Source of the DNA: Minisyncoccota bacterium
GTDB taxonomy: Bacteria > Patescibacteriota > Minisyncoccia > UBA6257 > JAVHQB01
Assembly (NCBI GenBank): GCA_035404205.1
Contig: DAONGQ010000004.1
Location: 1 to 53,191 of the forward strand
Direction: 5' to 3'
Length of the DNA: 53,191 nucleotides
Both the position numbers and the translations under genes were made by a program. Numbering within the stretch: position 1 is the stretch's first letter; each line of letters starts with the position of its first letter. Positions 1-53,191 of this stretch are shown here, in pieces. Under the pieces are notes generated by a model. The model worked only from the letters and a program-made list of their open reading frames with translations, did no database searches and was not told where the DNA came from.

Positions 1-206
1 GTTACAGAGGGCGTGTGGCTATTTATGAAGTTTTAAATATTAGCGAGCCCATGCGCTTATATATCCAGAAGCCGGAATTCTCTTTGGATGGATTGCGCGC
101 TATGGCTGCCAAAGAAGGCATGATTTCCATGTTTGAAGACGGTCTTCGCAAAGCAGAATTGGGCCAGACTACTATTGAGGAATTGTTCAGAGTCATAAAA
201 GAATAA
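1..206 (+). CDS. GspE/PilB-family type II secretion / type IV pilus ATPase, C-terminal fragment (5' end lies outside the window)
   Basis: The frame is open from the window edge (YRGRVAIYEVL...). The tail GR.AIYEVL...MR..I......L...A...GM.SM.EDGL.KA..G.TT.EE..RV matches the conserved C-terminus of GspE/PilB ATPases. Confidence 0.7.
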   Translation, partial: YRGRVAIYEVLNISEPMRLYIQKPEFSLDGLRAMAAKEGMISMFEDGLRKAELGQTTIEELFRVIKE

Positions 207-277
207 CTATAGTTTATAAAGTTTATCAAGTTTTTAAAGTTTATAAAGTAGAAGATAGAACAAAAAAATAAAAATTT

Positions 278-302
278 AAAATCACCCTGATGGGTGATTT
301 TT
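278..302 (+). terminator. Rho-independent terminator
   Basis: Stem ATCACCC / GGGTGAT with loop TGAT, flanked by an A-run and followed by TTTTT. Confidence 0.7.
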
Positions 303-478
303 GTTTATTAATTTTTTATAGAATCAAAATATATTTTACGGAAGCGGAGCTTCCGTAACGGAGGCCTCGCTTCCGCAAAACCATAAAAACTATTGACTTT
401 TGCCACCTTTTTAAGGCAATAATAAATTGCATTATTTTTTAAATGGTTTTGCGTTTCGCAAAACAAAAAATATTAACT

Positions 479-973
479 ATGCATAAAAAATATTGGTTAT
501 TGGTAGGTATTTTGGGCGGGGCAATTATTTTGGGAATATTAATATATGCAGGCGTTAAAATAGTGCCAAGCTTAATGGCTCAGAGGAAGTTTAGCGAGCT
601 GAAAACAAATCTTCTTAGCGATGACAATGGCGGGGCCACCCCCATAGAAACTATTAAACTTTTTAAATCAGCCCTAGAACAAGGTGATTTGCAAAAAGCT
701 AGCAAATATTTTGTTTATGAAGAGCAAGCTGGAATACTAGAAGACCTGAACAAGCTTGTAGCCAAAGGAGAAAAAACTGTTTTATTAGATTATTTGAGCC
801 AAATTATAGATGATAAAAACCCTAAGAGAGAATACATAACCGATAGTCCCGACATGGTGACCATAAATATTTTAAGCGATAAACCAAATTTTAGAGAATT
901 TTCAGTAGAACTAAGACGCCCCGGTAATGATATAACAGGAACTTATAAAACTTGGAAAATCAAATCGATGTAA
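479..973 (+). CDS. Hypothetical N-terminally membrane-anchored protein
   Basis: ORF 443..973. ATG 479 (MHKKYWLLVGILGGAIILGILIYAGV) is the likely start because 443-478 overlaps a hairpin. One TM helix, no recognisable catalytic motif. Confidence 0.5.
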   Translation: MHKKYWLLVGILGGAIILGILIYAGVKIVPSLMAQRKFSELKTNLLSDDNGGATPIETIKLFKSALEQGDLQKASKYFVYEEQAGILEDLNKLVAKGEKTVLLDYLSQIIDDKNPKREYITDSPDMVTINILSDKPNFREFSVELRRPGNDITGTYKTWKIKSM

Positions 974-988
974 AACATCGATTTTTAA

Positions 989-3900
989 ATGCCCTATATT
1001 TATTGTTTTATGAAATACTTTATTTTTATTTGTGTTTGTTTCGGTTTGACTTTAATACCCGTCTATTCTGGCTTAGCCTATGCGCCCTTAACGACACACT
1101 CAGGCTTAACAGAAAATATAGCTAATTTTTATAATTTTTCTGCTCCTAAGAAAATCACTGATACCCAGATGGAATGGCTTATACAGGGAAGCCAGAATGA
1201 AGATAATGGCTTAAGATGTTTGAATCATGCTTATGACCCTATTTATAACCGGGGTTGGCATCTTTCCCTTATTAATACTGATATTGGCTATACTTCCAAG
1301 GAATGGTCTCAATCAGAAAATGCCCAAATAGCTTTCGGGGCTATGGATTTTTCAGCCATCCGAGACACTTGGCAATCTCTTTGGCTCGGTCCTAATAATC
1401 TTGATAGTAATCAAACATGGAACAAAGCTATTTATGAATATCTGAGCGGACATGAAAAAGAAGCCTTCGTGGCCTTAGGGCATGTGTTGCATTTGATAGA
1501 AGATGCTACTGTGCCAGCTCACGTTAGAGCTAATTCTCATCCCGACATATTGGGAAAATATTCATGGAGTGACTATGAACAAAGAGCTAAAATATACGAT
1601 AGGGCTATTCTTAAAAATTATGCCACTGCCTTAAAAAAACAAGGTTTAACTTCTTCAAAATTTGATAGCCTTAACAGTCTTTTCGATGACTTGGCGAGCA
1701 AGGTAAATCATTATTACTATAGCGATGATACTATCAGAAGCAGTGAATATAAGTATCCTCAGCCAGAATACGAGGGAGAACTGCCTGAAGGCTATTTTGT
1801 TATGGGGCAAGATTATAACGGAAAAACGATTCATTTAGCCTATAAACAATCAGGGGTGGGGTATAGAGTGAAATCTGGTTTAGATGTTTATACCCTTAAC
1901 AATGACATTGTTTTCAAAGACTATTGGCAGAGTTTGTCTCCCTTAGCTGTTTCCTATGGCAGTAGCGCTATTGACTTGTTTTTTAAAGAAGTGCAAAAGG
2001 CCGCTCAAGAAAAAGACTATCTTGCCCAAAATAATCAAAGCGCTTTAACTAAATTAGCGGCTAATCTTTTGAATTTAACGGTAAACCTAAATAGTGGGCC
2101 AACAAATACCCCAGTTTCTACCTATCCGAGCAATAGCAGTGCCACTCCTGAAACTTCCCTAACTACATTGAAAGCTACTACTAGCACTACTAAGACTAAA
2201 ATTACTGCCACTACTAAAACGGTTGTGTCGACTGCGACGACTAGACCCACTACTACCACTACTAAAAAGACCACTACGACTACGACTACAACTAAACCGA
2301 CAACTACCACCACTACTAAATTAAAACTTGCTAGCTGTTCTTTTAGCTCAACGAATTTTAATGCTAGTCAAACGGTTATTTTAAACGAAATTGCTTGGAT
2401 GGGAAGTGCGCACAGTGCGAATGATGAATGGATTGAATTAAAAAATTTAACCAACCAAAATGTTAATATTGGACAATGGCAGATAATTAGTAAAACTGGC
2501 AATATAAATATTATCTTGCCATCCAATACAATTATTCCAGCCCATGGGTTTTATTTGCTAGAGAGGACCGATGAGACTAGCGCGCCTTATACGTCTAGCG
2601 ACTTTATCTATTCGGGGTCTTTAAATAATTCTAACGATGGTTTGAAATTATTTGCTAGCCAGTGTTCTTTAATGGACACAGTCTTAGCCGATTCTACTTG
2701 GCCGGCTGGAGATGTCAGTTCTAAGAGGTCGATGGAAAGAGGCAGTGATTTAACCTGGCATACTTACAGTTATGCTACTAGCCTTAACGATGTTTTCGGC
2801 ACGCCCAAAGCGGAGAACAGCCCCTCCGGTTGGGTGCCACCTTCTAATACTAATAATGGAACCTCCAATAACCCCCCTGCCACAACTACTACTGCTTCTA
2901 CCGCTACAACTATACCAACTCAAGAAACGACGACGACTACAGTTCCTGTTTGTTCTAGTAATATTTTGGAGAATAATCCACAAGTTATTTTCAATGAAAT
3001 CGCTTGGATGGGGAGCGCGCACAGTGTGAATGATGAATGGATAGAATTGAAAAATATTAGTGATAATAGTGTAGATATTTCTTCCTGGCAAATACTAGAT
3101 AAAACAGGGAACATTAAGATCATTATCCCGACAGGGACAACTCTGCCTGCTCATCAGTTATGGCTTTTAGAAAGAACTAATGATGATTCTGTGCCCGAAG
3201 TGGCAGCTGACCTAATTTATACAGGCGCCCTTAATAATGAAAACGAAATTTTAAGTTTTTATGACGCTGGTTGCAGATTAATGGACCAAGCTAAAGCGGA
3301 CCCCAATTGGTTAGCGGGAAATAGGGAAAGCTTTAAAACTATGGAAAGAGGCAGTGATTTAACTTGGCATACTTACTGTGGCGAATCTGGGTACGGTTCT
3401 CCGAGAGAAGAAAACTCCCTTAATTGCTCTGCGCCTGTTAATACGACTACAACTACAACTACAATGCCGATTAATAATGAACCCGGTGACAATTTGTATC
3501 CTAGCCTCGAATGGAACTGGCATACTCCTACGGAGAAAAAAGCTTATTTAAAAGTTAAAAAGAGCGAATTACTAACCCCAGTAAATAATCAAGAAATTAA
3601 AGCAGTGGTCTTTTATCTAAATCAAGATCCTCCTAGCGGAGATAAATATGATTATGTCAGTTGGAGCCAGCCCAGTGAATGGGGCGTGCGGCAAGGAGAT
3701 AATCAAAAAGCGTTGCTGCTCATTTATTCGGGGCCCTATAGCGTCACTAGTAGCAGTGTTTTACTTTTGGCTAAACCGGAAGCTAGTCAATCTAATCCTA
3801 ATAATAGCCGCAACTATCAAGATTATTACCAAGAAAATATTTGGGTAGAAACCTATGGCTATATAGATGATTTTGGGAGTCATGGCTTTGGAGAGCAGCC

Positions 3901-4888
3901 CTTGACCAATCATGACTATATAACTGTTGCCACCTATGGTTTGGCAGACGAGGGAACGCATTTAAAACTGCTCAAAGCGGATAATTATCGCCATTACTTC
4001 AAGGATAGTTATTTTGAAGTTCCTAGCATGGATGCGCAATCTTTGTCTTTGAATTATGATTCTACTACTAGCGGCATAAGGATTAAATTTAAACCAGCCA
4101 TGGACCATAATGTATCACCCCAATCTGTTCAATATGGAGTATTTTTAGATAGCCAAGAGGGAAGAGAAATGAGCAGTTATTGCAATTGGGGCCGATATTT
4201 CCAAATAAATGATAGCGAGACTGGCTTAAGATTAGACGCAGATGGATATTACAATATCTTTCTTAAAAATAGTGAATTTGATACAGGAGATAATCGCTTT
4301 AAAGATACTATTTTTTATGGCGCTATTGCGGCGACTGACGAATTAGGTTTTCAAGGCGTTAAACTCAGTTTGGGCAATATCACTGTGCCCAAGCTGATTC
4401 CAGACCAGCAGCCGCTCAGTGATTATATTCAAAATGTTCAGTTACATTTCCAAACCAATCCTCCAGAATCAGGTACCGGTCAACATTTATTTTTAGACTT
4501 TGACGTGGTGAAACAGCCTGAATATCCTTCCACCAATACTAATTTCTTCCTCACTTTTAAATGGCATAGTCTTAATAATAGTAGTATAGGCGGCCTACTA
4601 TCTATTCCATGGGAGACTTTTTGTCCTCCAGGACAATATTGTGGCGGAGAAATCAGCTATGGCTCAAGGGGTATACCATTTGAAAATAAGCATTACAGTA
4701 TTCTTTTAACTAATATTTCCAATAATTCTCAACCTGGTAGTTATAATTTTCAAAATAATGATGGCTTGACGCCGGACAATTTAAAATCTCTAGGAATTGC
4801 AGATTTGTCTCAAATAAAATTAGATATGAGTTATGAGGTAGCCAGCTCTTATGGTAATTGGTATTTTATTACCCCCAAGCTTAATTAA
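989..4888 (+). CDS. Giant secreted/surface protein: signal peptide, PLC/P1-nuclease-superfamily-like Zn domain, Thr-rich linkers, two lamin-tail domains (LTD), ~480-aa unassigned C-terminal region
   Basis: 1299-aa ORF with an alternative start at ATG 1010 (MKYFIFICVCFGLTLIPVYSGLAYA looks like a signal peptide). LGHVLHLIEDATVPAHV resembles the H-x3-D-x4-P-x-H zinc motif of Zn-dependent phospholipase C / S1-P1 nucleases. Two copies of NEIAWMGSAHS.NDEWIELKN are typical of LTD domains. Confidence 0.75.
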   Translation: MPYIYCFMKYFIFICVCFGLTLIPVYSGLAYAPLTTHSGLTENIANFYNFSAPKKITDTQMEWLIQGSQNEDNGLRCLNHAYDPIYNRGWHLSLINTDIGYTSKEWSQSENAQIAFGAMDFSAIRDTWQSLWLGPNNLDSNQTWNKAIYEYLSGHEKEAFVALGHVLHLIEDATVPAHVRANSHPDILGKYSWSDYEQRAKIYDRAILKNYATALKKQGLTSSKFDSLNSLFDDLASKVNHYYYSDDTIRSSEYKYPQPEYEGELPEGYFVMGQDYNGKTIHLAYKQSGVGYRVKSGLDVYTLNNDIVFKDYWQSLSPLAVSYGSSAIDLFFKEVQKAAQEKDYLAQNNQSALTKLAANLLNLTVNLNSGPTNTPVSTYPSNSSATPETSLTTLKATTSTTKTKITATTKTVVSTATTRPTTTTTKKTTTTTTTTKPTTTTTTKLKLASCSFSSTNFNASQTVILNEIAWMGSAHSANDEWIELKNLTNQNVNIGQWQIISKTGNINIILPSNTIIPAHGFYLLERTDETSAPYTSSDFIYSGSLNNSNDGLKLFASQCSLMDTVLADSTWPAGDVSSKRSMERGSDLTWHTYSYATSLNDVFGTPKAENSPSGWVPPSNTNNGTSNNPPATTTTASTATTIPTQETTTTTVPVCSSNILENNPQVIFNEIAWMGSAHSVNDEWIELKNISDNSVDISSWQILDKTGNIKIIIPTGTTLPAHQLWLLERTNDDSVPEVAADLIYTGALNNENEILSFYDAGCRLMDQAKADPNWLAGNRESFKTMERGSDLTWHTYCGESGYGSPREENSLNCSAPVNTTTTTTTMPINNEPGDNLYPSLEWNWHTPTEKKAYLKVKKSELLTPVNNQEIKAVVFYLNQDPPSGDKYDYVSWSQPSEWGVRQGDNQKALLLIYSGPYSVTSSSVLLLAKPEASQSNPNNSRNYQDYYQENIWVETYGYIDDFGSHGFGEQPLTNHDYITVATYGLADEGTHLKLLKADNYRHYFKDSYFEVPSMDAQSLSLNYDSTTSGIRIKFKPAMDHNVSPQSVQYGVFLDSQEGREMSSYCNWGRYFQINDSETGLRLDADGYYNIFLKNSEFDTGDNRFKDTIFYGAIAATDELGFQGVKLSLGNITVPKLIPDQQPLSDYIQNVQLHFQTNPPESGTGQHLFLDFDVVKQPEYPSTNTNFFLTFKWHSLNNSSIGGLLSIPWETFCPPGQYCGGEISYGSRGIPFENKHYSILLTNISNNSQPGSYNFQNNDGLTPDNLKSLGIADLSQIKLDMSYEVASSYGNWYFITPKLN
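2101..2322 (+). repeat. Thr-rich low-complexity linker (ACT/ACC/ACG codon runs) inside the giant protein
   Basis: The translation is TTSTTKTKITATTKTVVSTATTRPTTTTTKKTTTTTTTTKPTTTTTT. It generates a mirror poly-Val ORF on the minus strand. Confidence 0.9.
2375..2767 (+). repeat. Internal protein repeat 1 (lamin-tail domain copy 1)
   Basis: VILNEIAWMGSAHSANDEWIELKN...MERGSDLTWHTY is roughly half identical to copy 2 at the aa level, judged by eye. Confidence 0.8.
2984..3376 (+). repeat. Internal protein repeat 2 (lamin-tail domain copy 2)
   Basis: VIFNEIAWMGSAHSVNDEWIELKN...MERGSDLTWHTY. Confidence 0.8.
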
Positions 4889-5045
4889 CCTAATCTCTGT
4901 CTGGAGAATAACTATTGAGGCAGTGAGGCACTTATCTTAATAGACCCCTAAGAGCATGAAATTATTAAAAAATAGGCACAAGTTTCACTGCTAATGGCAT
5001 ATTAGTCTTGCTTCCAATCCTTGTCGAGTGTTACAATAACTGTCT

Positions 5046-5651
5046 ATGAAATTGACACCGAGAATAAGCGAAGCGATAAACTACGCTAGTAAGTTACACT
5101 GTAAACAGTTCAGAAAAGGGAATCCAACTTTACCATACATCAGCCATCTTTTTGCTGTGGCGTGTATTGTTTCAGAATATACGGACGATGAAGATGTTAT
5201 AATCGCCGGACTTTTACATGACTCACTAGAGGATGTAGAAGGCTATACTTATGAGCAATTGGAGAGTGATTTCGGCAGAAGAGTGGCTGATATAGTTAAA
5301 GATGTAAGCGAATGCAAAACAGCCAATGACAGCACGGACAAAAAATTAACTTGGGAGGAAAGAAAACAAAAGTATATAGAACACTTGCAAACTGCCGGCG
5401 CGGATTCGTTAATTGTTTGCGGAGCTGATAAAATTCACAATGCCGCTTCCTATATCTCTGATTATAAAGCTATTGGCCCCTCTATGTGGGAAAGGTTTAA
5501 TGCTTCGCCAGAAAAGAAAATTGCCTTTTATTCTACTATCGCTGGCATATTAAAAACTCATCTGGATAATGATATGGGCGACAGAATTCAAGGGCAGTTA
5601 GATATTTTAAAAAGTCTATTGCCAGTAGAAGCCGAAATCAACGCCATCTAG
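5046..5651 (+). CDS. HD-domain (p)ppGpp hydrolase-like protein (small alarmone hydrolase, RelA/SpoT hydrolase-domain family)
   Basis: A..YA.K.H..Q.RKG...PYI.H...VA.IV......D..VI.AGLLHD.LEDV is the signature of the SpoT/Mesh1 HD hydrolase domain. The protein is only 201 aa and has no synthetase domain. Confidence 0.7.
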   Translation: MKLTPRISEAINYASKLHCKQFRKGNPTLPYISHLFAVACIVSEYTDDEDVIIAGLLHDSLEDVEGYTYEQLESDFGRRVADIVKDVSECKTANDSTDKKLTWEERKQKYIEHLQTAGADSLIVCGADKIHNAASYISDYKAIGPSMWERFNASPEKKIAFYSTIAGILKTHLDNDMGDRIQGQLDILKSLLPVEAEINAI

Positions 5652-5655
5652 AAAT

Positions 5656-5684
5656 TTGGTAAGAACAGGCTCGGGTGCTATAAT
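5656..5684 (+). promoter_or_regulatory. Sigma70-type promoter with extended -10
   Basis: TTGGTA, 17-nt spacer containing TGc, then TATAAT (5679-5684), 22 nt before ATG 5707. Confidence 0.5.
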
Positions 5685-5706
5685 GTGGTCAAATTAAATT
5701 AACCTT

Positions 5707-5949
5707 ATGAACATAAAAGTCTATTGTACGCCTAATTGCCCCTGGTGCGCTGCGGCCAAAGATTATCTTAGAAATCACGGTTTTGAGTTTGAAGAAATTG
5801 ACGTATCTACAGACCCATTACTAGCCGAAGAGCTTATAAAAAAAAGCGGACAAATGGGGGTGCCTGTTATAGAAATAGATGATGAATTGATTATAGGTTT
5901 TAATAAAGAAAGACTAAACGAAGTGCTTAATATCAAGGAGGAAAAATAA
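5707..5949 (+). CDS. Glutaredoxin-like protein (YruB/NrdH-like small thioredoxin-fold redoxin)
   Basis: 80 aa with a CPWC active site, ...GVPVI.I....I.GF, and typical glutaredoxin length. Confidence 0.8.
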   Translation: MNIKVYCTPNCPWCAAAKDYLRNHGFEFEEIDVSTDPLLAEELIKKSGQMGVPVIEIDDELIIGFNKERLNEVLNIKEEK

Positions 5950-5958
5950 AAATAAAGG

Positions 5959-5982
5959 GGCGGCTTAAAAGCCGTCTTTTTT
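5959..5982 (+). terminator. Rho-independent terminator
   Basis: Stem GGCGGC / GCCGTC (one G-U pair), 6-nt loop, then TTTTTT. Confidence 0.65.
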
Positions 5983-5984
5983 GT

Positions 5985-5993
5985 TGCTATAAT
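5985..5993 (+). promoter_or_regulatory. Extended -10 element (TGcTATAAT) giving a probably leaderless transcript
   Basis: TATAAT at 5988-5993 ends 6 nt before ATG 6000. There is no good -35. Confidence 0.4.
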
Positions 5994-5999
5994 ACATAC

Positions 6000-6485
6000 A
6001 TGATGAAGAAAGGAAACTGTGAGATAGTTGGTGTTCTTGTCAATATCAGAAGCCTCTACAATGTGGGTTCAATTTTTAGAACTTCGGATGCCTGCGGTAT
6101 AAAAAAGCTTTATCTTGTAGGTTTTACTCCTACTCCAGAACATCCTAAATTGCACAAAACAGCCTTGGGGGCGGAAAATAAAATCGAGTGGGAAAAAACT
6201 CGCATGGCTTCTAATCTTATTAAAAAACTAAAAAAGGAAGGTTATAAAATAGTGGCTCTGGAAACTGGGGAAGAAAGTCTTGACCTTTATAGCTACCGTC
6301 CTAGTGCCAAAATAGCCTTAATTGTGGGGAACGAGATAAAAGGTATATCCAAAGCTACTCTTAAAGCCTGCGATGCCGTACTCAAAATTCCCATGGAGGG
6401 AATGAAAGAATCTCTCAATGTTGAAGTGGCCTTTGCTTTAGGAGCGTATCAGCTTAAATACGGTCACAGTAAAAAAATGATATAA
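6000..6485 (+). CDS. SpoU/TrmH-family RNA 2'-O-methyltransferase
   Basis: N.GSI.RT.DA.G......VG at the N-terminus and LIVGNE..G......C.....IPM.G...SLNV..A at the C-terminus are SpoU-MTase motifs. Confidence 0.8.
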   Translation: MMKKGNCEIVGVLVNIRSLYNVGSIFRTSDACGIKKLYLVGFTPTPEHPKLHKTALGAENKIEWEKTRMASNLIKKLKKEGYKIVALETGEESLDLYSYRPSAKIALIVGNEIKGISKATLKACDAVLKIPMEGMKESLNVEVAFALGAYQLKYGHSKKMI

Positions 6486-6600
6486 TAGCTATATAAGTTC
6501 TTAAAGTTTATAAAGTTCATAAAGCAAGAATTTGGAATAGGGAATCTGGAGAAAGGCTACATTCATTCTAAATTCCAATTTCTAAATTCCACATTCACAT

Positions 6601-7131
6601 ATGTCTCCAAAAATTATATTCATAATAGCCAAAAAATATTTCAAAGACGAAGAATACTTCGTGCCGAAGGAGATTTTAGAACGGGCCGGTTTTTTTGTGG
6701 AAACAGTTGCTCAAGAGAAGGGATTAGCTGAGGGGGTAGACGGGGGAGAAGCTTTAGTTGATGCCTCTTTAAGAAATGTGGATTTGGAATCAGCCGTAGC
6801 CGTAGTTTTAGCTGGCGGTGGGGGTGCCCAAGTTTATTTTGAAGACAAACTTGTGCATAATTTGCTTGCTGAAGCTAATAAACAAGGAAAAATTATAGGC
6901 GCTATCTGCATAGCCCCTACCATCTTGGCCAAAGCGGGCATTCTGAATGGCAAGAAAGCCACAGTTTGGTCTAGCCCTCTTGATAAAAAATTTGTTAAAA
7001 TACTAGAGGAAAACGGATGTGTTTACTTGCCCCAACCCGTGGTTCAAGATGGAAATATTATTACCGCCAACGGACCAGAGGCTGCTGCAGATTTTGCCCA
7101 AGCGCTTGTGTCTAAACTTAAAAATAATTAA
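6601..7131 (+). CDS. DJ-1/PfpI-family protein
   Basis: IGAICIAP..LA.AG.L.GKKAT carries the nucleophile-elbow Cys. The 176-aa length fits. Confidence 0.8.
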   Translation: MSPKIIFIIAKKYFKDEEYFVPKEILERAGFFVETVAQEKGLAEGVDGGEALVDASLRNVDLESAVAVVLAGGGGAQVYFEDKLVHNLLAEANKQGKIIGAICIAPTILAKAGILNGKKATVWSSPLDKKFVKILEENGCVYLPQPVVQDGNIITANGPEAAADFAQALVSKLKNN

Positions 7132-7152
7132 AAATAGAATAAATTTATCTTC

Positions 7153-8172
7153 ATGAAAATAGCTATTAATGGATTCGGAAGAATCGGCAGAGCCTTTTTA
7201 AGGCAGTCTTTAAACTATCCGCAAATAGAGATAGTGGCTATTAATGATTTAAGCGATGTTAGCAACTTGGCTTATCTGCTAAAACATGATTCTGTGTACA
7301 AAGAATTTAATGCCGAAGTAACAGTGCAAAGTCGGAATAATAATAATTATTTAGTAGTAAACGATCAAAGCATTCTCATAATACAAGAAAAAGACCCTAT
7401 TAAGTTGCCCTGGAAGGATTTGGGTATAGATGTAGTAGTAGAGGCTACCGGTATTTTTGAAAGTTATGATAAGGCTTCTGCCCATATTAAGGCCGGCGCT
7501 AAGAGAGTAGTTATCACTGCTCCTGTTAAAAAAGATGATATTAAAGCCAAAACTGTCCTTTTAGGTATTAATGAGAGCGATTTAGCCTTGTCAGATATTA
7601 CTTCTAACGGTTCCTGTACAACTAATGCCCTAGCTCCTTTAGCGCAAATATTGAGTGACGAATTGGGGGTGCAGAAAGGAATGCTCAACACCGTCCATGC
7701 CTATACGGCTACTCAAAAAATAGTGGATGGCATCGATTCCAAAGACTGGCGTCGCGGACGGGCGGGGGCAAATAATATTGTGCCCTCCACAACTGGAGCC
7801 GCTATCTCTGTTGCTCAAGTAGTAAAAAATTTAGAAAATAAATTTGATGGCTTATCTGTTAGGGTGCCGGTTATTTCTGGTTCTCTTATAGACTTTACTT
7901 TTTTGGCTTCGCGCCGAACAACGGCAGAAGAAGTCAACAATATTTTATTGGCAGCTAGCCAATCGAGTCGTTGGCAGGGGATTGTGGAGATAACTAAGGA
8001 CCCCTTGGTTTCCAGCGATATTCTCGGCAATATCTGTCCCTGTTTGGTGGACCCCAGTTTGACCAAGGTGGTTGACGGCGATTTAGTTAAAGTCATGGCC
8101 TGGTATGATAATGAATGGGGCTATACTTGGACACTTTTGGAACACGTGGTTAAATTACAACCTTATTTATAA
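7153..8172 (+). CDS. gap: Glyceraldehyde-3-phosphate dehydrogenase, type I
   Basis: NGFGRIGR, S.GSCTTNALAP and WYDNEWGY motifs. Confidence 0.95.
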   Translation: MKIAINGFGRIGRAFLRQSLNYPQIEIVAINDLSDVSNLAYLLKHDSVYKEFNAEVTVQSRNNNNYLVVNDQSILIIQEKDPIKLPWKDLGIDVVVEATGIFESYDKASAHIKAGAKRVVITAPVKKDDIKAKTVLLGINESDLALSDITSNGSCTTNALAPLAQILSDELGVQKGMLNTVHAYTATQKIVDGIDSKDWRRGRAGANNIVPSTTGAAISVAQVVKNLENKFDGLSVRVPVISGSLIDFTFLASRRTTAEEVNNILLAASQSSRWQGIVEITKDPLVSSDILGNICPCLVDPSLTKVVDGDLVKVMAWYDNEWGYTWTLLEHVVKLQPYL

Positions 8173-8176
8173 AATT

Positions 8177-8620
8177 ATGTTATTTATCGGCGCTGACCAT
8201 AGAGGTTTCTCTTTAAAAGAAGGATTGAAAAAATATTTGCTTGAGCAAAAAATTCCTTTTACAGATTTGGGTAATTCTAAACTTGAAGAAAATGATGATT
8301 ATCCGCCTATAGCAGCCTCAGTGGCGCAACAGGTAGGGGCATCTAAAAAAAATTACGGGTTGCTTATTTGTGGAAATGGAGTGGGCGTCTCCATCGTAGC
8401 CAATAAATTCAAAAATGTCAGAGCCGGACTCGTTTGGACTGCAGCTGTTGCCAAAACAGCTAAAGCAGATGATGATATCAATATTATTTGTTTGCCAGCA
8501 GATTACATCACTTTAAAGGATGCCCAAAAAGTAGTAATTGCTTGGCTTAGAACCTCTTTTAAGAATGAGACAAAATATAAACGTCGTTTAAGTCAGATAG
8601 CGCAAATAGAAAAAATTTAA
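8177..8620 (+). CDS. rpiB: Ribose-5-phosphate isomerase B
   Basis: MLFIGADHRGF.LKE...YL, LICGNGVG.SI.ANK. The internal ATG 8177 is chosen because the 8105 start would overlap gap by 68 nt. Confidence 0.85.
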   Translation: MLFIGADHRGFSLKEGLKKYLLEQKIPFTDLGNSKLEENDDYPPIAASVAQQVGASKKNYGLLICGNGVGVSIVANKFKNVRAGLVWTAAVAKTAKADDDINIICLPADYITLKDAQKVVIAWLRTSFKNETKYKRRLSQIAQIEKI

Positions 8621-8629
8621 ACTAATTTT

Positions 8630-9298
8630 ATGGACAAAATAATACCAGTTATTAATGTCAAAACTAGTAAAGATTTTTTTGCTACCTTAGGAAGGCTCGG
8701 TAATTACACGGGTTGGGTTCAAATAGATGTGGCCGATGGCAAGTTTACTAATTGGAAGAATTTTTCTGATCCGTCTAAAATTAATGACAAACAAATGCCG
8801 AGTAAAAATTCGGCTCGTTACTTGTTTGAATTGCACTTAATGGTGCGCGATTCGAGCGAAGTCATTGCTAAATGGCTTCATGTTAAACCGAAGCGCATCA
8901 TTGTTCCCGTTGAAGTAAAAAATAATTTAGAAAGTTTAACCCTTTGGGCGAAAGAGACAAAAGGAGAAGTGGGCCTATCTGTTAACCCAGATACTTTAAA
9001 TAGCACCGTATTGGAGCAATTAAAACTTTATGGTAATGATATTAATGTGTTGCTTCTTTTGGGGGTTAAACCCGGCCCTAGCGGTCAAGAATTTGACCCT
9101 ACCATTCTAGAAAGAGTGCGTTATTTTCACAAGTTATATCCTAAAATCAAAATCGAGGTAGACGGCGGGGTGAACGAAGAAAATATTAAATCTATTTTTC
9201 AGGCTGGCGCCAGCATAGTGGCAGTGGGTTCAGCTATATTTGAAAGACAAGAAAAGCCGCTCGCGCGTATCAAAATGCTTGAAGAATTAATAGCTTAA
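8630..9298 (+). CDS. rpe: Ribulose-phosphate 3-epimerase
   Basis: Q.DV.DG.F, HLMV, G.S.NP, VDGG.N..N motifs of the Rpe TIM barrel. Confidence 0.8.
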   Translation: MDKIIPVINVKTSKDFFATLGRLGNYTGWVQIDVADGKFTNWKNFSDPSKINDKQMPSKNSARYLFELHLMVRDSSEVIAKWLHVKPKRIIVPVEVKNNLESLTLWAKETKGEVGLSVNPDTLNSTVLEQLKLYGNDINVLLLLGVKPGPSGQEFDPTILERVRYFHKLYPKIKIEVDGGVNEENIKSIFQAGASIVAVGSAIFERQEKPLARIKMLEELIA

Positions 9299-9303
9299 CT
9301 GTT

Positions 9304-10137
9304 ATGTCTTTACCTTCCAAAGAGCAAATTAAGGCGCTCAAAACCTTGTGCACAAAAATTAGAATTGAAATTATTCAAATGCTTCTCGCTGCCGGTTCCG
9401 GGCATACCGCTGGTCCTTTGGGAAGCGTGGAGGAGTTTGTCGGTCTCTATTTTGGCGGTAGTGTTAAATACGATACCAGTAATCCTTTAGCGGATAACAG
9501 AGATATCGTAGTAGTTTCTTGCGGCCATTATGCGCCGGCCTATTATGCGGTTTTGGCTTACGCCGGGTTTTTCCCTGTAGACAAGCTTAAAGAATTGCGT
9601 AGTTTTGGCTCTCCTCTGCAGGGTCATCCGCACAGGGGTGAATTACCCGGTGTAGAAACTACCTCGGGCCCATTAGGGGAAGGACTCTCACAGGCCGTAG
9701 GAATGGCGCTGGCTCTTAAGATGAATCATAAAAAGAATCATGTTTTCTGTCTCATGTCAGATGGGGAACAGGATGAAGGTAATACTTGGGAGGCGGTCCT
9801 TTTGGCGAACAAGTATCACTTGGACAATTTAGTCGTTATTATTGATAGAAATAATATGCAAATAAGCGGAACGACAGAAAAAGTCTTGCCCTTGGAGAAG
9901 CTTGCTGACAAATATATTTCTTTCGGTTGGGAAACGATGGAAATAGATGGTAATGATTTAAAAAGCGTAATTTATGCCTTGCATAAAGCTAAAAATTTTA
10001 AAGTTGGACCAGTGGCAATTATTGCCAAAACTATTCCTGGTTATGGCGTAAAATTTATGGAGAATAAGCCGCAATGGCATGGGAAAGCTCCCAATGCTCG
10101 TGAAGCCGAAAAGGCTATAAAATTATTAAGCGAATAG
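9304..10137 (+). CDS. Transketolase, N-terminal (TPP-binding) subunit
   Basis: GH.G..LG..E, S.GH..PA.YA, GHP, GPLG.G.S.A.GMA, DG...EG..WEA. A split-tkt arrangement. Confidence 0.9.
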   Translation: MSLPSKEQIKALKTLCTKIRIEIIQMLLAAGSGHTAGPLGSVEEFVGLYFGGSVKYDTSNPLADNRDIVVVSCGHYAPAYYAVLAYAGFFPVDKLKELRSFGSPLQGHPHRGELPGVETTSGPLGEGLSQAVGMALALKMNHKKNHVFCLMSDGEQDEGNTWEAVLLANKYHLDNLVVIIDRNNMQISGTTEKVLPLEKLADKYISFGWETMEIDGNDLKSVIYALHKAKNFKVGPVAIIAKTIPGYGVKFMENKPQWHGKAPNAREAEKAIKLLSE

Positions 10138-10139
10138 TT

Positions 10140-11129
10140 ATGCTTAAAAACGGAATTAAGGAAACGATTTTTCTAGAGAAGGCCAAAAGAGAGACCACTC
10201 GGGTGGGTTTCGGAGAAGGGCTCCTTTTGGCAGGAGAAAAAAATAGGCAAGTAGTAGCTTTATCTGCAGATTTATGCGAATCTACTCAGGTAGAAAAATT
10301 TAAAATTCGCTTTCCCGAAAGCTATGTTGAAGTAGGAGTAGCAGAACAAAATTTAGTTGGGGTTGCTGCTGGCCTAGCGCATCTGGGTAAAATTCCTTTT
10401 GCTGCTTCATATGCTGTATTTTCTCCCGGCAGAACTTGGGAGCAAATCAGAACCACTATTTGTTACAACAATCAAAATGTCAAAATCGTGGGTTCACATA
10501 GCGGGTTGACTGTGGGACCGGATGGCGCTACTCACCAAGCGCTGGAAGATATTGCCCTTATGAGAGTGTTGCCCAATATGACAGTGCTCTCGCCTTGCGA
10601 CTATCTGGAAGCTCGCCGGTTAACTTTATTAGCGGCTGAATGGCAAGGTCCGACCTATATTCGTTTGGATAGAGATAAAACGCCTTTAATTACTACTCTA
10701 GATACTCATTGCAAAATTGGTCAAGCGGAAACTTTTTGGGCGCCAGAAAATAATCAAAAAGCAACAGTAGCTATTTTAGCAACCGGCCCCATCATCTACA
10801 AAGCTTTGATAGCAGCGAAGGAGCTATTGAAAGGAAGGATAGAAGTTGAAGTGATTAATTTTTCTACTGTTAAACCCTTAGATGAAACTACCCTAATAAG
10901 AATAGGAAAAAATATTGGCAAAGTGGTGACGGTAGAGAATCATCAAAAGGCTGGCGGCTTCGGTTCAGCCGTGAGCGAGTTTTACAGTCAATATCTGCCT
11001 ATTCCCATGGAAATTTTGGGTATTAATGACCAATTTGGTCAATCGGGCACAGCTGAAGAGCTATTGGAATATTATGGGCTGGGCGCTAAAGACATTATTG
11101 CGGCCGTAAAAAGAATTCTTAATCGTTAA
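10140..11129 (+). CDS. Transketolase, C-terminal (pyrimidine-binding) subunit
   Basis: R..FG..L, ...DL..ST, EQN.VG.AAGLA, G.DG.TH...ED.A.MR..PNM. Confidence 0.9.
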   Translation: MLKNGIKETIFLEKAKRETTRVGFGEGLLLAGEKNRQVVALSADLCESTQVEKFKIRFPESYVEVGVAEQNLVGVAAGLAHLGKIPFAASYAVFSPGRTWEQIRTTICYNNQNVKIVGSHSGLTVGPDGATHQALEDIALMRVLPNMTVLSPCDYLEARRLTLLAAEWQGPTYIRLDRDKTPLITTLDTHCKIGQAETFWAPENNQKATVAILATGPIIYKALIAAKELLKGRIEVEVINFSTVKPLDETTLIRIGKNIGKVVTVENHQKAGGFGSAVSEFYSQYLPIPMEILGINDQFGQSGTAEELLEYYGLGAKDIIAAVKRILNR

Positions 11130-11137
11130 TTTTGATT

Positions 11138-12148
11138 ATGTTGGATATTTTAACCATCGGGACCATCACTCAAGATATATTCTTGTGTAATCTTGACCGC
11201 GCTCATACGCAGAAAATAAAAAAAAGACCTTATCTTTGCCTTCCCTTAGGAGCTAAATTAGGCGTGGGGAAAATTGTGTCTACTTATGGCGGGAGCGCTT
11301 TAAATACAGCCATTAGTTTTAAAAAACAAGGCTTGAGTGTTGGTGTTATAGGCCTAAATTGCAACGGCGAAGATAATATCAAAATTCCCAATATTTTAAG
11401 ACAAAATAGAATCTCTAATTTTCTCTGGCAGTTAGATTCTTTAAGCCATTTGCCCTTGTCAATCATTTTGGTAAATGAAGACGGTGAGCGTACCATACTT
11501 AACCATAAAGAAGAAGCTTATAAATGGCCCAAGGACGTTTTTTTAAAAATGCCCGAGAGTCGAGTGGTAGTAGTAGGCTCCTTAAATGGCCAGAAAGAAA
11601 TTTGGCAGGCGTTATTGAAAGAGAAGAGGAATAAGAAATTTATTTTAGCGGCTAATCCTGGCAGGGGAGATTTGGATATTTTTAAAAGCCATCCCAATCT
11701 TTTGAATGGGATAGATGTTTTTATGTTAAATAGGGAAGAGGGCGCTTATTTGACTGGTGAAAAATATGCGCATTGGCAAAAAATTTTTAAAACTTTGGAT
11801 AAGTTAGTACAAGGCATAGTAGTAATGACTGATGGCGAAAGAGGAGCCATGGCGTCTGATGGCCAAACCATTTGGAGCGCAGCAGCCATCCATCCAGAAA
11901 CTTTAGTAGAAAAAACTGGGGCAGGCGACTCTTTTCTGAGCGGTTTCGTTTATGGGTTATATAATTTCCCAAATTTATCTTATTGGGATAAATCGGCTGC
12001 CGGCATAGAGAGAGCCTTGCGCTTGGGGACAGTTAATGCTTATAATGTAGTAAGGTTCGTGGGCGCTTCTACAGGCTTATTTTCCTTTAAAAATTTACCT
12101 ACAGAAATTATAAAAACCGTTCATATTAAAATGGTCGACAAAATTTAA
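11138..12148 (+). CDS. PfkB-family carbohydrate/nucleoside kinase (ribokinase-like)
   Basis: GG.A.N.A and the C-terminal TGAGDSF..GF..G anion-hole motif. Substrate is not assignable. Confidence 0.7.
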   Translation: MLDILTIGTITQDIFLCNLDRAHTQKIKKRPYLCLPLGAKLGVGKIVSTYGGSALNTAISFKKQGLSVGVIGLNCNGEDNIKIPNILRQNRISNFLWQLDSLSHLPLSIILVNEDGERTILNHKEEAYKWPKDVFLKMPESRVVVVGSLNGQKEIWQALLKEKRNKKFILAANPGRGDLDIFKSHPNLLNGIDVFMLNREEGAYLTGEKYAHWQKIFKTLDKLVQGIVVMTDGERGAMASDGQTIWSAAAIHPETLVEKTGAGDSFLSGFVYGLYNFPNLSYWDKSAAGIERALRLGTVNAYNVVRFVGASTGLFSFKNLPTEIIKTVHIKMVDKI

Positions 12149-12165
12149 TTTTTAATTTATTTTTT

Positions 12166-12972
12166 ATGAAAACATTTTTTGAAAATTTCAATCAATTGAT
12201 TTCTCGGGCGTGGGAACGTATTAAACCTCGCTTTAAAAATATCGCATACCTATTATTATTAGAAATGGGCATTGGTTTAGTTGCTGCTCTATTAGTGGGC
12301 GCGATTTTTGTTTTTAATTCTGGCATCTCTTTTGTAAGTTTCATGGCTCAAGGCCATTATAATCCCGAGATGTTAACCTCAATGCTTTCTACTCCCAGGA
12401 TGGGTATAGCCGTGGTTTTGGCGGTGGTAATTGGGTTAGCAGCTATGATGTTATATAGTTTTGTTTCTTTGGCATTTTTAATAGCTATAAAAGAGGATGC
12501 TGCTGTAACCCTTAAGGAAATATTAAATTTAAGTAAGAAAAAATATTGGGCATATTTTGGCACTCTTTTTCTTTCAGGTGTTCTTATTGCTTTGGCATCC
12601 CTGGCGTTTGTCATTCCTGGAATTATTTTGGCTATTCTTTATTTCGCCGTGCCCTTCATAGTGATAGAAACTAGTTCAATTAACACAACGGCTCTAAAAG
12701 CCAGTCAAAATCTAGTTAAAAATCATGCCTGGATGGTAACAGACAATTTATTTGTTTGGATGCTTTTGGTTGGGCTTGCTTCTATTCTTTTAAAATGGCT
12801 TGGTCCTGTAGGGCAGCTATTACAAATGCTTGTCCCAATATTTAACCTCGCCTTTAATTATGAGCTCTATCTTTCCCTTAAAGCCGTCTCCCAAACCGAA
12901 ACGCCCCCAACCTCGACACAGCCAGAAAATCCAGCCACTCCTTTAGAATCATCAAATTCGGCCGAGGCCTAA
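12166..12972 (+). CDS. Hypothetical polytopic membrane protein
   Basis: Several hydrophobic helices and a Pro/Ser/Thr-rich tail. No family recognised. Confidence 0.45.
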   Translation: MKTFFENFNQLISRAWERIKPRFKNIAYLLLLEMGIGLVAALLVGAIFVFNSGISFVSFMAQGHYNPEMLTSMLSTPRMGIAVVLAVVIGLAAMMLYSFVSLAFLIAIKEDAAVTLKEILNLSKKKYWAYFGTLFLSGVLIALASLAFVIPGIILAILYFAVPFIVIETSSINTTALKASQNLVKNHAWMVTDNLFVWMLLVGLASILLKWLGPVGQLLQMLVPIFNLAFNYELYLSLKAVSQTETPPTSTQPENPATPLESSNSAEA

Positions 12973-12981
12973 AAACATTCT

Positions 12982-13011
12982 AAAATCACCCCCCAAAAAG
13001 GGTGATTTTTT
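12982..13011 (+). terminator. Rho-independent terminator
   Basis: AAAATCACCC / GGGTGATTTT stem, 8-nt loop and a T-run. Confidence 0.75.
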
Positions 13012-13154
13012 GATTTGTCTTTAAAATCTATTTGCCTTATACTGAGGGAAGCTATTTAGTCCGTAAGGTAGAAAGTTTATAAAACAAGGGGAGGATAATG
13101 ATTTTCAAGCATTTAGTTATTTAGATTTCAATTAAAATTTAGTTTTTAAAATTT

Positions 13155-15554
13155 ATGACAAGCAAATACATTCTATTCTTGAAAGACATTACTACTAAGG
13201 ATGTCTCCCTCGTGGGTGGCAAAACTGCCTCGTTGGGGGAAATGTATAGCCATTTAAAACAAGAAGGAGTACCTGTGCCCAATGGATTTGCCATTACCGC
13301 CCAAGCTTATAGATATTTTTTAGCCTATAACCATTTAGAAACTCCGGTCAGTGAAATTTTAAAGACCATTAATCCTAGAAAAGTAGCTGATTTAGAGAAA
13401 AAATCTAAGCAAATCAGGGGTTTAATTTTTGGAGGCGCAATGCCGGATGATTTGGCCAGGGATATTTCCAAAGCCTATGGAGAACTAAGCGCGCTTTATA
13501 AAACCACCAACCTAGATGTTGCTGTTCGTTCTTCGGCTACGGCGGAGGACTTGCCCAATGCCAGTTTCGCTGGCCAACAGGAGAGCTATCTCAATGTAAA
13601 AGGCGAAAAAGATTTGCTTATAGCGGTAAAAAATTGCTTTGCCTCGCTCTACACTAGCAGAGCTATATCTTATAGGGCTGATAAAGGTTTTACTTCAATG
13701 GAGGTTTATCTTTCGGCCGTAGTGCAGAAAATGGTTCGCTCCGACAAGGGTGGGGCTGGTATTATGTTCACTTTGGACACAGAAACAGGCTTTAAGGATA
13801 TTGTGGTTTTGAGCGCTGTCTGGGGATTAGGAGAGACGGCTGTGCAGGGGCAAGTTGTCGGTGATGAATACGAAATTTTTAAACCCACTTTTTTAACTAA
13901 TTACCCTGCTATTATTAGCCGCACTTTAGGCAGTAAAAATAAAAAATTAATTTATAATCCTAAAAAATTGGGAGCGGTTATAAGGATTTCTACCTCTAAG
14001 GAAGAACAAATGCGTTTTGTTTTGAAAGATGAAGAGGTTTTAAAATTAACAGAATGGGCGCTAAAAATCGAGAAGCATTACTCTCAATTAAAAGGGGCAT
14101 GGCAACCAATGGATATAGAATGGGCTAAAGACGGATTAACCGGCGAACTTTATATAGTGCAGGCGCGCCCTGAAACAGTTCAATCCCAGAAAGATTATTC
14201 TGTGGTCAAGGACTATGTCATGACTACCCCAGGAGAATTAATTGTCAAAGGCGCCGCTGTTGGTTCTGCTATTGCTGAAGGCGCGGCTAAAATAATTTTG
14301 TCTCCGAAGCAAATAGGGCAGTTTAAACCAGGTGAAGTTCTGGTTACTACAATGACGGACCCGGATTGGGAACCCATCATGAAAATCGCTAAAGCTATAG
14401 TGACTGATGAAGGTGGTCGGACTAGTCATGCGGCTATTGTTTCTCGCGAATTAGGTATTCCTTGCATTGTCGGCACGGGAAATGGCAGTAAAAAAATTAA
14501 AAAAGGACAGAAAATAACAGTTGATTGTTCTAGCGGCGGAGAGGGATTTATTTGGAAAGGGAAAACAGTTTGGTCTGTAAAGGAGTATCATTTGACACAA
14601 AGAACAAAGTTGCCAGTTAAGCTTACCCTTAATATGGGTAATCCAGATGAAGCTTTTGAATATTCTTTTCTGCCCAATGACGGAGTGGGACTGGCCAGGG
14701 AAGAATTTATTATTTCTTCTCGTATTAAAATTCATCCGCTAGCCTTGCTCAATTACCAAGATATAAAAAATATTGGCCTGAAAAAACAAATTGCTCAATT
14801 AACAGTAGGTTATAACAATAAAGCTGATTTTTATGTGGATAAGTTGGCTGAAGGGATTGCTAAAATTGGGGCTGCTTTTTATCCCAAAACAGTTATTTTA
14901 AGATTTTCTGATTTCAAAACTAACGAGTATGCAAGTCTCTTGGGGGGAGACCTCTTCGAACCCAAAGAAGAAAATCCTATGCTAGGTTGGAGGGGTGCTT
15001 CTCGTTATTATGACCCAAAGTTTCAACCCGCCTTCGAGCTTGAGCTTATGGCGTTAAAAAAAGCGCGTGAACAATTTGGTCTGAAAAATGTGTATGCCAT
15101 GATTCCTTTTTGCCGTACCCTTGAAGAAGCTCGGAAAGTTGTTGCTATTATGAAGAAGCATGATTTGCAACCAAATCAAAAAGACTTCAAAGTTTATATG
15201 ATGGCAGAGATTCCCGCAAATGTTATCCTTGCCCAACAGTTTCTGCGTATTTTTGATGGCTTTAGTATTGGGTCCAATGACCTTACTCAGCTTGTCTTGG
15301 GTTTAGACAGAGATAATCGTGCATTGGCCAAGATAGGAGATGAACGTAATGAGGCGGTAGTAACCATGATTAAGACCCTCATTAAAACAGCCAAGAGTAT
15401 GAGGAAATATATTGGCATTTGTGGCCAAGCGCCTTCAGATTACCCTGAATTTGCTAAAATTCTTATGGATTTAAAAATAGATAATTTATCGCTGAACCCA
15501 GACAGTATAGTGAAAACAGCATTAGCCCTGACCGCCAAAAAAATAGAGTTATGA
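13155..15554 (+). CDS. ppsA: Phosphoenolpyruvate synthase (pyruvate, water dikinase)
   Basis: VGGK.ASLGEM, ATP-grasp region, phosphohistidine swivel motif GGRTSHAAIVSRELGIPC.VG, C-terminal PEP-utilising TIM barrel. 799 aa. Confidence 0.9.
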   Translation: MTSKYILFLKDITTKDVSLVGGKTASLGEMYSHLKQEGVPVPNGFAITAQAYRYFLAYNHLETPVSEILKTINPRKVADLEKKSKQIRGLIFGGAMPDDLARDISKAYGELSALYKTTNLDVAVRSSATAEDLPNASFAGQQESYLNVKGEKDLLIAVKNCFASLYTSRAISYRADKGFTSMEVYLSAVVQKMVRSDKGGAGIMFTLDTETGFKDIVVLSAVWGLGETAVQGQVVGDEYEIFKPTFLTNYPAIISRTLGSKNKKLIYNPKKLGAVIRISTSKEEQMRFVLKDEEVLKLTEWALKIEKHYSQLKGAWQPMDIEWAKDGLTGELYIVQARPETVQSQKDYSVVKDYVMTTPGELIVKGAAVGSAIAEGAAKIILSPKQIGQFKPGEVLVTTMTDPDWEPIMKIAKAIVTDEGGRTSHAAIVSRELGIPCIVGTGNGSKKIKKGQKITVDCSSGGEGFIWKGKTVWSVKEYHLTQRTKLPVKLTLNMGNPDEAFEYSFLPNDGVGLAREEFIISSRIKIHPLALLNYQDIKNIGLKKQIAQLTVGYNNKADFYVDKLAEGIAKIGAAFYPKTVILRFSDFKTNEYASLLGGDLFEPKEENPMLGWRGASRYYDPKFQPAFELELMALKKAREQFGLKNVYAMIPFCRTLEEARKVVAIMKKHDLQPNQKDFKVYMMAEIPANVILAQQFLRIFDGFSIGSNDLTQLVLGLDRDNRALAKIGDERNEAVVTMIKTLIKTAKSMRKYIGICGQAPSDYPEFAKILMDLKIDNLSLNPDSIVKTALALTAKKIEL

Positions 15555-16771
15555 AACTTAATTCACTTTTTGCTGCTAGCATTAGAGACTCTCGCGGTGA
15601 TAATACCCTGCAGATAACTTTGGCTACAGCTAAAAATAAGGCGACAGACAGTGTTCCTAGCGGAAAAAGCAAAGGCTCTTTGGAAGCGGTTACTAAAGAT
15701 GTACCAGCTGCTCTTGAAATAATTAAAAGTTTGGAAGAAAAATTACTGAAAAAAGAATTTGTCGATCCCTTTGAATTTGATGAATACTTACTCTCCTTAG
15801 ATGGTACAGGCAATAAAAACAATCTAGGTAGTAATACTCTATTGGCTTTAAGCCTAGCCTTTTGGCGGCTATTTGCTTTAGAAGAAAATCTACCTCTTTA
15901 TCAGGCTATTGCTATTTTAAGCGGGCGAGAGAATAACCACCTGCATTTGCCTTATTTAATGTTTAACCTCATCAATGGAGGAGAACATGTCGGCAAGGCT
16001 ATAACTAGCGCGCACCTGCCTTTTCAAGAGTATTTTATTATTCCTAGCACGGAATCGGCAGTAGTTAGCTTAGAACAGTGCCATAATGTTCTAACGAAGT
16101 TGCAAGATTACCTAACCAACAAATACCCAGCCATTATTCATGGCGATGAAGGCGGGTTTGTTGTTCCTGAGGATGACCCAGAAAAGGGTTTAGAAATTCT
16201 TATGGACATTAAAGAGAACGTACAAGAAAGAGTACTCCTTAATCTTGGACTAGATATGGCTGCTAATAGTTTTTACAATCAAGACAAAAATACTTATGAG
16301 CTGTTGGGCAATCGTCTTACTGCGTCGGAGCTAACCGATTACTACACCCAAATATTTCATCGCTATGAATTATTGTCCGCAGAAGACCCTTATGCAGAGA
16401 ATGATTATAGTGGTTTTAGAAATTTGAATGCTCTCTGGGGAGATAAATTATGGTTAATAGGGGATGACCTCACCACTACTAATCCTGATAGGCTGGCTAC
16501 CGCCATAGAAGAAAAAGCCCTCAATGGCTTGATTCTTAAACCCAATCAAATTGGCACAATCTCTGAAACTATAGAGGTAGCCATGATGGCTCAAAAAAAT
16601 GGGTTTAAAACAGTAGTCAGCCACCGAAGCGGTGAGACTAACGATGATTTTATTGCTGACCTTGCTGTTGGGATTGGAGCTGACGCCTTCAAGTCTGGCG
16701 CGCCTATTCAACAAGAAAGAATGTTGAAATACAACCGTTTGGCAGAGATAGAGAAAGAGATTAACTCTTAA
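15551..16771 (+). CDS. eno: Enolase
   Basis: SHRSGET.D.FIADLAV and LK.NQIGT.SE motifs. ATGA overlap with ppsA. Confidence 0.9.
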   Translation: MKLNSLFAASIRDSRGDNTLQITLATAKNKATDSVPSGKSKGSLEAVTKDVPAALEIIKSLEEKLLKKEFVDPFEFDEYLLSLDGTGNKNNLGSNTLLALSLAFWRLFALEENLPLYQAIAILSGRENNHLHLPYLMFNLINGGEHVGKAITSAHLPFQEYFIIPSTESAVVSLEQCHNVLTKLQDYLTNKYPAIIHGDEGGFVVPEDDPEKGLEILMDIKENVQERVLLNLGLDMAANSFYNQDKNTYELLGNRLTASELTDYYTQIFHRYELLSAEDPYAENDYSGFRNLNALWGDKLWLIGDDLTTTNPDRLATAIEEKALNGLILKPNQIGTISETIEVAMMAQKNGFKTVVSHRSGETNDDFIADLAVGIGADAFKSGAPIQQERMLKYNRLAEIEKEINS

Positions 16772-16783
16772 AAGTCAGTTTTT

Positions 16784-16792
16784 TGTTATAAT
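16784..16792 (+). promoter_or_regulatory. Extended -10 element (TGtTATAAT)
   Basis: Lies in the eno/next-gene spacer, 18-30 nt before the candidate starts. Confidence 0.4.
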
Positions 16793-16822
16793 GTATTAGT
16801 TTTATTTTTTTTGTATGGTTTT

Positions 16823-17647
16823 ATGATTAGTTACAGAAATCAAAAACAAATTGTTATCGGACTAACTACGGTCTTAATTATTTTGGCTTTAGTTCTCATA
16901 GGAAGAAATATTTTTAAACCCAAGCCTACTTGTTTTGATAATAAACAAAATCAAAATGAAGATGCCATAGACTGCGGCGGACCATGTTTAGCCTGTGATT
17001 TGAGAGATTTAAAACCATTGGTAATCGAAAATACGTATATTTTGGATTATAAACTTAAAGGCCATGATTTAGTGGCGAAAATTTTTAATCCTAATACTAA
17101 ATATGGATTAACTGGTATTCAAGGTCATTTTACTTTAACCAATAGAAATGGAGAGGCGCTAAGAATAGATTTGGATGAGCCTTTTTATATCCTGCCAGGT
17201 GAAGAGAAAATAATAGCTAAAACTAAGGCCTTAGCCGATAATAATACTTTTGAGCCAGTTTCAGTTCGCTTTGATGTGGATTCCAATATTTCTTTTTCAG
17301 ACTGGAAAAAGGTTCCCGCGGCGGTCAGCAATACTGGCGATGTCTTGGAACTAGTCGGCTTGAAAATGAAATACGATAATGCCAAGAAAGCCAGTCCAGT
17401 TAGCATTACCACAGATTTGGTTAATCGTTCCACTCTAAACTATAAAAGGGCCTTTGTGGATGTGATGCTTTGTGATAAAAAAACCGGACAGCCATTAAGC
17501 TTTAATCAGATTTATTTAGACAATGTTACCACTGAAGATATGCGTGGCGTACCGACCATGGTTTGGCGAGAGTCCTTGCCTTTAGGCGCTACGGTATGCT
17601 ACCGTAAGGCCCATACCGATGTTTTTTCGGTAGATAATCGTTATTAA
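16823..17647 (+). CDS. Hypothetical membrane-anchored protein with a small Cys cluster
   Basis: ORF 16811..17647 (TTG), with ATG 16823 the likely start. One TM helix, then CFDN...DCGGPCLAC. Confidence 0.45.
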   Translation: MISYRNQKQIVIGLTTVLIILALVLIGRNIFKPKPTCFDNKQNQNEDAIDCGGPCLACDLRDLKPLVIENTYILDYKLKGHDLVAKIFNPNTKYGLTGIQGHFTLTNRNGEALRIDLDEPFYILPGEEKIIAKTKALADNNTFEPVSVRFDVDSNISFSDWKKVPAAVSNTGDVLELVGLKMKYDNAKKASPVSITTDLVNRSTLNYKRAFVDVMLCDKKTGQPLSFNQIYLDNVTTEDMRGVPTMVWRESLPLGATVCYRKAHTDVFSVDNRY

Positions 17648-17652
17648 TTTCT

Positions 17653-18732
17653 ATGCGCACTTCTCTTAAATGGATACTGGGGGCAGTAGCAATTTTAGCT
17701 TTTTTAGGGATTTTAATTATCGCCTCTCTTTCCAGTTCGGAAACTAATCGCTGGCAATTGCTGAAGAAACAGCTTATTTCTTTAGGAATTGCTTGCGCAG
17801 TTTACGGTCTATTTCGGTTAATAGATTATAGATTATTCAGAAACTCTTCTTCTTTTCTCTTGGTTTTTTATTTTGCCTCAGTGCTCATGATGACGATAGT
17901 GCTGTTTGCGGGTATTAGAGTTAACGGCATTTCTGGTTGGTTGAACTTAGGTTTTTTTAATTTTCAGCCAGTTGAACTGGCCAAACTAGCAGTGATTTTA
18001 ATTTTAGCCAAATACTTCAGCAATCGTAATATTGAAATTTGGCAATTTAAGCATATTCTGATTTCTGGTCTTTATGCTGCTATTCCTATGGGCTTGGCTA
18101 TTTTACAACCAGATTTAGGCGGAGCAGCTGTTATTTTTGGTATTTGGTTTGGCATGCTTCTTTTAGCCGGATTACGTTTCAAACAATTCCTGTTGTTAGT
18201 AGTGGTTTTTGCTCTTATTGGCGGATTAGCGTGGTCCTACGGTCTCAAGCCTTATCAAAAAACACGTTTACTTTCTTTTTTTGTTAACGATAAAGATTGG
18301 CAAGGGAGTCAATATAATGCCAGACAAGCTATTATTGCTTTGGGTTCAGGCGGTTTTCTGGGAAAAGGTCTAGGCTGGGGGACGCAAACTCAATTGCGTT
18401 TTTTACCTGCGGCGCAAACGGATTTTATCTTTTCTGCCCTAGGAGAAGAATTGGGATTTGTGGGAGTAAGTTTGGTGCTTTTAGCCTTTGGCATTATTTT
18501 TTATAACCTTACCCAGATTAGTTTAAATTTGCCAGAAAATTTTACCAAATTAGTGGTTACCGGAATTACGGTTAATTTATGTTTGAACTTTGTAGTGAAT
18601 TTGGGTATGAATTTAGGCGTTATGCCTATCGTAGGCTTACCCTTGCCCTTTGTCAGCTTTGGCGGTTCTCACCTTCTTTTAGAATTCGTGGCCCTAGGGA
18701 TTGTTAGTAATATTGTTATTCAGAATAGTTAA
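17653..18732 (+). CDS. SEDS-family peptidoglycan glycosyltransferase (FtsW/RodA/SpoVE)
   Basis: QP.E.AKL, PDLG and TDFIF....EE.G motifs, ~10 TM helices. Confidence 0.85.
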   Translation: MRTSLKWILGAVAILAFLGILIIASLSSSETNRWQLLKKQLISLGIACAVYGLFRLIDYRLFRNSSSFLLVFYFASVLMMTIVLFAGIRVNGISGWLNLGFFNFQPVELAKLAVILILAKYFSNRNIEIWQFKHILISGLYAAIPMGLAILQPDLGGAAVIFGIWFGMLLLAGLRFKQFLLLVVVFALIGGLAWSYGLKPYQKTRLLSFFVNDKDWQGSQYNARQAIIALGSGGFLGKGLGWGTQTQLRFLPAAQTDFIFSALGEELGFVGVSLVLLAFGIIFYNLTQISLNLPENFTKLVVTGITVNLCLNFVVNLGMNLGVMPIVGLPLPFVSFGGSHLLLEFVALGIVSNIVIQNS

Positions 18733-18738
18733 GAAAAA

Positions 18739-19758
18739 ATGTTTTTCTCTCGCAGAAAATTAAATAATATTTTGGGGGTTATTCTCCTAAGTTCCCTTCT
18801 TTTGATTTGGGGCCTTAGTAATTATGAGATTACTCTTCCAGAACAAGGCATAACCATAGATATTAAAGAGGGGGATAGTGTGAATACTATTGCTTCTAAT
18901 TTAGCTCAAGCGGGTGTCATCAAGTTTCCTGAAATTTTTAAAGTTTGGTTAGCTTGGCATGGAGACTTAAGAAATCTTAAGGCTGGAAATTATAATTTTC
19001 AGGGTAGTGTCTCTATTAATAACGTTGCGAAAAAAATTGCTAGCGGACAAACTAATCCTGCCTTTAAAGTGACGATTCCTGAAGGGTTTAGTATTTTTGA
19101 TGTAAAAACGCTGCTGCTAGAAAAAAAACTCATTACTTCTGAAGATAAGTTTGATTTAAGTTTGCTGCCTCAAAGCGAGAAAGCCAATTATCCTTTTCTG
19201 ACGAGCTGGGGGACAGATAACCCCGACGGTCTGCTTTATCCAGATACATATTTTTTAGACCCTCATATGACCAGCAAAGAGATTCTTATTACTATGTTAG
19301 ATAATTTTAGCAAAAAAGTTTATCAGCCCTTACAAACAAAAATAGAGGCTTCGCATTTCTCGTTTAAGGATAACATAATTTTGGCTTCTTTATTGGAAAA
19401 AGAAGTTATTTCCCCTCAAGATAGAAGTTTGGTGGCGGGAATCTTAATAAAGCGTCTTGCTATTGGCATGCCGCTTCAAGTGGATGCTACCATCTGTTAT
19501 ATTAAAAAAAGCAACGGAGCCGCAAGCTGTAACCTTACCGATAATGACTTTCAGAGTCATTCTCTTTATAATACTTATAAATATCCTGGATTGCCGCCCA
19601 CGCCCATTTGTAATCCGAGCTTTGAAGCTATTCAAGCGGCGCTAGCCCCTAAATCATCTAATTATTTATACTATTTAAGTTCTCAGGCAGATTCACATAC
19701 TATTTTTGCTAAGACCTATGAGGAGCACTTATTAAACAAAGCTAAATATCTCAAATAA
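18739..19758 (+). CDS. mltG: Endolytic murein transglycosylase MltG (YceG-like)
   Basis: N-terminal TM, ..I.EG.......L, LAS..EKE, Q.DAT..Y, YNTY...GLPP.PI.NP motifs. Confidence 0.85.
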   Translation: MFFSRRKLNNILGVILLSSLLLIWGLSNYEITLPEQGITIDIKEGDSVNTIASNLAQAGVIKFPEIFKVWLAWHGDLRNLKAGNYNFQGSVSINNVAKKIASGQTNPAFKVTIPEGFSIFDVKTLLLEKKLITSEDKFDLSLLPQSEKANYPFLTSWGTDNPDGLLYPDTYFLDPHMTSKEILITMLDNFSKKVYQPLQTKIEASHFSFKDNIILASLLEKEVISPQDRSLVAGILIKRLAIGMPLQVDATICYIKKSNGAASCNLTDNDFQSHSLYNTYKYPGLPPTPICNPSFEAIQAALAPKSSNYLYYLSSQADSHTIFAKTYEEHLLNKAKYLK

Positions 19759-19761
19759 CTT

Positions 19762-19992
19762 ATGCCATTTAATTTATCGTTTGATTATAAGGGTAAACGC
19801 CAGTCTCTTTCCGTACCTGAAGCCGACCTTATCCTCAACAATCTTGACAAATACTTGAAAGTGAGTAATATAAAGCTATCACAGACTATTAATTGGAAAT
19901 TAAAGGTAGTGGACGATACTAGCTTAGTTTCTAAAAGAGTAGCCCAAACGATATTTAAAACCATTGTCTTCTGGCAAAAGAATAGCCAGTAA
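19762..19992 (+). CDS. Hypothetical small protein
   Basis: 76-aa ORF tightly packed after mltG, with no motif. Confidence 0.3.
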   Translation: MPFNLSFDYKGKRQSLSVPEADLILNNLDKYLKVSNIKLSQTINWKLKVVDDTSLVSKRVAQTIFKTIVFWQKNSQ

Positions 19993-20084
19993 GGCAAGTA
20001 GACGCTCATATCGTTAGTTACAACCATAAAACTTTCTTATAAGTGGCGCGTCACCTTTATAACTTTCATGGGAACAGGTTATAA

Positions 20085-20117
20085 GCCCTCTGTTTTGTTT
20101 TAGGGCCCTTTTTTTGT
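20085..20117 (+). terminator. Possible weak terminator upstream of rpoB
   Basis: GCCCT / AGGGC 5-bp stem, 12-nt loop, then CCTTTTTTTG. Confidence 0.35.
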
Positions 20118-20220
20118 GCCTCTTTTTCATTTGACAGAATTGCTATTTGTTTATGGAATAGGGGACCCCTAAGGTATTTTTTATTAGCCTTTATATAATT
20201 TTAGGAATAAATTCATTTTT

Positions 20221-23200
20221 ATGCAGCAGCTTCTTAAAACAAAAGTTTTTGGTTCTCACAACAAAGCCTTAATGGAAATTCCCAATTTGGTGCAATTCCA
20301 GAAAGACTCTTATGATTATTTCATAAAAGAGGGCATCAAAAATCTTTTAAGAGAAGTCTCTCCTATTAGGGACTACACGACCAAGGACATGAGCCTAGAA
20401 TTTTTGGATTATACTATTGGAGAGCCGAAAGCTACAGAGGACAAATGCAAATTAAAGAACCTGAACTATGAAGCGCCCCTAAATATTAACTTAAGATTAA
20501 ATAATTATAAGACCAAGGGGCAAAACGAACAAAGTGTCTATTTCGGCGATATTCCTTTAATGACCGATAAGGGCACTTTCATAGTAAACGGTGTAGAAAG
20601 AGTTATAGTCTCTCAACTTATTCGCTCCCCTGGAGTTTTCTTTACTATGGAATACTCACAGGGTCGCAAACTATTCGGAGCCAAACTTTTACCTGCCCAT
20701 GGCTCTTGGCTGGAATTCGAAACGGATGGCAATGATGTCATTAATGTTAGAATTGATAAAAAGCGCAAAATGCCGGCGACTATTTTGCTTCGTGTTTTTG
20801 GAATTGAAACCGATGAGGAAATCAAGCAGTTATTTGCCGGTATAGAAAAAGATAACGAAATCCAATACATCGAGAATACTTTGATTAAGGACCCAACGCA
20901 CAGCAGAGATGAAGCGCTTTTAGAAATGTATCGCCACCTGAAACCAAGCGATTTGGCTATTTTAGATAACGCCAAAAACTTTGTTGATGGAGTCTTCCTT
21001 CGTCGCGACCGTTATAATTTAGCTCGTGTTGGTCGCTTTAAAATTAATCAGCGTTTGGGCATTGATTCTGACCCTGAAGATTATAATAATTATCTCTTAA
21101 CCAAAGAAGATATTATTGCTACTCTCCGAGAAATTATAAAACTTAATAATGACCCTGAGGCTGAACCAGACGATATTGATAATCTAAGCAATCGCCGCGT
21201 GAGAGCCACTGGCGAATTGTTGGAAGAAAGAGTACGTATCGGACTTATGCGCTTGAAGAGGGGGGTACAAGACAGGATGTCTACATATGACCCCAAGAGT
21301 TTAACTCCAGCGCAATTGATTAGTCCTCGTTATTTGAGTTCTGCCCTCAAAGACTTTTTGAATACTTCAGAGCTCTCGCAATTTATGGCACAAACCAATC
21401 CTTTGGATGAGCTAGAGTGCAAAAGGCGTTTAACCGCTTCCGGTCCAGGTGGTCTCACTAAGGAGAGAGCTACTATTGAAGTTAGAGATGTTCACCCTAG
21501 CCACTATGGTAGAATTTGTCCTATTCAAACACCCGAAGGTCAAAGCAGCGGTTTGGTGGTTTATTTGGCTCTCTATAGTCGTCTTAATAAATATGGCTTT
21601 ATAGAAACTCCTTACGCCAAGGTCACTGGAAAGAAAGTGACTAATGAAATTGTGTGGATGGATGCCTTTACTGAAGCTAAATATAAGATTGCTCAAGGTG
21701 GTGTCAAATTGGATGAAGCTGGAAAAATAGCTGAAAATTTTGTGGAAGCCCGTTTTCAAGCAGAGCCTGGTTTATATAAGTCCGAAGATATTGAATATGT
21801 TGATGTTTCTCCTCAGCAAATTCTTTCTTTGGCTGCTAACCTAATTCCCTTCTTGGAGCACGATGATGCTCGGCGCGCCCTTATGGCTGCGCATATGCAA
21901 GAGCAAGCCCTGCCTTGTATCAGACCGGAAGCTCCCTTGGTAATGACGGGATTTGAGAGTGTGGGCGCTCGTGATTCTGGGCAACTTCTAACGGCTGGCC
22001 ATGATGGTGAGATAACCGAAGTAGACAGTCAGCATATAGCTATTAAAGATATCAAAGGGGAAGTTCATAATTATCCTTTAAAGAATTTTGTTTTAACTAA
22101 TAAATCTACTTGTTTGATGCAGAAGCCTAGAGCGGAAAAAGGCGCTAAGGTGAAAAAAGGCGATCTTCTTGCTGATGGCGCAGCTATGGAGAAGGGGAAT
22201 TTGGCTATTGGACAAAATTTAACTGTTGCCTTTATGCCCTGGAGGGGATACAACTATGAAGATGCTATTATTTTATCAGAAAAAGTTTTAGCCGATGATC
22301 GTTTTACTTCTATTAAACTGCAAGAATTTGTAGTGGATGTTAGAGATACTAAAAATGGACCGGAAATGACGACACCGGATATCCCTAATGTTTCTGAAGA
22401 CAAATTAAAAAATCTAGATGAAGAGGGTATTGTACGTATCGGTGCCGAAGTAGAAGATAACGATATTTTGGTAGGAAAAATATCTCATAAGGGCGAAACC
22501 GATTTAACTCCAGAGGAAAGGCTGTTAAAAGCTATCTTTGGCGAAGAAGCTAGTGATGTGAAAGATACCTCTTTGGTTCTAAAACATGGCAGTCGCGGTC
22601 GTGTAACTAATATTAGAATTTTGTCTCGTGATGAAGGTGACAAACTAGATGTCGGCACTCTTAAGCAAATAAAGGTAGAGGTAGCAGAACTACGTAAAGT
22701 AAGAGTGGGGGATAAACTTTCTGGCAGACATGGCAATAAGGGTGTTATTTCTATAGTTTTGCCTGTAGAAGATATGCCTTATTTAGAAGACGGTACCCCT
22801 GTTGATATTATTTTGAATTCTTTAGGCGTTCCCTCCAGAATGAATATTGGTCAAATTTTAGAGACTCATTTAGGTTGGGCTGCGGATAAATTGAACTATC
22901 ATGCGGTGACGCCTCCTTTTGATGGAGCAACTGAAACAGAAATCAAAGAAGAATTAAATAAAGCTAAGTTACCAGAATCTGGTCAGGTTACTTTATATGA
23001 CGGTTATACGGGGGAGCCTTTTAAACAAAAAATTACTGTAGGCAAGGTTTATATGCTGAAGCTAGACCACATGGTAGCCGATAAGATTCATATGCGTTCC
23101 ATTGGTCCCTATAGTTTGATTACACAGCAACCCTTAGGCGGTCGTGCCCACATGGGTGGACAAAGATTCGGAGAAATGGAGGTCTGGGCTTTGGAAGGTT

Positions 23201-23427
23201 ACGGCGCTGCCTATACCTTGCAAGAAATGCTTACCATCAAATCAGATGATGTTATCGGTCGCGCCGCTGCTTATGAATCTATTATCAAGGGCGAGGCCAT
23301 TAAACCTCCCCATATACCCGCCGCTTTCAATGTTATTACCGCCGAGTTAAAAGCTCTTTCCCTCACTATTGACACCATTAATAATGTCTCAGGAATAGCA
23401 GAGAGTGGTAGTGTGCCAGAAGCTTAA
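20221..23427 (+). CDS. rpoB: DNA-directed RNA polymerase subunit beta
   Basis: Full set of conserved beta blocks (GTFI.NG.ERV.VSQL.RSPG, RHGNKGV.S, MRS.GPYSL.TQQPLGG.A..GGQRFGEMEVWALE.YGAA). Confidence 0.97.
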   Translation: MQQLLKTKVFGSHNKALMEIPNLVQFQKDSYDYFIKEGIKNLLREVSPIRDYTTKDMSLEFLDYTIGEPKATEDKCKLKNLNYEAPLNINLRLNNYKTKGQNEQSVYFGDIPLMTDKGTFIVNGVERVIVSQLIRSPGVFFTMEYSQGRKLFGAKLLPAHGSWLEFETDGNDVINVRIDKKRKMPATILLRVFGIETDEEIKQLFAGIEKDNEIQYIENTLIKDPTHSRDEALLEMYRHLKPSDLAILDNAKNFVDGVFLRRDRYNLARVGRFKINQRLGIDSDPEDYNNYLLTKEDIIATLREIIKLNNDPEAEPDDIDNLSNRRVRATGELLEERVRIGLMRLKRGVQDRMSTYDPKSLTPAQLISPRYLSSALKDFLNTSELSQFMAQTNPLDELECKRRLTASGPGGLTKERATIEVRDVHPSHYGRICPIQTPEGQSSGLVVYLALYSRLNKYGFIETPYAKVTGKKVTNEIVWMDAFTEAKYKIAQGGVKLDEAGKIAENFVEARFQAEPGLYKSEDIEYVDVSPQQILSLAANLIPFLEHDDARRALMAAHMQEQALPCIRPEAPLVMTGFESVGARDSGQLLTAGHDGEITEVDSQHIAIKDIKGEVHNYPLKNFVLTNKSTCLMQKPRAEKGAKVKKGDLLADGAAMEKGNLAIGQNLTVAFMPWRGYNYEDAIILSEKVLADDRFTSIKLQEFVVDVRDTKNGPEMTTPDIPNVSEDKLKNLDEEGIVRIGAEVEDNDILVGKISHKGETDLTPEERLLKAIFGEEASDVKDTSLVLKHGSRGRVTNIRILSRDEGDKLDVGTLKQIKVEVAELRKVRVGDKLSGRHGNKGVISIVLPVEDMPYLEDGTPVDIILNSLGVPSRMNIGQILETHLGWAADKLNYHAVTPPFDGATETEIKEELNKAKLPESGQVTLYDGYTGEPFKQKITVGKVYMLKLDHMVADKIHMRSIGPYSLITQQPLGGRAHMGGQRFGEMEVWALEGYGAAYTLQEMLTIKSDDVIGRAAAYESIIKGEAIKPPHIPAAFNVITAELKALSLTIDTINNVSGIAESGSVPEA

Positions 23428-23457
23428 ACTTTATTCAAAACGTTTTAAATTTTTGTC

Positions 23458-26400
23458 ATGGACTTAGAATTTAATAATTACAATACTAGTACCAGCAACT
23501 ATAATTTCAATGCGTTGCGATTGCGTTTAGCTTCTCCAGAAGAAATTAAAAGTTGGTCTCACGGTGAAGTTATCAAACCAGATACAATTAATTACCGCAC
23601 CCAAAAACCAGAAAAAGACGGTTTATTTTCTGAAAGAATTTTTGGTCCTGTTAAGGATTATGAATGCGCTTGCGGAAAATATAAGAGAATGCGTTATAAG
23701 GGGATTGTTTGTGATAAATGCGGAGTAGAAGTCACAAAATCTATAGTGCGTCGTGAGCGTATGGGACATATTGGTTTAGCCGTGCCCGTAGCTCATATTT
23801 GGTTCCTTAGAAACCTACCCTCTCGCATAGGGTTAGTTTTAGATATTCCTTTGCCCCAAATTGAAAAAGTAGTTTATTATACAGCCTATATTATTACTAA
23901 AGTTGATGAAGAGGCTAAGAAACAAGTGCTCATCGATATTGATAAAGAATATAAGAGTAAATTAAAGGCGGTTGACAGTGATCAAAAGCAATCTCTACTT
24001 GATGCTTATAATGCTGCCAAAACCGAAGCTAAAAGCATTGAACGCAAGGCAGTGCTTTCCGAGGCTCAGTATTACAATTTATCTAAAAAATACGGACAGA
24101 TATTTGAAGCTTCAACTGGTAGTACCCCTATTTTTAATTTGCTCAAAGATATTGACCTAGAAGCTGTAGCCAAAGACTTAAGGGCGCGTCTTGCCAAAGC
24201 GGTGGGAGAAAGCGCTTTAAAAATTAATCGCCGCTTGAAACTGATTGAGCAATTTATTGCTTCCAAGGCTCGTCCAGAATGGATGTTTCTCACTAATTTG
24301 CCCGTACTTCCTCCTGATTTGCGCCCCATGGTTCAGCTGGATGGCGGACGCTATGCCTCTTATGATTTAAATGATTTATACAGACGAGTTATTAATAGAA
24401 ATAATCGTTTAAAAAAATTGATGGAGCTTAAGGCGCCAGAGGTTATTATTCGTAATGAAAAAAGAATGTTGCAGGAAGCCGTAGATGCTCTGCTCGATAA
24501 CGGCATGCGTCGCAATAGTGGCAGCGCTTTGCAACAGTCTCAACACAGACCCTTGCGCTCCTTGGCTGATATCCTTAAAGGCAAACAAGGCCGTTTCAGG
24601 CAAAATTTATTAGGTAAAAGAGTTGATTTTTCTGGTCGTTCCGTAATTGTTATCGGACCAGAATTAGACATAGATGAATGCGGTATTCCTAAAACAATGG
24701 CCTTGGAGATTTTCAAACCTTTTGTTATTAAGGAGTTAAAAGAAAGGGGATTGGTATTTAGCATCAAGGCTGCCCACAAAATGATAGAAGATGGCACCGA
24801 TCAAGTTTGGGAAATTCTCGAAGAAATTATTAAAAATAAATTGGTTTTACTCAATCGCGCCCCCACTCTTCATCGTTTAGGTATTGAAGCTTTTAAGCCC
24901 ACCCTAGTGGAGGGTTTGGCTATTAGAATTCCTGCCCTTGTCTGTGAACCCTTTAATGCCGACTTTGATGGAGACCAAATGGCTGTTCATTTACCGCTTT
25001 CTGACGAGGCCCAAAATGAAGCTAAGACAAGAATGCTTTCCTCCCTTGGTCTCTTAAAACCTGCTAGTGGGGCGCCTGCTATGTCTCCGCGTCACGAAAT
25101 GGTTGCCGGTTGCTTTTGGCTCACCCAAAATATTCCGGGAACTAAAGGAGAAGGCTTAGCTTTTAATGATGAAGACGAAGCCGTAATGGCGCAGACTTAT
25201 GGACAAATTGATTTACGAGCCGTGGTTAAGATTCGCAAGATAAAGGGCGACATGCAATACAAACCATTAGCCGAAGCTACGGAAACAACTGTGGGCAGAA
25301 TTATTTTCAATCGCAACTTGCCTGATGATTACCCCTTCATTAATCAAAGTTTAGTTTCTAAAGACTTCTCTTCTCTTACTAACAAGTTAATTGAAAAATA
25401 TGGCGTGGATACTACTGCTCAGTTGATTAAGGGCATTCAAACCCTCGGGTTTGAATACGCTACTTTGGCAGGGCTTTCCTGGTCTATGGATAGTATTCAT
25501 AAGGTACCTGAGAAAGAAACTATTATCAACTCCACTGATGCCCAAGTGGCTTCCTTAGAGGAACAATATAATGAAGGCTTGCTCACTAAAGAAGAAAAAG
25601 AAAGAAAAGAAATTGTTCTTTGGACAGAGGCTACGGATAAAATTAGTGATTCTGTAAAGAAATTGTTTGACCCTACCGAAGCTACTTATACCATGATTGC
25701 TTCTGGCGCTCGTGGCAGTTGGAATCAAATTATGCAAATGATGGGTATGAAAGGCCTAGTAGTTAATCCTGCTGGCGAAATTATCAAATTACCTATCAAA
25801 GCTTCTTATAAGGAAGGTCTGAACGCTTTGGAATACTTCTTGTCCACCCATGCTAGTCGTAAAGGTCAAGCCGATACCGCTCTGCATACGGCTGATGCTG
25901 GTTACTTAACAAGAAGACTGGTTGATGTGGCGCAATCTGTGGTTATTAGGGAAGAAGATTGCCATACCGATATCTTTATTGAAGCTACCAAAGATTATGC
26001 TCAAAAATTGCACGAATCTTTCTATGACCTTATTTATGGCCGTTGCTTAGCCGAAGATTTCCAAGAAGGGGAAGTGAATCTAAAGGCAGGGGAAATGATT
26101 ACCAGAGAAGTGGCTCGTGAAATTGATCATTTGTCCAACCCTCTAGTTAAAATAAGAACACCGCTTACCTGCAAATCTCATGTAGGTGTTTGCCAAAAAT
26201 GTTATGGAGCGGATTTGGCTACTAATAAAATGATTCAGCTCGGAGAAGCTGTTGGTGTGGTGGCTGCTCAATCTATTGGTGAGCCGGGTACTCAATTAAC
26301 TTTGAAGAACTTCCATAGTGGCGGTGTAGCCAGAGCCGTTGATATTACCCAGGGTTTGCCTAGAGTGGAAGAAATTATTGAGGCGCGCCCGCCCAAAGGG

Positions 26401-27135
26401 GAAGTGCCAGTGGTAGAAGTTGAGGGTATCGTAGATTCTATTGTCGCCGATGGTCCTTATCATATAATTAAGGTGACTCCTATTGTAGCGAAAGAGAAGG
26501 CTGTTACCAAACGCGGTCGCGCCAGTAATCATTCTGCTATTCAGAGTAATGTTAAAATCGATGAATTCGGCAACTGGGATTATTATTTGGCCAAGGAGCT
26601 TAATCTTTATGTTAAAAAGAACGATAGGGTTCAGCTCGGACAATCCTTATCTGAAGGCAGTCTCAATCCCAAGGTTCTGCACAAAGTAGCTGGCCGGCGC
26701 GCAGTAGAAGAATATCTTATCCAAGAAATTAGGGCTGTTTATAGCCTAGTCAACGAGGCCATTAATGACAGACACCTGGAACTGATTGTCAGACAAATGC
26801 TTTCTAGGGTGCAAATTACCGATGCGGGAGATTCCATTTTTGTCGCCGGTGAAATTGTAGACAAATACCGTTATCTAGATGTGCGTGATGAGATGGTCAA
26901 GAATAAGCAAAAACCTCCTGAAGCTACTCAAGTTCTTACAGGCATTACTAAGGTGGCAGAAAACAGCAACAGCTTCCTGGCCTCTGCTTCGTTCCAGAAA
27001 GTTGCCTATACATTAATTGAAGCTGCTCTTGAAGGCAAGATAGATTACTTAAGAGGTATGAAGGAGAATGTCATTATTGGACGGTTGATTCCAGCTGGTA
27101 CCGGTTATAAAGCCGAGGCCCAGACAGAGAATTAA
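23458..27135 (+). CDS. rpoC: DNA-directed RNA polymerase subunit beta'
   Basis: Zn finger C.CGKY...[21 protein letters not shown] catalytic motif, trigger-loop and clamp blocks. Confidence 0.97.
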
Positions 27136-27165
27136 GAATTGCTAAAATTAGGTTTTTAGATTAAG

Positions 27166-27192
27166 ATAGGGCAGTGTGAGCCCTATTTTTTT
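27166..27192 (+). terminator. Rho-independent terminator after rpoC
   Basis: ATAGGGC / GCCCTAT stem, 7-nt loop, then TTTTTTT. Confidence 0.8.
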
Positions 27193-27222
27193 CTTTCTTA
27201 TCATTATTATTAATCTTGATTA

Positions 27223-27912
27223 ATGGCTATCCAAATGCAAAAAAAACTTTTAAAGGTTGCAGGTCTTAGCATTGCCGCTAGCGGTAAAAATATCTTAACT
27301 AGGGTAAATTTTACTTTGCCAGAAAATAGTTTAACGTTGCTTTTGGGACCTAATGCCGCCGGGAAGACTTCTTTGGCCGGAGCCATTATGGGACTTGATG
27401 CTTATACTGTAAAAGAGGGTTTGATTGATTTTGATGGTGTAAATATTACCAAACTCTCCGCTCCAGAAAGGGCTAAATTAGGTATTTTTCTAGCCTGGCA
27501 AAAAACTCCAGTCATAGACAGTCTAAAAACTATAGATTTTCTTGAATATCTTGATTCTAATAATTTTGCTAAAGAACCTTTCGGTAAAGAAAAAATTTTG
27601 GTCAAAGGAAAAACTTTGGGACTGGGCGAAGAAGTATTAAACCGCCCTTTGGGGGTGGGCTTTTCGGGGGGAGAATTAAAAAAATTAGAATTTTTGCAAT
27701 TGTTAATTCTGCGTCCTCGTCTAGCCATTGTTGATGAATTAGAGGCGGGTTTAGATACCCGGTCATTAAAAATGTTTGCCAAAATTATTTTAACCTTAAA
27801 GAAAAATACTACTTTTTTGGTTATTAGCCATCAGGCAAATTGGCAAAATTCCTTGCGGGCAGACCAAAGTTTAACTTTGAAAAATGGAACTATAGTAAAA
27901 AATCGAGTTTAA
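27223..27912 (+). CDS. sufC: Fe-S cluster assembly ATPase SufC
   Basis: Walker A GPNAAGKTS, signature-like FSGGE.KK.E, Walker B LAIVDE...GLD. Sits at the head of the suf cluster. Confidence 0.75.
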   Translation: MAIQMQKKLLKVAGLSIAASGKNILTRVNFTLPENSLTLLLGPNAAGKTSLAGAIMGLDAYTVKEGLIDFDGVNITKLSAPERAKLGIFLAWQKTPVIDSLKTIDFLEYLDSNNFAKEPFGKEKILVKGKTLGLGEEVLNRPLGVGFSGGELKKLEFLQLLILRPRLAIVDELEAGLDTRSLKMFAKIILTLKKNTTFLVISHQANWQNSLRADQSLTLKNGTIVKNRV

Positions 27913-27915
27913 TTT

Positions 27916-29253
27916 ATGGAAGAGGATCAACAACTTTATACTCAATTAAAAAAAGTAGTGCTTGCTGTTAGCGCCCAAAAGCAGGAGCCCCTTTGGGTGA
28001 GAGAAATTCGGCTAAATGCGCTCAAACAATTTATAAAGCTTGCTTTGCCTGCCTTTTTAGTGCCCTTAGTTAAGATTAATTTGCATGATTTAAAATATTA
28101 CCTAAAACCTGATATCAATCCAGACGATTGGAAAAAAAAGAAGAATCAGGAATTTTTTCAGCTCATGGCTAACATGGGCATACCCGAAGACGATATGTTG
28201 AGACTGGGCGGTATAGGATTGCAAGAAGAGTCGGAAATGGTTTACGACTCGCTAGAAAAGAAATGGCAAAAAGAGGGAGTTATCTTTACTAGTATTGATA
28301 AGGCTATTCAAAAATATCCCAAATTGGTGCAAAAATATTTTGGATCCGTTATTGCCACTGATAACAATAAATTTTCTGCCTTAAACACAGCCCTATTTTC
28401 AGGTGGCAGTTTTCTTTATGTTCCCAAGGGTGTCAAAGTAGACAAAACTATCCAGGTCCTGTATCGGATCAATAGAGAAGAATTTGGCCAATTTGAAAGA
28501 ACTCTGATTATTGCGGAACCAGATAGCCAAGTTTCCTATTTGGAAGGTTGCACTGCGCCGATGTTTGCAGGAGGGAGTTTACATGCAGGTGTGGTAGAAG
28601 TTATTGTGAACGAAGGGGCTAAGGTAAGATATGGAGCAGTCCAAAATTGGTCTAAAGAAGTCTATAATCTTGCCACCAAGGGCGCTAAAGTTTTAAAAAA
28701 CGGTCAAATTGAATGGATGGATGCTAATTTTGGTTCTAAATTAACAGTCAAATATCCTTTATCAGATTTGAGAGGAGATAATAGCCGGGCTATTTATCAA
28801 TCTATTAACTCTCTTACCAAAGGGCAGACCCAATATAGTGGCGCTAAAGTCATCCATTCAGGGAAAAATACTTTGACAGACATTAGTTCTAAAAGTCTTA
28901 TCTTTGATGGGGGGTACAGTTACTGGCAACCCTTCTTGCAAATTAAGAATACGGCTGATTCAGCCAGTAATTTTTCTCGTTGTGATAACATTCTCTTTGG
29001 CAATAAAGCCACCTACGTTACCGAGCCTATAACTGAACTAGACAATGTTACTGCCAAAACAGAAGTTGAAGGTTCCCTTTTCAAGATAGAAGAAGAGACT
29101 TTAAATTATTTGGCGACCAGGGGGATTGGCACAGAGGAAGCCTATTTAATCCTTATTTTGAGCTTTTATGAGCCCCTCAGCCATTGGCTTCCCGCTGACT
29201 ATCTTTTGGAAATTAAACAAATGTTAGCGCTTACTCTTTCTACTTCAATCTAG
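27916..29253 (+). CDS. sufB: Fe-S cluster assembly protein SufB
   Basis: Beta-helix core (..I.A......YLEGCTAP, V.NWS..VYN...K.A) and C-terminal L.YL..RGI..EEA tail. Confidence 0.8.
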   Translation: MEEDQQLYTQLKKVVLAVSAQKQEPLWVREIRLNALKQFIKLALPAFLVPLVKINLHDLKYYLKPDINPDDWKKKKNQEFFQLMANMGIPEDDMLRLGGIGLQEESEMVYDSLEKKWQKEGVIFTSIDKAIQKYPKLVQKYFGSVIATDNNKFSALNTALFSGGSFLYVPKGVKVDKTIQVLYRINREEFGQFERTLIIAEPDSQVSYLEGCTAPMFAGGSLHAGVVEVIVNEGAKVRYGAVQNWSKEVYNLATKGAKVLKNGQIEWMDANFGSKLTVKYPLSDLRGDNSRAIYQSINSLTKGQTQYSGAKVIHSGKNTLTDISSKSLIFDGGYSYWQPFLQIKNTADSASNFSRCDNILFGNKATYVTEPITELDNVTAKTEVEGSLFKIEEETLNYLATRGIGTEEAYLILILSFYEPLSHWLPADYLLEIKQMLALTLSTSI

Positions 29254-29256
29254 TTT

Positions 29257-29736
29257 ATGTCTAAAATAACTGAGGTTGTTCTTAATTTAAATGCGTTAAA
29301 ATCTGCTCAACCAGTTTCTTTCAGAGTGCCAGCATATCATCAATTAAACCTAACTGTAACAGGCAGTTTTAAAGAGTCTAAAACCTATGAGTATGCTTTG
29401 TCTATTTTACTTACAGGGGCAAAGAGTACTGCTAATGTGGAGGGTAAATTTTTTATTTGCAATGGCAGCCGTTGCCATTTAATTTTTACTGCCAAAGATA
29501 CTCCCAAAGCGAAAGCGGCTTCCATTAATCTAAATTTAAAAGGTTTGTTATTTGATGAAGCTAGCCGTATTTTTGTTAAACAGCAGATCACCCTTCGTCA
29601 TAAGGATAGCCACCTTAAACATAGCTTAGCTTTTGGCAGTTTAAATAAGGATATTCTCAATTATTTAGACAGTCGAGGGGTTGATAAGAATTGGCTTAGA
29701 AGCTATTTGGAAAATAATTATACCAATCTTACCTAA
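29257..29736 (+). CDS. Minimal SufD-like protein
   Basis: Only 159 aa. The C-terminal ...L.YL.SRG tail resembles SufB/SufD, and its position right after sufB fits. The domain is heavily truncated relative to canonical SufD. Confidence 0.45.
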   Translation: MSKITEVVLNLNALKSAQPVSFRVPAYHQLNLTVTGSFKESKTYEYALSILLTGAKSTANVEGKFFICNGSRCHLIFTAKDTPKAKAASINLNLKGLLFDEASRIFVKQQITLRHKDSHLKHSLAFGSLNKDILNYLDSRGVDKNWLRSYLENNYTNLT

Positions 29737-29775
29737 ACATACGGATATTTAATTCTTGTGCTAAAATTTGAAGGT

Positions 29776-30996
29776 ATGTCTCAAGACTATTTTCCTATTT
29801 TGAAGAAAAAAGGAGCCAAGGGAATCCCTTTGGTTTATTTTGACAATGCCGCAACAACTCAAAAACCCCAAAGCGTTTTAGATGCTATGAACGAGGTTTA
29901 TACTTCGTTCAATGCCAATATCTATCGAGGGAATTACTATTGGTCAGAGAAGACCACTATTGCTTATGATTCTGCCAGGCAGAAAGTAGCAAGCTTTATA
30001 GGGGCAAGTGCCGAGGAAATTGTTTTTACTCGCAATACTACTGAAAGCATCAACCTAATAGCCCAAATTTTAGCTAGAGATTATTTTAAAAAAGGAGACG
30101 AAATTATTCTCTCTATCGCCGAGCATCATAGTAATTATCTTCCTTGGTGGCAACTAGCCCAAACGCATCGCGTGAAATTAAAAGTGATTGGCCTGGATAG
30201 TGAGGGTTATTTTGATTTAGATGAATTTAGAAAAACATTATCTTCTAAAACTAAATTAGTAGCAATCGCCGGGGTGACCAATGTTTTGGGAACCATAAGT
30301 CCTCTCAAAGAAATTATTAATCTGTCCCATCAAGCAGGCTCTCTGGTATTAGTGGATGGCGCCCAATTAGTTCCTCATTTATCTCTTAATGTCGCCGATC
30401 TAAATTGTGATTTTTTGGCTTTTTCTGGGCATAAAATGTATGGACCTACTGGTATAGGGGTTCTTTATGCGAAAAAATTATGGTTGGCCAGAACGGAGCC
30501 TTTTCTTCTCGGCGGAGAAATGATAAATGATTTTGATGGCCAAGCTGTTTGTTGGGCTAATTTGCCGCGAAAATTTGAAGCCGGGACACCAGCTTATGTC
30601 GAAGCTATTGGCTTGGGGGCCGCTATCGACTATTTAAATGAAGCGGACTTTACTGCCATTCAAGAAAAAGAAAAATTGCTTGTAAAAAATACCTTATCCG
30701 GATTAAAAGATATTAAAGAGGTTACCATTTTGGGACCCCAGACAATCAAAGATCGTTGTGGTATTATTGCCTTCAATCTTAAAGGCATTCATGCGCATGA
30801 TTTGAGCGAGCTTTTAGCCGAGAAGGGTATCATGGTCAGGGCGGGAGTGCATTGTGCCGGACCATTACACAGTTGGCTCAAAATACCAGCGTCGGCTCGC
30901 CTCAGCTTTGGGGCATATAACACTTTGAAGGAAGTAAAATATTTCCTCAAAACGCTGCAAGAAATTAATCGATCGATAAATTATGAAAAAAAATAA
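29776..30996 (+). CDS. sufS: Cysteine desulfurase, SufS-like (class V aminotransferase, group II)
   Basis: YFDNAATTQKP, FSGHKMYGPTGIGVLY (PLP-Lys), R.G.HCA active-site Cys loop. ATG 29776 is preferred over GTG 29758. Confidence 0.85.
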   Translation: MSQDYFPILKKKGAKGIPLVYFDNAATTQKPQSVLDAMNEVYTSFNANIYRGNYYWSEKTTIAYDSARQKVASFIGASAEEIVFTRNTTESINLIAQILARDYFKKGDEIILSIAEHHSNYLPWWQLAQTHRVKLKVIGLDSEGYFDLDEFRKTLSSKTKLVAIAGVTNVLGTISPLKEIINLSHQAGSLVLVDGAQLVPHLSLNVADLNCDFLAFSGHKMYGPTGIGVLYAKKLWLARTEPFLLGGEMINDFDGQAVCWANLPRKFEAGTPAYVEAIGLGAAIDYLNEADFTAIQEKEKLLVKNTLSGLKDIKEVTILGPQTIKDRCGIIAFNLKGIHAHDLSELLAEKGIMVRAGVHCAGPLHSWLKIPASARLSFGAYNTLKEVKYFLKTLQEINRSINYEKK

Positions 30997-31399
30997 ACCC
31001 GAGACTTCTTTTACAAGTCTTTTAGAATTAGTGGGGGAAAGCGCCAACTTGAAACATCGGGGCTTATTGCCCCATGCCGATGTTACTCTTTTAGGGGTAA
31101 ACGAATCTTGCGGTGATAAAATCATTTTACAATTAAAACTAGATAAAGATGGTCATATCAAGCAGGCGCTATTTAATGGGGAGAGTTGCAGTTTATCAGC
31201 TTTGGGGGCGGAAACGATGTGTGCCTTAATAGAGAAAGGGAAAATTCCTAAACCGATAGAAGAGAAAGTATTCCTTAAATCTTTAAATTTTAATTTTAGT
31301 CCTGTAAGAAAAAAATGCGCTTATTTAGTTTGGAAAACTTGGCAAAATTATGTTTCTTCAAAATTTAAACCTGCTGTTCAAAAGAAAAGCAAAAAATAG
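30983..31399 (+). CDS. SufU/IscU-like Fe-S scaffold / sulfurtransferase
   Basis: N.SCGD and G.SCS.S.A Cys motifs in NifU-N-like order. 138 aa, overlapping sufS by 14 nt. Confidence 0.65.
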   Translation: MKKNKPETSFTSLLELVGESANLKHRGLLPHADVTLLGVNESCGDKIILQLKLDKDGHIKQALFNGESCSLSALGAETMCALIEKGKIPKPIEEKVFLKSLNFNFSPVRKKCAYLVWKTWQNYVSSKFKPAVQKKSKK

Positions 31400-32594
31400 C
31401 GTTCCTCCTTGGATAGATCTTGATGCTGCTTCCACTACCCCTATTTACGAGGAGGTATTGCGAGCTATGGGGCCATATTATAGTGAGATCTATTTTAACC
31501 CTAACTCTGTTCACGCTGCTGGGCAATTAGCTGCGCGCGCTCTAACCTATAATCGGCAAATTGTGGCTGATTATTTTGCCGTTAGGAGCCAAGAAATACT
31601 TTTTGCCAGTTCGGCTACCGAGGCGAATAATTGGATTATAGAAAGTTGCTCTCGCATAAAACTGCCGACACAGAAAAAGCCTCATATTATTTATAGCGCC
31701 ATAGAACATGATTCCGTCATTGCTCCTATCTTAAGATTAAAAAACGAAGGCGTTATTACTACCACTATCTTACCAGTTGGTCAAAATGGCCTGGTGGATA
31801 TTGGTACTTTAGAGAAAGCCCTTACTAAAGAAACGGTATTGGTCTCTATTATGGCTGTCAATAACGAAATAGGGTCCCTAGAACCGCTTCTCTCTATAGG
31901 TCAATCTTTGGCAAAATTTAAAAACCAGCAGAAAACTCTTTATCCTTATTTCCATAGCGATGCTGCCCAAGGTTTGAATTATTTCCATTGGCCTGATTTA
32001 AAATATTTAGACTGCCTTACTTTCTCTGGGCACAAAATTAATGGCCCCAAGGGCATTGGGGGATTAGCTATTTTTAATTCCCAGATGTTAAAAACTATCG
32101 TTCCTCTTATAGTAGGAGGGCATCAAGAATTTAATTTAAGAGCAGGCACGGAAAACTTGCCAGCTATTATCGGTCTAGCTAAGGCACTAGAAATTCTTAA
32201 GCAAAACTCAGCATCTGACCATGAACGTTTGTTTCGATTACGCTCCCTTTTTTGGGAGACCTTGCAAGAGTATCATTCTCACATTCTTTTGAATGGAGAT
32301 TTGAATGCCTCTGTTCCCTCAATAATTAATTGTTATTTTCCTGGCATTTTAGCCTCGGACATGGTGGCTGGCTTAAGTGAAAAAGGTGTATTAGCTAGCC
32401 CAGGCGCTGCTTGTTCTGCTAGTTTAGGGACGCCTTCCCATGTTATCTATGCCCTTTATCACGATAAAGAAAGGGCTCAGGAATCAGTGCGGTTTAGCTT
32501 TGGACGTTCTCTAGACTATGACAATGTCAAGCATGCGGCTCAACTAACTGCCGGACTTTATACCCAATTACTCTCACTCAAAAATACGCTTTAA
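31350..32594 (+). CDS. Second cysteine desulfurase (NifS/IscS-like, group I)
   Basis: LDAASTTP, SA.EH.SV, FSGHKI.GPKG.G.L, L..G.HQE...RAGTEN, S.G.ACS. Overlaps the previous gene by 50 nt. Confidence 0.8.
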   Translation: MFLQNLNLLFKRKAKNSVPPWIDLDAASTTPIYEEVLRAMGPYYSEIYFNPNSVHAAGQLAARALTYNRQIVADYFAVRSQEILFASSATEANNWIIESCSRIKLPTQKKPHIIYSAIEHDSVIAPILRLKNEGVITTTILPVGQNGLVDIGTLEKALTKETVLVSIMAVNNEIGSLEPLLSIGQSLAKFKNQQKTLYPYFHSDAAQGLNYFHWPDLKYLDCLTFSGHKINGPKGIGGLAIFNSQMLKTIVPLIVGGHQEFNLRAGTENLPAIIGLAKALEILKQNSASDHERLFRLRSLFWETLQEYHSHILLNGDLNASVPSIINCYFPGILASDMVAGLSEKGVLASPGAACSASLGTPSHVIYALYHDKERAQESVRFSFGRSLDYDNVKHAAQLTAGLYTQLLSLKNTL

Positions 32595-32611
32595 GTTCAT
32601 ATAAAGAAGTT

Positions 32612-32640
32612 TTGGCACTATATTTTTCTTGTGCTATAAT
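32612..32640 (+). promoter_or_regulatory. Sigma70-type promoter (TTGGCA-N17-TATAAT with TGc extended -10), first of three -10 copies
   Basis: TTGGCA at 32612-32617 and TATAAT at 32635-32640. The -10 is repeated at 32678-32683 and 32721-32726. Confidence 0.55.
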
Positions 32641-32746
32641 CTGTCCGAAGGACAGAATATATCAGGTAGCAGCCTGCTATAATCTGTCCGAAGGACAGAA
32701 TATATCAGGTAGCAGCCTGCTATAATCTGTCCGAAGGACAGAATAT
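32632..32746 (+). repeat. 43-bp perfect tandem repeat, 2.7 copies
   Basis: The unit TGCTATAATCTGTCCGAAGGACAGAATATATCAGGTAGCAGCC starts at 32632, 32675 and 32718. The third copy is identical for 29 nt. Each copy has an extended -10 and the palindrome CTGTCC-GAA-GGACAG. Confidence 0.95.
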
Positions 32747-32796
32747 TAGAATTCGGAATACTCTCGTAACGTAACAGGATTAAGAAAACTATCACT

Positions 32797-35412
32797 ATGC
32801 CATCTTTAGATAAATTTACACTAAAAGCTCAATCTAGTTTAGAAAGAGCCCAACAAATTGCCATAGAGAACTCTCATTTAGAAATACGAGCAGTTCACAT
32901 TCTCTTGGGCTTGCTCAAAGAAGGCGATACTTTAATTCAGCCCATGTTAGAAATGGAGGGGGTGAATGTAGATAGTCTTATTCGCAGGGCGGAAGAAGAG
33001 CTTAAAAAAATTATGCCCAGTCCAAGCGCCAAAAGCGCCAATTTTGGACAGCTCTATTTAACCCCAGAAGTAATTCAAATTTTTGAGCGAGCTCACGCTC
33101 TTCTCAAAGAGCTGGGGGACGAATATATCGCTTGCGAACACCTCTTTATTGCTATTAGCTTAACAGATAATAGTGCCAATGATATCTTGAAATCATTGGG
33201 GTTAATTTCGGCTAAGCTCTTGGAGGACCTTAAAATCACTCGTAATGGCGCAACGGTTAACAATGATAACCCTGAAGCTAGTTTCAAAGCCTTAGAAAAA
33301 TACTCGACTGATTTAACCGAAATGGCTCGCAAAAATTTGTTAGACCCTGTGATTGGAAGAGAAGCAGAGCTGAGAAGAATTATGCAAGTCATTTCTCGTC
33401 GCACTAAAAATAACCCCGTCTTAATAGGTGAACCGGGCGTGGGAAAGACTGCTATTGTGGAGGCTTTAGCTCAAAGAATTGTCAAAAATGAAGTTCCCGA
33501 ATCCTTAAAGAACAAGAGAGTTGTTTCATTGGACCTGGGCAGCATGATTGCTGGCACCAAATTTAGAGGAGAGTTTGAGGAGAGGCTAAAAGCAGTCCTA
33601 AATGAAATTAAAAAATTACAGGGGCAAGTCATTGTTTTTATTGATGAGCTTCAAGTTATTGTTGGCGCCGGCGGAGCAGAAGGATCGATTGATGCTGCGA
33701 CTCTTTTAAAGCCAGTACTCTCTCGGGGAGAGTTCAAGACGATTGGGGCAACCACTTTTGATGATTACAAAAATTCTATAGAGAAAGATCAGGCTTTAGC
33801 TCGCCGTTTTCAACCAGTGATAGTAGAAGAGCCGACGGCCGAGGATACTATTGCTATTTTAGAAGGGTTGAAAGAAAAATATGAAACTTACCATGGATTA
33901 AAAATTACTCCCGAAGCGATACGCGCAGCGGTGGATTTATCTGTACGTTATATCACCGACCGTTTCTTGCCAGATAAAGCCATCGACCTTATTGATGAAG
34001 CCGCCTCCTCGTTGCGTTTAGAAATTGATAGCACTCCCCAAAGTCTGGAAAATGCCGAAAAAGAATTGCGCCGCCTAGAAATAGACAGAGCCGCTGGCAA
34101 TAAAGAGGACAAAACTTTGAAAAATAAAATAGAGACATATCGTAAAGAGGTGTCGAAAATGAAAAATGATTGGCAGAAAGAAAGAGAAACGGTTGAAAAA
34201 ATCAATGTTTTAAGTAGGGAGATTAGCATGGCTAAAGAAGAAGTGGAAACTTACGAACGAGAGGGCCAGTTAGAAAAAGTAGGCAAGATTTTATATGGTG
34301 ATATTCCTCAGAAGAATAAAGAGCTGCAGGAATTGCAAGCTAAATTAAACACATTGCGTAAACGTGGCAAACATTACTTGAAAGAGGAGATAAGCTCTGA
34401 AAATATCGCTAGCATTGTCTCAAAATGGACAGGTATTCCAGTAACGAAAATGCTTGAGAATGAGTCTCAGAAGCTTATGCATATGGAGAATATTCTAGGA
34501 AACCGGGTGATTGGACAAACTGAAGCTGTCAGCGCGGTATCACGGGCTATTCGGCGTGGTCGTTCTGGAATTACGGAGGAAAACAAACCCATCGGCTCCT
34601 TTATGTTTTTAGGTCCTACCGGCGTAGGCAAAACAGAGCTAGCGCGTTCTCTAGCAGAATACATGTTTAACGACGAAAAATCTATTCTACGCTTTGATAT
34701 GTCTGAGTATATGGAGAAACATACGGTTGCCAGATTGATTGGTTCACCACCAGGATATGTTGGTTATGATGAGGGTGGACAACTTACCGAAAAAGTGAAA
34801 CATAGACCCTATAGTCTTATTCTTTTCGATGAGGTGGAGAAAGCGCATCCTGATGTTTTTAATATCTTGCTTCAAGTTTTGGACGATGGCAGGCTCACCG
34901 ATGGCAAAGGACGAACCGTGAATTTCAAAAATACCATTATTATTATGACCTCTAACGCTGGCAGCGAGTATATTACTGCTCAGAGTCAGTTTGGTTTTTC
35001 TGATAGTGAAAAAAAGAAAGCGCCCTCTCTTAGCGAATATAAGGAAAAGGTGCTAGGGGCGTTAAAAGAGACATTTCGACCAGAGTTTCTCAATCGTTTA
35101 GATGAAATTGTGGTTTTTAACCCTCTAACTTTGGAAGATATCCGTAAGATAGTAGATTTGCAAATTGAGCAAATCAACAAACGTTTAAGGCAAAAAAATA
35201 TTTCCATTACTCTTGATAGCAAGGCCAAAGACTATATTGCCGAACATGGGTATGACCCAGAATACGGTGCTCGACCAATTAAACGTTTTATCGAGCGTCA
35301 TATTTTAGATTCCTTGGCGGATAAAATTGTTAGCGGTGTCGCCAGGAATAATTCCGATTGGAAAGTAAGTGTTGAGGGGAACGATTTAAAGCTAACGCCT
35401 CTAAAAAAATAA
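32797..35412 (+). CDS. clpB: ATP-dependent chaperone/disaggregase ClpB
   Basis: Clp N domain, two AAA+ modules ([18 protein letters not shown]), long coiled-coil middle domain. 871 aa. Confidence 0.95.
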
Positions 35413-35417
35413 CTAAA

Positions 35418-36101
35418 ATGAAAAAGGGGGCCATCTTTTTTGTTGTTTTGTATGCTTTTCTTTTGCTTGTAGGTTTATTTTTTAGTTGGCCGCTTTGGCT
35501 CAGTATCGGTTTGGCTGTTTTAGTTTTGGCTGTTTGGAAATTATTAAGCGGTTTAGCCTGGCACAATACCTACTTTTTGTTTTTTATTGCTTTTCTTTCT
35601 CTAGCCCTAAGCAGCATTGTCAACAAAACAACTGGTTTAATTATTTTCTTGGGGCTTTATATTGCTTTTCTTGGGCAGCTTGATAAAAAAGATTATCCGC
35701 TTTTTTCTTATCAAGCGCGCTTAAAAATATTTTTTTGGCTTCTGGCTTTTACGTGGTTTTTTTGGGTTTATAGTTTAAATCAATATTTGTCCTTCGGAGT
35801 TAGTTTGATTCTTCTGCTTAGCGGTTTTAGATTGCTTTTGCAAATAGCCAATAATGAAACAGCTTGTTTGGGGGACAATCTATTGCAAGACTTAATCTAC
35901 TTATTTGCGATTGTTCAGTTTGCTTGGTTAGCGGTACTTTTGCCGTTAAACCCCTTTGGCCAAGCTCTTTTTCTTATGCTCTGGAGTCTTTACTTTAACG
36001 AAAGGTTTAGGGAAGACCTTTCAGAACAATCTCTTAAAACTATTCTTGCGCAAACATTGGTTATTATTGGTGTCTCTTTAGGTATTTTGATGCTGAAGTA
36101 A
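35418..36101 (+). CDS. Hypothetical polytopic membrane protein
   Basis: Six or more hydrophobic helices and no motif. Confidence 0.4.
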   Translation: MKKGAIFFVVLYAFLLLVGLFFSWPLWLSIGLAVLVLAVWKLLSGLAWHNTYFLFFIAFLSLALSSIVNKTTGLIIFLGLYIAFLGQLDKKDYPLFSYQARLKIFFWLLAFTWFFWVYSLNQYLSFGVSLILLLSGFRLLLQIANNETACLGDNLLQDLIYLFAIVQFAWLAVLLPLNPFGQALFLMLWSLYFNERFREDLSEQSLKTILAQTLVIIGVSLGILMLK

Positions 36102-36138
36102 AAAACAAAAAAGCTGGTCTTAACGACCGGCTTTTTTG
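36101..36138. terminator. Bidirectional terminator between convergent genes
   Basis: AGCTGGTC / GACCGGCT stem (one mismatch, or a wobble pair on +), flanked by an A-run and a T-run. Overlaps the 3' end of pth. Confidence 0.65.
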
Positions 36139-36698
36139 ATATCTGTAATTTTTTTCAGTAGCTCGCCATAGACTATGGGGACTGCCCTCTGAAACTCTAG
36201 CAAGTTTTTGGTACTAAGTTTTTTTAAGACGAAATCCATGGCCTTGCTATTATTATCCATGGGGCGTGAGCCCAAACGTAAACGCCAATATGCCTTAGTT
36301 TTTAAATTCTGATTGATGGAGATTACTCCCTTATGCCCAGCAGTATCCTTATCCCAAGAGAATTTATAATCTAGTAATGGTAAATCCGTGTCGTCATGGA
36401 CAACCATTAAATGGTCTAGATCTGTTTTGAGATAATTAAGCAGTGATTTAAGCGAGTTGCCGCTTTCGTTCATATAGCCGTTTCTTTTTACTAAAATCAA
36501 AGGGAAATTTACCCCGACATTTTCTGGCTCCAACCTCAAAAGCAGGAACTGCTTTTTATAGGCGAATTGCCAATCTTCTTTTAATGCTAATGTTTTGGCC
36601 AGAGAATCTAAAAATAACCAGCCCAAATTATGGTAAGTATTTTTATAAGAAGTGCCCTTGTTGCCTAAACCATAAATAACCCAAGTTTGATTATCCAT
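36120..36698 (-). CDS. pth: Peptidyl-tRNA hydrolase
   Basis: ..GLGN.G..Y..T.HN.G, .VVHDD.DL motifs. 192 aa. Confidence 0.85.
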   Translation of the reverse strand: MDNQTWVIYGLGNKGTSYKNTYHNLGWLFLDSLAKTLALKEDWQFAYKKQFLLLRLEPENVGVNFPLILVKRNGYMNESGNSLKSLLNYLKTDLDHLMVVHDDTDLPLLDYKFSWDKDTAGHKGVISINQNLKTKAYWRLRLGSRPMDNNSKAMDFVLKKLSTKNLLEFQRAVPIVYGELLKKITDIKKAGR

Positions 36699-36699
36699 T

Positions 36700-37695
36700 T
36701 TAGTTAATTATTTGGGCGATATAGGATTGAATGGCAGAATAATTATTAATGCCAGCTTTAGGCACCAAAACATAGCCATAGCCGGTATCTGTAGTAATGG
36801 TAGAGGAAACCAAAAGGGGATTAGGTTCTTCAAAAGAAATGGCGGCAAATTTCCAAGTTTCTTGTGGAATTTTGGCTAAGATTGAAGCTAGTGTAAAAAG
36901 TTGATTATTATTTAAGTCGGTAGCAAGATGGCCATTCACATCCTTTTTAATTTGCAGGAGTTTGCCTCCATCGGTTAAAAAATTTAAATCTTTTAGTTTT
37001 TCTCCTAGGGCCAGAAGCACCTGTTGCTGATGTTTGATTCTAAAGAAATCTCCATTTTTAGCGTAACGACTGCGAACAAGAGATACTACCATGTTGCCAT
37101 CTAAATAACGCCAGCCCGGCTCTAAATCAAAATAGCTGCCCGTACCAGTAGAATCTTTCAAATTTGGGTCAGTTACCCTTTCGCTAATATAAACATTTAG
37201 TCCGCTCAAGCCATTTACTATGGCTCGAACAGCCTCAACATCAAAAATAGCCGCATAGTCGATAGGCAAACCGGTAATAGTTTCTAATTCTGATTTAATA
37301 GTAGAAAAATCGGGATTGCCAAAGATATTGTTATTTTTTTCGTTAGCCTCCCAAAAAATGCTATTTACTTTAGTAGAAATTCCTTGGTGATTGGTAACTA
37401 ACAAATCGCGAGGAATGGAAATAAGAGCTACTTTATTAGCTTTAGGGTCAATATGGGCTACCATCAGACTGTCAGTAAGATAGGCCCCATTATTGCCGGC
37501 GCCCGTAAAACCCATAATAGCAATATTAATAGGCCGAGATTCTATTTTTTGATCTATAGTTAAGCCTGAATTATTGGCATTTTCCAAAAAGGAGCCTAAA
37601 ACAAGCAGGCTTTTAGTAGGTAGAAACGAGATTATAAGAAAAACCACTATAGCTACCCCTAAAATGGTTCCCATTATTTTAACCCATTTTTTCAT
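36700..37695 (-). CDS. LytR-CpsA-Psr (LCP) family cell-envelope phosphotransferase
   Basis: N-terminal TM, then I.I.G.......TDS.MV..I.P......ISIPRDL, which is the LCP core. Confidence 0.8.
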   Translation of the reverse strand: MKKWVKIMGTILGVAIVVFLIISFLPTKSLLVLGSFLENANNSGLTIDQKIESRPINIAIMGFTGAGNNGAYLTDSLMVAHIDPKANKVALISIPRDLLVTNHQGISTKVNSIFWEANEKNNNIFGNPDFSTIKSELETITGLPIDYAAIFDVEAVRAIVNGLSGLNVYISERVTDPNLKDSTGTGSYFDLEPGWRYLDGNMVVSLVRSRYAKNGDFFRIKHQQQVLLALGEKLKDLNFLTDGGKLLQIKKDVNGHLATDLNNNQLFTLASILAKIPQETWKFAAISFEEPNPLLVSSTITTDTGYGYVLVPKAGINNYSAIQSYIAQIIN

Positions 37696-37704
37696 CAGCG
37701 ATTT

Positions 37705-37733
37705 ATTATAACAAAAAAGCTAAAGAGCGGCAA
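37705..37733 (-). promoter_or_regulatory. Sigma70-type promoter for LCP-pth (TTGCCG-N17-TATAAT with TGt extended -10)
   Basis: Read on the minus strand, the -10 ends 9 nt before the LCP ATG, so the leader is near zero length. Confidence 0.5.
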
Positions 37734-37741
37734 ATTTTAGG

Positions 37742-37770
37742 TTGCTTTTGCCCAATGTTTATGGTATATT
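37742..37770 (+). promoter_or_regulatory. Sigma70-type promoter for lepB (TTGCTT-N17-TATATT with TGg extended -10)
   Basis: Divergent from the LCP promoter, 33 nt before ATG 37804. Confidence 0.5.
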
Positions 37771-37803
37771 GGCGGCAGAATAATTATCTAAATTTAGTCG
37801 AGC

Positions 37804-38523
37804 ATGCTTAATTTTTGGCGCAATCTCAAAAGCTTTTTCTTAGAAACCCTGGAAGTAGTTTTAATTGCTTTGGCGATAGTTTTGCCTGTTCGTTATTTTA
37901 TTATCCAACCCTTTATAGTATATGGGCAAAGCATGGAACCATCTTTTTTTGATAAAGATTATCTCGTCGTAGATGAATTATCCTTCCGCTTAAGACCCAT
38001 TAAAAGGGGGGAGGTTATCATCTTTGAGGCCCCTGCCGATTTAACTGCAAACAACAATGTGGCTAATAAGGAAATTAATATAAAGGGTTTACTTTCCCTT
38101 TCTTTTGTAAGTGTCTCCAGGGTGGAAAGGAACAAATTTATAGATTTTTACCACAAGACAGGCTACTTGGTATCAGCCAAAGTGTATACAGCTTCCTCTA
38201 CCTTTTTCATCAAAAGAGTTATTGGCCTGCCGGGGGAAAAAATTACGATTCAAAATAGCACGGTAAAAATTTATAATGCCGAACATCCAGAGGGTTTTAT
38301 TTTAAATGAACCGTACCTCTCAAATTTGGTAAAAACTACCAGTGATATTAATGTCACCCTGCCTCCGCAACAATATTTTGTTATGGGTGATAATCGTATG
38401 AATTCTTATGATTCGCGTTCTTGGGGGAGTCTAAATGGGAAAGCAATTTTGGGGAGAGTTTGGCTAAGGGTTTGGCCATTAAGCCATGCTGCCGCCTTTG
38501 GCACCGACCCCTATAGTCTTTAG
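37804..38523 (+). CDS. lepB: Signal peptidase I, with a ~57-aa insertion between boxes C and D
   Basis: GQSMEPSF (catalytic Ser), RGEVIIF, IKRVIGLPGE (catalytic Lys), VMGDNR..S.DSR.WG. Confidence 0.85.
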   Translation: MLNFWRNLKSFFLETLEVVLIALAIVLPVRYFIIQPFIVYGQSMEPSFFDKDYLVVDELSFRLRPIKRGEVIIFEAPADLTANNNVANKEINIKGLLSLSFVSVSRVERNKFIDFYHKTGYLVSAKVYTASSTFFIKRVIGLPGEKITIQNSTVKIYNAEHPEGFILNEPYLSNLVKTTSDINVTLPPQQYFVMGDNRMNSYDSRSWGSLNGKAILGRVWLRVWPLSHAAAFGTDPYSL

Positions 38524-38543
38524 TTAAAATTGCAAATTAATCT

Positions 38544-39839
38544 ATGCCTAAAACAACAAAAGAAATTAAACGCAATGTGCAAGCGCCAAAAGGGATGCAT
38601 GACATTTTACCCAGGGATATTCCTTGGTGGCGCAAGTTCGAGACTGTAGCCAATGATTTAGCCGAAGCTTATGGCTTCAGAAAGATTATTACTCCCATAA
38701 CGGAAGAGACGGATATTTTTTCTAGGGGGGTGGGGCTAGAAACTGATATTGTTAATAAAGAAATGTATTCCTTTAAAACAAAAGGCGGTGATTTTTTGAC
38801 TTTGCGTCCAGAAGGAACGGCCGGAGTGGTAAGGGCTTATATAGAAAATAATATGTCTACTTGGCCTCAGCCGGTAAAGCTATATTATTGCGGTCCCATG
38901 TTTCGTCATGAAAATCCGCAGAAAGACCGTTATCGCCAATTTTTCCAGTTTGGACTAGAAGCTATCGGAGACCCTAGTCCAGTTATTGATGTTGAGATTA
39001 TTTGGGTTAGCTATTTAATTTTTAATTCTTTGGGTTTTAAAGATATTAACTTTGAAATCAATAGTATTGGTTGCCCCGCTTGTCGGGCTGATTATTTGAA
39101 AATAATTAAGAGTTTTTATAAGACCAAGCAAAATAAGCTGTGTTCGGCGTGCAAAGAACGTTTTAAAACTAATCCCTTGCGGCTCTTGGATTGCAAAGAA
39201 GCAAAATGTCAAGAATTAAGACAGGGATTACCCTCTATGCTGGATTCTCTTTGCCCCGAATGTCATGACCATTTTCATCAGGTGCTAGATATGTTGGATT
39301 ATTTGCAAGTGCCCTACACTCTGAACCCCTATCTAGTGAGGGGCCTAGATTATTACACCAAAACTGTTTTTGAAATAAAAACTATTTCTGGCGATAGCGC
39401 CATTTCTCTTGGCGGGGGAGGACGTTATGATGGGCTAGTAAAACTGCTAGGTGGCAGTAGCCAACCGGCAGTGGGGGTAGCCCTTGGAATTGACCGAATT
39501 ATTTCCGTTTTTCAGGCCCTGCATGACAAAGAACCCAATATCAAGAAAAATAGAGTTTATCTGGTGCAAATAGGTGAGGCAGCTAAAAAAAGAGCTTTTC
39601 TTCTCACTGAAGATTTGAGAAAAAACGGTATTAGCGTGTATAGCTCCCTTAGCAAAGACAGCCTCAGAAACCAATTAAAAACTGCCGATAGAGAAAAGGT
39701 AAAATTAGCTCTAATCTTAGGGCAAGAAGAAGAACGGGAGGGCACGATTATCATTAGGGATATGGAAAGTGGGATTCAGGAGGTGGTAATGCAAGATAAA
39801 TTAGTGCCTTCTATAAAGAAAAAACTTGCTTTAGAATAA
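38544..39839 (+). CDS. hisS: Histidine--tRNA ligase
   Basis: G..D.LP, LRPE.TA...R, Y..GPMFR.E.PQ..R.RQF.Q.G.E, GGGRYD.L class IIa motifs. Confidence 0.9.
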   Translation: MPKTTKEIKRNVQAPKGMHDILPRDIPWWRKFETVANDLAEAYGFRKIITPITEETDIFSRGVGLETDIVNKEMYSFKTKGGDFLTLRPEGTAGVVRAYIENNMSTWPQPVKLYYCGPMFRHENPQKDRYRQFFQFGLEAIGDPSPVIDVEIIWVSYLIFNSLGFKDINFEINSIGCPACRADYLKIIKSFYKTKQNKLCSACKERFKTNPLRLLDCKEAKCQELRQGLPSMLDSLCPECHDHFHQVLDMLDYLQVPYTLNPYLVRGLDYYTKTVFEIKTISGDSAISLGGGGRYDGLVKLLGGSSQPAVGVALGIDRIISVFQALHDKEPNIKKNRVYLVQIGEAAKKRAFLLTEDLRKNGISVYSSLSKDSLRNQLKTADREKVKLALILGQEEEREGTIIIRDMESGIQEVVMQDKLVPSIKKKLALE

Positions 39840-39972
39840 TTATTGCCAAAAACAGGGAAGATGAGTATACTGGTTTTATAGCTTTTAACTTTCTTTTTAC
39901 CTTATATTGGCTGTTTAAGCCGTCGTTTACTTATTTATTTAAAATTTAATTTTAGACTTTAAAATTTGCAAT

Positions 39973-40212
39973 ATGGCTATCAATATCGTCAGAAAAAATA
40001 ATGAACCGCTGTCTACCTATGTGTATCGGGCTATGCAAACTCTAAAAAAGAGTAATTTAGTGAAAGAGGTCAAAAAAAATCGTTATCACAAATCTAAAGA
40101 AAGCAATTTATCAAAGCATGAATCGGCTATTTATAAGCAAAAAAAGACAGCCGAGATTAATCATAAAAAGGTTTTAGGTCTCCCTTTTAAGACCAAGAAA
40201 AAACATAGATAA
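39973..40212 (+). CDS. rpsU: 30S ribosomal protein S21 (divergent)
   Basis: MAI.IVRKNNEP......R.........L..EVKK.RY.KSKE aligns by eye with the S21 pattern (V.V...E.....LRRFK......G.L.E.R.R..YEKP). Basic, 79 aa. Confidence 0.55.
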   Translation: MAINIVRKNNEPLSTYVYRAMQTLKKSNLVKEVKKNRYHKSKESNLSKHESAIYKQKKTAEINHKKVLGLPFKTKKKHR

Positions 40213-40232
40213 AATCCGTAGCAGCTGATTTT

Positions 40233-40730
40233 ATGATCGTTATTAGTTTTACTGGTCGTAAAAGCAAAATTCCGTTAACCTCTCGGGAATTGCAATTGAT
40301 AATTACGACTACTCAGAGATTGTTAGGTATTAAATTGCCTAAAGCTTTGCCCTTAGTGCTGAACTGTAAAATAGTCAACGAAAAAGAAATGGTTGCCATG
40401 AATGAGACCTGGCGACACCAAAAACAAGCCTCTCCCATTATTGCTTTTCCTGATTATTACTTGAAATTAGCTGGCGAACCGGTGAAAGAAGAAATCCACT
40501 TAGGAGATATGCTTATTTGTCCCCAAGTATTAAAGCAGAAGACCAAAGACAACTTTAGCGTTAACAACAAACAAAATTTTCGCCAACAGTTTATTCGTTC
40601 TTTCACTCATAGCCTGCTTCATTTATACGGATATACCCATGACAAAGACAAGCAAGCGAAGGCGATGGAAAAGAAAGAACAGCAGGTCTCGGATATTGTT
40701 ATTGAAAAATTAATTAAAAAGTCAGTTTAA
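40233..40730 (+). CDS. ybeY: rRNA maturation endoribonuclease YbeY
   Basis: H..LHL.GY.HD zinc motif near the C-terminus. 165 aa. Confidence 0.8.
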   Translation: MIVISFTGRKSKIPLTSRELQLIITTTQRLLGIKLPKALPLVLNCKIVNEKEMVAMNETWRHQKQASPIIAFPDYYLKLAGEPVKEEIHLGDMLICPQVLKQKTKDNFSVNNKQNFRQQFIRSFTHSLLHLYGYTHDKDKQAKAMEKKEQQVSDIVIEKLIKKSV

Positions 40731-40742
40731 TTATTCTCACCT

Positions 40743-41993
40743 ATGTTTCGATCTTCCAAAAAATTCGTTATGAGCTTGGATTTCGGAACAAATTCCGTCA
40801 AAGCTATTGTTGGCCGTCTTGACTCTAGAGATGATGCCAACCCCTTACAAATTCTTTTCAATATTTCTGTCCCCTCGGTAGGAATTAGAAAGGGCTCTAT
40901 TGCTAACATTCACGACCTGGAAGAGCTCCTTAATAATCTCATTAATCAATGCGAGCAAAAAATTGGGACCCCTATTGACCAGTTGCTTATTGGGGTAAAT
41001 CCTATTAACTGTAAAACTACTGTTTCTCGAGGGACGGCTATTACCAACGAACAAGGTAATATTATTAGCCAAAATACAGTTGATCGAGCCATTAATTCGG
41101 CTCAATCAGTTATCTTAGCTAATAATTATAGCCTGTTGAGACCCATTCCTTTAAAATATTATGTGGACGGGACCGGTGAGTACCGTTCAGCCATTGGTCT
41201 TAAAGGAATGCGCCTCGAAGCTGATGTCCTTTTGGTTAGCATTCTTTCTCAACAATTAGACGATCTCAACCAAATTATAAATTATTTGGATTTTCCCGAG
41301 GAAGACGCTTATGATGTTGGTTCTCTGCCAGCGGCTGACTTGGTTCTTACCAAAGAAGATAAAGAGTTGGGGGCAGTCGCAATTGATTTTGGCGCTCGCA
41401 CTACTTCTATTACCGTCTATGAAGAAAACAATTTAGTGGATACTAAAAGCATTCCCTACGGTAGTGCTTATTTAACAGACGATATCGGAATTTGTCTTCA
41501 ATTTGACCCAGTTTTAGCAGAGAAAATTAAAAAAATAGAGGGTTATATAGACCCTCGCAGACTGAACCGCTCTGATGTGTTAAATCTAGAGAGCTTAGGG
41601 CTAGTAGGAGAGGACTATACCGGAGAAATGGAAGTGTCTCGGAAGAAACTAGCAGCAGTGATAACAGCCCGTTTAGATGAAATTTTTGAAGCTATTAACC
41701 AGACCCTTGTGGCTATTAATCCCAACCGTCATTGGCCTGGAGGCGTTACTTTTTATGGTGGTGGCAGTAATTTATTAAATTTGGCTGATTACGCGAGGAT
41801 AAAATTGGGTTTACCCTGTAAGATTGCCACTTTACCTATAGCCTATAGCCGTTTAGGCTTAACCCTAGAGGATATTAATGCCGTGTCTCTGCTTAACACC
41901 TTGGTGAAAAACAATAATCCCGCAGAACATTCTGTTGGAAACAATAGCATTTTTATTAAATTCAAAAATTGGTTAAAAACCTTAGTGCCTTAA
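40743..41993 (+). CDS. ftsA: Cell division protein FtsA
   Basis: LD.GT.S.KAIVG, actin-fold phosphate motifs (.IDFG...T...V), immediately upstream of ftsZ. Confidence 0.85.
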   Translation: MFRSSKKFVMSLDFGTNSVKAIVGRLDSRDDANPLQILFNISVPSVGIRKGSIANIHDLEELLNNLINQCEQKIGTPIDQLLIGVNPINCKTTVSRGTAITNEQGNIISQNTVDRAINSAQSVILANNYSLLRPIPLKYYVDGTGEYRSAIGLKGMRLEADVLLVSILSQQLDDLNQIINYLDFPEEDAYDVGSLPAADLVLTKEDKELGAVAIDFGARTTSITVYEENNLVDTKSIPYGSAYLTDDIGICLQFDPVLAEKIKKIEGYIDPRRLNRSDVLNLESLGLVGEDYTGEMEVSRKKLAAVITARLDEIFEAINQTLVAINPNRHWPGGVTFYGGGSNLLNLADYARIKLGLPCKIATLPIAYSRLGLTLEDINAVSLLNTLVKNNNPAEHSVGNNSIFIKFKNWLKTLVP

Positions 41994-42052
41994 AAAATTT
42001 GCTTTTAAGGTATATAATAAGCACTAATTCATTTTAAATAATTTCTCACAAC

Positions 42053-43270
42053 GTGGCCAAAATAAAACCAGAGTTTGAAACAAATATTCGCATGAAAGTC
42101 GTGGGGGTTGGTGGCGCCGGCGGTAACGCTATTACCCGAATGGCTGATCACAAGATTAAAGGCATTAGTTTTATTGCTATAAATACTGACGACCAAGCGC
42201 TTCATCATAGCAAGGCGGATGAAAAGATTGCTATTGGAAAGGTTTTAACTAGAGGACTGGGGGCCGGTATGAATCCTGAAATAGGCTATGAATCGGCTAA
42301 AGAAAACATGGAGCAGATAGAGAATGCTGTCAAGGGCTCTGATTTAGTTTTTGTAACGGCTGGTTTAGGTGGTGGTACCGGTTCCGGTGCTAGCCCTGTG
42401 GTAGCCGAATTGGCAAGAAAAAATGGCGCCCTAGTTATTTCCGTGGTGACTAAACCATTTGGCTTTGAGGGTGGGAAACGCCAAGAAATAGCCGATGAAG
42501 CTTGGCAAAAACTTCAGGAACAGTCAGACGCCATTATCACAGTCCCGAACGATAAGGTTTTTAACCTGATAGATAGCAGCACTCCAATTTTGACCGCTTT
42601 TTCCTTAATAGATGATATTTTATATCAAGGAGTGAAAGGCATCTCCGACCTTATTACCTATCCTGGTATTATTAATTTGGATTTTGCTAACATCCGCACT
42701 ATTATGACTAATGCTGGAGAGGCGCTTATGGGTACAGGCAGGGCCAGCGGGGAGGGCCGGGCGCAGAAAGCGGCTCAGGCGGCAGTACATTCACCCCTGC
42801 TAGAAACGCAGATTAATGGGGCTACCCGTGTCCTGTTTAACGTGAGTGGTGGTCCGGACCTGTCTCTGGCGGAAATTAATGAGGCAGCCAAGGTAATCAC
42901 TGAAACTATTGATCCAAACGCCAAAGTTATTTTTGGCGCCATTTATGACGAAGGTCTCAAGAAGGGTGAAATTAAAATAACTGTTATTGCCGGAGGTTTT
43001 AATGAAAATACTTTTGATGAGAAAAATTTAGTCTTGCCTTTTGTTCGTCCTATAGTAACTTCCAAGAAAGCAGATGCCAGTGTTCCCTTTGATACTAAAG
43101 CAGATTTTACCTTTGCTAATAATGCCAATAAGAAAGAAGCGGTTTCCGCTAATAATAGCGTGAAAGTTGAAATTAATACTGACACGAACTCCAAAGAGGT
43201 CAAAACCAACGAAGAGAAGATAGAGGATATAGAAATTCCAGCTTTTCTGCGGAAGAAAAAACGTTTCTAA
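42053..43270 (+). CDS. ftsZ: Cell division protein FtsZ
   Basis: GVGGAGGNA, GLGGGTGSGA.PV.A, NLDFA.. motifs. GTG start. Confidence 0.95.
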   Translation: MAKIKPEFETNIRMKVVGVGGAGGNAITRMADHKIKGISFIAINTDDQALHHSKADEKIAIGKVLTRGLGAGMNPEIGYESAKENMEQIENAVKGSDLVFVTAGLGGGTGSGASPVVAELARKNGALVISVVTKPFGFEGGKRQEIADEAWQKLQEQSDAIITVPNDKVFNLIDSSTPILTAFSLIDDILYQGVKGISDLITYPGIINLDFANIRTIMTNAGEALMGTGRASGEGRAQKAAQAAVHSPLLETQINGATRVLFNVSGGPDLSLAEINEAAKVITETIDPNAKVIFGAIYDEGLKKGEIKITVIAGGFNENTFDEKNLVLPFVRPIVTSKKADASVPFDTKADFTFANNANKKEAVSANNSVKVEINTDTNSKEVKTNEEKIEDIEIPAFLRKKKRF

Positions 43271-43355
43271 TTGCCATTCCTTCTAGAATGGGGTAGGGGG
43301 GTCTTTGGTGCCTATTAAAATAATTTGGCTTTTAAAAAATAAAATATCTCCAAAT

Positions 43356-45488
43356 ATGATGGCTACAACTCATCAGAAGTTTGTTAATAAAATCAAAGAA
43401 GTTCGTAAAAGAAGCGGAGATATTCAAAAATTCGATGCTGAAAAAATACAAAATGCTATTTACAAAGCTCTTACCGCCACGGGAAATGGCGAGATGAAGG
43501 AGGCCAAAGAAATTTATAAGAAAGTTATTCTTCTTTTAAATAGACGTTTTAAAAAAGCGCCTTTGGTTAATGTTGAAGATATCCAAGATATTATTGAAGA
43601 GGTATTGATTTTAGAGAATTATGTCGATACCGCCAAGGCCTATATTCTCTATCGCGAGCAGCATCGCCAAATCAGAGAATTGAAAGCGGCCCAAAGCGAG
43701 TCGGTGGATTTGGTTGACCAATACCTCAATAATTTAGATTGGCAGGTTAAAGAGAATAGCAATATGACCTATTCTCTTCAGGGGCTGAATCATTATGTTG
43801 CTTCTGATGTCAGTAAGAAATATTGGTTAAATAAAATTTATCCTGTAGAGATTCGACAGGCAGCCAAGAGCGATGATATGCATATCCACAACCTGGATAT
43901 CCTAGGCGCTTATTGTTGCGGTTGGGACCTCTATGATATTCTGCAAAGAGGTTTCGGCGGCGTGAGCGGTAAAATCCAATCGCGACCAGCCAAGCATTTC
44001 CGAGCTGCCTTGGGGCAAGTAGTTAATTTTTTCTATACTTTACAGGGAGAATCGGCAGGCGCTCAAGCCTTGTCTAATTTTGATACCCTTTTAGCTCCCT
44101 TTATTCGTTATGACAATCTGAGTGAGAAAGAAGTAAAGCAAGCTTTGCAGGAGTTTATGTACAATTGCAACGTGCCTACTCGCGTTGGTTTTCAAACCCC
44201 CTTTACCAATATTACCTTAGACCTCAAAGTCCCTGCGCACTACAAAGACTTGCCAGTGATTATAGGGGGACTACCCCAAAAAGAGAGCTATGGAGCTTTT
44301 CAAACAGAGATGGACACGTTGAATAAGACTCTCTTTCAAATTTATTCCGAAGGAGATGCTAACGGTCGAGTTTTTAGTTTTCCTATTCCTACTTACAATA
44401 TTACCAAAGATTTTGATTGGGATAACCCCATGTACGATGGTTTATGGGAAATGACCGGCAAATATGGCATTCCCTATTTTTCCAATTTCGTTAATTCTGA
44501 TATGTCACCAGATGATGCTCGTTCTATGTGTTGTCGTCTTCGCTTGGATAATCGAGAATTGTATAAGAGGGGGGGAGGTCTTTTTGGCGCTAATCCTATG
44601 ACTGGGTCTATCGGAGTGGTCACTATTAATTTGCCCAGAATTGGTTACTTGGCTAAAAGCCGCAAAGAATTTTTTGCCCGTCTAGACAACCTAATGGATT
44701 TAGCTAAAAATAGCCTAGAGATTAAACGTAAAGTTTTAGAGAGCTGGACCCAAAAGAATTTATATCCTTACTCTAAATATTACCTTGAGAATGTTTATAA
44801 AATTAGGGGTTCTTATTGGGGGAATCATTTTTCTACCATTGGCCTTATCGGCATGAACGAGGCGCTGCAAAACTTTTTAGGGGTAGATATTACCACCAAA
44901 GAGGGACAAAATTTTTCTTTGGAGATTTTAGACCACATGAGAAATAAAATGTCAGAATATCAGGAAGCTACTGGCAATATGTATAATCTAGAGGCTACTC
45001 CGGCCGAAGGAACTTCTTATCGTTTGGCCAAGAGCGATAAAAACAAATATCCTGATATCATTACTGCCGGTACTACTAACCCCTATTATACTAATTCCAC
45101 TCAATTACCAGTAGGCTTTACCAATGACGTGTTCAAAGCCCTTAAACTCCAAGATGACTTGCAAACTAAATATACCGGTGGAACCGTATTTCATATGTTT
45201 GTAGGGGAAGCTATTACCGATTACGCTGCGGTGAAAAATCTTATTAAGACGGTAGTTTCCAATTATCGTTTGCCTTATATTACGCTTACTCCTACATTTA
45301 GTGTGTGTCCCACTCATGGCTATCTGAGCGGAAAGCATGAATATTGTCCGAAATGTGTAGTGGAACAAAAATGCGAAGTTTATTCTCGCATAGTCGGCTA
45401 TCTTCGCCCCGTAAATCAATGGAACGAAGGCAAACAGGAAGAGTTCAAAGAAAGAGTAACGTTTGACAAGGATTTGCCAGAGGCTTAG
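43356..45488 (+). CDS. nrdD: Anaerobic ribonucleoside-triphosphate reductase (class III), with N-terminal ATP-cone
   Basis: ATP-cone (V.KR.G....FD..KI..AI), barrel motifs (F.FP.PTYN., CCRL.LD), C-terminal Zn site (CP.H...CPKC) and glycyl-radical motif SRIVGYLRP. ATG 43356 is preferred over GTG 43305. Confidence 0.95.
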   Translation: MMATTHQKFVNKIKEVRKRSGDIQKFDAEKIQNAIYKALTATGNGEMKEAKEIYKKVILLLNRRFKKAPLVNVEDIQDIIEEVLILENYVDTAKAYILYREQHRQIRELKAAQSESVDLVDQYLNNLDWQVKENSNMTYSLQGLNHYVASDVSKKYWLNKIYPVEIRQAAKSDDMHIHNLDILGAYCCGWDLYDILQRGFGGVSGKIQSRPAKHFRAALGQVVNFFYTLQGESAGAQALSNFDTLLAPFIRYDNLSEKEVKQALQEFMYNCNVPTRVGFQTPFTNITLDLKVPAHYKDLPVIIGGLPQKESYGAFQTEMDTLNKTLFQIYSEGDANGRVFSFPIPTYNITKDFDWDNPMYDGLWEMTGKYGIPYFSNFVNSDMSPDDARSMCCRLRLDNRELYKRGGGLFGANPMTGSIGVVTINLPRIGYLAKSRKEFFARLDNLMDLAKNSLEIKRKVLESWTQKNLYPYSKYYLENVYKIRGSYWGNHFSTIGLIGMNEALQNFLGVDITTKEGQNFSLEILDHMRNKMSEYQEATGNMYNLEATPAEGTSYRLAKSDKNKYPDIITAGTTNPYYTNSTQLPVGFTNDVFKALKLQDDLQTKYTGGTVFHMFVGEAITDYAAVKNLIKTVVSNYRLPYITLTPTFSVCPTHGYLSGKHEYCPKCVVEQKCEVYSRIVGYLRPVNQWNEGKQEEFKERVTFDKDLPEA
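45366..45469 (+). repeat. 104-bp perfect direct repeat, copy 1 (3' end of nrdD, encoding the glycyl-radical segment)
   Basis: CAAAAATGCGAAGTTTATTCTCGCATAGTCGGCTATCTTCGCCCC...GTAACGTTTGACAA is identical base for base to 45654-45757. Confidence 0.98.
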
Positions 45489-45512
45489 TGTTAATTATTT
45501 ATTTTCATTTAT

Positions 45513-45770
45513 ATGGAAACAGAAAAATATTTTTGCCACGATTGTGGAAAAGAAATTACTGAACAAGACGAAGTAGCTGGTTATGAATTTGCTGGGAAAA
45601 AATACTATAAGTGTTTGGCTTGCTATGACAAGGACCCGGTCCTAAGGAATATTCAAAAATGCGAAGTTTATTCTCGCATAGTCGGCTATCTTCGCCCCGT
45701 AAATCAATGGAACGAAGGCAAACAGGAAGAGTTCAAAGAAAGAGTAACGTTTGACAAAAATCTTGACTAG
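45513..45770 (+). CDS. Stand-alone zinc-ribbon + glycyl-radical-motif mini-protein (NrdD C-terminal paralog)
   Basis: Intact 85-aa ORF with an ATG start. The N-terminal half has CxxC-x21-CxxC. The C-terminal 35 aa (QKCEVYSRIVGYLRPVNQWNEGKQEEFKERVTFDK) are identical to the NrdD C-terminus. Confidence 0.7.
   Translation: METEKYFCHDCGKEITEQDEVAGYEFAGKKYYKCLACYDKDPVLRNIQKCEVYSRIVGYLRPVNQWNEGKQEEFKERVTFDKNLD
45654..45757 (+). repeat. 104-bp perfect direct repeat, copy 2
   Basis: Identical to 45366-45469, 288 bp downstream, with unrelated flanks. Confidence 0.98.
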
Positions 45771-45773
45771 CTT

Positions 45774-46472
45774 ATGCAGTTTGGGGGGTTACAAGAATTA
45801 ACCTTAATAGATTATCCTGGCAAAGTCGCTGCCACTGTTTTTTCTCTTGGTTGCAATTTTAGATGTTATTATTGTCACAACCCAGAATTAGTTTTACCTG
45901 AGAAAATAAAGGGTCAGCCCCTCATTACCGAAGGTTTTGTTTTGGAGTTTCTTAAAAGTCGTATGAAATTACTCCAAGGTCTATGCATTACAGGTGGCGA
46001 GCCTACCTTACAGGGTGATCTCCCCCTTTTTATTAAAGCTGTCAAAAATTTGGGTTTTTTGGTCAAACTAGATACCAATGGCATCAATCCCGATATGCTT
46101 CATTTGTTGATAGCCGATCATTTAGTGGACTATATCGCCATGGACGTTAAGACTGCGCCGGCTAAATATGAAACGGTGACAGGCACATCTGTTGACATAG
46201 CTAAACTCAAGGATTCTATAAATCTTATTAAGCAAAGTAGTCTGGAATATGAGTTCAGAACCACTATGGCTCCCGGTATCACAGCGCAAGATGTTTTGGC
46301 TATTGCTGATTTGATAGGCGGAGCGGATAATTATTACTTGCAAACTTTTCATGATAATGGAAAATGCCTCAAGGATGTGCGCTATTTCGGCCGCAGCTTA
46401 AGCGAAGCAGAGTTGCAGTCGCTTCAAGAAAAACTAGTTGATCGCTTTACCCATGTGGCAATTAGAGACTAA
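45774..46472 (+). CDS. nrdG: Anaerobic ribonucleotide reductase activating enzyme (radical SAM)
   Basis: DYPGK.A......GCNFRCYYCHN (CxxxCxxC) and GGEPTL. 232 aa. Confidence 0.9.
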   Translation: MQFGGLQELTLIDYPGKVAATVFSLGCNFRCYYCHNPELVLPEKIKGQPLITEGFVLEFLKSRMKLLQGLCITGGEPTLQGDLPLFIKAVKNLGFLVKLDTNGINPDMLHLLIADHLVDYIAMDVKTAPAKYETVTGTSVDIAKLKDSINLIKQSSLEYEFRTTMAPGITAQDVLAIADLIGGADNYYLQTFHDNGKCLKDVRYFGRSLSEAELQSLQEKLVDRFTHVAIRD

Positions 46473-47952
46473 ATTCAATTTTACGGAAAGGGTCTATGCT
46501 CTCAGAATAGTTCTCCTCGCGTTTATTTTTGGTGTTATAATAAGCATCTGCCTAGCTTTTAAGCTAGGTTTTTTAGTTTTGATTTTATTATTAGCTATCA
46601 TCCTGCTAATTTTTGGTATTTTTTGTAATAGCTATAAAACCTGGGCAATAGGGTTAGCTATTCTTGGCATGCTTGGTGGCAATATTATTGGTAGCCACGC
46701 ATTTAAAAACTTTAAATCGCAAAGTAATCTAATCGGGTCTTTAAATAATCAGTCAGTAGTCATTCGGGGACAGGTGGTAAAAATAGAATCTGCGCAAAAG
46801 GGCATTTTTGTAATGGCACAACTCAGAGAAACAAATAACCAAATTTGGCCATATGCGAAAACCAACATTTGTACTTATATTAACACCGCTAATGAGTTAA
46901 ATATTGGCAGCCTTTTGGAAATGAGAGGTAATTTTAATATAAGCCAGGGGGCCAATCTTCAATGTTTTGGCTATCTTAATAATCCGGTCGTGTTAGATGT
47001 TAAATTGGGTCCGCCACATTCTTTCTTTAATCTCCTCCTGAAATTAAGACAGTCTTTACATGACACCTTATCCCATAATATTCGTGAACCCTTTTTAAGC
47101 TTAGCTCAAGGCTACATTTTGGGGGACGATAAAGCCACTGACCCTGAATTAAAAAGCCTTTTAAATCGAACATCTATGACCCATATAGTAGCTGTTTCTG
47201 GCTTTAATATAGCCATTCTTTTCCTTCTAACTAAACGATTGTTCATCTTCCTGCATTTTTCTCCTCGTTTTGCCTATGGATTATCATTATTATTTAATAT
47301 CATTTTCATTACCGTGGCTGGCAATCCAGCTTCTGCTATTAGGGCTGGTATCATGTTAAGTCTTCTTTTAGGAGCAGAACAATTAGAAAGGATGGGCAAT
47401 TTTTTGAATATTTTATTGCTTGCTGCCTTTGTTATGATCCTTATAAATCCTCTTATAGTGATTTATGATGTGGGTTTTCAGCTTTCTTTTTTAGCTTCTT
47501 TGGGTTTATTCTGTAAACAAATTGTTAAACCGAAATCGGAAATGCTTGCACAGGATAGAGATAGTGGTATCAAATCTGTTTTCCTTGAGACTTTCTGGAA
47601 TAGTTTTTTTGTTATGCTATTAGTTAGTCCCATCTTAATTTGGAATGGCAATAGCCTCTCTCTCAAACCCCTTTTAGCCAATCTTCCTATTTTACCCTTA
47701 GTTCCTTTCACTACCTTTCTAGTTATCACCCTTCTCTTTGTTTTTTCTTTCGCTCCTAGTATTGCTTATCTCTTAGGCCTTTTAATAGAAATAATTATTA
47801 AGGCGCAATTAGCTATTTTAAAATTTATTGCTCCTTTAGATTTTCTGCTTTTGCCAGTGCCCAAAGTATCTTTTCTGTGGATTATTTTTTATTATGGCTT
47901 CTTGATTTATGGGGTACACCTGCAGTTAAGAAAAACTAGAGCTATTATCTAA
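46453..47952 (+). CDS. comEC: ComEC/Rec2 DNA-uptake channel: N-terminal OB-like (DUF4131-type) plus polytopic Competence domain, without the beta-lactamase domain
   Basis: TM helices, an OB-like segment (V.IRGQVVKIE...), then MTHIVAVSGFNIAILF typical of the Competence domain. Start is ATG 46453 (or TTG 46438), overlapping the nrdG end. Confidence 0.75.
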   Translation: MWQLETKFNFTERVYALRIVLLAFIFGVIISICLAFKLGFLVLILLLAIILLIFGIFCNSYKTWAIGLAILGMLGGNIIGSHAFKNFKSQSNLIGSLNNQSVVIRGQVVKIESAQKGIFVMAQLRETNNQIWPYAKTNICTYINTANELNIGSLLEMRGNFNISQGANLQCFGYLNNPVVLDVKLGPPHSFFNLLLKLRQSLHDTLSHNIREPFLSLAQGYILGDDKATDPELKSLLNRTSMTHIVAVSGFNIAILFLLTKRLFIFLHFSPRFAYGLSLLFNIIFITVAGNPASAIRAGIMLSLLLGAEQLERMGNFLNILLLAAFVMILINPLIVIYDVGFQLSFLASLGLFCKQIVKPKSEMLAQDRDSGIKSVFLETFWNSFFVMLLVSPILIWNGNSLSLKPLLANLPILPLVPFTTFLVITLLFVFSFAPSIAYLLGLLIEIIIKAQLAILKFIAPLDFLLLPVPKVSFLWIIFYYGFLIYGVHLQLRKTRAII

Positions 47953-47955
47953 AAT

Positions 47956-48825
47956 ATGTTTATTCTTACCTCGGCACAATTTAAAAAAGGGTATCGATAT
48001 CTTTTAGCGCTCTGCCTAATAGATTGCCTCGCCTTTCTTTTTCTGCTCTCAAACCATTCTCTGCAAGCCAATGGAGTCTATTTTTTATCAGTTGGAGAGG
48101 GCGATGCAGAATTGGTTAGGTATAAAGGCAAGAACATTCTTATTGATGCCGGACCAGACAGGCAAATTCTGAAAGCTTTGGGGCAGCTAGTTCCCTTGGG
48201 AGAGTCAATTGATTTGGCTATCATTACCCATTCAAATACCGACCATTACGAGGGCTTGCGTTATGTCTTGGAGTCCTATCCTGTGCGTGCTGTTATTATG
48301 CCGGAGGTTTCTAACCCTAGCCCAACTTATAGAAGTCTTTTAGAAGAACTCTCTCTAGGAAGCGCTAGGTTCTATTTGGCTAAGGCAGGCAGTAGAATCG
48401 AGTTAGCGAAGAATAGTTTTTTTCAGGTTCTTTGGCCCCTTACCAATAATATTAACTCTTCTACGGATTTAAATGTCCAGGCTTTAGTGTTTTTTTATCA
48501 AGACGAGGGGAAGAAATTTCTTTTTACTAGTGACATTGGAGAGAAAGAAGAAAGTAAGATATTAATGCTTTATCCTGATTTAAAAACAGATATTCTCAAG
48601 ATTGCTCACCATGGTTCCAAGGGCTCTAATAGCTATGCGTGGCTCAAAACGCTTAATCCTGCCTATAGCATTATAGAGGTGGGGAATAATTCTTATGGGC
48701 ATCCTACCATGGAAGTGCTTAATCGCTTGGCTGACTTGAACATTCTTACCTTTCGCACCGATTGGCAGGGTACTATAGGATTCGTTTTTAAAGAAAACGG
48801 CTCATTTGACCTCACTTATCGATAA
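47956..48825 (+). CDS. ComEC C-terminal-type metallo-beta-lactamase-fold protein encoded as a separate ORF
   Basis: N-terminal TM, GEGDA.L......ILIDAG, ITH...DH.EGL (HxHxDH-like), KIAHHGSK.S. Its ATG lies 3 nt after the comEC stop. Confidence 0.75.
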   Translation: MFILTSAQFKKGYRYLLALCLIDCLAFLFLLSNHSLQANGVYFLSVGEGDAELVRYKGKNILIDAGPDRQILKALGQLVPLGESIDLAIITHSNTDHYEGLRYVLESYPVRAVIMPEVSNPSPTYRSLLEELSLGSARFYLAKAGSRIELAKNSFFQVLWPLTNNINSSTDLNVQALVFFYQDEGKKFLFTSDIGEKEESKILMLYPDLKTDILKIAHHGSKGSNSYAWLKTLNPAYSIIEVGNNSYGHPTMEVLNRLADLNILTFRTDWQGTIGFVFKENGSFDLTYR

Positions 48826-48889
48826 AAATTATTAGCTAGTCAGAACTTTTGGCACTTGTTAGCTATAACTTTGTAAACTAAATTCTTTG

Positions 48890-48898
48890 TGGTATATT
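48890..48898 (+). promoter_or_regulatory. Extended -10 element (TGgTATATT) upstream of aspS
   Basis: 21 nt before ATG 48920. It lies inside the N-terminal extension proposed by the ORF track, which argues for the shorter start. Confidence 0.4.
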
Positions 48899-48919
48899 GA
48901 GAATACTTTAAACATTTAT

Positions 48920-50338
48920 ATGGAAAGAATTTGGATCAAAGATATAAAACATGAAGAGGGTGAGCAGGTCTCTCTTTCTGGATGGGTGGCTACACGTCGC
49001 GACCATGGCAACATCATTTTTATAGACTTGAAAGATAAAAGCGGTCTTATTCAAGTTGTTTTTTCTAAAACTGATGGCGAAGTGTATGATATAGCCAATC
49101 AATTGCGTCCAGCTTGGGTTATTAATTTAGAAGGGGTTGTCCATATGCGACCCGAGAAAAATCGCAACAACAAAATTATAACAGGCGACATAGAAATAGG
49201 AGCGCAAAAAATTACCCTCTATTCAAAGGCAGATGTTTTGCCTCTTGACATAGAAGGGGATGGTTACGATATCAACGAAAATTTAAGGCTTAAATACCGC
49301 TATTTGGACTTGAGAAGAGAACGCTTGCAGAACAATCTTAAGACCCGTCATAACTTTATGCTTTTTGTGCGGAATTATTTGAGCGCCCAAGGCTTTACCG
49401 AAATAGAAACTCCCAATCTTACTCGTTCCACCCCGGAAGGAGCTCGCGATTATTTGGTGCCCGCTCGCATTTCTCCTGGTAATTTTTATGCTTTGCCACA
49501 ATCGCCTCAACAATATAAACAATTGTTGATGGTAGCTCAAATTGAGAGGTATTTTCAATTTGCCCGTTGTTTTAGAGACGAGGATGCTCGAGGCGATAGG
49601 CAGCCGGAATTTACTCAACTCGATATCGAAACTAGCTTTTGGAGTAGCGATCAAATTCTTAATTTAGTAGAGGCAATGATAGTAGAGTATGTTAAAATTT
49701 ACTTGCCGGAAAAGCATATATTACAGACACCTTTTCCCAGAATAGAATACAAAGACGCTCTCGAAAAATATCATAGCGATAAACCTGATATTCGTAAAAA
49801 TAAAGAAGACAATAATGAATTGGCCTTTGCCTTTATTGTTAATTTTCCTATGTTTGAATGGAAAGAAAGTGAAAAGCGTTGGGATGCCGTGCATCATCCT
49901 TTCACTCGCCCTCAATTCTTGGAAGGGGAAACCGTCCCTGAGCTTATAAAGCGCATGACAGAACGCCCTGGAAGCATTATGGCTGATCAGTATGATTTGG
50001 CTCTGAATGGTTTTGAGGCTGGCGGTGGCTCGCTAAGAACTTATCAGCCAGAACTATTAGAAAAAGTCTTTGAAATTATGGGTAATAGTCCGGCTTCCAT
50101 CGAAGAAAAATTTGGGCACCTATTAGAAGCTTTCAAATACGGAGTGCCACCCCACGGGGGAATTGCCTTAGGGGTAGATAGGCTGATAACCCTTTTTCAG
50201 GGCGAACCCAATATCAGAGAAACTATTGCCTTTCCCAAAAATGGAGAAGGCTTTGACCCCCTTATGAATTCCCCGGCTAGCGTTGATAAGGCGCAAATTA
50301 AAGAATTAGGTATAGAAATTAACATTCTTAAAAAATAG
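48920..50338 (+). CDS. aspS: Aspartate--tRNA ligase, bacterial-type sequence lacking the GAD insertion domain
   Basis: OB anticodon domain, QSPQ.YKQLLM......YFQ.ARCFRDED.R.DRQPEFTQLD.E (motif 2), GGGS.R (motif 3). SDKPD.R is followed almost directly by FPMFEW. Confidence 0.9.
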   Translation: MERIWIKDIKHEEGEQVSLSGWVATRRDHGNIIFIDLKDKSGLIQVVFSKTDGEVYDIANQLRPAWVINLEGVVHMRPEKNRNNKIITGDIEIGAQKITLYSKADVLPLDIEGDGYDINENLRLKYRYLDLRRERLQNNLKTRHNFMLFVRNYLSAQGFTEIETPNLTRSTPEGARDYLVPARISPGNFYALPQSPQQYKQLLMVAQIERYFQFARCFRDEDARGDRQPEFTQLDIETSFWSSDQILNLVEAMIVEYVKIYLPEKHILQTPFPRIEYKDALEKYHSDKPDIRKNKEDNNELAFAFIVNFPMFEWKESEKRWDAVHHPFTRPQFLEGETVPELIKRMTERPGSIMADQYDLALNGFEAGGGSLRTYQPELLEKVFEIMGNSPASIEEKFGHLLEAFKYGVPPHGGIALGVDRLITLFQGEPNIRETIAFPKNGEGFDPLMNSPASVDKAQIKELGIEINILKK

Positions 50339-50342
50339 GGCT

Positions 50343-50945
50343 ATGGAAAATTTCACTTTAGATCAAAAAAAGGAGAGAACATTAGTACTCATAAAACCAG
50401 ATGGGGTTAAAAGAGCCCTTATTGGCGAAATTATTCGTCGTATAGAAATGAGAGGCCTTAAAGTAGTCGGTATGGAAATGGTGTGGGCTAGGCCTGAACA
50501 AATTGACGAGCATTATCCGCATGACGAGGGCTGGATTAAGGGCATGGGAGAAAAAACCCTAGCTTCTTACAAAGATTATGGCTTAGACCCCATAGAGGAA
50601 ATGGGGACGGATGACCCCTTAAAAATTGGTCAAGAATGCCGTAATTGGTTAGTGAATTTTATGTCTTCTGGGCCTATTGTAAAAATTGCCGTGGAGGGTT
50701 TGCATGCCATTGAAATGGTAAGAAAAATAGTGGGGAAGACCATTCCTGCTTCTGCTGATATGGGCACCATTAGAGGGGATTTCTCTGTTGACTCGCCCAC
50801 ACTAGCCAATAAAGACAAAAGGGCAGTTCGCAATTTAATTCATGCCTCTGGGAATAAAGAAGAAGCTGAGCATGAATTGTCTTTATGGTTTGCCAATGAT
50901 AGCCTGTTCGATTATGAGCGCTCGGATGAAAGCACTATTTTTTAA
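50343..50945 (+). CDS. ndk: Nucleoside-diphosphate kinase with a ~35-aa internal insertion
   Basis: ERTLVLIKPDGV.R.L.GEII.R.E..GLK, GT.RGDF, N.IHASG (catalytic His). Confidence 0.85.
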   Translation: MENFTLDQKKERTLVLIKPDGVKRALIGEIIRRIEMRGLKVVGMEMVWARPEQIDEHYPHDEGWIKGMGEKTLASYKDYGLDPIEEMGTDDPLKIGQECRNWLVNFMSSGPIVKIAVEGLHAIEMVRKIVGKTIPASADMGTIRGDFSVDSPTLANKDKRAVRNLIHASGNKEEAEHELSLWFANDSLFDYERSDESTIF

Positions 50946-50961
50946 TTTTATTGGCGCAATT

Positions 50962-50997
50962 AAAAACACTTTGTTTTTAGCAAAGTGTTTTTTGTTT
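50962..50997 (+). terminator. Rho-independent terminator after ndk
   Basis: AACACTTTG / CAAAGTGTT stem, 7-nt loop and a T-run. Confidence 0.8.
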
Positions 50998-51024
50998 GCC
51001 ATTTTATAGGCTAAATGTTACTAT
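50996..51024 (+). promoter_or_regulatory. Sigma70-type promoter (TTGCCA-N17-TACTAT with TGt extended -10)
   Basis: Located 36 nt before ATG 51061. Confidence 0.5.
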
Positions 51025-51060
51025 GGGCGCTACTCTTAGGTTATCCTTCTAGAAAATATT

Positions 51061-51945
51061 ATGCTTGCTTTCAAGGTAAATCCTTATATAGAAAAAATAG
51101 CTCTTACATCCAAAGCGTTTAAAAAAGAATTTTATCCCTCCAACCGCGAAGAGAAGGATAATTCTACCGACCCTTTAGAAGAAGACAAAAATATGCCTGT
51201 TTATGGTTTGGTGCATAAATACCCTAATCGAGTATTGATTTTATTGACACTAAATTGCGCAGCTTATTGCCGCTTTTGTACTCGTCGCCGTTCTGTGTCT
51301 GCTATTCAAAAATGTCAGCTCGGGGAAAAGGATTTGCGTAAAATGGCTCATTATATAAAAAAACATGCCGGTATCAATGAAATTATCTTATCGGGAGGAG
51401 ACCCCTTAACAGTACCAAACCTATTAGCGTCAGCTTTGAAAATTTTTGGTTCTCTCCCTCAAGTTAAAATACTTAGAATAGGCAGTCGTTTGCCAATTTC
51501 TAATCCCGCGGCCATTAATTCTTCCCTTCTCTCTATTCTGAGGAACAGCCCCAAGCAGCCAGTGTATATGCTTTTAAATTTTGAGCACCCTGACGAGTTG
51601 ACGGCTGAAACTAAATTAGCTCTAAAGAAATTAAGGGCTAACAATTGTATTTTACTTTCGCAAACCGTTTTCTTAAAAGGTATTAATGACGACGTTTCTA
51701 CATTGGAAAAATTATTTACCGCTTTGCTTACCCTAGGAGTTAAGCCTTACTATATTTTTCATAACGATGAACCGAAGGGTACAGAACATTTTACCGTGGC
51801 CCTCAAAAAAGAAGCTCAAATTATGGACCAACTCCGTCGGCGAGTAGGTGGGTTAGCTTGTCCTGTCTATGCACTCGATTCTGCCAAGGCGCCTTATAAA
51901 ATTCCCTTGGCATATGGACTAGCGCAACCAGAGATTAGGCATTAG
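51061..51945 (+). CDS. KamA-family radical SAM protein (lysine 2,3-aminomutase / EpmB-like), short form
   Basis: HKYP.RVL.L.T..CA.YCRFCTRR (CxxxCxxC in the KamA context) and SGGDPL. 294 aa. Confidence 0.75.
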   Translation: MLAFKVNPYIEKIALTSKAFKKEFYPSNREEKDNSTDPLEEDKNMPVYGLVHKYPNRVLILLTLNCAAYCRFCTRRRSVSAIQKCQLGEKDLRKMAHYIKKHAGINEIILSGGDPLTVPNLLASALKIFGSLPQVKILRIGSRLPISNPAAINSSLLSILRNSPKQPVYMLLNFEHPDELTAETKLALKKLRANNCILLSQTVFLKGINDDVSTLEKLFTALLTLGVKPYYIFHNDEPKGTEHFTVALKKEAQIMDQLRRRVGGLACPVYALDSAKAPYKIPLAYGLAQPEIRH

Positions 51946-51986
51946 CTCTTATTTCTTGCCTCGGTATATCTGATGAATATCTTTTC

Positions 51987-52015
51987 TTGGCAAAGGGGGA
52001 GCGCTTTGCTATAAT
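51987..52015 (+). promoter_or_regulatory. Sigma70-type promoter (TTGGCA-N17-TATAAT with TGc extended -10)
   Basis: Same architecture as the clpB promoter. It would start transcription near 52022. Confidence 0.55.
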
Positions 52016-52021
52016 ATCTTT

Positions 52022-52181
52022 GACCCTAGAGAGATTTTAGACCAAACATTTTTGTTTTGGGACTCTGCGTCTGAGAACCCGTGGGCTTTCAGCAAGGTAT
52101 CCCACTTGGCATTATTGCCTAAACCTCTCAGGGTCTCTTAAGCAGCCATTCGCCAGCTTGTCGTTGGGTGAATGGCTTTTT
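52022..52181 (+). ncRNA. Unclassified structured RNA (riboswitch-like leader or small RNA) ending in an intrinsic terminator
   Basis: A long-range closing helix pairs 52022-52033 with 52125-52135 (11 bp, one bulge). It encloses hairpins at ~52042-52060, 52081-52105 and 52106-52122. A terminator follows at 52144-52181. Confidence 0.45.
52144..52181 (+). terminator. Rho-independent terminator inside the 5' leader of the HD-domain gene
   Basis: 11-bp stem AGCCATTCGCC / GGGTGAATGGCT (one G-U pair), 12-nt loop, then TTTTT. Sits 69 nt upstream of ATG 52250. Confidence 0.7.
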
Positions 52182-52249
52182 GAGTTTATGTTTGACCGCA
52201 AACCGTTTTTCATTATAGAATAACTATATTTAACATTGAGGCTATTATT

Positions 52250-53044
52250 ATGGATATTAATACTTTTCATTTACCGACAGAGGGAAATCCAAAATTAGTC
52301 AAATTAGTGACTAATTTAGAGTCCCACAAAGAAATTCAAACTTTGCTGACAATGTCTAATGTTACTGCTGTCAACCGCCTGGGCTATAACGACCATGGAC
52401 CTACCCATGTCAAAATCGTTGCCAATTCAGCTCTTTTAATGCTGAGAATTATAAACGAATACGGACTTCATTCTAGTTTGCAAGAAAACTACAACTCTTT
52501 CGATTTAACGGACCAAGATGCCGAATTGGTTGTAGTGCTGGGCAGTTATTTACACGATATTGGTCACGCCGTGCACAGAGCTGGACATGAATTGGTGGGG
52601 ACCCTCTTGGCTAAACCCATTATTGAGCAAGTCTTAACGGGTCTTTACTCCGATGAGCAGAGAATTATTATGGTTTTTGAAATTTTACATGCTATTTATA
52701 GCCACGAACCAAACATTATTCCTTTGACCATTGAAGCTGGAATAGTGAAAGTAGCTGATGCATTAGACATGGAGAAGGGGAGGGCGCGAGCTCCTTATAC
52801 GGCCGGAAGCGTTAATATTCATTCTCTTTCTGCCTTGGGCATAGAAAACGTAGAAATTACTAAAGGAGTAAAGCGCCCCTTGAAAATAAAAATTCACATG
52901 TCTAATACTGCTGGTATTTTTCAGGCTGATGATTTACTTGGGGAAAAGCTTAGGACTTCTGGCATAGCCAAATATTTTGAAGTAGAAATCTATTTACTTA
53001 GAGATGGCAAGGAGAATCTTCTTAAAAGTTATGAACTAGAATAA
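52250..53044 (+). CDS. HD-domain metal-dependent phosphohydrolase
   Basis: H..HV......A and YLHDIGH..HR..HE motifs. 264 aa, substrate unknown. Confidence 0.65.
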   Translation: MDINTFHLPTEGNPKLVKLVTNLESHKEIQTLLTMSNVTAVNRLGYNDHGPTHVKIVANSALLMLRIINEYGLHSSLQENYNSFDLTDQDAELVVVLGSYLHDIGHAVHRAGHELVGTLLAKPIIEQVLTGLYSDEQRIIMVFEILHAIYSHEPNIIPLTIEAGIVKVADALDMEKGRARAPYTAGSVNIHSLSALGIENVEITKGVKRPLKIKIHMSNTAGIFQADDLLGEKLRTSGIAKYFEVEIYLLRDGKENLLKSYELE

Positions 53045-53155
53045 GAGAATTTTTGGATTTAGTTTGTATTCATAACAAGCTTTTCTGTTTATGCCAGCCT
53101 TTACTCTGCACGAATATATGATGTTTAGGTATTAGGCATTAGACTTTGGACATTC

Positions 53156-53182
53156 AAAAATCACCGTTGGACGGTGATTTTT
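53156..53182 (+). terminator. Rho-independent terminator
   Basis: AAAAATCACCGT / ACGGTGATTTTT stem with a 3-nt loop. Confidence 0.75.
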
Positions 53183-53191
53183 GGTTTCAGT

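Follow-up and report, generated by a model that had tools for sequence, protein, structure and literature searches.

A Tandem Array of Putative Core-Promoter Units With Hairpin-Forming Palindromes Upstream of clpB in a Minisyncoccota Genome

What is the function, if any, of nearly three exact copies of a promoter-like segment, each fused to a palindrome, in front of clpB in a bacterium with a very small genome? The CPR/Patescibacteria have tiny genomes and very few transcription factors, and we know of no cultured models for gene regulation among them. The window analyzed here, a stretch of 53,191 nucleotides from a Minisyncoccota bacterium, is a whole contig of a 535-kb genome that is 97% complete. 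Close homologues of its ClpB carry the labels Candidatus Paceibacterota, Parcubacteria or Minisyncoccia.

The clpB Upstream Region

Tandem Repeats Finder describes the array as 2.7 copies of a 43-bp unit with the consensus TGCTATAATCTGTCCGAAGGACAGAATATATCAGGTAGCAGCC (100% matches, 0 indels, score 230; Table 1). The origin of such a 115-bp perfect repeat by chance is far beyond expectation. Every unit consists of TGCTATAAT followed without a gap by CTGTCC-GAA-GGACAG, as read from the sequence and found by pattern search. A promoter scan places a -35 hexamer before copy 1 only, where TTGGCA, a 17-nt spacer and TATAAT with its TG extension give 11 of 12 matches (promoter P1). A preliminary description of the locus had listed a mismatch-free 43-bp repeat of 2.7 copies, an extended -10 box with a palindrome directly 3' of it in each copy, a -35 limited to the first copy, and clpB as the downstream gene, and all of these are borne out, the last by a match to TIGR03346 of 1144 bits.

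The palindrome is longer than its core. It reads TGCTATAATCTGTCC-GAA-GGACAGAATATATCA, with 13 of the 15 arm positions paired, so that the left arm takes in the -10 box. A further palindrome, TAGCAG-C-CTGCTA, spans the unit junction, and the whole array is therefore self-complementary; this junction is species-specific and is missing in the relatives compared. No terminator-like site is present in 32300-33000, and thus none follows the cysteine desulfurase gene. The leader between the array and clpB contains a decayed relic of an ancestral ATG-proximal promoter, and no Shine-Dalgarno sequence occurs in its 50 positions (32747..32796). A divergent minus-strand promoter (mirror TGATATATT) was considered and rejected, since B-type units (CGATATATT) have lost the TG and such a promoter is thus not conserved.

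Table 1. Features of the region between the suf/Fe-S cluster and clpB (positions in the window).
Feature	Position	Strand	Basis
Cysteine desulfurase, IscS/NifS-like, last gene of the upstream suf/Fe-S cluster	31350..32594	+	Pfam Aminotran_5; NCBIfam NifS/IscS-type matches
-35 hexamer TTGGCA of P1, 17 nt 5' of the first TATAAT	32612..32617	+	Promoter scan
Array, 2.7 perfect copies of a 43-bp unit	32632..32746	+	Tandem Repeats Finder
Extended -10 TGCTATAAT, unit 1, 162 nt before the clpB ATG	32632..32640	+	Sequence, promoter scan
33-nt near-palindrome, unit 1	32632..32664	+	Sequence, fold, pair counts on 15 distinct units
Core palindrome CTGTCC-GAA-GGACAG, unit 1; predicted start at about 32647-32649 in the loop	32641..32655	+	Exact pattern search
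Junction palindrome TAGCAG-C-CTGCTA, units 1/2	32667..32679	+	Sequence
Extended -10 TGCTATAAT, unit 2, without -35, 119 nt before the ATG	32675..32683	+	Sequence
33-nt near-palindrome, unit 2	32675-32707	+	Sequence
Core palindrome, unit 2	32684..32698	+	Exact pattern search
Junction palindrome, second occurrence	32710-32722	+	Sequence
Extended -10 TGCTATAAT, unit 3, without -35, 76 nt before the clpB ATG	32718..32726	+	Sequence
Near-palindrome, unit 3, cut off after AATAT	32718-32746	+	Sequence
Core palindrome, unit 3	32727..32741	+	Exact pattern search
Rest of leader; aligns with the post-array tail of sister species	32747..32796	+	Comparison with L138, L139, L117, L144
clpB, 871 aa	32797..35412	+	ClpB, TIGR03346, 1144 bits

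Copy Number and Repeat Instability

Relatives were taken from metagenome contigs scanned for the 5' end of clpB and from contigs encoding ClpB of the five closest 90%-identity clusters, which together gave the intergenic region in about 20 independent versions (Table 2). The contigs derive from JGI 3300025858, 3300025867, 3300010352 and 3300009692, ENA ERZ27257423, ERZ27257449 and ERZ795026, and SRR30949868 and SRR35528378. Species-representative genomes scanned with ClpB returned distant ClpB only (≤54% identity). The contigs L116, L124 and L125 end at or beside the array, and the clpB contig of G003 ends within the gene, its upstream region thus lying outside the comparison. The unit counts all come from assemblies, and short-read assemblies can miscount tandem repeats.

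Table 2. Units upstream of clpB in relatives, by ClpB identity.
Relation	Genomes or contigs	Units	Period
Same species, near-identical or identical ClpB (871 aa)	L122, L126, L127	2	43 bp
Same species	G000, L120, L123, L128, L129	3	43 bp
93% identity	L118	1	45 bp
93% identity	L137, L138	2, and a dead third box (TGTAAT)	45 bp
93% identity	L119	4 (A-B-A'-B'), and a dead fifth	45 bp
90% identity	L006, L139/L140, L142/L143	3, clearly diverged	48-56 bp
85% identity	L141	1 hairpin unit and a proximal promoter	55 bp
86% identity, outgroup	L117, L144	1 promoter TGTTATAAT, about 27 nt from the ATG	none

That the assembler created the repeat or its copy number is extremely improbable. Other tandem repeats do border 100-N gaps in this MAG, which was scaffolded from short reads, but at least seven independent same-species assemblies, made from other samples, have 2 or 3 units in the same place, the diverged units of the sister species are beyond the invention of an assembler, and the 115-bp array is shorter than usual read lengths. 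Judged by this comparison of assemblies, the array is real and unstable. The recent or copy-number-variable expansion suspected in the preliminary description agrees with the counts, which are 2 or 3 within the species and 1, 2 or 4 in the sister at 93% identity. Among the same-species assemblies three identical units occur in this one only; SNPs are otherwise distributed as a mosaic (CTGTCC/TTGTCC in the left arm, GAA/GCA in the loop, GGACAG/GGACAA/GGGCAG in the right arm). In L118 the sole unit joins the left part of unit A to the tail of unit B, and such a hybrid sequence is the signature of a recombinational deletion.

The outgroup has the order upstream gene, intrinsic terminator and single promoter, with no G+C-rich hairpin, and this arrangement is likely the ancestral state. 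In the 90% cluster, unit 3 adjoins the ATG and is without a hairpin. Decay of the ATG-proximal promoter (TATAAT to TGTAAC or GTAACG) is seen in the 93% and 100% clusters and suggests that the upstream units took over its function. The repeat period differs among relatives (43, 45, 48-56, and 55 bp). Helical phasing is therefore not a feature of the array, and the placing of the sites on the same face of the helix, which had been read from the 43-bp spacing, has to be given up.

The phenomenon is not peculiar to clpB, as an array of the same plan and with variable copy number lies at a putative hpf-secA locus. This second array is a perfect 62-bp repeat of 2.0 copies on the minus strand of contig C3 (C3:38939-39063), upstream of a small Lys-rich ORF that is followed by ORFs of 110 aa and 841 aa (putative hpf and secA). 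Here, TGTTATAAT is followed at once by the inverted repeat TAAATT-N11-AATTTA, the left arm of which runs into the -10. In the genus, the C3 array has 1 unit in G003, 2 in G000, at least 2 in G002 (across a scaffold gap) and at least 6 in G001, and its stem covaries (TAAATT/AATTTA vs TAAAAT/ATTTTA).

The four genomes of the genus lack MutS, and the genus has RecA. Frequent slippage, and recombination among repeats that have diverged, would fit this combination. Elsewhere in the assembly, further intergenic minisatellites adjoin 100-N scaffold gaps.

Promoter Boxes, Palindromes and Candidate Regulators

Tandem sigma-70 promoters are defined by at least two -10 (and -35 or TG) elements in series before one gene, and three TGCTATAAT boxes stand before clpB. 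The units of this species are too young for their intact -10 boxes to be informative on selection. Support comes from the older units of sister species: between paralogous units of one genome, TGNTATAAT is identical at 8-9 of 9 positions, only N varying, and the rest of the unit at 40-65%. From this difference, each unit is probably a working sigma-70-type extended -10 promoter, and its extended -10 appears to be kept by selection. TGNTATAAT also lies directly 5' of tRNA genes and many other genes, which indicates its use as a promoter in this genome; genome-wide it is not over-represented (54 observed vs 50 expected). Units 2 and 3 are without a -35, whereas the clearest promoters of the genome (hrcA, groES, and hsp20) have a perfect one, and start sites at these two units, near 32690 and 32733 or about 7 nt 3' of each TATAAT, are predicted from sequence and conservation. 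Of the several phased start sites proposed earlier, tandem starts are plausible, the -10 being kept in diverged units, and the phasing does not hold with a varying period.

The same observations bear on a neutral minisatellite, in which the palindrome would stall replication and provoke slippage or template switching, and, mismatch repair being absent from the lineage, repeats would come and go without fitness effect. The general view that very small genomes lose non-functional DNA counts against this reading. The missing MutS, the many other intergenic tandem repeats of the genome (several of them bordering scaffold gaps) and the free variation of copy number, even within the species, would fit it, and template switching can both create and repair hairpins (PMC8794818). 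However, arrays of at least two units persist across four ClpB clusters at 85-93% protein identity, the extended -10 stays perfect in old units while the flanks decay, and the loss of the ancestral ATG-proximal promoter where upstream units are relied on implies a functional takeover. Neutrality is accordingly regarded as unlikely.

On contig C5 of this genome, an hrcA-like gene, grpE, dnaK, dnaJ, groES/EL, htpX and hsp20 form a heat-shock supercluster. The HrcA-like protein (C5:30131-30940) matches TIGR00331 with E = 3.7e-33, below the curated cut-off and over residues 33-123. CIRCE is found at the perfect TTGACA-17-TATAAT promoters of hrcA, groES and hsp20 on this contig, and a genome-wide search allowing up to four mismatches finds none upstream of clpB. 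By the distribution of these sites, HrcA/CIRCE governs hrcA-grpE-dnaK, groES and hsp20 but not clpB in the genus. Several other families of the same order (L008, L011, L021, L024, and L025) have clpB with CIRCE. A decayed CIRCE-like relic, TTGGCACTA, 8 nt and TTGTGCTAT (right half GTGCTAT), with its left half starting at 32612, overlaps the -35 of P1. As an operator it is probably not functional, its core spacing being 12 nt vs 13 and the relic being decayed in the sister species.

None of the four genomes of the genus encodes CtsR (PF05848), for which the control genomes matched as expected, and no CtsR-box GTCAAA repeat ((A/G)GTCAAA-NAN-(A/G)GTCAAA) occurs in 32600-32796. MerR/HspR (PF13411) is absent from the same four genomes, and the HAIR motif CTTGAGT-N7-ACTCAAG from the clpB upstream region. 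There are 2 or 3 sigma factors. Comparison with the CIRCE sites of the genome and the absence of CtsR confirm what was first noted, namely that the palindrome matches neither CIRCE nor the CtsR box.

The exact 15-mer CTGTCCGAAGGACAG occurs three times in the 535-kb genome, always in the clpB array. The degenerate pattern YTGYCY-N3-RGRCAR is found genome-wide at the clpB locus, at the rplU terminator and at one coding site only, and the palindrome is present at no other stress gene or other gene start of the 535-kb genome. These counts bear on the proposal that the start-site palindrome is bound by a dimeric repressor, an unrecognised stress regulator, with three copies for cooperative or phased repression of clpB. 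The palindrome does overlap the -10 and +1, the classical repressor position, its outer CTG...CAG is fairly constant among units, and at the other heat-shock genes of this genome CIRCE accompanies a very strong promoter. A replacement control would also make sense for a clpB that has no CIRCE here and has one elsewhere in the order. Such a regulator, however, would serve one gene in a 535-kb genome, the two additional degenerate matches being a terminator and a coding site. No regulator gene adjoins the locus, and the CtsR and MerR/HspR families are missing. In relatives the stem sequence is replaced with pairing kept, and arm length, loop size and unit spacing (43 to 56 bp) vary. An operator array is thus improbable, and the unrecognised regulator invoked in the preliminary description is not supported: the palindrome, even in degenerate form, stands before no other gene, and only its pairing is conserved among relatives.

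Conservation of pairing was assessed on 15 distinct units. Directly 3' of the -10, 94.5% of the cells are paired, compared to 31-57% when the pairing partner is shifted by 1-3 columns, and three stem pairs are changed on both sides. Stem variants among the relatives include CTGTCC/GGACAG, TTGTCC/GGACAA, CTGCCT/GGGCAG, TTGCC/GGCAA and CTTTC/GAAAG, and distant units have wholly different stems in the same place (TTGCC-AGTA-GGCAA, CTTTC-GGAC-GAAAG, CTGTC-CGAG-GACAG, and TCCTT-CTGAAA-AAGGA). C·A mismatches are tolerated in several units and strains. By hand count, about five wobble (G·U) events on the plus strand stand against about three C·A events, so that neither strand is clearly favored. Template switching during replication at palindromes can yield compensatory changes without selection (PMC8794818).

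As a 33-nt fold, unit 1 reaches -11.3 kcal/mol as RNA (z -4.8) and -6.4 kcal/mol as DNA (z -5.3). Common unit variants range from -8.6 to -12 kcal/mol as RNA (z -3.6 to -5.2) and from -5.8 to -7.8 kcal/mol as DNA, both well beyond shuffles, and some units of the 90% cluster fold weakly. From this evidence, the hairpin most likely acts as a nucleic-acid structure rather than as a sequence-specific operator. It is not a general promoter trait, since the genome shows no excess of hairpins immediately 3' of TATAAT (23 observed vs 21.5 expected).

Several known classes of element were considered for the hairpin and rejected. An intrinsic terminator would have a U-tract; the stem is followed by AAUAUAUCAGG, and the true terminators of the genome, such as that of rplU, have six T's in a row. 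An RNA thermometer or other known cis-regulatory RNA is not indicated, as Rfam gives no match better than E = 0.24 and the predicted hairpins do not pair with the start region. Dispersed REP/BIME-like elements do not apply to exact and degenerate patterns that are confined to one locus, and a mobile-element or phage origin is disfavored by the lack of dispersed copies in the genome and of any match to the unit in a viral contig collection.

The array could primarily be an RNA element, its hairpins acting in the P1 leader or in suf-clpB read-through RNA (by RNase III processing, as an mRNA stabiliser or as a temperature-sensitive structure), and the extra -10 boxes being passengers that form the AU-rich part of the stem. 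The RNA folding energies of the units would suit such a role. The P1 transcript is predicted to form a single hairpin of about 83 nt, which is imperfect and has about 40 bp in its stem, and the whole 184-nt fold has -52.8 kcal/mol (z -4.8). The conserved pairing, the pairs changed on both sides and the G·U intermediates on the plus strand point the same way, and array-bearing lineages are without a terminator between the upstream gene and clpB, whereas the outgroup has one. Against it, the single-unit L118 cannot form the hairpin in a transcript from its own promoter, the hairpins lie 50-150 nt from the AUG and are unpaired with it, unlike a classical thermometer, and the long hairpin is confined to 3-unit strains of one species. 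The even wobble count and the lack of an Rfam match do not help, and the perfect TG and TATAAT of diverged units would be left unexplained. An RNA element as the primary function is therefore a minor possibility, if a tangible one. The 5' RNA hairpin first proposed as an alternative stands in part: because the predicted start site lies in the hairpin loop, the hairpin cannot form in the transcript of its own unit, and it may form in transcripts from upstream units.

A Promoter Minisatellite and Its Known Counterparts

The preferred reading, to which a probability of roughly 0.55 is given, is a minisatellite of whole clpB core-promoter units that arose by promoter duplication and tunes clpB by copy number. 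The starting point would have been a terminator after the Fe-S gene, followed by one TGTTATAAT promoter standing about 27 nt upstream of the clpB ATG. The promoter region would then have been duplicated upstream in the lineage of this genome, and the duplicated units would have gained a short stem-loop, rich in G+C, immediately 3' of the -10 box. The array would expand, contract and homogenise as its units slip and recombine unequally, and a recent conversion or expansion may have given the three identical units seen here. Copy number would set the frequency with which RNA polymerase initiates before clpB, and the array may be kept since several initiating promoters raise clpB transcription. 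The stem-loop may act in RNA, either in leaders that begin at upstream units or in read-through from suf, it may act as DNA at the melting and start-site region, or it may be the cause of the duplication. Initiation at every unit, an effect of copy number on the ClpB level and the role of the hairpin are all deduced from sequence comparison. The array looks like a regulator-free way of setting clpB expression and not like the binding site of a new stress regulator.

A bolder proposal is rather unlikely. Each unit would be a self-contained promoter module that works without a regulator protein, its hairpin, in the DNA melting region or the RNA leader, would make initiation or mRNA fate dependent on temperature or supercoiling, and copy number would serve as an evolvable gain control. 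Together with hpf-secA this would constitute a general CPR means of stress-gene control. If true, the promoter and hairpin module would offer such control to ultra-small CPR bacteria that have no mismatch repair and few transcription factors.

The locus suggests that CPR bacteria may adjust expression without regulators by multiplying whole core promoters and varying their number through repeat instability. The natural series of 1, 2, 3 and 4 units, which includes stem variants with pairing either preserved or disrupted, is suited to reporter experiments. For users of MAGs, such arrays break or mis-size short-read assemblies at the promoters of important genes.

No described equivalent of such a promoter array was found in the literature, and partial likenesses exist to four known systems. 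The CIRCE/HrcA system similarly places an inverted repeat at or beside the strong sigma-70 promoter of a chaperone gene, and it also controls clpB in Mollicutes and has sites at clpB in other families of the order. The clpB palindrome, however, has no similarity to TTAGCACTC-N9-GAGTGCTAA, and its stem is contiguous (3-nt loop), not conserved in sequence and unique in the genome.

REP/BIME elements are intergenic palindromes dispersed in many genomic copies. The clpB array resembles them as a tandem series of imperfect palindromes between two co-directional genes that is foldable in the transcript, and differs from the dispersed REP elements in that its unit is found at one locus only and bears a promoter.

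Tandem -10 boxes in the genome-reduced Mollicutes have been proposed as a substitute for one optimal or strong promoter with -35 and extended elements (PMC5138195). Those of Mycoplasma gallisepticum are alike in being a series of sigma-70-type -10 boxes before one gene in an organism with few regulators, and rrn P1/P2 and the tandem promoters of Chlamydia are cited in the same work (PMC5138195). In contrast to the unrelated neighboring boxes of Mollicutes, the clpB boxes are exact or recent copies of a 43-56-bp unit, their number differs between strains, each unit includes a hairpin-forming palindrome, and the starts are predicted from sequence.

The likeness to promoter VNTRs and contingency loci lies in a promoter-region repeat whose number differs among close strains, by slippage or unequal recombination, and in a lineage without mismatch repair. 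In classical contingency loci, repeats of 1-8 nt alter the -35/-10 spacing or the reading frame and act as on/off switches. The repeat unit of clpB, in contrast, is a whole core promoter, and the expected effect of its copy number would therefore be a graded dosage.

Tandem repeats and start-codon arrays elsewhere in the genome

Besides the tandem promoter and hairpin array before clpB, the genome holding the window (G000) has a second such array, on contig C3 (see table). Each 62-bp unit of this repeat contains TGTTATAAT and the inverted repeat TAAATT-N11-AATTTA, and the array is followed on its 3' side by a 29-aa Lys-rich open reading frame (ORF) and then by ORFs of 110 and 841 aa. Units of this type occur in all four genomes of the genus (G000–G003), with one unit in G003, two in G000, at least two in G002 and at least six in G001, and their stems show covariation.

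Several intergenic minisatellites adjoin 100-N scaffold gaps (C5:24660, C8:4141 and C9:3903). In the C2 repeat, the 71-bp unit comprises the 5' half of a tRNA gene, whose D-arm region carries an inserted G+C-rich hairpin; directly 3' of the array lies the intact tRNA gene. MutS (PF00488) was not found in any of the four genomes of the genus, in which RecA is present; this combination fits the occurrence of many unstable intergenic minisatellites. Arrays of a shorter, 9–10-nt word (ACTTTATAA, ACTTTACAA or AGTTTATAA) are located directly 5' of start codons that have no Shine-Dalgarno sequence.

Coordinates of repeats, CIRCE sites (operators of the HrcA repressor) and associated genes in G000 (C, contig; L034, individual locus)
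Feature	Position	Details
Tandem repeat, 62 bp x 2.0	C3:38939-39063 (L034:3940-4064)	minus strand; perfect; promoter-bearing
Tandem repeat, 71 bp x 2.2	C2:43-197	perfect; near contig end
9-10-nt word array	C5	just upstream of ATG of dnaK (31638)
9-10-nt word array	C5	just upstream of ATG of 403-aa ORF (33732)
9-10-nt word array	C5	just upstream of ATG of groEL (38495)
9-10-nt word arrays	window 211-249, 6495-6524	
Sigma-70 region-2 match	C7:5801-6004	198-aa open frame; strong (78 bits)
227-aa predicted membrane protein	window 35418-36101	start 6 nt after clpB stop
CIRCE	C5:30067-30093	overlaps perfect TTGACA-17-TATAAT promoter of hrcA-like gene (grpE and dnaK next)
CIRCE	C5:38043-38069	overlaps perfect TTGACA-17-TATAAT promoter of groES-groEL
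CIRCE	C5:43686-43712	overlaps perfect TTGACA-17-TATAAT promoter of hsp20
CIRCE-like sequence	window 32612-32639	TTGGCACTA, 8 nt, TTGTGCTAT; overlaps first clpB promoter

The clpB gene, its neighbor and sigma factors

The 227-aa protein encoded 3' of clpB has no match in Pfam or NCBIfam. The gene is probably co-transcribed with clpB, since its position is kept in all five of the closest ClpB clusters (clustering at 90% identity). The clpB homologues at loci L020 (genome G009) and L028 (G039), which belong to family f7 of the same order, hold three in-frame TGA codons each, which suggests that TGA is read as a sense codon in this family, unlike in the genus of G000. RpoD and a small ECF-like sigma factor are common to the four genomes of the genus; the sigma-70 region-2 match of the open frame on C7 is confined to G000 and has no counterpart in the other three.

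CIRCE sites and the clpB promoter

The heat-shock genes hrcA, grpE, dnaK, dnaJ, groES/EL, lemA, htpX and hsp20 form a single 14-kb supercluster on C5. The CIRCE-like sequence at the first clpB promoter may be a leftover of earlier HrcA control over clpB, and in the sister species it has decayed still more. Compared with CIRCE, it matches at 8 of 9 positions in the left half and 6 of 9 in the right half, and the spacing of its GCAC-GTGC core is 12 nt as against 13 in CIRCE.
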